In this document: positions 1-64,000 of the stretch, one piece after another
Position numbering within the stretch: position 1 is the stretch's first letter
Layout of the letters: the number at the start of each line of letters is the position of its first letter
From: Mytilus californianus
Taxonomy: Eukaryota
Direction: 5' to 3'
NCBI RefSeq assembly: GCF_021869535.1
Contig: NW_026262626.1
Location: 35,402,001 to 35,466,000, forward strand
Length of the DNA stretch: 64,000 bases
Notes under the pieces: model-generated
Told to the model about the DNA's origin: nothing
Seen by the model: only the letters and a program-made list of their open reading frames with translations
Databases searched by the model: none
Position numbers and translations under genes: made by a program

Positions 1-105
1 TTAGCTTTTCGAAATGTTTGAAAGAGAGTTTTCCTCAAGAACTAGGGAATCTTGTTTTCTCGGGGCTATTGTAGAATTTTCTTTGAAAAAATCATAACAC
101 ACATA

Positions 106-375
106 CTTTTTATGCCCTACCTACGATAGTAGAGGGGCATTATGTTTTTCGATCTATGCGTCCGTTCGTTCGTCCGTCTGTCCCGCTTCAGGTTAAAGTT
201 TTTGGTCAAGGTAGTTTTTGATAAAGTTAAAGTCAAATCAACTTGAAACTTAGTACACATGTTCCCTATGATATGATCTTTCTAATTAGAGTTTTTACCC
301 CAGATTTACGGTCCACTGAACATAGAAAGTGATAGTGCGAGTGGGGCATCCGTGTACTATGGACACGTTCTTGTT
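106..375 (-). mobile_element. HINE-like element family B (atgccc...ggggcat hairpin, cgtc microsatellite)
   Basis: tttttatgccctacctacgatagtagaggggcattatg...cgtccgttcgttcgtccgtc...ggggcatccgtgtactatggacacgttcttgtt. Confidence 0.65.
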
Positions 376-507
376 ATGTATTTATTTCAATATTTTTATT
401 TGTAAGAGGTATACTCGAATGAAAATATTCGAAAAATCATACCAGAACCTTGTTATACTAGTATAATACAATAGTGCACATGTATGCTGAAAGTTTTGAT
501 TATCAAG

Positions 508-705
508 GAACCGCCTTGGTGGCAATGTGCTTACCTCGAGTGAAGGTCGTTGGTTTTATCCCTGCCAGGTCCAACCAGTGTTTGCTGCTCTGCTAAGCAC
601 GCCTTTTAAAGGAGTCGGGAGTAGAGAATGGTAAGCTCGGATTGAAAATAATGTGTCCCGGTAGAGTTGCATTTCTTTCTGCAGACAACCTGTGAACTTT
701 ATAAA
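508..705 (+). mobile_element. Degenerate tRNA-derived SINE (bivalve MESC/Meta-like)
   Basis: Resembles, from memory, the common bivalve SINE: cctcgagtg..gtcg..ggtt, tttgctgct..gctaagcacgc, gctcggat...ataatgtgtcc. Confidence 0.5.
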
Positions 706-749
706 AATCTTGCTACAGGTTTCAACTGAACTTAAGAGTTACATTACCA

Positions 750-2140
750 ATGATCCGTAAAAATGAATACAAGGTCAGACGGACATGACTATTTTTTTGT
801 ACACCTTGCATTCATTCATTACACCGAATATAATGGTCCAATTGTTGATAGGATCTGAGAAACGTATCTAATAATCAAAATTGACCAACGAATTGAGATG
901 AAGGTCAGATGAAGTCTGCCAGACGCACATATTTGCTTTGCCATGCTTCTTTATACAAAATATAGAAATTATGCATGATTGAAATTCCTAAAAGAAAACC
1001 CACCTCAATTAGTCGCTGAACCGGCCATGAAATGGGGTCACGGTCTTATGCCAGACTAACTTGTATACATGATATGAAATATGCAGGTCTTGTACCTTCT
1101 TAAAAAGTTTTATACTAAAAATAACAACCCTCTGTCTCATCCTGCCAAATTTATCGCAGGCGAGACAAAAAGGAAATGTGGTGTGATTGCCAATCAATCA
1201 TCAATCGGAGACCAAAGAACAATGACGTGTACAATTACAGGTCACCGTACGGTCTTCATCAATAAGCAAAACTCATACCTTAAAGTAATTCTAAAAACAC
1301 TAGGATCACAAAATTTGAAACTATTCGAATGCTCGAAAGATACTAAAACAATTATGGCAGACAACAACCAATGATAACCAATGGATGCCATGCCTCATGG
1401 AGGATGTGGCGGGGATTTTAGCCTGTTTGTGATCGATCAACCCTCTTTTCGGACCTCGGACAGTTGTGTATCAGCACAAAAAAGGAACACAAAAATCAGT
1501 TTAAAATGGTTTGACTCATGTGGGTATTTAAAGTAAGCAACAACAAAAAATCTACACAGTAACAATGCGGTCCATGTTTGGTTTGTAAATTGTACATACA
1601 TGCACAGGGAATTGTTATTCGAATTAACTTTTAAATACTAGTAATTGAGATATTGCTTGCCAAATGATGTAACTTTCGGATGCTTTTTGTCTCGCCTAGA
1701 TTCCCGTCAGATAGGGTTAATTGACCCTGGCCTCTTTTCATGGATCATTGATCAAGGTTAAAGTTGCATGATAAGGTTCGTTTCTCAGAGGAAATATATT
1801 AACTATATGTGATGTATGGAATTATTGTAAGGCCCACATTCCTGGCATGTGGCATATAACCTTGACCTCATTTTCAAGGTTCATGGCTGAATGTTAAGTT
1901 TTCATGGTTTGGTCTGTTTCTTGGTTGCTATAAGCAATAGGTCAACTATATTTGGTGTATGATTGTGCGGTGTACAGGTCTGTCGGGCAGGGTTTATCTG
2001 ACCTTGACCTCGTAGTCAAGGATCATTGATAAATGTTAAGTTTATGGAATATTTGTAGTGAAACTCTATTTTTAAGAATTTCAACAGAAAACCACTCATG
2101 GTCAGTAAAGCAGACATTTGATCGTGTGTACTCTTTGTTA
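750..2140. mobile_element. Cluster of HINE-like family C fragments (gaccttgacctcattttcatggttc subunits, gtctcgcc termini)
   Basis: 750-1170 (+) ends gcaggcgagacaaaaa; 1684-2140 (-) begins tttttgtctcgcctag; related pieces at 10250-10480, 12030-12150, 13260-13782 and 44720-45490. Confidence 0.6.
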
Positions 2141-4139
2141 TTTCCTTTTCTTTCTAGAGAAAGCGTACATTTGGGGTTTTCTTTGACACTGAACCTTTCA
2201 ATTGGAACCAAAAAGTGAAATGACCGAAATCGTCCCGGACGACTCCTTATAGGAATTAATGTTCTAAAATGACGAGTTTTACCAATTGTTTTTCATTTGT
2301 TTCATTTTATCTTGAAAACTATAAAAGATTTAAAGAAACTTTAAAAAGCAAAAATGATCAACAATACAACATAAAAAAATGAAATATATTATTGTCTATA
2401 ATGTTGGAGAGGGACATTGCTGAAGATGCACTTACAGACCCAGGTGAGTGACACAGGCTCTTTAGAGCATATATATATAGTAGATCTATACTGTTATGAT
2501 ATAAAATTGGCCTTTCACCAATCACACACTGCAATTAGTAAGACTTTAAAACTCTTTCAATTAAATGTCAAGATGAAGATTGAATATAGAATGAATTTAG
2601 AAATGCAATTGCTGGCATAGTAAGAACTGAAAAAAAAAATGACAAGACAGGATATAAATGATTATTTTTCTGTCGCACAAATGTGTACCACTTAGAAAAA
2701 TATATTATTGCGAATAAATAAACCTGTTACTAGACTTAAAATTATTATCTGAATTCGAAAAAAAATCTTCAGCCCCCTCCTGTTTCGAAAATCAAGTGGT
2801 CGTCTCCAAATATGAATACTTCTTGGTATCTTCTAGTGTTCTTATGAGAGATGATGTAGTCCAAGTAGCAAAAGAACAACAGGAATTCAATTTGATATTT
2901 TGATTGCCAGGTTAACTATAAAATAAAAGAACAAAATATAGACTTATCTTCAGTTTTAGGCCAGCCAACATGTACATGAATTACAACATTTTCTTATATA
3001 TTTTTTCTGGTCGTAAATATTTCATTTTGACCACATGTATCTTTGAATGTGAATAGCATGCTTATCAAAATCTAAGCTTTAAGCATACTTGAAGATATAT
3101 ATGTGATGAGTCAATGAAACAGCAAGAAAATTAATAACAGAAACTAGGAAAGTCAACACTGTGTCATAGCTTTGATTACGAAGACTCTGCTGAGGCTTCC
3201 CTGTATCAAAATTCATATCGCTTGTACTTTTAGATTCACCAAGAACATGTTAGTAAGAACATGTTACTAACATGTTCAGGATTCATGTCCCTAGCATTTA
3301 GACAAACATCGATCGTTTGGCAAAGGTGTCATTCAACAGTAGTATCGGTGCTTAAATGTGTATCAAGAAATTTGTTGTAAAATTTAGCCATTTGTTCACA
3401 TCAAAATCCTGGATCCCCATCTGCATTTTATTATTATCCGCGATTGAAAAAAAAAATGGGGAGCTGCTTTTATACGTTTGTGTATATTTTTTATGGTAAC
3501 ATTTTGATGAAAGTTGTGATAATATGCTTGGTTTTGGTTTTGGTTCTATATTTCTCGAATTCTGTAGACAGTCGATATGTATGACTGCTGTTTAGGAAAG
3601 AGTAGCAAACACTTACACCATGGATTTCGTCTATACAATATGTAAAGCACGCCCGAGTGTAGACAAGTATTAAATGTTAACAGAGCCGCTATCATAGACC
3701 TGCCATCTTTTTTTCCTTCAAATTATACCAATTATGTGGCGATTTGTTGGGTCTTCAAGTCAAACATACACCGTGATTCGTGACAGCAAAGGGACATATA
3801 AATGCCGTTAGAGGTGCACAGCTAGTCCCCATCGGAATACCAGCCATTTGACCGAATAATTTCATTGTCTCCAAGAAAAAAAAACCACTTAGTTGTTTAG
3901 AAAAAAAAAGTCATTAAATTTTAAAAATATATTGTTTAATTGGGTTTTCATGCTAGATATAAAAAGATGCATTAACAAATGAATTTTGTGTGCTCAAAGG
4001 GAGATAATTCAGACGAAATTGACTGGCATAGTAAACGCCGTCTAACTAACACCACGATGACACAGTATGCTTTGATAACCTTTACTATTAAGTTGAAAGG
4101 TTTATATGCATATTATATGTGGACACTTCTTCAAATGAT

Positions 4140-7100
4140 CAACGAACAGTAAAATCAGACACTACTGCAAACGAACAGAAGAACAGCCAAGACAATCCTG
4201 CCATCGAACAGAAGGAATCAGCCAAGACATTCCTGAAGCAGAAGAAATCAACGAACAGAGAAATCAGCCAAGACACTCCTGCCAACGAACAGTAAAATCA
4301 GCCAAGACACTCCTGACAACGAACAGAAGAATCAGCCAAGACAATCCTGCCAACGAACAGAAGAATCAGCCAAGACAATCTTGCCCACAAACAGAAAAAA
4401 TCAGCCATGACAATCCTGCCAACGAACAGAAGGAATCAGCCAAGACAGTCCTGACAACGAACAGAAGGAATAAGCCAAGACAATCCTGCCAACGAACAGA
4501 AGGATTCAGCCAAGACATTCCTGTCAACGAACAGAAAAATCAGCCAAGGCAATCCTGCCAACGAACAGAAGGAATCAGCCAAGACACTCCTGACAACGAA
4601 CAGAAAAATCAGCCAAGGCAATCCTGCCAACGAACAGAAGGATTCAGCCAAGACATTCCTGACAACGAACAGAAGGAATCAGCCAAGGCAATCCTGCCAA
4701 CGAACAGAAGGATTCAGCCAAGACACTCCTGACAACGAACAGAAGGAATCAGCAAAGACAATCCTGCCAACGAACATTAAATCAGCCAAGACACTCCTGC
4801 CAACGAACAGTAAAATCAGCTAAGACACTCCTGACAACGAACAGAAGAATCAGCCAAGACAATCCTGCCCACAAACAGAAGGAATCAGCAAAGACAATCC
4901 TGCCAACGAACAGTAAAATCAGCCAAGACACTCCTACCAACGACCAGAAGAATCAGCCCAGACAATCCTGCCCACAAACAGAAGAAATCAGCCATGACAA
5001 TCCTGCCAACGAACAGAAGGAATCAGCTAAGACAGTCCTGACAACAAACAGAAGAATCAGCCAAGACAATCTTGCCCACAAACAGAAGGAATCAGCCAAG
5101 ACACTCCTGCCAACGAACAGTAAAATCAGCCAAGACACTCCTACCAACGACCAGAAGAATCAGCCCAGACAATCCTGCCCACAAACAGAAGAAATCAGCC
5201 ATGACAATCCTGCCAACGAACAGAAGGAATCAGATAAGACAGTCCTGACAACAAACAGAAGAATCAGCCAAGACAATCTTGCCCACAAACAGAAGGAATC
5301 AGCCAAGACACTCCTGCCAACGAACAGTAAAATCAGCCAAGACACTCCTGACAGCGAACAGAAGAATCAGCCAAGACAATCCTGCCCACAAACATATGGA
5401 ATCAGCCAAGACAATCCTGCCAACGAACAGTAAAATCAGCCAAGTAACTCCTGACAACGAACAGAAGGAATCAGCAAAGACAATCCTGCAAACGAACATT
5501 AAATCAGCCAAGACAATCCTGCCAACGAACAGTAAAATCAGCCAAGACACTCCTGACAACGAACAGAAAAATCAGCCAAGACAATCCTGCTAACGAACAG
5601 AAGGAATCAGCAAAGACAATCCTACCAACGAACATTAAATCAGCCAAGACAATCCTGCCAACGAACAGTAAAATCAGCCAAGACACTCCTGACAACGAAC
5701 AGAAGAATCAGCCAAGACAATCCTGCCCACAAACAGAAGGAATCAGCCAAGACAATCCTGCCAACGAACAGTAAAATCAGCCAAGACACTCCTACCAACG
5801 ACCAGAAGAATCAGCCCAGACAATCTTGCCCACAAACAGAAGAAATCAGCCAAAACATTCCTGTCAACGAACAGAAAAAACAGCCAAGGCAATCCTGCCA
5901 ACGAACAGAAGGAATCAGCCAAGACAATCCTGCCAACGAACATTAAATTAGCCAAGACACTCCTGCCAACGAACAGTAAAATCAGCAAAGACACTCCTGA
6001 CAACGAACAGAAGAATCAGCCAAGACAATCTTGCCCACAAACAGAAGGAATCAGCCAAGACAATCCTGCCAACGAACAGTAAAATCAGCCAAGACACTCC
6101 TGCCAACGAACAGAAGAATCAGCCCAGACAATCTTGCCCACAAACAGAAGGAATCAGCCAAGACAATCCTGCCAACGAACAGAAGAATCAGCCAAGACAA
6201 TCTTGCCCACAAACAGAAGAAATCAGCCATGACAATCCTGCCAACGAACAGAAGGAATCAGCCAAGACAGTCCTGACAACGAACAGAAGGAATCAGCCAA
6301 GACAATCCTGCCAACGAACAGAAGGATTCAGCCAAGACATTCCTGTCAACGAACAGAAAAATCAGCCAAGGCAATCCTGCCAACGAACAGAAGGAATCAG
6401 CCAAGACACTCCTGACAACGAACAGAAAAATCAGCCAAGGCAATCCTGCCAACGAACAGAAGGATTCAGCCAAGACATTCCTGACAACGAACAGAAAAAT
6501 CAGCCAAGGCAATCCTGCCAACGAACAGAAGGATTCAGCCAAGACACTCCTGACAATGAACAGAAGGAATCAGCAAAGACAATCCTGCCAACGAACATTA
6601 AATCAGCCAATACACTCCTGCCAACGAACAGTAAAATCAGCCAAGACACTCCTGACAACGAACAGAAAAATCAGCCAAGACAATCCTGCTAACGAACAGA
6701 AGGAATCAGCAAAGACAATCCTGCCAACGAACAGTAAAATCAGCCAAGACACTCCTGACAACGAACAGAAGAATCAGCCAAGACAATCCTGCCAACAAAC
6801 AGAAGGAATCAGCCAAGACAATCCTGCCAACGAACAGTAAAATCAGCCAAGACACTCCTGCTAACGAACAGAAGGAATCAGCAAAGACAATCCTACCAAC
6901 GAACATTAAATCAGCCAAGACACTCCTGCCAACGAACAGTAAAATCAGCTAAGACACTCCTGACAACGAACAGAAGAATCAGCCAAGACAATCCTGCCCA
7001 CAAACAGAAGGAATCAGCCAAGACAATCCTGCCAACGAACAGTAAAATCAGCCAAGACACTCCTACCAACGACCAGAAGAATCAGCCCAGACAATCTTGC

Positions 7101-8535
7101 CCACAAACAGAAGAAATCAGCCATGACAATCCTGCCAACGAACAGAAGGAATCAGCCAAGACAGTCCTGACAACAAACAGAAGAATCAGCCAAGACAATC
7201 TTGCCCACAAACAGAAGGAATCAGCCAAGACACTCCTGCCAACGAACAGTAAAATCAGCCAAGACACTCCTGACAGCGAACAGAAGAATCAGCCAAGACA
7301 ATCCTGCCCACAAACATATGGGATCAGCCAAGACAATCCTGTCAACGAACAATAAAATCAGCCAAGTCACTCCTGACAACGAACAGAAGGAATCAGCAAA
7401 GACAATCCTGCCAACGAACATTAAATCAGCCAAGACAATCCTGCCAACGAACAGTAAAATCAGCCAAGACACTCCTGACAACGAACAGAAAAATCAGCCA
7501 AGACAATCCTGCTAACGAACAGAAGGAATCAACAAAGACAATCCTACCAACGAACATTAAATCAGCCAAGACACTCCTGCCAACGAACAGTAAAATCAGC
7601 TAAGACACTCCTGACAACGAACAGAAGAATCAGCCAAGACAATCCTGCCCACAAACAGAAGGAATCAGCCAAGACAATCCTGCCAACGAACAGTAAAATC
7701 AGCCAAGACACTCCTACCAACGACCAGAAGAATCAGCCCAGACAATCTTGCCCACAAACAGAAGAAATCAGCCATGACAATCCTGCCAACGAACAGAAGG
7801 AATCAGCCAAGACAGTCCTGACAACGAACAGAAGAATCAGCCAAGACAATCTTGCCCACAAACAGAAGGAATCAGCCAAGACACTCATGCCAACGAACAG
7901 TAAAATCAGCCAAGACACCCCTGACAGCGAACAGAAGAATCAGCCAAGACAGTCCTGACAACGAACAGAAGAATCAGCCAAGACAATCTTGCCCACAAGC
8001 AGAAGGAATCAGCCAAGACACTCCTGCCAACGAACAGTAAAATCAGCCAAGACACTCCTGACAGCGAACAGAAGAATCAGCCAAGACAATCCTGCCCACA
8101 AACATATGGGATCAGCCAAGACAATCCTGCCAACGAACAGTAAAATCAGCCAAGTCACTCCTGACAACGACCAGAAGAATCAGCCAAGACAATCATGCCC
8201 ACAAACAGAAGGAATCAGCCAAGACACTCCTACCAACGACCAGAAGAATCAGCCAAGACAATCTTGCCAACGAACACAAGGAATCAGCCAAGACAATCCT
8301 GCCAATGAACAGAAGGAATCAGCCCAGACAATCCTGCCAACGAACAGTAAAATCAGCCAAGACACTCCTGACAACGAACAGAAAGAATCAGCCAAGACAA
8401 TCCTGCCAACGAACAGAAGAATCAGCTTTAAAATCCTGTCGATGATCAGTAAAAATCAGCCAAGACAATTCTGCCAACGAACAAAAGAAGCAGCCTTAAC
8501 AATCCTGCCAAAGAAACAGAAGAATCAGCCTCGAC
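4140..8535. repeat. ~4.4-kb minisatellite, 33-35-bp unit (cagccaagacaatcctgccaacgaacagaagaat), about 125-130 copies, with higher-order duplications
   Basis: Units are directly visible; ends are degenerate; near-identical ORF translations recur at offsets of ~1.92 kb, ~0.65 kb and ~0.2 kb. Confidence 0.97.
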
Positions 8536-9320
8536 AATACAGTCAAACCTGTATACAAAGGTCAGTCTCGGTATCTGAGAAAACTGGCCTTATAAGAGAG
8601 GTTACCTTTGACCTTTGAATTGATGTTAAAAATACAAAGAAATAACTACAACGGGACAACGAACACAAGAATCAGTCAAGGTAATTCTGTCAATGTAAAA
8701 GTCAGCAACTCTGTACAGTTCTGTACATCAACAGTAAATATCAGCCAAAGCAATCTTGTCAATAAACAGTAGAAATCAGCCTAGAGAAAGGGTCTCAAAA
8801 CTGGTCACCCAATAAAATTTATCCACAAAAAGGTTTGATAATTATGATCTTATTTTCTGGGAGAAGAACAGTCAATGAATACAAAATCCCATTTTCGGAT
8901 TTTTTAAGTGCAAACTGCAATACAGCTTTGGAACGCTAGCACTTGCAAAATAGCATACCTTTTCATTTGTTATCTTTAGTTATATCTTTATGTTTCTTTG
9001 TCATTTAGAGAATATAGTATTGATAGCAGATCTTTGTTAGATATAAATTTATTCATAACTTTTCTAGACTGGGTGGTTTAGAGCCTGATTCATTGTAAAG
9101 AAATTTGACCATGGTTGAAGACAGTATGTTTTGGGGTTGTAAGGTTGCTGTTTAATTGATGTAACCCCAGATCTCCATGTATTCATTCCATTGTAAATGC
9201 TTGAAACTTAATTGAATGGATGCCAATACAATAGCGATACAAATATCTATGGTCTTTTTTGTCGATTGTTTCCTGAATAGTTTTTGACAGTGTTATCTGT
9301 TGTTGATGACTGTATGTTTA

Positions 9321-9487
9321 CAGGGGCGGATTTAGAGGGTTTTTAAGGGGGCCCTGCCCCCCCCCCCCCCCTTTTGAGAAAAAAATTTGGTTGATTATAT
9401 AGGGAATCACTGAAGCATGAATGAAGCGAGCCCCCTCTTAGGCAGTCAGTGGGCCCCCTCTTATGAAAATTTCTGAATCCGCCACTG
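9321..9487. mobile_element. GC-rich MITE
   Basis: TIR CAGGGGCGGATT / AATCCGCCACTG; tgttta on both flanks; internal poly-C. Confidence 0.75.
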
Positions 9488-10531
9488 TGTTTACCTCAAT
9501 CCTTTGGTTGCTGTCTCGTATTGCAAAATGGTCTTTACAATACGCCTTATCAAGAATCTCATCATTTGGGTAAGGTAAAAACTTTAAATTCAATTTTCAA
9601 CCTGAAGCTTGATATCCAATTTTCAGGGAACTCTATAGTTCATGAGAAAATTGTGACGTAAATTTCATACATGGCTATTATTCGTCGGAACAAAGTATTG
9701 ACAAACCTGCTATACAGGTCACCTTTTACATGTAAAACTGTATTGCATGTCAACCTCTTGTCCTTCTGTATCTTTCCTATGAGGACAGTTATCCGGTCCA
9801 AAGGGTGACCTTTATGAACAAAATTATACAGGTTTGACTGTATATAAGTATTCGGAAAAGAGGAAGTAGACGAGTGATGCATGTGAAAACGGATTACACT
9901 GATGCATCATGCATATTCATGTAAAGATCGATACATAGTTTCAGGAAAAAGCGACAAAATTTTCGATGGATTTCTTGTAAAATTCCCAAAGTAATTGAAG
10001 CATGACTAAGTAGACAAGTTCTTAACTGAAATACAGGGAGTCAGAGAAGAGCATTCTACATTCCAATGGTATATCATAAAAACTTCTTAAAACACACCTT
10101 AAGTTATCAGAAAACGTCATATTTAAATTTCACGTAAAAATAACACGAGTGCACACACTGAAATGTGTCTCCCGTTTTGCTCATCAAGATTGATTTTAAG
10201 TCTTTAAGATGAAGGTTTTACTACAAATATCACATAAACTTAACATTAACAATGATCCATGAAACTCAGGTCAAGGTCAGATGAACACGACCAGACCAAC
10301 ATGTACACCTTACACCAAAAATAATTAGGCTATCGCTTATAGAAACAAACCTTACCACGAAACTTTATATTGACCAATGAACCATGAAAATGAGGTCAAA
10401 ATCAGATGAACACTGACAGACAGTAATGTACACCTTACAACCTGAGATCAAGATCAAGCTATGGAAACGATCATGATGATATGTAAATCTAATATGAATA
10501 TTAACCATGCTTTGTACTAAACAGACAGGAT

Positions 10532-11919
10532 CTCCTGTAGTTGGTGATCGCAATACTGGTATACCAGTATTGTCCACAATACTGGTATAAAAATTTTATA
10601 CCAGTATTGTAACTTTTTTAAAAAAAAGAGCAATACTGGTACATTACTGATATACCAGTATTGTAGTTGTATTGTTCACTATACTTTAAGGTGTATAATG
10701 AAAAATGAATTTTAATCAAAATTAGATATTGAAGATCAATGAAGGGAGATTAAATGAATTCAAAAAGATTATAGAGGACAATTGTGAAATCAATTAACAA
10801 CCAGTTAAAAATAATTACTATACTTGTACAAATAAACAAAAGATTATTGTAATTAACTCATCTTATTCAAACAATTGTTAATTATATAAATAATTGCTAA
10901 TAATTTTATCATATTTCTATATTTTATTTAATTCAATTTAGATAAAATAAAATAAAAGCTTTATTATCAGAGTTATTATTTAATAAATTCAAGCAAATTA
11001 TTACACTATGACACTGTAAATTCAGCATTTACATGTATGCCATCGTATATTTTTTAGATATTTTAATACATGTATACTAAGGTTCCAAGCATTTGTTTGT
11101 CTTTATTTTCTTATCAACATGATCAATCTTTCACAATAAACATGATAAAAGATATCAATATCCATTAAACATAAAAAGTTGCTTAATAGGGGAGCCTGAT
11201 TATAATCAAATTAACTAGTTTGTCTACATGAATTTTAAGGGTAGTTAAAGCAGTTGATTCAGAACCATGGGCAATACAATTTGAAGCAGATATATCTACT
11301 GGTACAAATACTCAAATACTAATACTAGACAAGAACGGCTCCTACAGTAAGAGAGCCGTACAGGTGCTATCTAAACAAGCTTGTAATCTAGTAAGCGTAA
11401 GAGAAAGTCCAGTCAGACTGAATACATAAATATCAATATAGGATGTGGGGGTTGCAGAAATGCCATCTGACGAAGAAATAAACAATACCAATGCTGATGA
11501 TACAGAAGCTATAACAGCATTAATGTCAATATAAAATTCACTAAAATATACTATTGAGACTTGGAAAGAGAGAGCTGGAAGAAAACATAGAAGAAAGTAA
11601 AGAGTTTGTTAAAATGCTGAGACAATACGGTTTCCTTGAGAAAAAAACATCAGAAGATTTAAAACTTTCTTTGATTACAATCACAGTGTACCATCAATGG
11701 CATCATCAGTTAAACATACAATTGTCATGTCATATGTTAATATCATTATCCATATATATGTGACACCTTTAATAAAAGGATTAATTACCTATATGTATTG
11801 TTTATTCTTAAAAAACACAATACTGGTACAATACTGGAATACAATACTGGTACAAAATTTTTATACCAGTATTGTGCACAATACTAGTATACCAGTATTG
11901 CGATCACCAACTACAGGAG
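10532..11919. mobile_element. 1.39-kb non-autonomous DNA transposon with ~80-bp terminal inverted repeats
   Basis: CTCCTGTAGTTGGTGATCGCAATACTGGTATACCAGTATTG... at the left and its reverse complement at the right; AT on both flanks; AT-rich interior. Confidence 0.88.
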
Positions 11920-12156
11920 ATCCAACAGACACGCTGAACCAGATGTTTAACATGCTAGTTCACAAGGTAACCGTCCAAAGAAAGACATGTCACCCTACCT
12001 GGACACATTATTCTTGACCCCGAGTTCGAACCCATCGAGGAGGTCAATGAAAATCAAGTCAAGGTCAGATGATCCTGCCAGACATGTACATTGTACAATC
12101 ATTCCATACACCAAATACATTTTACCTATTGCTTATAGTATTTGAGACCAAAACAC

Positions 12157-13250
12157 AATAAAATGCTTCGCTGAGCGCAGCTGGATACGACCGCAGAGGT
12201 CCAACCCAGAACTGTTGGGGCAAAAATGGACACAATATTATCGCTTGATACAGGTCTGAATTTGGATTGTAATTAAATATTTGACACATAATAGTCAAAG
12301 AACTTAGAATTGTTTATATGATTTGAATTTATATTCAATTTTTTGCTTTTGTGCAATACACTATGCTGTTGCGAATTGACCCCCTCCCCCCCTTATTTTT
12401 GCTTTTGTGCAATACACTATGCTGTTGCGTATTGACCCCCCCTCCAAAAAAAACTTTTTTTTTACCCCCCTCCCTTTTTTTGCAAAAAAAAAAAATTATA
12501 TTTGGAGAAATTTTCTTTTTTAATTTCTGAAAACTGAAATGAGAAAAAAATCCCCCCCCCTTTTTTCCAAAAAAAAAAAAATTCTTTCCCTCAAGATATG
12601 GTCATAATCCCAATTAAAATTTCCAATGGAGTTTGCAACCATAATTACCAATTAAATACATCATAAAAGTCTTAAAATAGAAAATGACATACATAATCAT
12701 GGCTAAAATTAATATTCCTTTAATAGTAACTTCTAAAAATAAATTGACAGCTAATCACCTCAAGACAATACATTTCTTTTTACATAATTTAAAAGCAGTG
12801 TAAAGGAGGTAATCCAAACATACACAACATTGTACTTTAAATGTGTTTGGATTACCTCCCTTACACTGCTTTTAAATTGTTCATTAACCAGGAAACCCTT
12901 GTTTTTCCCCCTTTTTTGCCCCTAATTCCTAAACGGTTTGAGCCATAACCCCCCAAAGTCAATCCTAACCATCCCTTTGTGGTATAATTTCAGAGAGATT
13001 CATACACCGTTCCACAAGTTATTGTCTGGAAACTAGAAAAATGCTTATTTGGGCCCTTTTTTGGCCCCTAATTCCTAGACTGTTAAGACCATAACACCCA
13101 AAATCAATCCCAACTTTCCTTTTGTGGTTATAAACCTTGTGTTTAAATTTCATAGATTTCTATTTACTTATACTAAAGTTATTGTCCGGAAACCAAATGT
13201 CTTCGGACAACGACGTGATACCAATATACGACCGCAAAATTGTTTGCGGT
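12157..13250 (+). mobile_element. Helentron/HINE-like non-autonomous element (family A)
   Basis: 5' aaaatgcttcgctgagcgcagctggatacgaccgcagagg; 3' hairpin atacgaccgcaaaattgtttgcggt; internal ~160-bp satellite-like subunits. Confidence 0.75.
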
Positions 13251-14253
13251 TGGTCGACCAGTGAACCATAAAAATAAGGTCAAGGTCAGATAATACCAGC
13301 CAGTCTGACATGTACACCTTACAATCATTCCATACACCAAATATAATAATATAAAATATTACCCACTGCTTTTGGTAACTGAGAAACAGACCTGATCATG
13401 TAATTATAGCCTTGATCACTGATCCAAGAAATAAGGTTGAGGTCAGGTGAACCCTGTCAGACAGACATGTACACCTTGCAAAGATTCCATAAACCAAATG
13501 TTAGTAAAAAATGTATGCTATTACTAATAATACCTGTAAGTGAGAATTTCACATGAGAAATAAAAAAAAACATTTTTTTGAAGCAGTCACTGAACCATGG
13601 AAATGAGGTCAAGGAATGGTCTTAAGCTTATGAGAGATGGAAACTTGTAACATAAGGCATCTATATACAATGTATGAAGCATCCAAGTCTTCTACCTTCT
13701 GAAATATAAAGCTTTATACATATGGTTTCTGCCGCTGCCAGATTGTGATCCCTATGACTCGCATACTCGCAGGCATGACAAATGGATGTAAAATATTTTG
13801 TGGTTACATGTGAACCACAAAAAATGTTCAACGAGTACAAATTTTTTAAAGGCTTGTATGCAGACTTTTGTAAAACCCTAAAATCAAAGATCCCAGAAAT
13901 TACAACTGTTCCTTAATTCATGAAAATTGGTACCCACATAAATAAATGAATCCAGGGTATTCTCCAAAATAAGGTTGCCATGTGTAGAGTTGTGTTTTCC
14001 AAATAACTAGTAAAACTGTTACTCTTGTTTTATAGGTTGAAACATTGTTTTTTGTGGAGACATGTTTCCCCAGTTTATATTTAGACCACTCTTTCACTAA
14101 GGCTAACTTAAACGGGTATTTTGCTTATTAGATGAGTCAAGCCATTTCCAACTGATTTTTACAGTTAGTTCTTTTATTATCTTTTATTGTCTTTGGTTGC
14201 TGTCTGTTATATTTGTTTTTCTTCTACTGTTTTGTCATAAATCAGAACATTGG

Positions 14254-14867
14254 TTTTTATACGACTGCAAAATTTTTTTTGGGTTCGTATAATGCTATGA
14301 TGTCGTCATCGTCCGAAGACACATTTTGTTTCCGGACAATAACTTTAGTTTAAGTGAATGGATCTTTATGAAATTTTACAAGAAGGTTCAATATCACAAA
14401 AGGAAGGTTGGGATTGATTTTGGGGGTAATGGTACCAACAGTTTAGGAATAAGGGGCCAAAAACTAGCATTTTTGTAGTTTCCAGACAATAACTTGTAAG
14501 TAAGTGTATGGATCTCTCTGACATTGTACCACAAGGTTCCATATCACAAAGGGAAGGCTGGGATTGAGTTTGGGGGTAATTGCTCCAAAGTGGGGGTCAA
14601 AAAGTTTGGGGGGGGGATTTTTTTTCCAATTTTTTTAAGGGGTTCATATTTTTTTTTTTCAAAATTTTTGAAATTTCAATAGATGTTTAAGATCTTTGAC
14701 CTCATTTATTTTGTGTCAGAAACCTATATATTATGTCAAAAATTTGATCACAATCCAAATTCAGACAGTATCAAGCGTGAATATTGTGTCCAAATTTGCC
14801 CCAACTGTTCAGGGTTCGATCTCTGAGGTCGTATCAGGCTGCGCTCAGCGAAACATTTTATTCTTGT
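14254..14867 (-). mobile_element. HINE-like element family A, inverted copy
   Basis: Same termini as 12157-13250, in reverse orientation. Confidence 0.75.
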
Positions 14868-15764
14868 ATGAATCAATTCAGGAACTTCAATATCTTGCTA
14901 TATGGTAATGGTTTTGCTCTTTGTTGAAGGCCGTACAGTGACTTATAGTTGCTTACATCCATGTCATTTAGACGCGGATAGATGTTTTATTAACAATCAT
15001 ACCACATCTCCTTTATTTTATATGGAAAATTGTTTAAAAGTCAACAACCGATTTTTACTTCATATTTGACTTGCCTGCAACAAATGTCACAATGCTAGAC
15101 ATACATCCAGCATGAAGTTTTCTGTGAAGGTCCATTTCATAATATATAGCTATTAGGTATTATTGGCTATAAAGTTGATTAAGCATTTGTTAATTGACTA
15201 ATTTTGTCATGCCTGCGAGTATGTGAGTCATAGGGATCACAATCTGGCAGCGGCAGAAACCATATGTATAAAGCTTTATATTTCAGAAGGTAGATTACTT
15301 GGATGCTTCATACATTGTATATAGACGCCTTATGTTACAAGTTTCTATCTCTCATAAGCTTAAGACCATTGTCCTTGACCTCATTTCCATGGTTCAGTGA
15401 CTGCTTCAAAAAAATTTGTACTCTTTGAACATTTAAATTTGTGATTCACATGTAACCACAAAATCCACAAAAATTGGTATCCCACAAAATATAATGAATC
15501 CATGGTACTCAATCATATTTCAACAGCAATTTCATTTTTCTGAAGTACAGTTACTGGTTGGACAATGTATGGAAAGTGGAATAAAAATGTTTGTCATCAG
15601 CAGGCTAATAAGTATTTGAGAGTGTGACTTCCATTCAAAATATTTGACTACACTACAATTAATTGTACCAGCTTTAAGAGTTACAGGGCAAAAGACATTT
15701 TAGTATAACATATGATATTTGCTCCATCCAGTACAAAATAACTTGTTGAAGTAACAAATAAAAC

Positions 15765-17131
15765 TTTTTGAAAAAAGAACATTTATTATGAGATTTCTCA
15801 ATGTAAATACAAGTTTAGCACATATAAGATAAACACAACAAATTGTCCAATACAATAAATCGATGAAATAGAAATGAAATAGAAATGATTCTTGTAATTA
15901 TAATATATGTAGTCTTGCTAATAAACATAAAAGTTCATGAATGAAATAACACGAAAAATCACAAGCTAAAGGCATAACCAAAACCAAAGCTGTATATTTG
16001 AAAGAAAATTCAAATGAGAAAAGAGAAATTCATTCAATATCTAGTAAACATTTTACATTAAAAATCAATATCAATATTACAGATGTTTCCACTAACATGA
16101 CACTCAGTATGAATGATCTATATTTTTAAATTTAAAAAAAAAAACTAGAGTAAAAGTAACCGATTAATACCTCCCTTAAACAAATCATTTAGATAAGAAG
16201 TGACTATGAAGCAACTTTGTGATGATTCTGGTAGGATTTCAGATCCAAGTTTAAATCATTATAAACATGTAGAATTGTTGTGATTATTATAAACATGTAG
16301 TGCACTAAAATTTAGTACACTCATATAAAGTTTATGCAAAAACAACTTAATGTATTTCAGATATTATTTTCAAGTAAAGTTTTAATATCAAATCTAGATC
16401 TTAAACATGAGATTCACGCAAAATTTGGAGAAAAATTCAGTGCAACATTTTTGTTTGGAAAAAAGTTAGCAAAGAATTATTTACATATCGAATCTAATTT
16501 CAGATATTCCAAATAATAATAAAAATATTCAGAATCAAGTATATCTAACATATACAAGTTTAAGTCAAACAACCAATCGTTTAATATCACAAATAACACC
16601 GGTTTATGTAATTAAGATCAATACAGATTGTCTGCATAAACACAAAACAGTTTCAATGTGACAACTAAATATCTCGTCTTAAAATGTCTGACAACCAAAT
16701 AGAATTTCTCATATTAATATAAGAAAAAAATTAAATCATGATTTTTTTCATGTGAAAAATTCAACCTGGATATATGTCGGCAGTAAAAAATGTATACAAA
16801 AATCAAGCTACTTCAATTGTGACTTTGTAGGTTGTAACTACGTTAACATGTCAACTCTAACATAACAATACTGGAATGTTTAACATTCTATTTACAATGT
16901 CTACATTTGTAAAAAATAATTTGCATATCAAATGGTTTCATATTGTGAAAAATATTTCTTTTGTAAGTTATGGTTCTTCCTGATAATGTGTGTAACAATA
17001 AGATAATGCTTGGTAAATTTTATGGTTTTTTGTCACATGCAAATTAGTACAGATGTAAAGTATATATATACTATAGGAAAGCTTCTGATCCTCAAGATTC
17101 ACTGATCTCTGTTTTCTGTAGAGTTCCAAAT
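15765..17131 (-). other. CTSL: Probable non-coding terminal (3'UTR) exon of cathepsin L
   Basis: Donor GTAAGT immediately after the TAA (18111-18106); strong acceptor ttttacttctttgacag opening at 17131; AATAAA on the minus strand at 15782-15787 followed by a U/GU-rich tract. The end coordinate is approximate. Confidence 0.55.
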
Positions 17132-17407
17132 CTGTCAAAGAAGTAAAATTATGTAAAAACAGTATAAAGTGTAAGATCTATGACTGAATATGCTAAATAG
17201 TTCTAACTGTAAATAAAGTTTCTTCATTTATTAACCAGAAAAAAGATTTCACCTGTTTGAAATGTAAATGCTGGACATTATTTGTTTCTTATTTGTTCGA
17301 GTTAACTCTCCTCACCAATTTGAAGATTTAATACATTTGTATAAATTTTGTGATAAACTCAATCTTATCAAAGAACCTTTTTCTTATCAGAGTAAGAATT
17401 AGGTGAG

Positions 17408-17449
<42 letters not shown>
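17408..17449. repeat. Poly-C tract (~42 nt)
   Basis: Directly visible homopolymer. Confidence 0.9.
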
Positions 17450-18111
17450 ATTATGGAGCTACATACATGGTTAATGCAGACGTTTTACAAGCCCCACTCC
17501 TAATGTTACCTTGGTGGGGACCCCCTTTTTTCAAATCCTGGTTCTGCAACTGCCTACAACTATTACTGCATATTTTCAAGTATACCAACAGTATAAGTAA
17601 TTAGGTGAATCATTTTTAAATGATAAACAACAGGCCATTCCCAAAAATTATGAAAGTGGGGAGATGCTGATTTCATACTTAGAACTATTTTTCCTTCATC
17701 ATAACATAACTTTGTTTAACAATCTTGCATGCACCAAGCTTTAGAAAAATGTTTGCCCAACTCATTTAATAATAAAAATTTGTATTGTAAAACTTCAACT
17801 ATAAACACTATATGCTATAAAATAAAATACACACTTCTATTGCAAAATTTAGTTGAAATAATTGGTTAACATTTAAGTTAACTTGGTCAAAAATCAGTAA
17901 GGTTCACCATACTGGACTTTATTTATATTGTTTTTGGTAACAAGTTGGTCACTAGTTTAAAAGAACTTGTTATACACATTTTATTAACTGAATTCATGAA
18001 TCAAAACACTCACAAAATATCCACAATTCATATCAACTAAAAACACAAATTAATTTTTAGTATGATTCTAATATAGACAGTTTCTCACAGTAATAACAGT
18101 TTATTACTTAC

Positions 18112-18211
18112 TTAAACAAGTGGATAACTGGCCTGTGTAGCTATACCACACTGATTATCCTTATTTCTGGACATTTTCACGTATCCTTGGTCACCCCAGG
18201 TTTCACCCCAG
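18112..18211 (-). CDS. CTSL: Cathepsin L coding exon 8 (stop)
   Basis: ttctacag|(S)[32 protein letters not shown]. Confidence 0.96.
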
Positions 18212-21200
18212 CTGTAGAAAATATTATCCAAATTAGTTTTTCATCCAAATAATAAATATTTTTGTAGTTTTTGAATAATGGCAAAAAGTGTTCTGTTCTA
18301 TTTATGACAACTTACAGTACAAACATTTTGTAACTCTACCATAAGCATCTACTCAGAAGAAGCCATTTTGTATTAATATACTATACATATATATCAGGAT
18401 AAACATTGTACTAAGAACAATCATAAAACTTCTATCATTCCTTGATGCTGTCTGAAATATTTCTTTCTCTGTTTCAATGATTTAAGTCCACACTTTTTGT
18501 TTTGCTTTTTATTGCAGTTTCTAATTTGCTTGTTTATACTAGATATCTTCAATCTATATAGATTTAGATGTTGTCCAAACTGTATTTTAAGTGAGAAAAA
18601 AAAGATATTTTATATATGCAATACAGAACGCACATATGTAATACTGGGTACATATAAAATAAGGAGATGTGGTATGATTGCCAATGAGACAACTATCCAT
18701 CAAAGTTCAACTGAAGTGGATGTAGGCAATTTTAGGCAACTGTACCGCCTTCAACAATGAGACAAACCCATACCTTGGTAATGAATCCAACAGGGAAAGT
18801 AAAATTCTTCTGTTACAAGTCTTCATGTGTATAAATATAGATAGGAGTAAATTTCAATGATACAGCAACTCAAACAATTCTTAACAAATAAAAGAAGAAT
18901 GTGTCTGAGGACATGAATGCCCCCGCTCAAGCTTTGCAACAAAAATGAGATGGACATACGGAAAGACAGACGGTCAAGTTTCACTTAAAATGCCCTCGTC
19001 GCCTACGGCTGGGGCATAATAAAAGAAGAATTTGTCTGAGGACACAAATGCCCCGCTCAAGCTTTGCAACAAAAATGGGACGGATGGAAAGACAGGTTAA
19101 GGGTAACACTTAGTGCCTGGAAAAATGTGTTTGTGAGAAAGAGGTGGCGAAAATGAAAATTAACCCAGGTGAAACCCTAAACTGCCAAACAGATGAAGTA
19201 CAAATTGATCCTTTATAAACATGCGAAGAATCAATTCAACACAGAAAACGGAAAATATCATATCAAAACCAAATTCTACATACATAAAAATATTTAGTAC
19301 CTATGACAGTAACAGCCAAAATGCAAGTATAGGTGGGATAAATTCTTTTTAATCAGAATTGAAACACTTCTATTGTTGTTCTTGATAAGCTACTGTACCT
19401 ATTTTTAACAAGCCAGTAATCATTTCCACTTTCATCAGTACCATAGCCTATACATAATACTCCATGGTCTAAATTTTTACTGCTGCATTCTTCTTCGTCA
19501 TATACACCTACAAATAATATCATTTTTGTGTAATCAATTGGATTAAATTACAGCAAAAAAAAACATAAATAAACAAGTCAAATAAAACTTGATAGCGTGC
19601 TTTACCAACGAATTTTAATCATAATGCAAAGTGAACTTATCATATAATTAAAATGTATTTTTTTGGAAATGAATGCTTACAAAAATATATATAATATACA
19701 TGTTCAGGTAAGAGTAATGTAATTAACCAAGATTATTTAAAAAGATCAGGATTTGTAAGCAAAATGAGTGTCATGACTTGGGAAAACATTTGAAAAACTT
19801 CAGAAACACTTTTCATCTAGTCAATTTTTTTTCATGGATATTTTTTTCAGATTTTTCCTACACTGAAACATTGATTTAATAAAATGCTCCGCTGGGCGCA
19901 GCTTGATACGACCGCAGAGGTCGAACCCTGAACAGTTGGGGCAAGTATGTACACAACATTCAAGCTTGATACAGCACTGAATTTGGATTGTGATTAAATA
20001 TTTGACACAGCACAGAATGAATGTGGTCTAAGAACTGAATTTTTTTTAATTTACCTATTCAAACCATATCACTATTATTTGCTTTTATATATAAATCAGA
20101 AATAACCAATTTAAAAAGGAAAATTTTAAAGAAAAAAAAGGGGGAAAAAATCCCCCCTCAAATTTTTTGAACCCCCTTATTATTCATCACCCCCAAACTC
20201 AATCCCAGCCTTCCCTTTGTGTTACAATGTATGGTGCCTTGCAGTACAATTTCAGAGAGATCCGTACACTTCAACAAAGTTATTGTCTGGAAACTAGAAA
20301 AATGCTTGTTTTTTTTCCCCTTTTTGGCCCCAAATTCCTAAACGTTTAGGGCAATTACCTCCAAACTCAAACCCAGCTTTCCCTTTGTGATTTGGAACCT
20401 TGTTGTACAATTTCATAAAGATCCATACACTTACACACAAGTTATTGTCTGGAAACTAGAAAAATGCTTATTTTTGGCCCCCTTTTGGTCCCTTATTCCT
20501 AAACGTTTTGGGCAATTACCCCCAAACTCAATTCCAGCTTTCCCTTTGTGATATGGAACCTTGTAGTACAATTTCACAAAGATCCATACACTTACACACA
20601 AGTTATTGTCATGAAACTAGAAAAATGCTTGTTTTTTGCCCCTTTTTTGGCCCCTAATTCCTAAAATTTTGATGCAATTACCCCCAAAATCAATCCCAGC
20701 ATTCCCTTTGTGATATGGAACCTTGTGGTACAATGTCAGAGAGATCCATACACTAACACACAAGTTATGTCTGGAAGTTACAAAAATGCTTATTTTTGGC
20801 CCCTAATTTCTTAACTGTTGGTACCATAACCCCCAAAATCAATCCCAACCTTCCTTTTGTGGTATTGAACCTTGTGGTAAAATTTCATAGAGATCCTTTC
20901 ACTTAAACTAAAGTTAGAGTGCGAAAACTAATGTGTCTTCGGACGACGATGACGACGCCAACGTTATACCAATATACGACCACAAATTTTTTTTTGCTGT
21001 CGTATAAAAACAATCGTAAATATATGACATTCATTTGGATTATGGTCCTGATAAATCTACTTTATCTATAGCCTGGGGAAGTTATCAATTACAGGACAAT
21101 TTGGTAATAAATAAATGACAGTTAAGATTCATGAATCATCTATCATGTATCAAACTTTTATAGCATTTATTTAGACAATTATTTCTTGGAATTCTACAAT

Positions 21201-24200
21201 CATGCAAATGTTTGACTAATTGTATTTGCTTTACGACCAGTGGCAAATATTTCATGTATGTTCCATGATGACAAGAAATTAACAATTACTACGATAGGGA
21301 AGTCCTGCAATAGGGGCCCACTGGACATTTGGAAACCAATGGGAAATGAGGTATAAGAGAAACATTTTGACAGAGGTAAATGAGTATTTCCAATCTTTCA
21401 GAGAGGGCATAAATCATTGTTATAGCAAAAATTGTTTGTTGTGTGTGTTTGATAATAATGTCTGTTGTTTTGTTCGATCTTGATATTTGTGTATATTAAA
21501 TTCTTCCATGAACGGAATTAATATTACTCAAGTTATTGTTTGGAAACCAAATGTCTTCTGATGACATCGCCATACCATTATATGGCCACAAATTTTTGCG
21601 CTCTTATAAAAATGGTTAGCAAGAATGGGAAATTTTAAACGAAAAATATTTTTATGTTTGTCGGCGAAAAAAGAAAATTGACCATGGGGAATGCCTGATC
21701 ATTACAATTGCTTACCTCCTTTGTAAAGTTGGAATGATTGATGACTGGCATCAATAGCCACAGATATAGGACCAACTGAAGCTGAAGCTTTCTTCAGGTC
21801 TGATTCACTACCACTTTCTACATCAACAAATCCAGTATCCGAGGCAACAGTCTCACTGGCATCAAAGTCACATGTATGTTGCTGTAAAAACAATATCAAT
21901 ATTGAATTTTTCTATATATTGACTAAAAGCCAAGAGCAATAATACATCTGTTTTTAATACTAATAGATCAAACAATTTCTGCCTTTCCCTGAAATCTACA
22001 ACTGTTTTGTTTTCTGCACTAAATTATTATGATTAGGTTTTTGGCTATGAGCTAGGCTGAAGAAGGTTAAGGGATATTACAGAAACATGGTTGTTATTTG
22101 TTTTTACTTTCATGCAAAGACAAATTCTCTCAAAAGAAGTTATAAACTTCATGGAATTTAAGTTCGTTGGCAAAAAGTCTTTAAATAAGTGGTGTAATGA
22201 ATGTCAAAATATTTGAAGAACAAACCTTAGCTGTGTATGGATAGTCATCTTCAGTTTCTAATCCACCGACAGCTTTAATGTATTTGAATGCATCATCCAT
22301 TAAACCACCATTACATCCTTCGTTACCATAGTCACCAGAACAATCAACCAATTGTTGTTCACTAAGAGAAAGCAATTTACCTGACTTTCTAAAGTGTTGT
22401 CCTTCCAAGGCACCAGTCTGTTAAGTTAAAATAATGAAACATTGACATTGATTCAAATTTTTGGATGAAAAGGTTCTGTTGGGTTATTTTTCCTGTTTTT
22501 GATCTTGTGCTTTGCATTTCAAATCCACTGAATATAGCATACAAAATTGTTTTATCAAACACTAATAAAAAGTTGAAATACAAAATGAAAATGAAATATT
22601 TTTGTTTAGTGTATTATTGGGTTGCTGCCTCGTTAGCATTCACTTTACCTATATTTTTATACATATTCTGAAATATTTTTTTATTGAAGTCATGTTATGA
22701 TGATTTTTTGGAATCTTTGGCAGTTGTTAAGACTAAAACTTATAAATAATCAATAGTTTCGTCATATCCAACATAATTAAGTTGTAAAAGGGAGGTAACT
22801 TTACTTACTGTACTGAATGACCAACAAGAACCACACTGTCCCTGGAAATACAAAGTTTTAAAACTTATTATTAAAATATTTTAAAATATTTATTGCAATT
22901 ATAATTAATCAATATCAAACTTATTTTTATGAATAAAACTATCACAACAATTTCAAACTCCCTGCTTGTTTTCAAGTACTTTAAACTGTAGTTAAGCTGT
23001 ATGTTTATTAAAAAAAAACTCTTTCCTAATTATCTGGTGAATTTTTTTTATGACAGCCACAATTAAGAGTTAAGGATAATTTTCTGGAAATCCTTTATTC
23101 AGACACTTAACACATGTAAATAATAATGGCAAATAACAATTTCCGAAAAACATTCTCAATACAACCAAATTCCTAGATGCAATTTATTCTGCAAGATCTT
23201 TCTTCGCTGGAAATTTTAATTGAAAGCATGTTATTTGTGTAAGGAACTTTTTTCCAGTTTGACATACATTCTTGTGTTGGTCTTCCTAAAGTCTACTAAA
23301 CTTCTTGTTAGCTAAAAATAATAAGATTTTATTTTGTTTCATCATTTTAAAAGAAAATAATACAAAATATGAAACTGGTACAAATAATGTCATACCAATT
23401 CACTAACAACCATATTTTACCTGATTCTTTACTGGTGTTACATATCCTTTATCTCTCCAATCTACATTCTCAGGTAAAACAACATTGAGAGGAGGCAGGA
23501 ACTTTGACCCTGTACTTGTTCTGTTTACTGTTTTCTTTACCTGGAATCCATGATGTTGCATATACTCCCAGTGTTCCTATTAAAGTAAACATTATAATAC
23601 ATAAATTATATTGAAAATGTACAACTGGGAGGAATTAGTAATATATATATGTTATGATATAATTATTCAAATGCAGACACAGGTTTCCAGAATATATTAG
23701 GTTATATTCAGCAGATGAACATGATGAATGTATAAGAATTAAAAAATAATTGGCTTCAAATAAAAATTGGATAGTCACAAAAGTTTTTTCTCTCCAAATA
23801 ATTATGTTGAACTTACAGGCTGAAACATAGAAAACTTGTCAATGTGACAATACTATTTTTCTATTCTACTAAAAATGTGACAATACTATTTTTCTATTCT
23901 ACTAAAACTGTAAAATATTTGTCTAATCTTCAAAAGTTTGGGAAAAAAAAAGAAATATGATTGTAGTTGCTAAAGATCTAAGATATAGTTGTGAATCCAA
24001 TGCAAGTTAAAATTGCATTTTATATTGCATTATAAATACATATGATATTATTATTTATTATCAAGAAGTATACATCACTACACCTCACATATTATCCATG
24101 GGACTTTCTGTTACTTTATGTTGAATGACTTATTGGTTTTTAATTATATCCTGTTTTCTTTACAGGATTTTGTTCACATGAGTGACACATTTGAATAGAT

Positions 24201-26661
24201 CTTTCTTTCTGATATTTAGTAAAACTGACAAACATAACTGAGCTTAAACCCCAAAAATATAAACGGGACTTTTATATTGGAGAAAGCAATGAATATTCCT
24301 CTGTAATTTAACAGTGTAAACCTGTATAAACTTAAAAGTTTAAACAAGATCTTCAGTCCAGAAATTTTAGTTTAGACAGGTTTTGCTGTTCTAAGTTTCA
24401 GTTTTAAAACTACAAGTCTTTTTATTATGGTACCAATCACCTTTTGTATCTGTTTTCTTTCATAATGGTCAAATCTAGAGAACAGATGAATGAAACATGT
24501 GTTCATTTTAAAATACATGCTTAAACCTGGCTTTCTAGGTAAATAGACTTAATTTCATAAAATATAAAAGTTAGAGTTATCCCCCTTACCATATCAGCAA
24601 ACTGGTTTATTCCAAGATAATAAGACTTCTGACCAAGACTGTATTTTTTGTTGTGTTCCTCTATTTTTAATGCATTCTTCTTGAAAACAGTTCTACGATA
24701 TGTTTCTTCTTCAATGGTATGATATGATTTACCTACAAAGATCGAAGCATTTTTCATCAATTTGTACCTGGAATGCATAAAACTTTATCATACATAATAG
24801 CAGTTTATATTTTCAAAATTGAGGGCTCTCTGTTAATTCTAAATGACAATATCAACTAAAGGTTCTAAAGAGCCTGTGTCGCTCACCTAGGACTTTGTGC
24901 ATCAATACTAAGACAAATATGTAATTGAATTTTTTCTTCATTTTTTCCTAGTGATGACTTTGCAAGGCTTGTGTACAAAAAACCTTACATATTACACAAA
25001 AATGAATATATTTCACTTAATATCTGCAAACCATTAATCTCGATCATATTTATATATTCTTCAAGAAAAGCACTACAATTGATTACACAAGTTTCAGTGG
25101 TTCCTAAGATTGTTAACAGTATATTAATTGAATATGATATGTAGTAATTATAGCACAATTATTTCAGACTCATTATATTCATAAATTATCTCTTTCTACC
25201 TGACTTACAAATTTTAAGCAATTTCTTCTATATTTATATATGTTCACAGCAATAAGGGTCTTAATGCAGGTAAAATATTGTTACATAACTGTTTCATAAT
25301 TTCAAGACTCAAACTTTAATATAGATTTTGTAAATGACTATCACCAGTATATAGAACGACAAGTTTCAATAAAACTTTTTTATCAAAATTTATTAGTAGT
25401 AAAAAAAGATCTGGATTATAAGTATGACCAAGTCTCTGTTGGATAGCTGACTCATTGAAAATCATACTATGTCTCTTTATTTTATATATGTCAATGAGAC
25501 ACAAATTACCAAAACATATCTAACAAGAGTGTTGATGCACTTTTCAGAAAATCTTCCTAGTAATAGAAAATTGTATCTGTGTGCTTTTCAGAAAATCTTG
25601 CACACACACTTGATAGTAAAGAGTACTCAAATATCTTTAAAAATCCTAATAGTTAACCCATATGCTTTAACTAAGAACAAGATATAAATAGAATGTGTTG
25701 TGGTATTTAATTCTAATCACCTCATGATTTTATATAAATGCTCAAATATTTTGACCTCAATTCTGTTTTTAAAAAACATATGTAAATAGAAGATCAAGGT
25801 CATATACATTCAATGTTGTATACATGTATACAAAATATCAAAAAAGTAATTCCCCATTTTCACTTTTGGAAACTTTGTAAATCCAGAGGTAAAATGGAAA
25901 AAACGCTCTATTGACTTATTATTAGTGTTAACCAATGAAGTCTTTACTTCCTATTTTCCACATTAAACCAATGTGATTATGTAAAGTAGGACTTCCTATA
26001 TAACCTTACACTTAAAAAAAAATATATATAATATGCTATATTTGTACATAAATGCTGTACATTAATCATTTGCTTTTCACATGATAATTACATCGCTTAT
26101 CCCATACAACAAATATTGCTGAAAACTGACACCAATAAATCGTTCTCAAACAAAAGAAATTCTATAGCATGGAACCAGAAGCAATATATACAATACACCA
26201 CAGCAATAGTCAGTACAACAAAGTGCATCCCTGTAATTTAGCTTTTCTGTTGGACCTGTATGAGAGTAAACAGTTCAATTTTTGGCAGTTAAAAGAAAAA
26301 TCCAAGGACATTTCATGAACTACAAAACTTCAGTCATGATAGCTAAGCTCAGCCTGAGCTGGCATGAAAAATTCTAACCATGAAGTATTATAGAAAGGGT
26401 GACGGAGGAAAACTGGTTTAAATACATTTTCAAAACTGATTCAAGTACCAAAAGATACCTACTGTGTTCAAGTTTGAATTTTTCCCAGGATTTGTCGTAA
26501 GGTTCAAATGATGTGACAACATGACCTTTGGGTGCTGTCACAGTCATTTTAACAGATGCTGGCTGAATGTCAAAATATCTTATAATGGAATTCTGGTCCT
26601 GTGTCTGTGGTGCTGTAAATACAGTTGCTATGGCAACCAATAGTATACTAAGACGAAGCAT
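18112..26661 (-). CDS. CTSL: Cathepsin L (papain family C1A cysteine protease), complete, 8 coding exons, 365 aa: complement(join(18112..18211,19399..19507,21716..21881,22226..22417,22809..22841,23421..23576,24590..24732,26463..26661))
   Basis: All introns are GT-AG with matching phases; total 1098 nt = 366 codons. Contains a signal peptide, I29 propeptide with ERFNIN ([20 protein letters not shown]) and GNFD (GINQFADM), mature N-terminus [19 protein letters not shown], catalytic QCGSCW, LDHGV, WLVKNSWG, and C-terminus [12 protein letters not shown]. Confidence 0.97.
18655..18772 (+). repeat. Abundant short dispersed repeat (agatgtggtatgattgccaatgagacaact...ccttcaacaatgag); related copies at ~1171-1262, 14905-15012 (-), 43165-43250 (-) and 46140-46265 (-)
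   Basis: Several mutually similar copies within the window. Confidence 0.65.
19399..19507 (-). CDS. CTSL: Cathepsin L coding exon 7 (catalytic His and Asn)
   Basis: tttgtag|(G)[35 protein letters not shown](S)|gtacag. Confidence 0.96.
19878..21010 (+). mobile_element. HINE-like element family A in cathepsin L intron 6, with an array of about four to five ~160-bp subunits
   Basis: 5' gatacgaccgcagagg; 3' hairpin atacgaccacaaa...tgctgtcgtataaaaa; repeats of ttccctttgtgatatggaaccttgt...gatccatacacttacacacaagttattgtc. Confidence 0.8.
21716..21881 (-). CDS. CTSL: Cathepsin L coding exon 6
   Basis: tttacag|[55 protein letters not shown](G)|gtaagc. Confidence 0.96.
22226..22417 (-). CDS. CTSL: Cathepsin L coding exon 5
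   Basis: ttaacag|[64 protein letters not shown]|gtttgt. Confidence 0.96.
22809..22841 (-). CDS. CTSL: Cathepsin L coding exon 4 (33 nt, catalytic Cys)
   Basis: tttccag|[11 protein letters not shown]|gtaagt. Confidence 0.96.
23421..23576 (-). CDS. CTSL: Cathepsin L coding exon 3
   Basis: ttaatag|[52 protein letters not shown]|gtaaaa; missed by the ORF track. Confidence 0.96.
24590..24732 (-). CDS. CTSL: Cathepsin L coding exon 2 (ERFNIN/GNFD)
   Basis: tttgtag|(S)[47 protein letters not shown]|gtaagg. Confidence 0.96.
26463..26661 (-). CDS. CTSL: Cathepsin L coding exon 1 (signal peptide plus start of propeptide)
   Basis: [17 protein letters not shown]...[12 protein letters not shown]; acceptor ttttattgcag opens the exon at 26685, upstream of the ATG; phase-1 donor gtaggt. 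Confidence 0.92.
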
Positions 26662-27709
26662 GGTTAGGCAATGGTTATTTCACTCCTGCAATAAAATTAA
26701 AAGTTTCATATTATTATCTCATATAATTCATTTTTTTTTCTTTGAATAATAATTGACTTATATGATGCTTGTGCAAGAAAACTAAAAAGTTTCATATCAA
26801 TCTTGAAATCCCTTTAAAATTTAGAGAATGAGTTACATTTGTATAATAATTTAAAGCATGCCTTATGAAATATACATCAATTCTTACTGACAACACAGTA
26901 TATAACAGCAATTTCTTATGATTTTTTAAACAATTTTTGAGTACCCATAAGTTCCTTTGTTCAATATAACTAAAAGATATATATATAAATAATTGAAGAT
27001 GAGAGGTACATGTCAAAAAGACAACACAATAATTAAAAGAAATCTGATGGATTATATAAAAATAAATAAATATCTATAAATGTTTGCAATTAATTAATAA
27101 CTTATTCAATTTTACCTTGACGACTGATCAGACTCACAGTTTATACTGATATACCTATCCTCAACTAAGATACCTATTTATATTCAATGCATGTCAAGTA
27201 CTTTCTCAATATGGATAATCATATACTTAAACACTTATGAATAATAATTAGTAGGTACAGATGTCACACAGTGATGCATCAAGCACTGTTCAAGTCTTGT
27301 GACTTGTATAATGATAGAGGAGTATCAATCAATGATTAAGTCTTGTGACTAGTACATTGTGTATAATGATTGAGAAGACCAACACTCATCCAAATTATTT
27401 GATTAACACAAGATTATTATGTGATTAATTGGTATTTAATGCCACTTTCAGCACTATTGACTATTTTGTGGGTAATTATCAGAAGATAGTAACAAGTTGA
27501 AAAGTTTGATAGTTTTTATGACCTTTTTTTTTCTGATAACTCTTACTCCCCCCTCAATCAGTAGCCACATTGGTTGACACGCACATGAACATACATGTAT
27601 ATAATTGACTATTTTACAAAGATAAGTTAAAAATTGAAAAGATGAGCTTCAACTTTTTATCTGCAAAATATAGTTGTAAATATACATACAGACAAGTATA
27701 TAGTGTATA

Positions 27710-28100
27710 TAGAAAATGTAGAATGTGTCCATGGGACACAGATGATGCCCACGCTTGCATATATATAACATTATAAAGGGTCATAAATAGAGAACTGTAA
27801 AAGTGATGCCAACCATAAAATTTGATCTGTATTATGGTAATAAGCATTGTATATAAGATTCATAACATTTGGTTGAGGCAAACTAAAGTTAGAGAAAGGA
27901 TATGAAAAATTCAGCATTTTTTCCATTTATAAAGGGGCATAACTCAAGAACGGTAAAAGTGACACAACCCAAATTCAAACTTGATCTGTGTTTTGTGGTA
28001 ATAAGCATTATGTATAAGTTTTATAAAATTTGGTTGAGGTTGAGAATGGAAGCTAATTTAGGGACATATGGCCGGACGTACAGACTTGATATACAGTAAA
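27710..28100 (+). mobile_element. HINE-like family B copy upstream of cathepsin L coding exon 1
   Basis: agaatgtgtccatgggacacagatgatgccc...cttgatctgtgttttgtggtaataagcatt; reverse complement of the 63650-63900 subunits. Confidence 0.6.
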
Positions 28101-28332
28101 ACTGACAAACCTAACTAAGCTTAAGCTTACCCTATCACTTTGCCATCTGCGCGAAAATTAAAAATTAGGCTTAGGATCATGGAATATTTCATTATTTCTC
28201 AAGTAATTTAAAAATTATTCATTTTTACATTCATTACCTTTGAACGTTCAATATAATTCACAAGTAAAATATTTGTATGTTAAAAAATAAAAAAAAATCT
28301 ATTATCTGAATTTTAACAAACTCAATATTTAC

Positions 28333-28459
28333 CTTTGTTGTCAGATTTAATCTAAAATCTATTGGAAACATATGCTTAAATATTATATTCTGTCACATGC
28401 ACCTCAAGACAAGTCATATGATACACACCCAACTTTGTAATGAAAAATTGATCACATGA
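28333..28459 (-). promoter_or_regulatory. Candidate cathepsin L promoter and non-coding first exon with CLEAR/M-box-like E-boxes
   Basis: AAG|GTAAAT donor at 28333; GTCACATG (28392), GTCATATGAT (28413) and TCACATGA (28452) lie just upstream. Coding exon 1 has an acceptor, so a 5'UTR exon must exist somewhere upstream. An alternative candidate donor is at 27116. Confidence 0.3.
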
Positions 28460-28793
28460 TGGAAATACCTATAATCAAATGGGTTATTTTCAGAAAGCTA
28501 ATAATTTAATTTTCAAAAAGACAGTTATAAACAAGTAGCTATCCATCTTAGCCATAGGTTAATGTTCAAGTTTCAATCAGATGCAATGCAATTTAAAAGA
28601 TGTGAATAGTAGTCTCTATGGTTCATTAGTTGAACTGTATTACTAATGAAACTGTTCTTGCAGCATTTAAAATACTGAAATATATATAAATTTATTAAAG
28701 ATGCATAAAAATTAGGTCAAACACCCAAATGGTTTGAATTGGTTTGTAGTAGAAATACTAGATAAATGTTAGATACTTCTCTCAGATACTAAT

Positions 28794-29158
28794 TACTTGA
28801 ATGCTTTTTAGGGAAAGTGATATCAACTGATTTCTACATATTCATGATAACTTGAATGCCTTTTAGGGAAAGTGATATCAACTGATTTCTACATATTCAT
28901 GATAACTTGAATGCCTTTTAGGGAAAGTGATATCAACTGATTTCTACATATTCATGATAACTTGAATGCCTTTTAGGGAAAGTGATATCAACTGATTTCT
29001 ACATATTCATGATACCTTGAATGCCTTTTAGGGAAAGTGATATCAACTGATTTCTACATATTCATGATAACTTGAATGCCTTTTAGGGAAAGTGATATCA
29101 ACTGATTTCTACATATTCATGATAACTTGAATGCATTTTAGGGAAAGTGATATCAACT
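28794..29158. repeat. 55-bp minisatellite, ~6.6 copies
   Basis: gggaaagtga recurs at 28811, 28866, 28921, 28976, 29031, 29086 and 29141. Confidence 0.95.
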
Positions 29159-30288
29159 AATACCAAATTCTTGTACATATTAGGAGCACTTTCACCAAGA
29201 TCATTATCATTATGAAGATTGTCTTTTTTTATTTTATGAAAATAAAAACAATGAAGCTTCATAAATTTTGAAATAATGAAATATGCCGCTTTTCCATTCA
29301 TTTTTTTGTTTTTTCCATGGTGCCAAAGGCTGGCATAAAAGTAGTTAATACTGACAATTTAGAATATAGCAAAGTGCTCTCGACCAATGAAAGTGTAGAA
29401 TTTGGTGTTCCTTAATTGTGAAGAATGAATGTAAATCATGTTCTTAGTAAGGGATTATCCTTTTGTTTAGGCCTATTTACAGTTCAAAACAAAGAATTTG
29501 TATAAATGAGTTACAACTGCCTGAAGCACATTTATTAGGATTATTGATTTAAAGTTGAATTTTGAAACAAACAAAAATGATCAAAATAAGTTTGAAGTTT
29601 ACTTGTGCTGTACAATTGATACCGTTTGTGTTATCATGTGAATACTTAGAACTTTCAAATTACAAAAAAAAAAAAGCATTATCAAGAAGAAAAAGAAAAA
29701 AACTTTTAAAATCAAATATAACCTAAATCTTTAGCTACATGTATTACGCTTATCAAAAGACAGATAACTGTATTCGCAGTTAGTAAGAATAGTCATTTCC
29801 AAAATACCGTTACATACAGGAAATTGAATTTACTTTTGAATTTCCTATAAAAAGCAATTCCTTTCAAAATTCAAAATTTAGTTAATTAAGTAGTATTTAA
29901 TGTAAAGAGCTGGAATAAAATTGGCTTTGGAATACAATTTAGTTGTAACTCTGATTTTTAATTTATCTAATTGAACTGTAGATAAACAAAAAGATAATTC
30001 CTTACTAAAATATTACATAATTTACACTCATACTCACAATTAGGAAACTTATACAATTTCTACAATTTCATTGTAACGTTGTGTCATTTAATGTATAAAA
30101 CACAATTTATTAAAATTTCCCAAATTAAAAGTAAGTCCTTACATCACTAAGACCAATACATAAATGAAATGCCTAAAAGGGAAGTCATCCATTAATTATA
30201 AACATTTCACGGACAATGAAACTAATTCTTGAATAAAACCAATCAAGAGATCATTTGAGCCTTGAGCACTGTACAATATTCTAAGTTT

Positions 30289-30376
30289 GTAAGAGAATGA
30301 TAATCCCTTTCATCATGATAAGTACTCGCTAACGCTCATACTTAATCATGAAGAAAGGGATTATCATTCTCTTACA
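30289..30376. repeat. 88-bp near-perfect palindrome (foldback MITE remnant)
   Basis: tgtaagagaatgataatccctttc...gaaagggattatcattctcttaca. Confidence 0.8.
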
Positions 30377-32953
30377 TATACGTAAATACAGGAAACTCTG
30401 GTCAATTAAAACTTTGAGCAGATATAACTATAAACCCACTTCATTTTAAATGTTCTCTTATCTATCATAAATATCTATTATCATTTCAAATTCTGTTCTA
30501 GCTTGGTTTCCTTTAAATATATTATCATCTACATGTATGGCTACACAGTCTTGGTGCTTTTTTTACACTGACTACCCATTTTGAACTGGTTTTATAATAC
30601 TATAGAAATTCAAATTTAATATTTTGGTTTCATTTTGATGCTTGATAGTCAAGGTGATATGTTCTAAACCATACATTACAGTAGCCAAAAGAGTAAAGAA
30701 GACACTTCTTTCTTTCCATTTTCTGTTGTTTTTTTTTGTCTCACATATTTCATTGTTTTAAATTAAGGAGTCTTCAAATATCACTTTTATAACTTTCCCC
30801 CTGTTATGTCACCATTTATTGGGGGCTGTTGTTTTACTAATTAAATGTTCACACCTAGCATACTTGGCCAGGTGATAGATACATTAATAGAGGCACCTGT
30901 AATTTTACAAGAACTCCAACCAACGCATTTTCACATGTTAGAGATGTACACGTATGTATATATACATAAGGATAGAACAATGAAGTACAATGTTCTTGGT
31001 TTCTTTCTTTTTTAATTTCTTTACTCAACTTTAGCACAAATGTATATATTTCCTGGTATAGGTTTTTAAAAGTAGACTATATATAAATAATCATAAAAAC
31101 TGCAGATAGGAATTATATGCATGTAGCCTGGGACTATTATTATAATACTACTGTTAGTATAATAGTCCCAGATGTAGCTTGACACATTCTTAGTATAACC
31201 AAGGATTTGACTATACAAATCCTTAATCGCTATATCATTTGCTTAAGGAGCAAACCTATTTAAATATTTTAGTGTCAAAATTGAATACAAATTATGTAAA
31301 AAAGATAGAGAAGATATATACCAAGTGGCAATTGAAAAGTCCAATAAAAACACAACAAGATTGGCAACAAGCCCATCCGGCCAGGCTTGTAAACTTTCTA
31401 TCAGGTCTGTAAAAATTTCAAATAATGGCCAACAACAGGGACAACTGGGACTAGTCCCAGCCTACAAGTACATCATCTGTACAAAATTTTAAACAAAATA
31501 AGGGTCAGACCTGTGGCTTCAAAAGTTTAGCATGGCCATAATTATGATGAAGAAAGTAATAACAGAACATTACACAGATATTTCTTGTAAAATATTGAGC
31601 AACATGGAAATTCAAGCAACATGAATCTCACCTAATATTGGAGAACACAGGTGCTCTCAGAAGGTTCTGCTCTAATTTTGGCACCTGTTGTGTTGCTCAT
31701 ACAAGTAATATCCACAGTGGGATATTCAGTGAATGAAAACAAAAGAAAATTCACTCTTCTTATGATAGAGTCGAGAAAGTCAATAATAAAACAATGCCGG
31801 TGACGATACTGATCAAAAGTTATTTCTAAATAATAATTGTCCATTTTAAAGAAATTATTTGTTAAACTGTGTTATTAGAAATATACATGCAAATACACGA
31901 TATTTTATGTTAAGTATTTATCAGGATACTTGCATTAGAAGCTTGTGAAACTGAAATTCAAAAAATGCCAATCTTTGCTGTATATTGATAAAAAAAATTG
32001 GAAAAAATCATGTACATACAAAATCTAGAGATCTTTCGGGTCGACAATTTTTGGAGTGTTCCACAAAGTCCTTAACATGTTACAATTTCCCAAAATATAC
32101 TTATTTTTCACATTCTAAGTTTTCGAGTACACTGGTCTCCTCATGTCACGTGAAAATTCCATATAGAAATATTGTCTTTTCATGAATACAATGTATAACA
32201 ATATACAAGTCTGTCTGTGCAGGTTAAAAAATTTAAAGATAAATATTCTTATAAAGTAGACGTTTTTTACTATTTTTTATACAATTTTAAGAAAAGGTTG
32301 TCTCGATTTTTGTACAAGTATTTGCGGTCTTCTCGATCTGTTCACATTCAATGTTTACATTGGGATAAGGTCCGTTTGAATTTGCTTAGTAACTTAATTT
32401 CAAAAGTGCCAATCTTTGCTGCATATCAATCGATTCCTTTGAAATTTTTTCCCGGACTCTCTCTGATCTAGCTGCACATATATACGCATAATTAGCATGT
32501 TCCAGACAGGTTTGCAGCCAGTAAAAAAATTAATTGAAATTTGTACTCCAGGAATTCATTCGCATAGCAACATTTTAAACCAATTATACACCAAGCTCCA
32601 TTAGTCTGCTGTACTCAACATTTTCTATTTAAAGAGGGAAATGATAACATTAATGGAAGTTTTGTTTATATCTCAACTTATTTCTATTTTTGTTTTTAAC
32701 CAGAACGTTTTACCGTGAATTTATAATTGATAGCGTCCTTGTTATAATGGGACAAACATTTAAAAGATCAAGTTTTCAGTGTTAACAGGGAGGCAATATT
32801 TTGTCACTAGATTTCCCACTGTCCAGTGATAATTCAGTTACATTCAGTTACATTCAGTGTAATGTCCCAATAGAGGAAAAAAGGATATAAAAGTGTTAGC
32901 AAGGAATTTAATTCTTTCGAAGAGTCAGATTTTTTTTAGTCTCCCATAATATA

Positions 32954-33212
32954 TGATTTTTTTGATTTTTTGATGTTTTAACGCCACTTTTGGGCCATTT
33001 TGTGGCGGCCAGTTTTTATTGGTGGAGGAAGCTGGATCGAGTGCCCGGAGAAAACCATGACCTTCGATAGGAAAACTGACAATCCTAGTCAATTAAGATT
33101 GGAATTGAGTGCACCCGCACGAGCGGGGTTCGAACTCACAACCTCAGACTCAGTGTTGACTGGCTAGTGATTACAGTAGTAACTACTTAGACCACTCGGC
33201 CACCGAGGTCCC
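32954..33212 (-). mobile_element. tRNA-derived SINE with V-domain-like core
   Basis: Minus strand: A-box TGGCCGAGTGG, B-box GTTCGAACC, core GGTTTTCTCCGGGCACTCG..GCTTCCTCC, tail tggcgttaaaacatcaaaaaatcaaaaaaatc. Confidence 0.8.
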
Positions 33213-36200
33213 TCCCAAATTATGAAAAAAAACAGTGACATGAGTGCCATACAAGTGTGCTTTCCTGTCTGCATTGTTTAGATGATAAAATATTTTGCTT
33301 GTTAACAAGGCTGTATAAAAAAAAAAAAAAAACATTTAATACACATATTTACGTTTTTCTGTTCAGAGTTATACATACATTTCTTATTATAGTCGAGCAA
33401 CCCTCGTATCTTCAAATATATTATGTCCCAGGTATAACTCTTTCGTAAAAAAAGAACTTGACTAAGGATATGGAAGGTTATGAAACACAAGAACTAGAAC
33501 TTGACCCTCACAGAGCTCTGGAATTTTAGTTCAAAAATAATAATAAAAAGTGTGATATATCTCTTTATTCGAAATACACAAATATCTGTTAATCTTATCT
33601 ACTTACTAGTTCGCGTTGTCTTTGTTCTATTGTTACGTGTTGAATGAGCTCTACCTTTCTTAGTGTCTCCTGAGTTGTTGTCATATGATTTTGAATCATG
33701 TGATTACAATATCCGGGTTTCTCATACGGCTACGCTTGATTACTCTTTTACGCAGTATACTGGCACTTAAAAAAAACGGATAGTTTATTTAACGGGAAGT
33801 GATTTAATATGTTATGAAATACCGAAACTTTAGTTAACGGCACAACGTTATTTTTGTTTTTGTTTTTCAAGATATCTCTGTTTATCCTAATGAATGGAAA
33901 AGAATTTCAAACACCACCCCCAAAAAAAAACCTATGATCTACTGTATGGCGCGAGGTTGTGGTCAAATATTATCCTTATTTATGTATATACATGAAGATT
34001 CAAACATAATTAATACACTTTTCTTGTAATTTAAAAAAAAATGATATGAACTTTCTAGAACAGAACTTATAAAATGATTCTAAACGTGACAAATGCAATT
34101 AAGTTAAAATGTCCACACTATTGAAAATTATTACAGTAGGCCTACTCAATAAAGAGAATTATCTCAGTAAAAGCAAGATATTTCTTGAGGATCGTCCAAA
34201 TGTGGGACTATTTTACTATAAACATGATCAAGATAAAGATAAAGATAAGATATTTTTTTTATTTCCAATAGAGGACCCATTATGGACATAATCAGTACAG
34301 TGATTTTTTTTTTATATTAAACAATTGCAATATAGACAATACACAAGTACAACAACTCAAACATGAAATATAAATTGAGTTAATAATATATATAGCCATA
34401 TAAACCATAATGTTATATATTATGTCCCAGTTCAAATGTCAAGGACTTTTTCGTCAAAGGAGTAGGTAGAGCCGGTAAGACCCCTTTTTGGCCCCAAAAT
34501 ATAGCATTTTTACAAATTTGTTAAAAATGTAAACTTTTAGCTATTTATTGGACAGTAGTAATTAATACTTTTGGTACATAAATATGGGCTGTTTTTTTAC
34601 AATACAATGCACATGCATCCATACTAGCATCATTAATTCATACAAAATTACTGAAATCTTCACAATTTTAGAATTTTGTGCTAAGTTTTAGACGGTTTTT
34701 GTCTAAAATGGAACATGTGGAAGTGGCCGCACTTATGTTCAGTCTTAATATTTATATATGTTGTATTTGATGATAATATCATGGAAGCATATTTTACTTC
34801 CATGATAATACATACTATATATAAAGGTTGATCTGAACATGAATGCGGCCACTTACATTTCAGACAAAAAACATCTGAAAAATGACGTTTTATGGCATAT
34901 TTGATAGATTTTTCATATTAAAGCTTGATGTTAAAAATCTTTCATCAGATGTACTTCAAATTTTAGCCCAAAATTATCCCTTGCCGGACCTTCTTTCAAA
35001 TTTAAACTTTTTTTGTCTGGACGAAAAAAATTACCGAACTTGTACATTCCATGAGTAACACGACGGGTGCCACTTATGGAACAGGGTCTGTATGCTTGTC
35101 CCTTTTGAGCACCTGAGAGCACATATATTTAAAAAAAAAAAAAAAAAAGATACCGAGGGGACAATCTCATATGTCGTGAGAAACTGGCAACGTTGTGGAG
35201 AAAAATAAGAAATGCATCATGCGCTTTTAAATCACAAATCGAGCTAAATTGATACCTTAGCACAATATTACGTAGCTTCTGTATTAAATATGACTGAACA
35301 TTTTTTTTTGAAAGTTTGAATTCACCTGCGATCCCCACAGGTTTTTCCGTAGTTTTTTTTTTATAGTGTTCCGTTTTTGCACTTGTTACAGTAGTGTTTT
35401 AAGGGCTGTTGTTATTCTATATTTCTTGTGTTTTGGTCTTTGTGTTTTTATTTTGTTATTCTTCGGCTATGGATTGAGATAGGCTCGTTAATGGCAAATC
35501 TATTAAACCCCCTGATCATTGCTTTTCAAAATTTACCAGCACTTAGAATTTACGGCTTTGCATGGTTGGTGTGCCCTGTTTTTTTCTGAGTGAACTAAAA
35601 TGATGATCGTAAATGTACTTTTCCATCAAAGTAAGGTAAAAATTGATTCCATGTTTTTCCCCCCGATGTTTGAACCTATATATGAGGGGGTCACCTATTG
35701 GCTTCAATTCTATTTGTTCAGCTAGCAAAAGTGGCAGCAAACTATTGAAGGTGGTGGGAGTCATTAACTTCATTCTGAAAGAAAGATAATACTCAAAATG
35801 GATCATTTCACCAACCAAATCGTAGCAAATTTTCCTTTTACATAATTTTTCGGGCTTTTTATTGTCTCGCTGAGACGAAAATTGCAAAATGCGAGATATT
35901 GGGATGCTAATCCGGCAGTGGTGTAAACTATTATTATGAAGCTTTATAATTCAGGCGGTAGAAGACATGGATGCTTCAAACCTTGCATAAAGATGCCTCA
36001 TGTTACGAAGTTTTTGTCTATTGTCCTTGGTCTCATTTTCATGGTTCAGCGACCGCTTAAAAGCTATATAGTTTTATTTTGTCGCGTGCATTTCTCAGTT
36101 ATTATGAGCAGATTATGAGTAATAGAATAATCATATTTGGTATATAATATATATATATATATATAAGGTGCGTTTCTCAGCATAATAAGCAGAAGGTCAA

Positions 36201-37088
36201 CTATATTAGGTGAGTGGAATAATGTTAAGGTAGGAATTGTGTATAATTTTGGCAAACCCTTTTTTCCTGATACTAAAAACAAACAACTTCTTCTCGAAAC
36301 CAACCCATTAAAAATTATATATATATATGGAAAACCAATATTAATATAGAGTAATCGTCTACTATATTTTCACGACAAAAGAGAACACAAAGTCCGATTT
36401 TGATGATCCATTGATGCGTTTGTATTGTTAACGTTCTGAATTTGCAGTCGTATTCTAACAAACACGTCGCACTTAAAACCATTTCGCTATTTTCTGCGCA
36501 GAAATCCAAATACGAGAAAACATAAGATATTAGTATTGTATACTCTAATTCGTTTAAGATAGTTATACAATAAAAATAATGGTGTTAAGCAGCAAACAAA
36601 TACATTCATTTTAGATTTATTGAAAAATCTAGGATAAAATTTCGTAGTTTATACCAGTCCCATTCAATTCAACAGATAAAAATGATCAAAGTTAGGACTG
36701 CCGTTTACAGAGATTATTCTTATACAAAAAGAGCTTCCCATTTAAGATTGGTATCACTAAAAAAGTAGTTTTTTACGTCGTCTATTTTTATCACGATTAC
36801 GTCGTCTATTTTTACCTTAAAAAAACGAAAAGGAAACGCAGTGATTACGTCAATTTCGAGCATTTCTGGAAAGCATGATGCTAACATGCATAAAAAGTAT
36901 TATTTGATGCGAAATGAACAGCTTTGGCTTAATATAACATGCTTTGAATGCATTTGTATTTATTTTTTTTTACCAAAACACGTTACGCATATATACAGAC
37001 GTTACACACGTTATTACGTTAATGCATCGAAATCATACCCACAATGATAAGCAATTCTTATAAAAAATTATAACAGATAAGCTATATT

Positions 37089-37140
37089 CAGGGGCGGGTC
37101 CAGGTGAGGACGTAATGGGCGTACGCCCCCCCCCCCCCCC

Positions 37141-37180
<40 letters not shown>

Positions 37181-37321
37181 CGTAATCTGCAAATATTGTT
37201 ACATTAGTGCATTTCACAATTATTTTATGTTTTTTAGCAAAAAAAAAAGGTCCAACATTTTTTTCGCATCGCTCCGCTTGATTCTACGCCCCCTCTTTTA
37301 AATATCCTAGAAACGCCCCTG
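37089..37321. mobile_element. GC-rich MITE (same superfamily as 9321)
   Basis: TIR CAGGGGCG / CGCCCCTG; atatt on both flanks; poly-C and poly-A inside. Confidence 0.75.
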
Positions 37322-39652
37322 ATATTATCTTTATATCTATAGGCTCGGTAGGTATTACCGTTTTCAAAAATCTATAAAACTGGATCTCATATTTTATCAA
37401 TGGTTACCAATACAGACAAAACTATTATTAAAACGATGAGCGTGTCAGACGTAATGTTCAGTCTATACACATAATAGCCTCGTCCTGAATATGCATGAAA
37501 TATTTGCCACTGGACGTTAAGCAACCAACAATCAATCATCAATCATAATAGCCTTTACAGGTGTGTTTGCGCTCTTCTGAAAAATGTTAAATTCGCGAAA
37601 ACAAGTTGCAGGAATATACTGCGGCATATTTAATAAATGATTTCATTAGCGAATGTTTGCTGATTCAACGACAAACTGATTTTTTGCAAAAATGAACAAT
37701 TTTCACCACGGTCAGATTTCAGAAAATGTTAAATTATCAAAATTTATGAGTTTTTTTAACATACAATAATATAATATGTTACTTCGTTTTCATAACCAAT
37801 CCTGAATAAAGTACAAAGATGGATTATTTCAAAACCGGTTTTTAACAACATTCACACCACATGTCTCGCACGAATGTCCAGTGTCGACGGCGGGGTTTTT
37901 TTCGGGTTCAGTTTCAGTTGCGACATCAGTGATTAAAATATTCGAGTTCAAGTATATAACATAGTGCTTTTCCGTAATTGTACTTGAACGCTTAAAAACG
38001 ATTACTTATTTTCTGATACAGATAGTTTGCTTACTCGATAAAACCTCGTTTTTAAACAAATCCAATGTCTTGCCAGTTTGTCCACTCAACGATTTTCGTA
38101 CGTTTTGAACGTTGACGCTATTATTATGACTTTTCGAAATCAAATCAAAAAATGTTCATATTCCTTATTTAAACCTTTTTTAATGTAGGCAATTTAATGT
38201 TTCCTCGATTGTGTTTTTGTATTTCTTAGATGCTTTAAAAATTAAAAAAAAAGTACTGTTCAACCTTATCGGTATTTCTTAGGTTAGAGAACAAAACAGA
38301 ATATAAACTATTCTCATAAGTTATATTCAAATGATAGAAAAGAAGATAGCTTAATAATTCTATAAATGAACCTATCTGAATAAAATATATTTCAATATAT
38401 TAAATAAATAAGTAATATAATTATGCCACGTATATCCACACTCTCCGATACGAATCGTCTGGTCTCCGACATATTGTGTTAGAACTATGATAACTGCATG
38501 TATCAATGGAGAGATCAGCGATTGTGAGAAAACGCAATTTATGAAAAAAATATTAAAATTATCCAGTCTGTAAGCTTCTCAAGTTCTGATACAAATAAAG
38601 ATATTTGCGGTATTAATGATGGTCTTATCGAACACATTGTATAAAAAGATATGATGGTTACGGTTTTAGTAGATGATCCAAACTGAGAATAATACCCTTT
38701 AAAAGAGTGTAACAGTAAACAATCGATCGACAGGGTTTCGAAAGCTGTCAAAGGGCTCTATAATGATCTGATAAAAATATACCATTTCTTTTCAAAATCG
38801 TCCGACGTAAAATTGCAATTTGTTATTTTGCTGTTATACGTTTCATACATGTGTGGTTGGATCGTGATAGTTACAGTCAACGCAACTGTTGCGGTACCCG
38901 AAAAGTTTGATTTTAGTTATAAGTCTCTAATCATAGATGATAGATGAATATAATTATTTTTTCCCCACATTTCTTAGCTTTCAAAATTAAATTTACCAGT
39001 TTTTAAAATTGGTGAAGTTTTGATTATTTAATCATTGGCGTGTTTAACTTTTTAAGTATGACTTTTTTCACTTGTATTAAACCAAATATCCACTGCCTCT
39101 TTTAAATCAAAATTGGAGTCCGTTTCCTTCTTTTCGGAAATAAATGGAAAATTATCGAATTTTATTACATTTCATACTATCTTACTCACACACTTAGAAG
39201 TATCAATATTGGCCACAAACAACTTTGCCGTTGAAAAAAGAAAAGAAAAAGCAAACACGTCCCCGATTATTGTTTGAAAACGTCAAATTACGTTGTTATA
39301 TATATAAAGTGAAATGGCAATTTTATTCCGAGTCGCGTTCTTCCGTGCAGATACCCCCTCCCCCTTTACGCCCCTCTAAAAAGATGAGAGATTGGTGATC
39401 AAACTGGCGAACTTCTATATTGATAATTCTGATTAATTTACACAAATTTTTCAATACCCGCGAATATGTTTTGAAAAAAATAAACTGCCGAATTTCAAAA
39501 TATTTACTCGGCTTATACATAGTAAGGTTTTAAAAGAACAACTTGAGACGGTGCATCCATATAATATGCTATGTTTTTTTTTACTTTTCATCAACTTTAT
39601 AAACTATAAGACAAATGAAACGGTGTACATATTTTACACTTATTGACTGATT

Positions 39653-39858
39653 ATGGAGGGGGGTAGGTCCTTTATCGGGACTCCGGGATCGGGTGTTTTT
39701 AAGCTCGGGATTTCGGGATTGGTCCTTTCGGGATCCGGGAATTCTTTTTTCGAATTTCGGGATGTCGGGATTTAAATTTTTTAAAATTCGGGACCTCGGG
39801 ATTCCATGTTTTTAAGCCCGGGATTTCGGGATCAGGACCCCTCCTATCCCCCTCATTA
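39653..39858. mobile_element. MITE with an internal array of CGGGA(T) motifs
   Basis: Ends atggaggggggtagg / cctatccccctcatt; more than ten same-strand cggga motifs. Confidence 0.65.
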
Positions 39859-40207
39859 TGGGGTAATAGCAAGTTTGTTGTCCCTGAGTTATCAACTATT
39901 GCTCGACGCCGGGATATTTGGATTTCTTTGAAAATTCTGTTCTTCGGTACAGTAAACACTTTATGACTGGCTATGGGGATAATGGCAGTAAATAATAAAC
40001 TGTTTGCTCTGATAGATAAGAGAATTGATATATAAAGATGCATGACTTAACCTCATTTTTTTTTATAAGATGTAGAAAACGGACAAAAATTCTTAATGTG
40101 GGACATAATCCTGTACAGATTTCAAATATATATTCTTTATTATGAAGATTGTTAATTTTTTTTTGACAAGTTCATATCTATACTATCTTAGAATTGCCTT
40201 GAATGTA

Positions 40208-40393
40208 TCGAATGACAACCTATATTCACAAGTGAGCCCAGGTTATACAATATAACATACTTGTTAGTCTCGAATGACCACCTATATTCACAAGGGAGCC
40301 CAAGTTATACAATATAACATACTTGTTAGTCTCGAATGACAACTTATATTCACAAGGGAGCCCAGGTTATACAATATAACATACTTGTTAGTC
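40208..40393. repeat. 62-bp minisatellite, 3 copies
   Basis: cgaatgac at 40209, 40271 and 40333. Confidence 0.93.
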
Positions 40394-40800
40394 TGAGACT
40401 GATTATACTTGAATAATAACTAACAAATGAATACGTGTAAAAGGTATATACCGACGAGACAGCAACCAAACGACACAGATAACTAGAAGACATCTAGAGT
40501 GCAACATTTCAGTATGTGCATGAAGCTCTACATGGCAACGAATCAAACAACGTGAAACTAATAACAGGAAATTTCAACGAATGCGGAAATAATTGTTTAC
40601 TTTTTTTCATACAATGTACTTTCACAATTTTACAACAATTGTAAGAATTACTTAAACTTTGGCAGTTGTTTGATTCAAACAAAGAAAACCACATGACAGA
40701 AAAACAATCGAAATCACGAGATAGTACCGGAAATGTTAAATGAATGATAATAATAGATACCAATAATTGTGCACAATTGTCAAGTATTGAGTACAGATTA

Positions 40801-42280
40801 AATTGAGAATGGAAATGGGGAATGTGTCAAAGAGACAACAACCCGACCATAAAACAGACAACAGCAGAAGGTCACCAACAGGTCTTCAATGCAGCGAGAA
40901 ATTCCCGCACCCGGAGGCGTCCTTCAGCTGGCCCCTTAACAAATATATATACTAGTTCAGTGATAATGAACGCCATACTAAACTCCAAATTGTACACAAG
41001 AAACTAAAATTAAAAATAATACAAGACTGACAAAGGCTAGAGGCTCCTGACTTGGGACAGGCGCAAAAATGCGGCGGGGTTAAACATGTTTATGAGATCT
41101 CAACCCTCCCCCTATACCTCTAGCCAATGTAGAAAAGTAAACGCATAACAATACGCACATTAAAATTCAGTTCAAGAGAAGTCCGAGTCCGATGTCAGAA
41201 GATGTAACCAAAGAAAATTAACAAAATGACAATAATACATAAATAACAACAGACTACTAGCAGTTAACTGACATGCCAGCTCCAGACTTCAATTAAACTG
41301 ATTGAAAGATTATGTCTTCATCATATGAATATCAGGCACAATCCTTCCCGTTAGGGGTTTAGTATCATACCATCATAACATATATGAGAAGAACATAACC
41401 CGTGTCATGCCAACAACTGGTTTTTAAATAAATGTGTTTAGTGCCGATGCAAAGACCCTATAAGTGAATCAATATTAACGCCAAAATATGCAATCTTTAA
41501 TGACCTGACAACAGTATCGTAACTATATCCCTTCTTAATTAGTCTATTTAAAGGTTTTGTTAGCTTCAGAGGTGAATACTGACATTTTTGTGCTTTATAA
41601 AGAATATTTCCATAAAAAATTGGATGTGAAATACCTGAACGTATAAAAAGTCTGCATGTTGAGCTATATTTACGAATGATGTCCTTATACCGATGATAAA
41701 ATTTAGTAAATGTTTTGACTAGTTTGTGATATCGAAAACCCTGGTGTAATAATTTTTCAGTAATACATAAATTTCTCTCGTTAAAATCTAAAACATTGTT
41801 ACATACACGAGCGAATCGTACAAGTTGAGATATATAAACACCGTAAGATGGTGACAAGGGAACGTCACCATCTAAAAATGGATAATTAACGATAGGAAAT
41901 GAAAAATCATCTCTTTTATCATATATTTTAGTATTAAGCTTTCCGTTAATGATATAGATATCAAGATCGAGGAAAGGGCAGTGGTCATTGTTAGTATTAG
42001 CTTTATTTAAAGTAAGTTCAACAGGATAAATTTGTTTAGTATACATACTGAAGTCGTCATTATTGAGAGCCAAAATATCATCCAAATATCTAAAAGTATT
42101 ATTAAATTTGTGTATCAGATGTTGTTTCGATGGGTCTTTGCTGATTTTTGTCATAAATTGTAACTCATAGCAATACAAAAAAAGGGTCCGCAATAAGTGG
42201 TGCACAGTTAGTCCCCATTGGAATTCCGATAACCTGACGATATACGGAATCTCCAAAGCGAACAAAAATGTTATCTAGAT
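40801..42280 (-). mobile_element. 5'-truncated Penelope-like retroelement (RT C-terminal half plus 3' region), probably Naiad-type
   Basis: LDNIFVRFGDSVYRQVIGIPMGTNCAPLIAD / frameshift / LFLYCYE...FRYLDD...PFLD...KIYDKRDDFSFPIVNYPFLDGDVPLSPSYGVYISQLVRFARVC; the ORF stops at 41438 with no C-terminal GIY-YIG domain. Confidence 0.85.
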
Positions 42281-43713
42281 GTATTAACTAAAACTTTTAA
42301 CAATGAAGAAACTATCCAGCAAAGCTTTAGTTTCCTATCTGAAATAATGAAGAGCTTATTATGGTTGTAACATTCTTTTAATGCGCGTCTACGATAGAAG
42401 GGGCCTTATGTTTTCTGATCTGTTAGTCCGTCCCATATTTGGTTAAGGTGTTGGTTCAGCTATAGTTAATCATGAAGGTATGGTCTCATCAACTTGAAAT
42501 TAAGGACAATTGTTCATAATAATGGGAACTTTTCATATCATATAGCAGATTACGAGTTTGACCACGATTACACGGTTTACAAATTGCGAGGCTTCCAAAA
42601 AAGGAAATATATGATATATAATACGAAACAAAAGACTATACGCATACAAATAAACTAAATGAGGCGTGTCCAAATGAAATAACAAAATCCGCCTAATTGT
42701 AATTTTCTTTCGGTTTCCATCGCGCCGGGGTTCGAACTCACTACCCCTCCCCCTACTCGCGGAAAAAACCCAATCTTTATTCCCGGCCCGTATTGGCTGT
42801 AGGCAAATGCAAGCCATGAAAGTTATCTTTCATTGTTCCTATACATGGATTCGGGTTTTCAAGTTTCAAAGAAAACTATCAATATACAAGTCCACGTTTT
42901 GTTTCGTCAAAGTACATAAAACGATGATAATTGTAAACGACAAAGATAAACAATTAGAGAAATGAAAAAAAAAAGAAAGATTTTGCTTAATTCATAAAAA
43001 AAAACCCAAACAATTTAAGGTGTTTTATAAAAAATAAACTAACATTAAGGTGATCTTTTTTTCTTTTTCTTTTTTAACATTTTGGAAATGCCATAACGTT
43101 GCGGACAGATATAAACCACTTTATTGAGAATCTGGTCGATTTAGAATTTCACATATTGGATAGAATTCTGTCTACTGTTGAAGACCTTTTGTCTAACTCT
43201 AAATGTCTTTTGTGTCATTGGGTTGATGTTTCATTTACGCATACCACTTTTCTCCTTTTATTCATATAAAAATATAAAAAATGAATAAAACACTTTCATA
43301 GTTTTTATTTAAGAAAACATCCACATAGAAGTACATTGTCTTACCTCCTATACATTTCTCGGAATATGATTGGTTAAAAGCGTCCGCGTGGAGACCGTGT
43401 ATATTCCATATTAGGTTAGTAGGGAGGCGGGGCTTATTTCATACACGGTTAGTAGTGGTGTTACGTCCCTTTATAAAAACAAAACGGTACTGAGAAAAAA
43501 TCTTAAAGGTTTCAACAGACGAAGAAATTGATGATGAAAGATTGAAATAAATTCATAAAACACATTTAAACCTAACAAGTTGTTATTGTTGGCATCTGTT
43601 TTTGTAGGATCAATGGATGTACTTTCTTAATGCTAACGGTATTGAAGATTTGCTCATGTTAATAGGTCTTTAACGTAAATTTCACACGTTAAGATAGTCG
43701 GTAAGATAAATTC

Positions 43714-43901
43714 GTTACATAGTGTGCTAGTGACGTAATACGGTATATATGGGGTCAGTAAATCCCATATGGGGATTCGAGCTTCGCTCTCACCCCATAT
43801 GGAATTTACTGACCCCATATATACCGTATTAGGTCACTCACCCCATATGGAATTTACTGACCCCATATATACCGTATTAGGTCACTAGCACACTATGTAA
43901 C
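43714..43901. mobile_element. Foldback MITE with a 48-bp internal duplication
   Basis: gttacatagtgtgctagtgac...gtcactagcacactatgtaac inverted arms; caccccatatggaatttactgaccccatatataccgtattaggtcact at 43791 and 43839. Confidence 0.8.
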
Positions 43902-44719
43902 TAATAATATCATGTCACAGTTAAACCTAGTACCCTTAATAGGAGTAGCTTTGCTGACTTCATACATATCAATGAACGGGTTACAAAGGCGTAGCTTTGC
44001 TGACTTCATACATATCATACAATGCAGTGATTTGATAGCAAAGTCAGTAGAATTTATGTCTTTAACGGCGCTATCATTTCTTTGTTACTGAATCTGGGGC
44101 AAATAAATTAAAAATATAGATCGATAGCATAAGACATTGAAAAGTAAGGGATTTCTGTAGGGAGTTCGTATACCTCACAGTTGTTTTGATACCCTCATTA
44201 ATAATTTTCTTAATAATAGCATGAAAAGTCAAAATTTGTTCTTCGGTCCTCCTGAATTACATGCTGTTCATATTATTACTACATTATGGATTAATTTCAT
44301 TTAAGTTGAATAAGAATTGAAATCTAATTTTGAACTTAGACAAAGTTAACGCAATCTTGAAATGTCTGCAAAGGGATAATATACAGAATATTTTGACTGA
44401 CATGTCTGAACTAGAGCTTATTCAATGCAAAAACAAATTGGACACAGATTTGATGCTCTTAAACAAGCAATTCGAATTAGGAATTTTTCGCCAAACATCT
44501 TCCATCTTATTAAAGCTGACAGTCATTATCAGAGGACATGATTTTCCTTTTCTAACAGATGTAGTATTCTATTTTGTTTGTTAGAGACGTATATGACGTT
44601 AAAAAATGGGCAGATACACATTTTATTCCAACAAGGCAATAACTCATCCTTAAACATTCACATCACATTTTTTCCCGCCATAATTATTTTTTCAGTTTTG
44701 CTTCAATTAATCGAGTCCC

Positions 44720-45490
44720 TAGTTAAGGTGTACATGTCCGTCTGGTACTGTAGTTTTTATCAGACCTTGAGCTCATTTTCATGGTTCATTGGCCATTGTT
44801 AAATGTTTGTTGTTAAGTCTTAGATACCTTAATCTGGGACTATTATACTAATCCAGAATCTATGGATCCGATGATTATATTTCATGTATGGAGTGATTGC
44901 AAGGTGTACATGTCTGTACGATAGGTATAGTCTGACCTTGAATTCATTAATTTTCATTGTTCATTGGTTATTGTTAAGTTTTTATGGTGACATGCTTAAC
45001 AATATATCGACAACATTTTGTGTATGGAATCATTGGAATTTGTCTGTTTGTCATGTTCATCTGACCGCCTGAATTCTTTTGCATATGGTGCTTTGATGTT
45101 TATTTGTTCTGATTATGTCGATCTGTTCTCAGATACTATGATAAATAGGGCAAATATTTTAAGTGTGTGGATGATTGCAAGGTTTTCATGTCTGTCTGGA
45201 CTTGAAGGGTTCATCTGACCTTGACCTGAATTTCATGGTTCATTGATCAACGATAAGTTTTCGTAGCTATAAGTCTCAGATACTTTAAGCAACATGTTAA
45301 CTCTATTTGGTGTATGGAATTATTGTAAGGTGAACATGTGTGTCTGGGAGGGTTATCTGACATTGACCTCATTTACATTGATAGTTGATATTGTTAAGTT
45401 TATGTGAAATGTGTAGAAATAGCCTTTATCGTTTTCTACACAAATCTAATAATAATCAGTAAAGCAGGCAAGACATATCCGTGTGTGAAT
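44720..45490 (-). mobile_element. Degenerate HINE-like family C array
   Basis: Repeated aaggtgtacatgtctgtc...tctgaccttgacctcattttcatggttcattg subunits. Confidence 0.6.
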
Positions 45491-46276
45491 TCTTGTTTAA
45501 TTTCTGGTCAAATTTTCTATATAAGGAATTGTGTCAGGCAGCTTCAAGTTGAGACAACAGCAGTTCTGAATAAGGCAATTTGATAGAAACATATACATTT
45601 TATTTTATTTGTACTTGTAAAGAAAGTTAGCATTTACTTGAAGAATATGTTTTCAACATCTAAATTTACTACAGTATATAAAATCGATGTTCTGTTATAA
45701 TGGATTACATAACAATGACATGTGATCAAAGTTTTTAACAATTATAGATAGCTGTCGATCACTTTGGAAAACGTATTAAATTTTACAATAGATTTCAGTT
45801 ACCAATTAACCCATCCTTGTTAATGACTTAAAAAAATTCTTGATCTTATACATAAATATAGATTATTCTCTATCTAATATAGTTTTCGCTCAAAACTCAA
45901 ACAGTGGGTAATTTAGCATTCAAGTCCAATAACTCTTATAAGAAGTTTACTGATAGTTTCTTCTTTGTTTAACATTGTAGTTCTCATCTTGCAGTTTATT
46001 TTTGCTTTTAACTTAGTTACTTATGAGTGTTAAACATCAGACACAAAAACTTAATGCTCGAAGTCAGACAGAAAAAATCTCTTAATTTCTACCTTCTATA
46101 GTTTTTTGGTCCAAAACACATTATTTTAGAGCATGTTATGTGGTATGGGTTTTGCTCATTGCTGAAGGGAATAGGGTGACCTATAGTTGCTAACTTGTAA
46201 CTTCTACATTATTTGCATGGTCTGTGTTGGAAAGTTGTCTCATTTGCAATGATACCACATTTTTTTATTTTCAGTA

Positions 46277-46670
46277 AAAAATGGTAAAAATCATCATTTC
46301 CTGGGCAATAACTTTAACAAGGAGTCGACTGACAATTTTGGCTACTTGACTTTTAGATACTGTACTGCTCATTATTTTTGTTTTTTTTAAGATTTTTTCT
46401 TCCAAATCTATTGTTTCACAAAAATGGGTAAAAATCATAATTAAAGGGCAGTAACTCATATGATGCAATGGCCAATTTTGGTAATGTTGACTTATTTGAA
46501 GATTTTGACTTGCTGATCGTTTCTGCAGTTTTACTCTATCTACTATAGTTTCACAAACAATGGGTAAAAATCATGATCTAAGGGCATTGACTTCTTTAAA
46601 AAGTCAACAGACAATTTCAGCCTGGTTGACAAATTTGTAGAAATAGCCCTGCTGATGATCTTTTTTTTTT
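46277..46670. repeat. About three degenerate ~150-bp subunits of a dispersed tandem-repeat element
   Basis: Recurring aaaaatgggtaaaaatcat...aagggca..aact...gacaatttt. Confidence 0.55.
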
Positions 46671-47521
46671 CGGTTTGTTCACTTCCCAATAAGTGTTGAG
46701 TTCTTACTACATGTAGACATGTTAACCCCATAACATGCATGCATGTTTATATCTTGAATTTAAAGTCAAAATCTCACAATTGGTTGTTACTCAATGCTTT
46801 TGTATATCAAACATGTAAAGTTGGTGTAAGATATGTAATTTGTATTTTTTTTTATTAGATTTATCATTACCTGTCTATCTCACTCAGTTTAATGTTTCCT
46901 TATTAATATCTCCATGCAATAGATGTTTGAATGCTAGTTCAACTGCATACCAAGACCATAACTGAATGGACAGTGACAAATAATCTCCATTCAAATGAAA
47001 TGTGCCAATGTCAATACAACTGCATGCCAGATATTACTGACTTACCATTAGTGGTTCTCCTTAACCAGAACTAATCACAAAATAAATCTTCAACAAATGT
47101 TGATGCAAAAGACATCTTGGGAAGCATTATTTTCTAAGTCTCACTCAGAAAGCTTTGTTAAAGATTGATTTTAGACACTGTCATTGAAAATAAGCACAAT
47201 TTGTGAAAATAGATAAATTCATCATTGTACATGTACTTGATGAGCAGTCAGACGCTTTATCTTAATTGATATATGCAATCACACAAGGTAACAGTCAGCA
47301 TAACAAATTATTCCTTTCTTAAAGAAGAGAAGACTTACTCCTAAATAGTTGGTGCATCCTTTAGGGAGAAACTGCTTTATACATTATCTGAAGTGTTTTT
47401 CATCTAACCGGGTTGGGAATCAAACCAACAACCCCACCCACTCATGGCAACAGTGCAACCATGAGACCTCTGAAGCTCTGTTGAAATAAGATAGAAAGTC
47501 AGAACTGTAACAGATAAATAA

Positions 47522-47592
47522 TTTATTTATAAGACATCAATGTCTGTATATACATAAAAAAGTTTAAACATAATATCACAATCAGCTTTATT
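47522..47592 (-). terminator. Candidate PACRG polyadenylation signals
   Basis: AATAAA on the minus strand at 47587-47592 and 47522-47527, about 290-350 nt after the stop codon. Confidence 0.45.
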
Positions 47593-47875
47593 GGTACAAG
47601 ACATCCACTAAATGATTGGACGAAAAGGTCACATGACATCAATGATACTGTAATAAACAGCTAAAGAGAAGATGTGTTAACTATACAGAAACAGGACTTT
47701 GGCTGAGTGATATCGGTTCAAAACTGGTTTGGTTTCACGGTGTTAAGTCCATTGAATATCCTTTCTAAGTCACAATTTTTCCCCAGGAAACTGATTCTGG
47801 TTAAAAGAACACTTCTGAAATGTATAAATCCTGATCGTTTATAAATTCCCCCCCATTGTTTTTTTACATGATTGT

Positions 47876-48036
47876 CTAATTCAACATACAGCTTTCATAT
47901 GTGGGAACCATGTATTTGATATTAATAAATGCATCTTCACCACCATGTCTCTCGAAAGCTTCTAATGTTTCCTGTATTAAATCTCCAATGTTTTCTCTTT
48001 TTTGTTGACTGTAGTCAATGCCATCTCCTGAGTTAA
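47876..48036 (-). CDS. PACRG: PACRG exon 5 (stop)
   Basis: ttttcag|(L)[52 protein letters not shown]. Confidence 0.97.
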
Positions 48037-51000
48037 CTGAAAATTTTAAAACAAAAAATGATAAGTACATTATCTATCTCACACCCAAATATTTAACAAA
48101 ACATACAAATAGTTTGGTATTGTTTGGTCCATAATAAATCTAATTTATGTGTATTGCAGACAACAAACTTTAATATTAATAAGTTTTGGTATTTGAATAA
48201 TACTTTTAGGACAATTGCTTCTGTTTATTGCCATGATTTAGTCTTGTGTTTTTTATTATCCATTGATGGTACAATCTCAGTCTATTTAATGAAAATTTTC
48301 AAAGTCCATTGCAAGCAAATTTTCTAAGCAATAGTTCAAATGGCCATAAAGAACTACATGTATTGTCACTCACCTAGCAACTTTGACAAGTTTGAAATTA
48401 AAATAATTGAATGCAAGCCTGGTTCAAATTAATCCTTAGGATTCAAGGGAAATAACTTCTGTATTTTCGTATATTGTGACTGTTAAAATGGTTGTTACCA
48501 GATTAATTTAATCAATAATTATTATTGGAAAATCAATGGATTTTTAATTAGAGTTGAAGACGTGTTGGATCATTGTCTCTATCTCTGACATACAAGTATA
48601 CCCTACACTTCCCTTTTTTTAAATTTACCTCAATGCCTTTTGAAGTTTAACATCAGTGCTCCAGCTAGAAATCAAAAGGGGCAGGGTACACACAGTAAAA
48701 AGTTAACCTGCTAGAAATCAATCTTATGACTTAATGGAGAGTTTTCACAGTAGATACAGGGTAAAGTAATAAGTGATTCGATCTGAATTTTCCCAAGTGT
48801 TTTAAGACAAAATATTTATTGAGTATTTTTTACCCATCGATCATTATTTCTGGTAAATCACTAGATACTAACAAGAGTATTTTTTATCAGAATCTATATA
48901 ATAAAAATTTACTTACGGTTATAATTTTTAAAGATATTCAAAATAGGCAGGATTTGTCTGTAATAAGGCACTAATGCTTCTCCAACCATGTCTGCTGATA
49001 TTACCAAATGTTGTAATACTTTCAGTGTGGTGCACATCACTTGGATGTTTCTCATGTTCAAAGCATCTGAAAAAGAACAAAGCAATGAATAATCTATTCA
49101 AAACAAAACTCAAATGAGACATTAAACAATACTGCATTGTGACAATATTTACAATACTTAATTTAAGTTAAACATGTTGAATTTAGTAATAACCTAAGAA
49201 ATAGCATTTTTTCTGTTAGACATAATTAGGAGACTGGTTTTTGTGTATTGCCTCTACAAGTATCAGGTTAAGGCAATCTTACTGACTGTATCCTGAAGCT
49301 AGTAATATACACTGTACAATTAAAAGTGTTAATTATCTTCATTTAATCTAAATAAGTTTGAATTATATGATCAACTTTTTAAAAAGCCTTTTAAATAATG
49401 ATAAACTTAAAAATAATAATTAAATGTAAGAATGTATGTCCTTTTGTTTTCCTCATAATGGTTATTTAAAAAAATTCTTTTAGAAAACATATATGATGTG
49501 ACCATCATCATCATGTGTAGTTTTTTTGGTCTATTATTAACTTACTTTTAATTGGAATGATTAACTGAGGTATGACTGGCAGTATTTTTGAACCTCCGTG
49601 CTCCAGCATATCATGTACCCCTTGTCTGGCAAAGAATTCGTATGGATGTGTTGTTTCACACAGACCATCAAAGAATAATGGCAGGTAATGGTGATAATCT
49701 AACTTTTCAATCTCAACCTGTAAAACAACAACAAAAAATCATCAATACATACATTATTAATTAAAAATACATGTAATAAATATGTATCTATAAAGTCATT
49801 GCTTTCACAAATTTCATCAGCAGTTAACACAAATCAAAAACTGTAAATAAAAAAAATATTATTAAGGTTAAATTGAATTGGGAACAGACTACAGTGAATT
49901 CCATTACCACTTTTCACATTACTAATGGAGGATACATGTATCTAAGACAGGGAATTACTTGTCAAATTTAATTTAGAGTTTTTACGATGCTTGATTGCAG
50001 CAAACTAAAAAATTCAGCACAATGTCTTCTACAGTCACTTCAACAGATTGATGAATTCACCTTCAAGTTAAATTTATATAAAATTTATCTTACCTTCCAG
50101 GCAATTTTGTTTCCTTTTGTATCATGTTCCAAGGCTATTGGAAAGTCACCCCTTTCATAAAATTTTCTGAAAGCTGTAGGACCTGCAGGTCTTGGTTTGA
50201 ATGCTCCTGCTGCTTGTGGTTTACCTACTTGCTCTAAGGATGGCTGCAAAAATAAAATATTTTTATGACTTTTTTTATACAACTTTAAAACAATATAAAG
50301 AAATATAGGTGTTCCTGATCTTAGAGGTAAGAATGAGATGATAATCCAATATTATATATACAAAATATAATACATTTGTATCTTGTGTCCTATAGTATAA
50401 ATTTAACGGCCTTCTTTTACTTTGGGGGTAGGGTTCATTTATTGTTCAGGGTTAGGTTTTTTCCTACATTAAGTTAAGGTTTAAGTGTAAGGGTTAGAAT
50501 AACCCTATCAGGTTTGGGATCCCTAAAGTAAAAGAATAGATCAGAATAGAATGCAAAATTAAAATATCTCCCTTAACAGGTAATCCTGCAATCTATTATG
50601 GTCTATTTAAAATTGTAAAGTAACAAATGTATGAAAGCCATATTTTAGGTAAAAATATGTCAGACAAGTGCATATGTATATCTGCTCTTTGGTCGGGTTG
50701 TTGTCTCTTTGACATATTCCCCATTTCCATTCTCAATTTAATACATTAAGCTTCTATGAACTGAGTAGAAAAATCCTCATATTATTAGACATTGCAAAAA
50801 AAAGGAGAAATTTCTAAATCTATATTTAAACCTGCACTTACATGAGTGATTAGTTGAGACTTTGATTATGTTAATATTGATTTTGTCAGAATATTGACTC
50901 ATATTGACTCATCTGAGCAAGTGAGATTTATTTATTTAGCACCCTGACATTTTATGCTAAAAAAAGTCCTGAATGTTGTAAGCTTATACACAGTAACCTT

Positions 51001-51815
51001 ATCCTGTTTGTGCTTTATTTCTATGGTTTTACCAGTCAGTCAAAAGTTCATTTTCTATATGTTGATTGTAAAACCAGACTTTAAATACATGTTATAAAGA
51101 TTTTAATTTTGAATAAAAAAATGATCAACTGTAGTAATAAAAAGGTTGCACAAGGTAGATCCTCATTAATGATATAGTATTATACCAAACAGGTATTCAG
51201 TTTAGTGATTAAAAGTAACTTTGGATTTCAGTAAATGTTGTCATGGCAAAAAAATAACATTCATGTAAAAGGCAACATTATGCCCTCTGAATTAATATGA
51301 TCTTGATAAAAATGAATGGACTTTCAAGTAATATTAATTTTCAAAGCCAGTAACTTTTATTCAGTTTCATTTGAACCTTGGTCTTTTAAGGGGGAAATGT
51401 TACCATAAATATGATTAACATGAAAGTTTTGTGCAATGACAACCATATAATGAAAAACAAATTTAGAAACCATGTGAAAATAATTACAAGTAAACCTGTC
51501 CAATTCATTTAAAGTGCCCCATGTACTGCCAATTACAATGTTGTTTAAAAAAAAAATAACCTAATATTTCTGACCCATCAAACAACACTGATACAATACA
51601 TCGATCTATATACTGTATGAAGATAGTTTGACTGTAAAGTATTTCTTCTCAAATACTCAGTAATAAAACTATTAGTAAGTATGTTTTACCTTTGCGTTCT
51701 TCATATATGCCATTGTTGTGAAGGCATTTTTTCCTTTTGTTTCTGTTGGAGGTGTCTTCTTTCCATATCCAAATGTTTTCTTGCTGTTGTCTGGTCTTGT
51801 TTCAAAAAGCGACAT
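47876..51815 (-). CDS. PACRG: Parkin coregulated gene protein, complete, 5 exons, 252 aa: complement(join(47876..48036,48917..49066,49546..49717,50094..50243,51690..51815))
   Basis: Highly conserved motifs [126 protein letters not shown]; all GT-AG; 759 nt in frame. Confidence 0.98.
48917..49066 (-). CDS. PACRG: PACRG exon 4
   Basis: ttttcag|(N)[49 protein letters not shown](L)|gtaagt. Confidence 0.97.
49546..49717 (-). CDS. PACRG: PACRG exon 3
   Basis: tttacag|[57 protein letters not shown](N)|gtaagt; missed by the ORF track. Confidence 0.97.
50094..50243 (-). CDS. PACRG: PACRG exon 2
   Basis: ttttgcag|[50 protein letters not shown]|gtaaga. Confidence 0.96.
50684..50739 (+). mobile_element. 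Short 3'-terminal fragment of the same Penelope-like family, in PACRG intron 1
   Basis: ggtcgggttgttgtctctttgacatattccccatttccattctcaattt is the reverse complement of ~40800-40848. Confidence 0.8.
51690..51815 (-). CDS. PACRG: PACRG exon 1
   Basis: [42 protein letters not shown]|gtaaaa; the end aligns with the vertebrate FTVKAMMKNS motif. Confidence 0.88.
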
Positions 51816-52067
51816 TTTTGTTTTATACTTTTTTTCAGCCTGACGGCAAATTGATTACAATTAAACAAATCTATGCAACTTTCCAAATGAAAACAAACAG
51901 GTAACAATAAAATGGAGGCTTATACAATCTGGTAGTCAGGCAACTGTCAGAAACTGACCCGGATGACTGGCTTTGTCGTACTAGTTTCCATGGGGAAAAG
52001 AAATATATTTCCGCTTCCGGTCATGTCCGCGCATGTTATTGAAGCTAAACTTCCGGTGTCTGAAAAC
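51816..52067. promoter_or_regulatory. Bidirectional promoter shared by PACRG (-) and MRPS15 (+)
   Basis: 252 bp between divergent ATGs; locally CpG-richer; ETS/GABP-like CTTCCGG at 52014 and ACTTCCGGT at 52049; NRF1-like GCGCATG at 52029; RFX X-box-like GTAGTCAGGCAAC at 51932 and GTTTCCATGGGGAAA at 51984. Confidence 0.75.
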
Positions 52068-52239
52068 ATGCAGAGAACACTCACATTCTCCAATTTATGC
52101 AAACATTTCAATAGATTTTCAACAAATTCAACTGCTACATTATCCACACTTTTCCGTACAAACAGCATATTTATTATAGAGAAAAACCATATTGAAAAAG
52201 ACAAAGGAGTAGCTCCAAGTTGTCTTCTGAAAAAAAATG
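52068..52239 (+). CDS. MRPS15: MRPS15 exon 1 (mitochondrial targeting sequence)
   Basis: aaaacATG; MQRTLTFSNLCKHFNRFSTNSTATLSTLFRT...PSCLLKKN(G)|gtaata, phase 1. Confidence 0.75.
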
Positions 52240-55200
52240 GTAATAAAATTGGCTAAGTTTTTTCCTTTTTGGGGTATTAGTCCAAATAATTACGACGTCT
52301 TTGACAGCTATTTTATTGTATTTGCTGTGATGATGCAGGATGCATCCCTTCATAAAATTAAAATAATAGAAAAACAAAAGGATATGGGTATATCCATCTA
52401 TGACACATAATCAATACTTGCACAGCAAAACAAACAAAAAGCAAAGGAACAGACTTTCAAGACATCAAAATTATTTGGAGTTAGGGTACATGCATTCATG
52501 AGGTCAGTTCACTTAAATTACATGATGGCCCATAGAGTGTATTGGGCCTATTTTCAAGAAGAAGAAAAATATGAAAAAAACGAGTGTTATTTCTGGGACT
52601 ATTATGTTAGTATAATCAAGATAATAGTCCCAGGTTATTTAATTTAATCACAATATAAATATTGTGTAATACATGTACATGTATTTCTTTAAGATTTGAA
52701 TTATTTAATAAACATTTATTAGGCAATTAAATATTATTATCATAAATGCATCTTCTGTCAAGAATGCATTGTGGGAATATCAAGACTATATTACAGAAAA
52801 TGTAACAGTTTGTAAAGTTTACACAAAGGACTTGTCAGTACATTTGCTTATCAGTTTGTTAAGTTAATAATGTAATTTGTCAAAGTAGTTATGAAAAATA
52901 AATACTTGCTAGTTTAATTAGCACCAATAATCAACACGTCTATATACTGAATTATTGTTCACCTGACAGTTTCTTAATTGTTTAGTTTGATTGATTGACT
53001 GATCAATGCCAGGTTAAGGATTCATGACATTCTACATGTTTTTGACAATTTTACTTTTTATTTTCCAACATAAATATTTTTACTTGTTCTGATTTCTAAA
53101 GAAAGTACTTTTATGTAACCTGGAAATATCTGAGGCCAAATAAAAAAATATGTGTGTTTCCTATTTCCCTACCTACCCTATATTTTAAGCCTAATAGAAA
53201 TAGCCTACCTTAAATTTTTTGTTGTTGTCATTTTTCAATAAGCACTGTTAAAGTCAGAATTTCTCTCCCATAAACTCAATGTAAAAAAAAAATTGTAAAA
53301 TAAAAAAAATTCCCTACCTATCTACCCTATTTTTTTCAAAGATGTAACAGGAAACACACATATTTTATTTGGCCTGAAAGAAAAAACTTCAAGATGAAAT
53401 GTTGACTAAAATCAGAGACATATAATACTATTGTACATCGTCGTCGTCCGAAGACATATTGGTTTTCGCACAATAACTTTAGTTTAAGTGAATGGATCTC
53501 TATGAAATTTTACCATAAGGTTCAATACCACAAAAGGAAGGTTGGGATTGATTTTGGGGGTTATCGTACCAACAGTTATGGAATTAGGGGCCAAAAATAA
53601 GCATTTTTGTAACTTCCAGACAATAACTTGTGTGTTAGTGTATGGATCTCTCTAACATTGTACCACAAGGTTCCATATCACAAAGGGAATGCTGGGATTG
53701 TTTTTGGGGGTAATTGCCTAAAAATTTTAGGAATTAGGGGCCAAAAAAGGGGCAAAAAACAAGCATTTTTCTAGTTTCATGACAATAACTTGTGTGTAAG
53801 TGTATGGATCTTTCTGAAATTGTACTACAAGGTTCCATATCACAAAGGGAAAGCTGGAATTGAGTTTGGGGGTAATTGCCCAAAACGTTTAGGAATAAGA
53901 GGCCAAGAAGGGGCCAAAGATGAGCATTTTTCTAGTTTCCAGACAATAACTTGTGTTCAAGTGTATGGATCTCTCTGAAATTGTACTGCAAGGTACCATA
54001 CCACAAAGGGAAGGCTGGGATTGATTTTGGGGGTAATTGCCTCAAAATTTTAGGAATTAGGGGCAAAAAACAAGCATTTTTCTAGTTTCAGGACAATAAC
54101 TTGTGTGTAAGTGTATGGATCTTTAAGAAATTGTACTACAAGGTTCCATATCACAAAGGGAAAGCTGGGTTTGAGTTTGGGGGTAATTGCCCTAAACGTT
54201 TAGGAATTTGGGGCCAAAAAGGTGCCAAAAAACAAGCATTTTTGGGTAAAGATTGCATGAAATGCAATTAAAACCCTATGGGACTGACTTGATGTTTAAA
54301 TCTTCCAAGGTTGATCACTACTTTTGGGATACACAAAATATAGTGCATTGATCATAACATTCTAAACATCCTATCCATTAACATTTCCAGAAATCTATCA
54401 ATGAAATATATGCTCAGATATTCAAGTTACAAAATGATATTATACTTGTCAAGAATATTACATACTTTGTGCAAGGTGCAGGAATCTAATATTTGTTCTA
54501 AGAATATCAATGATGTCATTGTTAAAGTAATCTTCAGAATTGGAGTTATCTTCCTTTGTTCATAATTGTAGTTGAATCAACTACAACCAGTGCTTTAAAC
54601 AATACTATGTTTAATTTTACTTCCCACTGATGAATTAAAGCAATCTTTACCCTTCAGTGCTTACAAACACTTTGATTCTAGTTTCCAGACAATAACTTGT
54701 GTTCAAGTGTATGGATCTCTCTGAAATTGTACTGCAAGGTACCATACCACAAAGGGAAGGCTGGGATTGAGTTTGGGGGTGATGAATCATAAGGGAGTTC
54801 AAAAAATTTGGGGGGGTGATTTTTTTTTCCTTTTTTTCCTTTTTTTTTTTTTTTAAATTTTCCATTTAAGTTTGTTATTTCTGATTTATATATAAAAGCA
54901 AATAATAATGATATGGTTTGATTTCATCAAAAATTGAAATATTGGGGTTCTTTGATATGCTGAATCTAACCGTGTATTTAGATTCTCAATTTTTGGTCCC
55001 GTTTTCAAATTGGTCTACATTAAGGTCCAAAGGGTCAAAAATTTAACTTATTTTGATTTTGACAAAAATTGAATTCTTGGGGTTCTTTGATATGCTGAAT
55101 CTAAACATGTATTTAGATTTTTGATTGTGGGCCCAGTTTTCAAGTTGGTCCAAATCAGGGTCCAAAATTACACTTTGTTTGATTTCAACAAAAATTGAAT

Positions 55201-58200
55201 ATATGGGGTTCTTTGATATGCTGAATCTAACCATGTATTTAGATTTTTGGATGTTAGGCCTCGTTTTAAAATTTATCCACATTGAGGTCCGAAAGGTCCA
55301 AAATTAAACTTTGTTTGATTTCATTAAAAATTTAATTATGGGGGTTCTTTGATATGCTGAGAGTTTTGGTCCCAACACGAATGTGGGACCAAAAAAGGGC
55401 CCAAATAAACATTTTTCTAGTTTTCAGACAATAACTTGTGGAATGGTGTATGGATCTCTCTGAAATTATACCACAAGTTTCCATACCACAAAGAGATGGT
55501 AAGAATTGGCTTTGGGGGGTTATGGCTCACACCGTTAAGGAATAAGGGGCAAAAAGGGGGAAAACAAGGGTTTCCAGGTTTATGGACAATTAAGTACAAA
55601 ACATAATTTAAAGCAGTGTAAGGTTGGTAATTCAAACTCATTTGAATATCTCAGCTACACTGGTTTTAAATTATGTATATTGGAAATTTGCCAATAACTT
55701 TAGTATTAATAAATTCTATTGGAAATTTGCCAATAACTTTTAGTATAATAAACTCCATTGGAAATTTGCCAATATAAAATGTTGCTGATGAAGGTTTTTT
55801 GTTTATTTTTAGCCATGACTATGATGTCATTTTCTATTTTAATAGCCTTATGATGTATTTAAATTTTTTAATACTTTTATTATGTATTTAAATGGGCTTT
55901 TATGGTTGCAAATTTATTTAGGTTGTAATTCAAACTCATTTGAATATCTCAGCTACACTGGTTTTAAATTATGTATATTGGAAATTTGCCAATAACTTTA
56001 GTATTAATAAATTCTATTGGAAATTTGCCAATAACTTTTAGTATAATAAACTCCATTGGAAATTTGCCAATATAAAATGTTGCTGATGAAGGTTTTTTGT
56101 TTATTTTTAGCCATGACTATGATGTCATTTTCTATTTTAATACCTTTATGATGAATTTAAATGGGCTTTTATGGTTCCAAAGGAATTTTATTTTTAGATA
56201 TTACTGTAAAATGTTGCTGATTTTTTGTTTATTTTTAGCCATGACTATGCTGTCATTTTCTATTTTAATACCTTTATGATGTATTTAAATGGGCTGATAT
56301 GGTTGCAAAGGAATTTTACTACAAAGGGAAGACTGCAATTGAGTTTGATGGTTAATGCTAAGATCTTTGACCACATTTATTTTGTGTCGGAAACCTATAT
56401 TATGTCAAAAATTTGATCAAAATCAAACAAACTATGGTACATCTTGAGTTCTAGTCCACTGATCATCCTGAAATTTTTACACTTTATTATTTTACCATTA
56501 TAAGATGTTTTGAAATGGTAAAAAAAAGTAGCATGGTCCAACCTGTTCAAAACTAGAGATCACCTGGATAAAAAAAAATGATAGTTTTCACTTAATTTGA
56601 TTTGGACTTTTATATATTGAAAAAGCAGTATACATATTGATCATTGTGTTCATTCTCACTTTGTTTCTGCAACTCCTTGTAAATTAGACACTTGATTTCA
56701 ATGTAACTTTTACTAAATATTCAGTATCTAATGATGTACACCTATTGTAATTTATTATTCAAATGATAGTTGGAATATCCCATTATAAAAAGTACACTTG
56801 CATTGACATGTCTAGAAAAGGGTTCGACGTCTTGTTTCCACAACTCCACCTATAGACACAACCTTAATTCAATAAAACTTCTATAAACTCTTTCTTACAC
56901 AATTACATTGTGCATTCTATTTTTCCTGAAGCAAAACGTGCTTTGCAATATCTATAGAATTGGGGAGTGAGAGGTTTGCATGTTAAATCTAACAAAAGGA
57001 CCAAAATGAAATTTCTTTTTTTAAAGTCGGATTTGGATACAGATTTTTTGCAGTTTACCCCTTTGAATAGTCTGCTGTGGGATTGTATTTTCCAATTGTT
57101 TGTAGTTCTTACAATTTCCAAATATAAGGAGCTGTTTAAAGCCAATTACTATGTAAATAAAGCCTTTTTGCATTCTCACTGTTGTAATACACTTGATCAA
57201 TCTCCCCTTGCATTGTTTGTCAACACATGATCCTTGGTGTTTCTATAAATATTAAAATATTACAACATGATATCAACTATTGAACATTTCAATTTCAGGT
57301 GTACAAATTAAATCTCAAGTCAGATTTTATGCAAGAAAAAGGATGGTACTTAATTTTGACTTTTCAGGTAACTATAATAAATTATTACATAAGTTACAGT
57401 TAATTTAAAACTGTATATCCTCACCATATACACCTTTTCACATTAATGATAGTCATTCATGTATTCATGGCTGAAAATAGCTTATGAGAGTGATCCATGT
57501 TGGTTTTTTTATAGTCTTCTGCAATTCTCCATGTCATGAAGTTTTAGGTAACCCATAACAATACGTCAATAGACCTTTGTACACACTGTACATGTGCTTA
57601 CACATGTTACATGGATCTGACAACGTACCATTCTACTTTCTGTTCTGATATTTTAATATGTTCATCAACCAATCAAATTTTTACATCCAAATTTTGAAGA
57701 GCAGCATCTGAAATAGCAACAAAACCATAGGATCCCAAAAACATGGAAAAGGTCTATTATACAGAAAATAAAAAAAATAAAAAATATGACTAATGTAATT
57801 ACAGTGTGGACGCAGGATCTGTATTTCAATCAGATTACTCTTAGGTATGACCAATGTAAGTACAGTGTGGACACAGGATCTGTATTTCAGTCAGATTACT
57901 CTTAGGTACCCGGTATGACCAATGTAAGTACAGTGTGGACACAGGATCTGTATTTCAATCAGATTACTCTTAGGTATGACCAATGTAAGTACAGTGTGGA
58001 CACAGGATCTGTATTTCAGTCAGATTACTCTTAGGTATGACCAACAGAAGTAATATGGATTGAGTTGTCTTAATACCTTTGGTTTGAAATTACCACAAAA
58101 AGTGCATGTTCTATATTAACACTTCACTGGTCACACTGCATGTTATTTTGCACTTTTATTATGGTTTGTTGTTCCTCTTCATCTTATTAAATTGTTAATT

Positions 58201-61200
58201 AAAAGTTATAATTCTCTTTTTATGTAGGTGATTTGGTAAAGGAAACAGATAAGGTTAACAAAGAGGAATTATTTTTCCCATTCAAAGAAATTGGAGGTTT
58301 AGAAGAGTAAGTGATAAGTAAATCATAAAACAGTCTGTAAAGAGTCCAGAAGGAAAGGTCTCAGATAAAATCCATATGTCCAAAAATTAGAGATGGACAT
58401 GGCTCATCACATTTGCATTGTACTAGTATTACTTCGTAAAATAATAATGTTGTATGTTACATATTTAGTAATCTTCTTTTATAAATATAAGGTTTTGAAA
58501 GGGAAGTAAATATCAATTTCTTTCACTCTTGGATGCCCAAGGGTGCAATCAACAGTTTTTATACGACCGCAAAAATTGCAGTCGTATATTGGTATGACGT
58601 TGGAGTCGTCGTCCTCGTAGTCCGAAGACACATTGGTTTTTGCACAATAACTTTAGTTTAAGTGAATGGATCTCTATGAAATTTTACCATAAGGTTCAAT
58701 ACCACAAAAGGAAGGTTCGGATTAATTTTGGGGGTTATGGTACCAACAGTTAAGGAAAAAGGGGCCAAAAATAATCATTTTTGTAACTTCCAGACAATAA
58801 CTTGTGTTTAAGTGTATGGATCTCTCTGAAATTATACCACAAGTTTCCATACCACTAAGGGATGGTTAGGATTTGCTTTGGGGGGTTATGGCTCAAACCG
58901 TTTAGGAATTAGGGGCAAAAAAAGGGGGAAAAACAAGGGTTTCCTGGTTTATGGACAATTTAAAAGCAGTGTAATTTCAGAAATTAAACAATATAATTTC
59001 TATATGTCAATACGTCAATACGCAACAGCATAGTGTATTGCACAAAAGCAAAAAAAAAATGGGTTAATTTTTATTTATTTTGGGGGGGGGATCAATTCGC
59101 ACAGGCACAGTGTATTGCACAAAAGCAAAAAAATTGAATATAAATTCAAATCATATAACTAATTCTAAGTTCTTTGACTACAGCTATTCTGTGTCAGAAA
59201 CCTATTATTTGTCAAATATTTAATTTCAATCCAAATTCAGACCTGTATCAAGCGTGAATATTGTGTCCATTTTTGTCCCAACTGTTCAGGGTTGGACCTC
59301 TGCGGTCGTATCCAGCTGCGCTCGGCGAAGCAATTTATTTATACTTGATGTCATACTTTGAGGGACCATGCATAAGTGACCTCTAAGTGGAGGTTTATAT
59401 AATTACTTGTTTAAAACAAGATATCACTGGCATCAGCATATTCTCTAGTTTTTAGTGAAATAAAAATATTGTGTAAGTTTAACATACTAAAAATGTTCTG
59501 CACTTAGAAAAATGATAAAAAAAATTGCCCTCTCCCAAGATGAAAAAATCTGCAATCAGTTCATGTGTACACCCATGTAGACACAATACAGGCACATTTC
59601 AGATAATACAAAATATGTGTCATGCTGCATGAATTTCATAGATTTTTACCTAGTTTTTTCTGAAAAAGTCTCATTCTACGGCTCAGAAATGAGCTTAAGT
59701 AGTTATTAACTAGTTTTCAATTTTCCCTACAAAAAAACCCAGAAAGTTTATATCTCTACTAATTTTTAATATCATTTTGATTATTGAACATGTTTTAATG
59801 GAAAGCTAACTAGCAAATTCTAACTATCAATTACAAAAAAAGACATGAAACTTCTCCACCAATTATTAGATAAGCAGTGGCTTACCTCCAAGGCAATTTT
59901 TATTTTGGGAATAACTCTTAGTACTTTATATAAAACTGTTGATAGCAACCCAAGATATCATTCTCATCAGACCAGATTGTGGTAATGGTCCTTGTAGATT
60001 ATAGTTAATATGACTAAGTTAAATAATTATGTTTTTCATAAACAAGACATTTTTTCAAACACTGTGATTGTCAGTATATCTTATTGAAAATAAATAAATG
60101 TCCTGGAAAATTCTCAAACATTTTGTTGCAAAAGAATTGAAATCATCTGCAGTAAAAGTTCACAAATATTAAAGAATCAGGAATCTTAAGAATTCCACTG
60201 GCCTTTTATACAGTTAAAGACTGTCTACTACAGATTAAATAAATGTCTAAGATTATAACAATAGTAATAATTATCAATTTTGCAATTGTTTTTAAAGTTG
60301 TTCAAACTTGTTAAACAGTTATGGAAATGTATACGTAAATTGGTCTTATCTAATCTTCTGTCTATATCTACATGTTTTCAAAGTTACACCAGATAAAAAA
60401 ACTAAACCTTCATATAACTATGGATGTTTTCCTTGATATATTATTTTGTAGATTCGCAAATGTTTTGTATACAAGCCAATAGACATTTGATTTGTTGTGG
60501 AACAGTTAAATGTTGTGATTTCCCTTTACCAAGGAAATGAATGAAAATTGGTAACCCACACATAATAATGAATCCACAGTAATGTATGTATTTGTTTATA
60601 TTTACAGTGTAGATGATACTGTTAAAAGACTCCTCAGTTTGGAGTTCTGTGACTCAGTAATGTATGTAATTGTTTATATTTACAGTGTAGATGATACTGT
60701 TAAAAGACTCCTCAGTTTGGAGTTCTGTGACTCAGAGTAATGTATGTAATTGTTTATATTTACAGTGTAGATGATACTGTTAAAAGACTCCTCAGTTTGG
60801 AGTTCTGTGACACGTTAAAAGACTCCTCAGTTTGGAGTTCTGTGACACGTTAAAAGACTCCTCAGTTTGGAGTTCTGTGACTCAGTAATGTATGTAATTG
60901 TTTATATTTACAGTGTAGATGATACTGTTAAAAGACTCCTCAGTTTTGAGTTCTTTGACTCAGTAATGTATGTAATTGTTTATATTTACAGTGTAGATGA
61001 TACTGTTAAAAGACTCCTCAGTTTGGAGTTCTGTGACTCAGAGTAATGTATGTAATTGTTTATATTTACAGTGTAGATGATACTGTTAAAAGACTCCTCA
61101 GTTTGGAGTTCTGTGACTCAGTAATGTATGTAATTGTTTATATTTACAGTGTAGATGATACTGTTAAAAGACTCCTCAGTTTGGAGTTCTGTGACTCAGA

Positions 61201-63504
61201 GTAATGTATGTAATTGTTTATATTTACAGTGTAGATGATACTGTTTAAAGACTCCTCAGTTTGGAGTTCTGTGACTCAATAATGTATGTAATTGTTTATA
61301 TTTACAGTGTAGATGATACTGTTAAAAGACTCCTCAGTTTGGAGTTCTGTGACACGTTAAAAGACTCCTCAGTTTGGAGTTCTGTGACTCAGTAATGTAT
61401 GTAATTGTTTATATTTACAGTGTAGATGATACTGTTAAAAGACTCCTCAGTTTGGAGTTCTGTGACTCCGTAATGTATGTAATTGTTTATATTTACAGTG
61501 TAGATGATACTGTTAAAAGACTCCTCAGTTTGGAGTTCTGTGACTCAGTAATGTATGTAATTGTTTATATTTACAGTGTAGATGATACTGTTAAAAGACT
61601 CCTCAGTTTGGAGTTCTGTGACTCAGAGTAATGTATGTAATTGTTTATATTTACAGTGTAGATGATACTGTTAAAAGACTCCTCAGTTTGGAGTTCTGTG
61701 ACACATTAAAAGACTCCTCAGTTTGGAGTTCTGTGACTCAGTAATGTATGTAATTGTTTATATTTACAGTGTAGATGATACTGTTAAAAGACTCCTCAGT
61801 TTGGAGTTCTGTGACTCAGTAATGTATGTAATTGTTTATATTTACAGTGTAGATGATACTGTTAAAAGACTCCTCAGTTTGGAGTTCTGTGACTCAGAGT
61901 AATGTATGTAATTGTTTATATTTACAGTGTAGATGATACTGTTTAAAGACTCCTCAGTTTGGAGTTCTGTGACTCAGTAATGTATGTAATTGTTTATATT
62001 TACAGTGTAGATGATACTGTTAAAAGACTCCTCAGTTTGGAGTTCTGTGACTCAGAGTAATGTATGTAATTGTTTATATTTACAGTGTAGATGATACTGT
62101 TAAAAGACTCCTCAGTTTGGAGTTCTGTGACACGTTAAAAGACTCCTCAGTTTGGAGTTCTGTGACTCAGTAATGTATGTAATTGTTTATATTTACAGTG
62201 TAGATGATACTGTTAAAAGACTCCTCAGTTTGGAGTTCTGTGACTCAGAGTAATGTATGTAATTATAGAATAACTAATCGAAGAATTCAAATAGAGAAAA
62301 ATATTCAACGAGTGACCGAACAACACATTAATTCACGAATGCGCGTAGCGCATGAGTTAATTATCAGTGTTGTTCGGTCACGAGTTGAATATTTTTCGAT
62401 ATTTGAATTCTTTGATTAGTTATTCTTTTTATTACATTGGCAAATGGCTTTTTTATGAAATTAAAGTAGAAACTGTAAGGAACTATATCTTTTTCTACGC
62501 ATTCACAATTTGTTTTGATCCGACGTTATCGACGTCTTGACAACGCCTATTGTTGTATGACGTCAGAGGAGTGAAATAACCACGTTTATTTCACATGTGA
62601 AATTATCGGTTTTTATTTCACTGGGAAATCAATATAATTCATTGCAACCAATGTAATAATTGTTTATATTTACAGTGTAGATGATACTGTTAAAAGACTC
62701 CTCAGTTTGGAGTTCTGTGACTCAGTAATGTATGTAATTGTTTATATTTACAGTGTAGATGATACTGTTAAAAGACTCCTCAGTTTGGAGTTCTGTGACT
62801 CAGTAATGTATGTAATTGTTTATATTTACAGTGTAGATGATACTGTTATAAGGCTCCTCAGTTTGGAGTTTTGTGACTCAGTAATGTATGTAATTGTTTA
62901 TATTTAGTGTAGATGATACTGTTAAAAGACTCCTCAGTTTGGAGTTCTGTGACTCAGAGTAATGTATGTAATTGTTTATATTTACAGTGTAGATGATACT
63001 GTTTAAAGACTCCTCAGTTTGGAGTTCTGTGACACAGTAATGTATGTAATTGTTTATATTTACAGTGTAGATGATACTGTTAAAAGACTCCTCAGTTTGG
63101 AGTTCTGTGACTCAGTAATGTATGTAATTGTTTATATTTAGTGTAGATGATACTGTTAAAAGACTCCTCAGTTTGGAGTTCTGTGACTCAGAGTAATGTA
63201 TGTAATTGTTTATATTTACAGTGTAGATGATACTGTTTAAAGACTCCTCAGTTTGGAGTTCTGTGACTCAATAATGTATGTAATTGTTTATATTTACAGT
63301 GTAGATGATACTGTTAAAAGACTCCTCAGTTTGGATTTCTGTGACTCAGTAATGTATGTAATTGTTTATATTTACAGTGTAGATGATACTGTTAAAAGAC
63401 TCCTCAGTTTGGAGTTCTGTGACTCAGTAATGTATATAATTGTTTATATTTACAGTGTAGATGATACTGTTAAAAGACTCCTCAGTTTGGAGTTTTGTGA
63501 CTCA
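52068..63504 (+). CDS. MRPS15: Mitochondrial ribosomal protein uS15m, 5' part (3' exons beyond the window): join(52068..52239,58228..58306,63456..63504), exon-3 copy choice uncertain
   Basis: The spliced product ...[44 protein letters not shown] matches the uS15m motif (human [21 protein letters not shown], from memory). Phases 1 and 2 match across the introns. The N-terminus is Arg/Ser/Thr-rich with no acidic residues, like a mitochondrial presequence. Confidence 0.88.
53435..54240 (-). mobile_element. HINE-like family A piece with five ~160-bp subunits in MRPS15 intron 1
   Basis: Reverse complement of the subunits at 20200-20950. Confidence 0.78.
54655..55660 (-). mobile_element. Further HINE-family fragments, including a second subunit type (gatttcatcaaaaattgaatattggggttctttgatatgctgaatctaacc, about four copies)
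   Basis: Repeated subunits of ~120 bp at 54920-55360, flanked by family A sequence. Confidence 0.65.
55627..56320. repeat. 298-bp direct duplication plus a partial third copy
   Basis: gtaattcaaactcatttgaatatctcagctacac at 55627 and 55925. Confidence 0.9.
57785..58043. repeat. 61-bp minisatellite, ~4 copies, in MRPS15 intron 1
   Basis: acagtgtggacacaggatctg at 57801 (variant ...gacgcagg...), 57862, 57930 (7-nt insertion before it) and 57991. Confidence 0.93.
58228..58306 (+). CDS. MRPS15: MRPS15 exon 2
   Basis: ctctttttatgtag|(G)[25 protein letters not shown](D)|gtaagt; phase 1 in, phase 2 out. Confidence 0.85.
58556..59340 (-). mobile_element. HINE-like element family A in MRPS15 intron 2
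   Basis: tttttatacgaccgcaaaaattgcagtcgtata hairpin ... tgcggtcgtatccagctgcgctcggcgaagca. Confidence 0.78.
62265..62656. mobile_element. Non-autonomous foldback/MITE- or HINE-like element inserted in the exon array
   Basis: About 390 bp interrupting one unit; TAATT on both sides; long hairpin ~62267-62427; second inverted repeat ttattacattgg/ccaatgtaataa. Confidence 0.75.
63456..63504 (+). CDS. MRPS15: MRPS15 exon 3 (49 nt), last copy of the array and the only one with a canonical donor
   Basis: tatttacag|(D)[16 protein letters not shown]|gtaagt. Confidence 0.8.
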
Positions 63505-63563
63505 GTAAGTAATATAACAATGGTCTAAACATAAAAAATTTCAAATGATTTAATGGATCAAAC

Positions 63564-64000
63564 TTTTTATGCCCCCGCCGTAGCAGAAGGGGCATTAAGT
63601 TTTACCCTTGTCCGTCTGTAAGTCCGTCCGTATGTCCCAAAATTGGTTTCCGTTCTCTAACTTTAGTTTGCCTCAACCAAATGATATAAAACTTATACAC
63701 AATGCCTATTACCACAAAACACAGATCAAGTACTAATTTTGGCGGCGTCACTTTTACTGTTCTAGAGTTATGCCCCTTTACAAATGGAAAAATTGCTGAA
63801 ATATTCGTTTCTGTTCTCTAACTTTAGTTTGCCTCAACCAATGTTATGAAAATTATGCACAATGCGAATTACCATAAAACACAGAACAAGTTTGAATTTT
63901 GGTGGCGTCACTTTTACTGTTCTAGAGTTATGCCCTTTACAAATGGAAAAATTGCTGAATTTTTCGTTTCCGTTCTCTGACTTAAGTTTGCCTCAATTAA
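63564..64000 (-). mobile_element. HINE-like element family B with ~155-bp subunits, running off the window end
   Basis: tttttatgcccccgccgtagcagaaggggcat; repeated ttccgttctctaactttagtttgcctcaacc; related copies at 27710-28100 and 18890-19110 in the opposite orientation. Confidence 0.7.

What the first reader, a model, noticed from the sequence alone, without database searches (positions are those of the whole stretch)
60579..63510. A coding exon of an essential mitoribosomal gene amplified into a ~30-copy minisatellite, each copy with its own splice acceptor
Seen in sequence: the 78-bp unit is 29 nt of intron ending in tatttacAG plus a 49-nt exon. The exon continues the phase-2 end of MRPS15 exon 2 (GA|T) to give [17 protein letters not shown]. 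Internal copies are followed by the weak donor GTAATG; only the last copy (63456-63504) has GTAAGT. Established: this peptide matches the conserved uS15m motif, and a 29-nt intron is far below the normal minimal spliceosomal intron size. Inference: the spliceosome faces about 30 near-identical competing exons in a housekeeping gene and must choose one 49-nt copy, or a frame-preserving combination. This would be a natural exon-VNTR testing ground for exon definition, probably length-polymorphic between alleles.
Basis: partly seen in the sequence, partly recalled or inferred. Interest (0 to 1): 0.92.

Follow-up and report, generated by a model that had tools for sequence, protein, structure and literature searches.

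The report
Exon-plus-splice-site minisatellite in MRPS15 intron
A 49-base coding exon of a mitochondrial ribosomal protein gene, with its splice acceptor, has been copied 30 times in tandem, yet RNA reads show only the last copy, the one with a good splice donor, in the mRNA; this makes it a large whole-exon example of the known "mirage" type of splice-site minisatellite.

Summary
The array is real. It has 30 full units of 76-80 nt, each made of 29 nt of intron ending in AG plus a 49-nt exon copy. It also has 5 truncated 35-nt units. It spans 60579-63504 and is split by a ~385-bp repeated element.

The spliced peptide hits only uS15m chains in the PDB (best E 0.013), so an MRPS15-like gene is likely.

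Raw RNA-seq (X23) gives 37 reads whose overhang before 63456 equals 58277-58306 exactly. Depth is about 41 on the last copy and zero on the ten other copies laid. That includes two acceptors whose use would give in-frame, stop-free products that NMD would not remove.

The last copy's donor pairs with U1 at -7.2 kcal/mol, like the gene's other donors. Internal donors give -2.9 or -3.7, and six units have no GT. Four copies carry an in-frame TAA.

So the spliceosome does not visibly sample the copies. The internal ones are silent, decaying pseudo-exons inside a 5.1-kb intron.

The closest known cases are amphioxus "mirages" and the human F7, IFI6, CBS, LMNB2 and PDGF boundary minisatellites. The new point is that a whole exon with both boundaries is inside the unit.

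Length polymorphism was not tested. The scan has unchecked notes of many other splice-site minisatellites elsewhere in this genome.

The parts
57299..57367 (+). Putative upstream coding exon (..VQIKSQVRFYARKRMVLNFDFS), donor GTAACT; no in-frame ATG, so not the first exon
   Evidence: Frame analysis; U1 duplex -8.0 kcal/mol; not checked with RNA
58228..58306 (+).
   Evidence: Its last 30 nt (58277-58306, unique in the window) are the consensus overhang of 37 RNA reads joined to 63456. Its 5' end is inferred from the acceptor and frame
60579..62264 (+). Array block 1: units 1-19 (78 or 80 nt) plus 5 truncated 35-nt units; silent pseudo-exons
62265..62649 (.). Repeated element inserted in the 29-nt intron part of a unit; 60-nt inverted arms at 62267-62326 and 62367-62426; flanked by an imperfect 12-13-nt direct duplication of unit sequence
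   Evidence: Very high word depth in all runs, so it is a dispersed repeat. The element-to-array junction and the following unit are present without mismatch in an independent DNA run (X26 contig at 62660-62767)
62650..63426 (+). Array block 2: units 20-29; silent pseudo-exons with zero RNA depth
63427..63455 (+). Last 29 nt of the real intron (polypyrimidine tract and AG) in front of the used exon
   Evidence: RNA overhangs start exactly at 63456
63456..63504 (+). The exon actually used: last copy, TTT variant, 49 nt, phase 2 in, phase 0 out
   Evidence: RNA depth about 41, strand consistent with a + strand gene, 37 reads carrying the exon-58306 overhang
63505..63510 (+). Authentic 5' splice site GTAAGT
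   Evidence: U1 duplex -7.2 kcal/mol against -2.9 or -3.7 for internal units. The depth in the bin 63484-63541 is accounted for by the exon bases alone, so RNA depth falls to about 0 after 63504

Best explanation
This is a 'mirage'-type minisatellite: a tandem array that grew from a 78-nt segment holding the last 29 nt of an intron plus the whole 49-nt exon of an MRPS15-like gene.

Origin. The segment is bounded on both sides by the same short sequence, CAGTAA. It occurs once 29 nt upstream of the acceptor and once across the exon end and donor. Slippage or unequal exchange between these microhomologies probably made the first duplication, and unequal exchange then expanded it. Different unit variants on the two sides of the inserted element show that turnover continued after the insertion.

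Splicing. Every copy inherited the acceptor and polypyrimidine tract. Only the 3'-most copy abuts the true donor, GTAAGT. Internal copies are followed by the start of the next unit (GTAATG, GA+GTAATG, ATAATG or nothing). These pair poorly with U1, and the next AG lies only 29 nt away. Under exon definition only the last copy can be recognised as an exon, so the donor at 58306 is spliced to 63456. The other 29 copies, the truncated units and the inserted element are removed as part of a 5.1-kb intron.

Status of the internal copies. They are neutral passengers that are decaying, with stop codons, missense changes, lost GT and deletions.

Shown: the array, the 58306-to-63456 junction, absence of RNA on the ten internal copies laid, and the donor strengths. 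Inferred: exon definition as the cause, the microhomology origin, and neutrality.
For: Gene identity: phmmer of the 65-aa spliced peptide against the PDB returns 7 hits, all uS15m, best E 0.013. Identity runs across the junction, [11 protein letters not shown].

Splicing: raw RNA run X23 gives 37 reads with an overhang before 63456. The 30-nt overhang consensus (agreement 0.97) is exactly and uniquely 58277-58306. Bin depths of 19.6 and 15.1 convert to about 41 reads over 63456-63504 only. Depth is 0 in every bin from 62672 to 63425. The first mate lies on the - strand, which fits a + strand gene.

Use of the acceptors of units 29 or 28 with the true donor would give in-frame, stop-free products of 127 or 205 nt. 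These should escape NMD, so their absence is informative.

U1 duplex energies: -7.2 for the last copy, -8.0 and -7.2 for the gene's other donors, -2.9 and -3.7 for internal units, and 6 units without GT.

Decay: 4 copies with TAA, 5 kinds of missense change, 5 truncated units.

The array is not an assembly artefact. It has unit variants in a higher-order pattern and an inserted element. An independent DNA run has a mismatch-free contig from the element's right-hand junction through unit 20 into unit 21, at word depth 121 against about 5-12 for other listed contigs. A related species (organism B) has a 110-nt contig across a +GA unit and a TAA unit with 1 mismatch.

Precedent: boundary minisatellites that leave splicing undisturbed are described in PMC1557585, PMC3087553 and PMC3902484.
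Against: Only one raw RNA run was available, about 6% of it was read, and it represents one sample. Only the last 11 units could be laid, because the tool refuses more than 12 copies. Units 1-19 were therefore judged only through identical copies in block 2.

Assignment to the last copy rests on a single diagnostic base (C>T at exon position 40) plus the absence of reads on identical internal copies.

The tool warns that holes in depth are weak evidence. The DNA contigs also left most of the array uncovered.

Out-of-frame products from the other internal acceptors would be removed by NMD and could be missed.

The overhang behind 63504 was not among the rows shown, and the next exon lies beyond the window. 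The frame into the next exon and the S15 domain were therefore not seen.

Gene identity rests on a 27-residue match at E 0.013.
Confidence: 0.77

Rival explanations
1. The copies are live alternatives. Different cells, tissues or alleles splice 58306 to different copies (mutually exclusive use giving the same peptide), or include several copies or 51-nt +GA units to add 17- or 26-residue repeats.
For: All 30 copies keep an AG acceptor with the same polypyrimidine tract. Only one RNA sample was examined.
Against: There are zero RNA reads on ten internal copies against about 41 on the last. With 0 of 41, usage above roughly 7% is unlikely in that sample. Internal donors pair weakly with U1, or are absent. 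The 29-nt spacing is too short for splicing between neighbouring copies (general knowledge of minimal intron size). Four copies have TAA.
Confidence: 0.08
2. The array has a regulatory role. Its 29 pseudo-exons, with good acceptors and weak donors, act as decoy exons that bind U2AF/U2 and some U1, slow removal of this intron and tune MRPS15 output. Array length would be the tuning knob.
For: Decoy exons with weak 5' splice sites that are recognised but rarely spliced are known to promote intron retention in OGT, ARGLU1 and SF3B1 (PMC12017769). The internal units have that architecture. The array is shared with a related species.
Against: There is no sign of intron retention: RNA depth is about 0 on the array and just downstream of 63504 in X23. 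The units show decay with no sign of constraint. The scan notes many similar arrays in unrelated genes of this genome (unchecked), which fits a mutational process better than a gene-specific function.
Confidence: 0.08
3. The array is an assembly artefact, or its copy number is inflated. The genome really has one or a few copies.
For: Tandem arrays are error-prone in assemblies. No spanning long reads could be examined. Short-read contigs cannot count copies.
Against: Units differ in a structured way, with +GA, a deleted AC, TAA and truncated forms in a higher-order pattern, and a dispersed repeat is inserted inside the array. Independent DNA and RNA runs, including one from a second species, hold unit-to-unit junctions and the element-to-array junction without mismatch. 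Word depth of the array contig is about 10-20 times that of other listed contigs.
Confidence: 0.05

Closest known systems
[quoted passage not shown] 2002, not held)
   Same: The tandem units span an exon-intron boundary and carry AG/GT signals. Normal splicing is undisturbed. Units evolve in concert with divergent edge units. BflGb6 duplicates the 3' end of an intron plus the start of the exon, as here. The phenomenon seems recurrent within one genome.
   Different: Here the unit holds a complete exon with both boundaries, so each unit is a formal pseudo-exon. There are 30 copies, against 3-6 in BflGb6. The host is a different animal, whose repeats and sequence suggest a bivalve mollusc (my impression, not tested). 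Length instability was not tested here.
Human boundary minisatellites: F7 IVS7 37-bp VNTR, IFI6 (6-16) intron 2, CBS IVS13, LMNB2, PDGF intron 4 (PMC1557585)
   Same: The minisatellite grew from an exon-intron boundary and reiterates a splice site many times (25 pseudo-sites in 6-16). The exon-adjacent authentic site is used and the pseudo-sites stay silent.
   Different: Those arrays reiterate identical 5' splice sites downstream of the exon, and choice is explained by 5'-to-3' scanning for the first site. Here acceptors and whole exon bodies are reiterated upstream, the internal donors are not identical to the real one, and the last copy is chosen.
Tandem exon duplication with mutually exclusive splicing (general knowledge; short-intron steric exclusion as in alpha-tropomyosin)
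   Same: Tandem copies of one exon, with spacing too short for neighbours to be spliced together.
   Different: No alternative use is seen in RNA. The copies are near-identical and decaying rather than diversified. Spacing is 29 nt and the copy number is 30.
Decoy exons in detained introns (OGT, ARGLU1, SF3B1; PMC12017769)
   Same: Intronic exon-like units with usable 3' splice sites and weak 5' splice sites that are almost never included.
   Different: Decoy exons are single, conserved elements shown to cause intron retention. Here no retention is seen and no function is shown.

Membership tests
Mirage-type (exon-boundary) minisatellite | Head-to-tail tandem array with a minisatellite-sized unit | tested here: met
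   78-bp period, 30 full and 5 truncated units, TRF scores 1300-2100
Mirage-type (exon-boundary) minisatellite | The unit spans an exon-intron boundary of an expressed gene, so splice signals are reiterated | tested here: met
   The acceptor boundary at 63455/63456 is used in 37 RNA reads. The exon depth ends at 63504. The unit is 29 nt of intron plus 49 nt of exon
Mirage-type (exon-boundary) minisatellite | Regular splicing is not disturbed; only the authentic copy appears in mRNA | tested here: met
   Depth is about 41 on the last copy and 0 on ten internal copies in raw RNA run X23.
Mirage-type (exon-boundary) minisatellite | Length instability or allelic length polymorphism | not tested
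F7 IVS7-type array of identical 5' pseudo-sites | The first monomer spans the exon end, and identical donors are reiterated downstream of the authentic one | tested here: not met
   The authentic exon is the last unit, and internal donors differ from the authentic one (GTAATG against GTAAGT)
Mutually exclusive tandem exons | Different copies are used alternatively in mature mRNA | tested here: not met
   No RNA reads on internal copies. Limited to one run and to block 2
uS15m / MRPS15 | Conserved N-terminal extension motif ([12 protein letters not shown]) of mitochondrial S15 | tested here: met
   phmmer against the PDB: 7 of 7 hits are uS15m, best E 0.013, aligned residues 37-63
uS15m / MRPS15 | Ribosomal S15 domain (Pfam Ribosomal_S15) | not testable with these tools
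   The downstream exons lie beyond the window end at 64000. Pfam scan of the 65-aa peptide found nothing. The homologue search was blank because of its length window

The most novel reading that the evidence does not exclude
This genome may carry a whole population of mirage-type splice-site minisatellites; the scan holds at least ten unchecked notes of this kind. This one would be the extreme form, a complete exon reiterated 30 times. If so, the species is a natural library of decoy splice sites in essential genes. This array could also be more than a passenger: a length-variable brake on MRPS15 splicing through decoy-exon binding, or raw material for in-frame 26-residue repeat insertions, since units 28-30 are stop-free in frame.
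Probability: 0.12. Interest if true: 0.75.

Novelty: new variant of a known kind. Interest (0 to 1): 0.5.

Why it matters
The array is a natural experiment on splice-site choice. Thirty acceptors with identical polypyrimidine tracts and near-identical exon bodies lie in one intron of a housekeeping gene, and the cell uses the one backed by a U1-competent donor. That is the outcome exon definition predicts. It complements the human F7-type arrays, where identical donors are resolved by position.

It extends 'mirage' minisatellites, so far described mainly in amphioxus, to another animal lineage and to a whole-exon unit.

It also warns annotators. The 78-nt unit is open in frame, so gene predictors and short-read aligners can place this exon on the wrong copy or invent repeat proteins.

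Tried and rejected
I followed the tool's own advice and laid the part with 11 copies. The first 19 units were therefore never laid.
- The search for homologous proteins with the 65-aa spliced peptide found no candidate. Given the 0.55-1.75 length window, this says nothing about full-length MRPS15. I did not pad or chimerise the query to get round the window.
- The Pfam scan of the peptide was blank, as expected, because the S15 domain is encoded beyond the window.
- Rfam on 55000-64000 found no family, so there is no intronic snoRNA or similar.
- The bacterial promoter/terminator scan is irrelevant here and was blank.
- The original mirage paper (PMC117041) is not held, so its content is cited only through PMC3087553 and PMC3902484.
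- I did not try to locate the ATG exon upstream of 57299 without RNA support.
Full report
**1. What is in the sequence**

Tandem Repeats Finder reports a 78-bp period array over 60577-62264 and 62650-63508, with scores of 1300-2100. A tolerant pattern scan of the whole 64-kb window finds 30 starts of the exon-like segment, from 60608 to 63456, and none outside the array.

Each full unit has two parts. The first is 29 nt that end in a polypyrimidine tract and AG (tttacag in 28 units, tatttag in 2). The second is 49 nt which, entered in phase 2, read [17 protein letters not shown].

What follows each 49-mer varies:

| What follows the 49-mer | Number of units |
|---|---|
| GTAATG | 14 |
| Extra GA, then GTAATG (80-nt units) | 9 |
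| ATAATG | 2 |
| A truncated 35-nt unit, with no donor | 4 |
| GTAAGT (last unit only, 63456-63504) | 1 |

There are 5 truncated 35-nt units in all. Four copies carry an in-frame TAA, and five kinds of missense change are present.

A ~385-bp element with 60-nt inverted arms (62267-62326 and 62367-62426) is inserted in the intron part of one unit. It is flanked by an imperfect 12-13-nt direct duplication of unit sequence.

**2. Which gene**

The exon ending at 58306 starts at 58228. A further putative exon at 57299-57367 continues the frame upstream, but it has no in-frame ATG.

The 65-residue product of the three pieces was searched against all PDB chains. The seven hits up to E 10 are all mitochondrial uS15m (human, pig, cow, mouse), best E 0.013. 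Near-identity runs across the splice junction: [11 protein letters not shown].

Pfam has nothing for this N-terminal part. The large protein search was blank because of its length window. The S15 domain itself must be encoded beyond 64000. I take MRPS15-like identity as likely, at about 0.9, but not proven.

**3. Which copy is used**

On the tool's advice I laid 62266-64000, which holds the inserted element, the last 11 units and the downstream flank.

Results for the one raw RNA-seq run (X23, paired Illumina, about 6% read):
- 37 reads have an unaligned overhang immediately before 63456.
- The 30-nt consensus of that overhang (agreement 0.97) is found exactly once in the window, at 58277-58306. 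This is a direct 58306-to-63456 junction.
- Bin depths of 19.6 and 15.1 convert to about 41 reads over the 49 exon bases and about zero beside them.
- All of these reads have the first mate on the - strand, as expected for a + strand gene.
- Every bin from 62672 to 63425 has depth 0.

Reads from canonical TTC copies would have fitted units 20, 21, 25 or 29 perfectly. The tool does lay records inside the array, as shown by contigs at 62685-62783, 62660-767 and 63154-263. Zero of about 41 therefore puts internal-copy use below roughly 7% in this sample.

One point strengthens this. Splicing to the acceptors of unit 29 or 28 with read-through to the true donor would give in-frame, stop-free exons of 127 or 205 nt. 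NMD would not hide such products, yet they are not seen.

Caveats:
- One run and one sample.
- Assignment to the last copy depends on one diagnostic base.
- The tool itself warns that holes in depth are weak evidence.
- The overhang behind 63504 was not among the rows printed, so the next exon was not seen.

**4. Why the last copy**

All acceptors are equivalent. Each internal copy even has the previous exon copy in the position where the last copy has its likely branch region. The difference lies at the donor.

Pairing with the conserved 5' end of U1 snRNA (textbook sequence, ViennaRNA duplexfold) gives these energies:

| Donor | U1 duplex (kcal/mol) |
|---|---|
| Last copy (63505) | -7.2 |
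| Gene's donor at 57367 | -8.0 |
| Gene's donor at 58306 | -7.2 |
| Internal 78-nt units | -2.9 |
| Internal +GA units | -3.7 |
| Six internal units | no GT at all |

In addition, the next AG is only 29 nt from any internal donor. That is below the usual minimal intron length in animals (general knowledge).

Under exon definition, a 3' splice site is confirmed by a U1-bound donor across the exon. Only the last unit qualifies. This step is inference; a minigene test is given under next steps.

**5. Origin and dynamics**

The sequence just before the first unit reads ..ccaCAGTAATGTA... The sequence at the end of the last unit reads ..actCAGTAAGTAA... The array is thus delimited by a 6-nt microhomology that occurred 78 nt apart in the ancestral single-copy gene. 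This is the expected footprint of slippage or unequal exchange.

Unit variants are arranged in higher-order patterns. Truncated-unit types occur only left of the inserted element, and units lacking AC occur only right of it. The TAA+ATAATG variant occurs on both sides. Expansion or conversion therefore continued after the insertion.

**6. Reality of the array**

Besides the structured variants and the inserted element, independent data support it:
- A DNA run from another study (X26) has a mismatch-free 108-nt contig from the element's right-hand junction through unit 20 into unit 21. Its word depth is 121, against about 5-12 for other listed contigs.
- An RNA-labelled run (X1) has a mismatch-free 99-nt contig across a unit junction.
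- A run from a related species (organism B, X4) has a 110-nt contig across a +GA unit and a TAA unit with one mismatch.

Copy number and allelic length were not measurable with the tools allowed.

**7. Comparison with what is known**

Minisatellites that grow from an exon-intron boundary and reiterate a splice site are established.
- In humans they occur in F7 IVS7, IFI6 (6-16, with 25 pseudo-sites), CBS IVS13, LMNB2 and PDGF. The authentic or first site is used (PMC1557585).
- In amphioxus they are called "mirages" (Adh3, globins, TnC, PGBD5). Acceptor-side cases exist, they leave splicing intact and they vary in length (PMC3087553; PMC3902484).

The present array meets the tested mirage criteria. 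It differs in three ways: the unit contains an entire exon with both boundaries, the copy number is high, and the animal lineage is different. It does not fit the F7 type (identical donors downstream) or mutually exclusive exons (no alternative use seen).

A decoy-exon role, as in OGT (PMC12017769), is conceivable. Nothing here supports it: no intron retention was seen and the units are decaying.

The scan's own unchecked notes list many further splice-site minisatellites elsewhere in this genome. This points to a genome-wide mutational tendency rather than a gene-specific device. I could not test those notes.

**8. Verdict**

The feature is real and correctly located. The dramatic reading of 30 competing exons is replaced by a simpler one: a mirage-type array whose internal units are silent pseudo-exons, with the authentic exon as the last unit.

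It is a new variant of a known kind. It is a useful natural test case for exon definition and an annotation trap, and its overall interest is moderate.

Noticed in passing
window:4249-8538: A 4.3-kb minisatellite of about 125 copies of a 34-bp unit (CAACGAACAGAAGAATCAGCCAAGACAATCCTGC), with higher GC (0.45) and strong A-over-T skew. It may be coding or simply a satellite.
   Followed up: no
window:63564-64000: A dispersed repeat starts about 60 nt after the authentic donor; many contigs and reads break at 63564 and 63646. It contains 160-bp tandem repeats (63642-63996) with extreme word depth in all DNA and RNA runs of both species, and stranded RNA reads. It looks like an abundant satellite-bearing mobile element.
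   Followed up: partly
window:62265-62649: The element inserted in the array has a 60-nt-arm foldback at its left end and is very abundant in the genome. RNA reads on it come mostly from the strand opposite to the gene and are 90-95% alike, so they derive from other copies.
   Followed up: partly
window:57785-58044: A 61/129-bp tandem repeat (about 4 copies) lies in the preceding intron, 184 nt upstream of the exon at 58228. It contains GTAAGTACAG motifs but has no similarity to the neighbouring exons.
   Followed up: no
window:58644-58922, 53470-54243, 20189-20916: Related repeats with a period of about 150-160 bp recur at several places in the window, on both strands. They are probably the same family of satellite-carrying elements.
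   Followed up: no
window:62676-62906 and 63300-63504: Because 78 is a multiple of 3 and the 29-nt spacer has no stop in frame, runs of 78-nt units form open reading frames of up to 77 codons (..SVMYVIVYIYS.. linkers). Gene predictors could mistake these for a repeat protein.
   Followed up: yes
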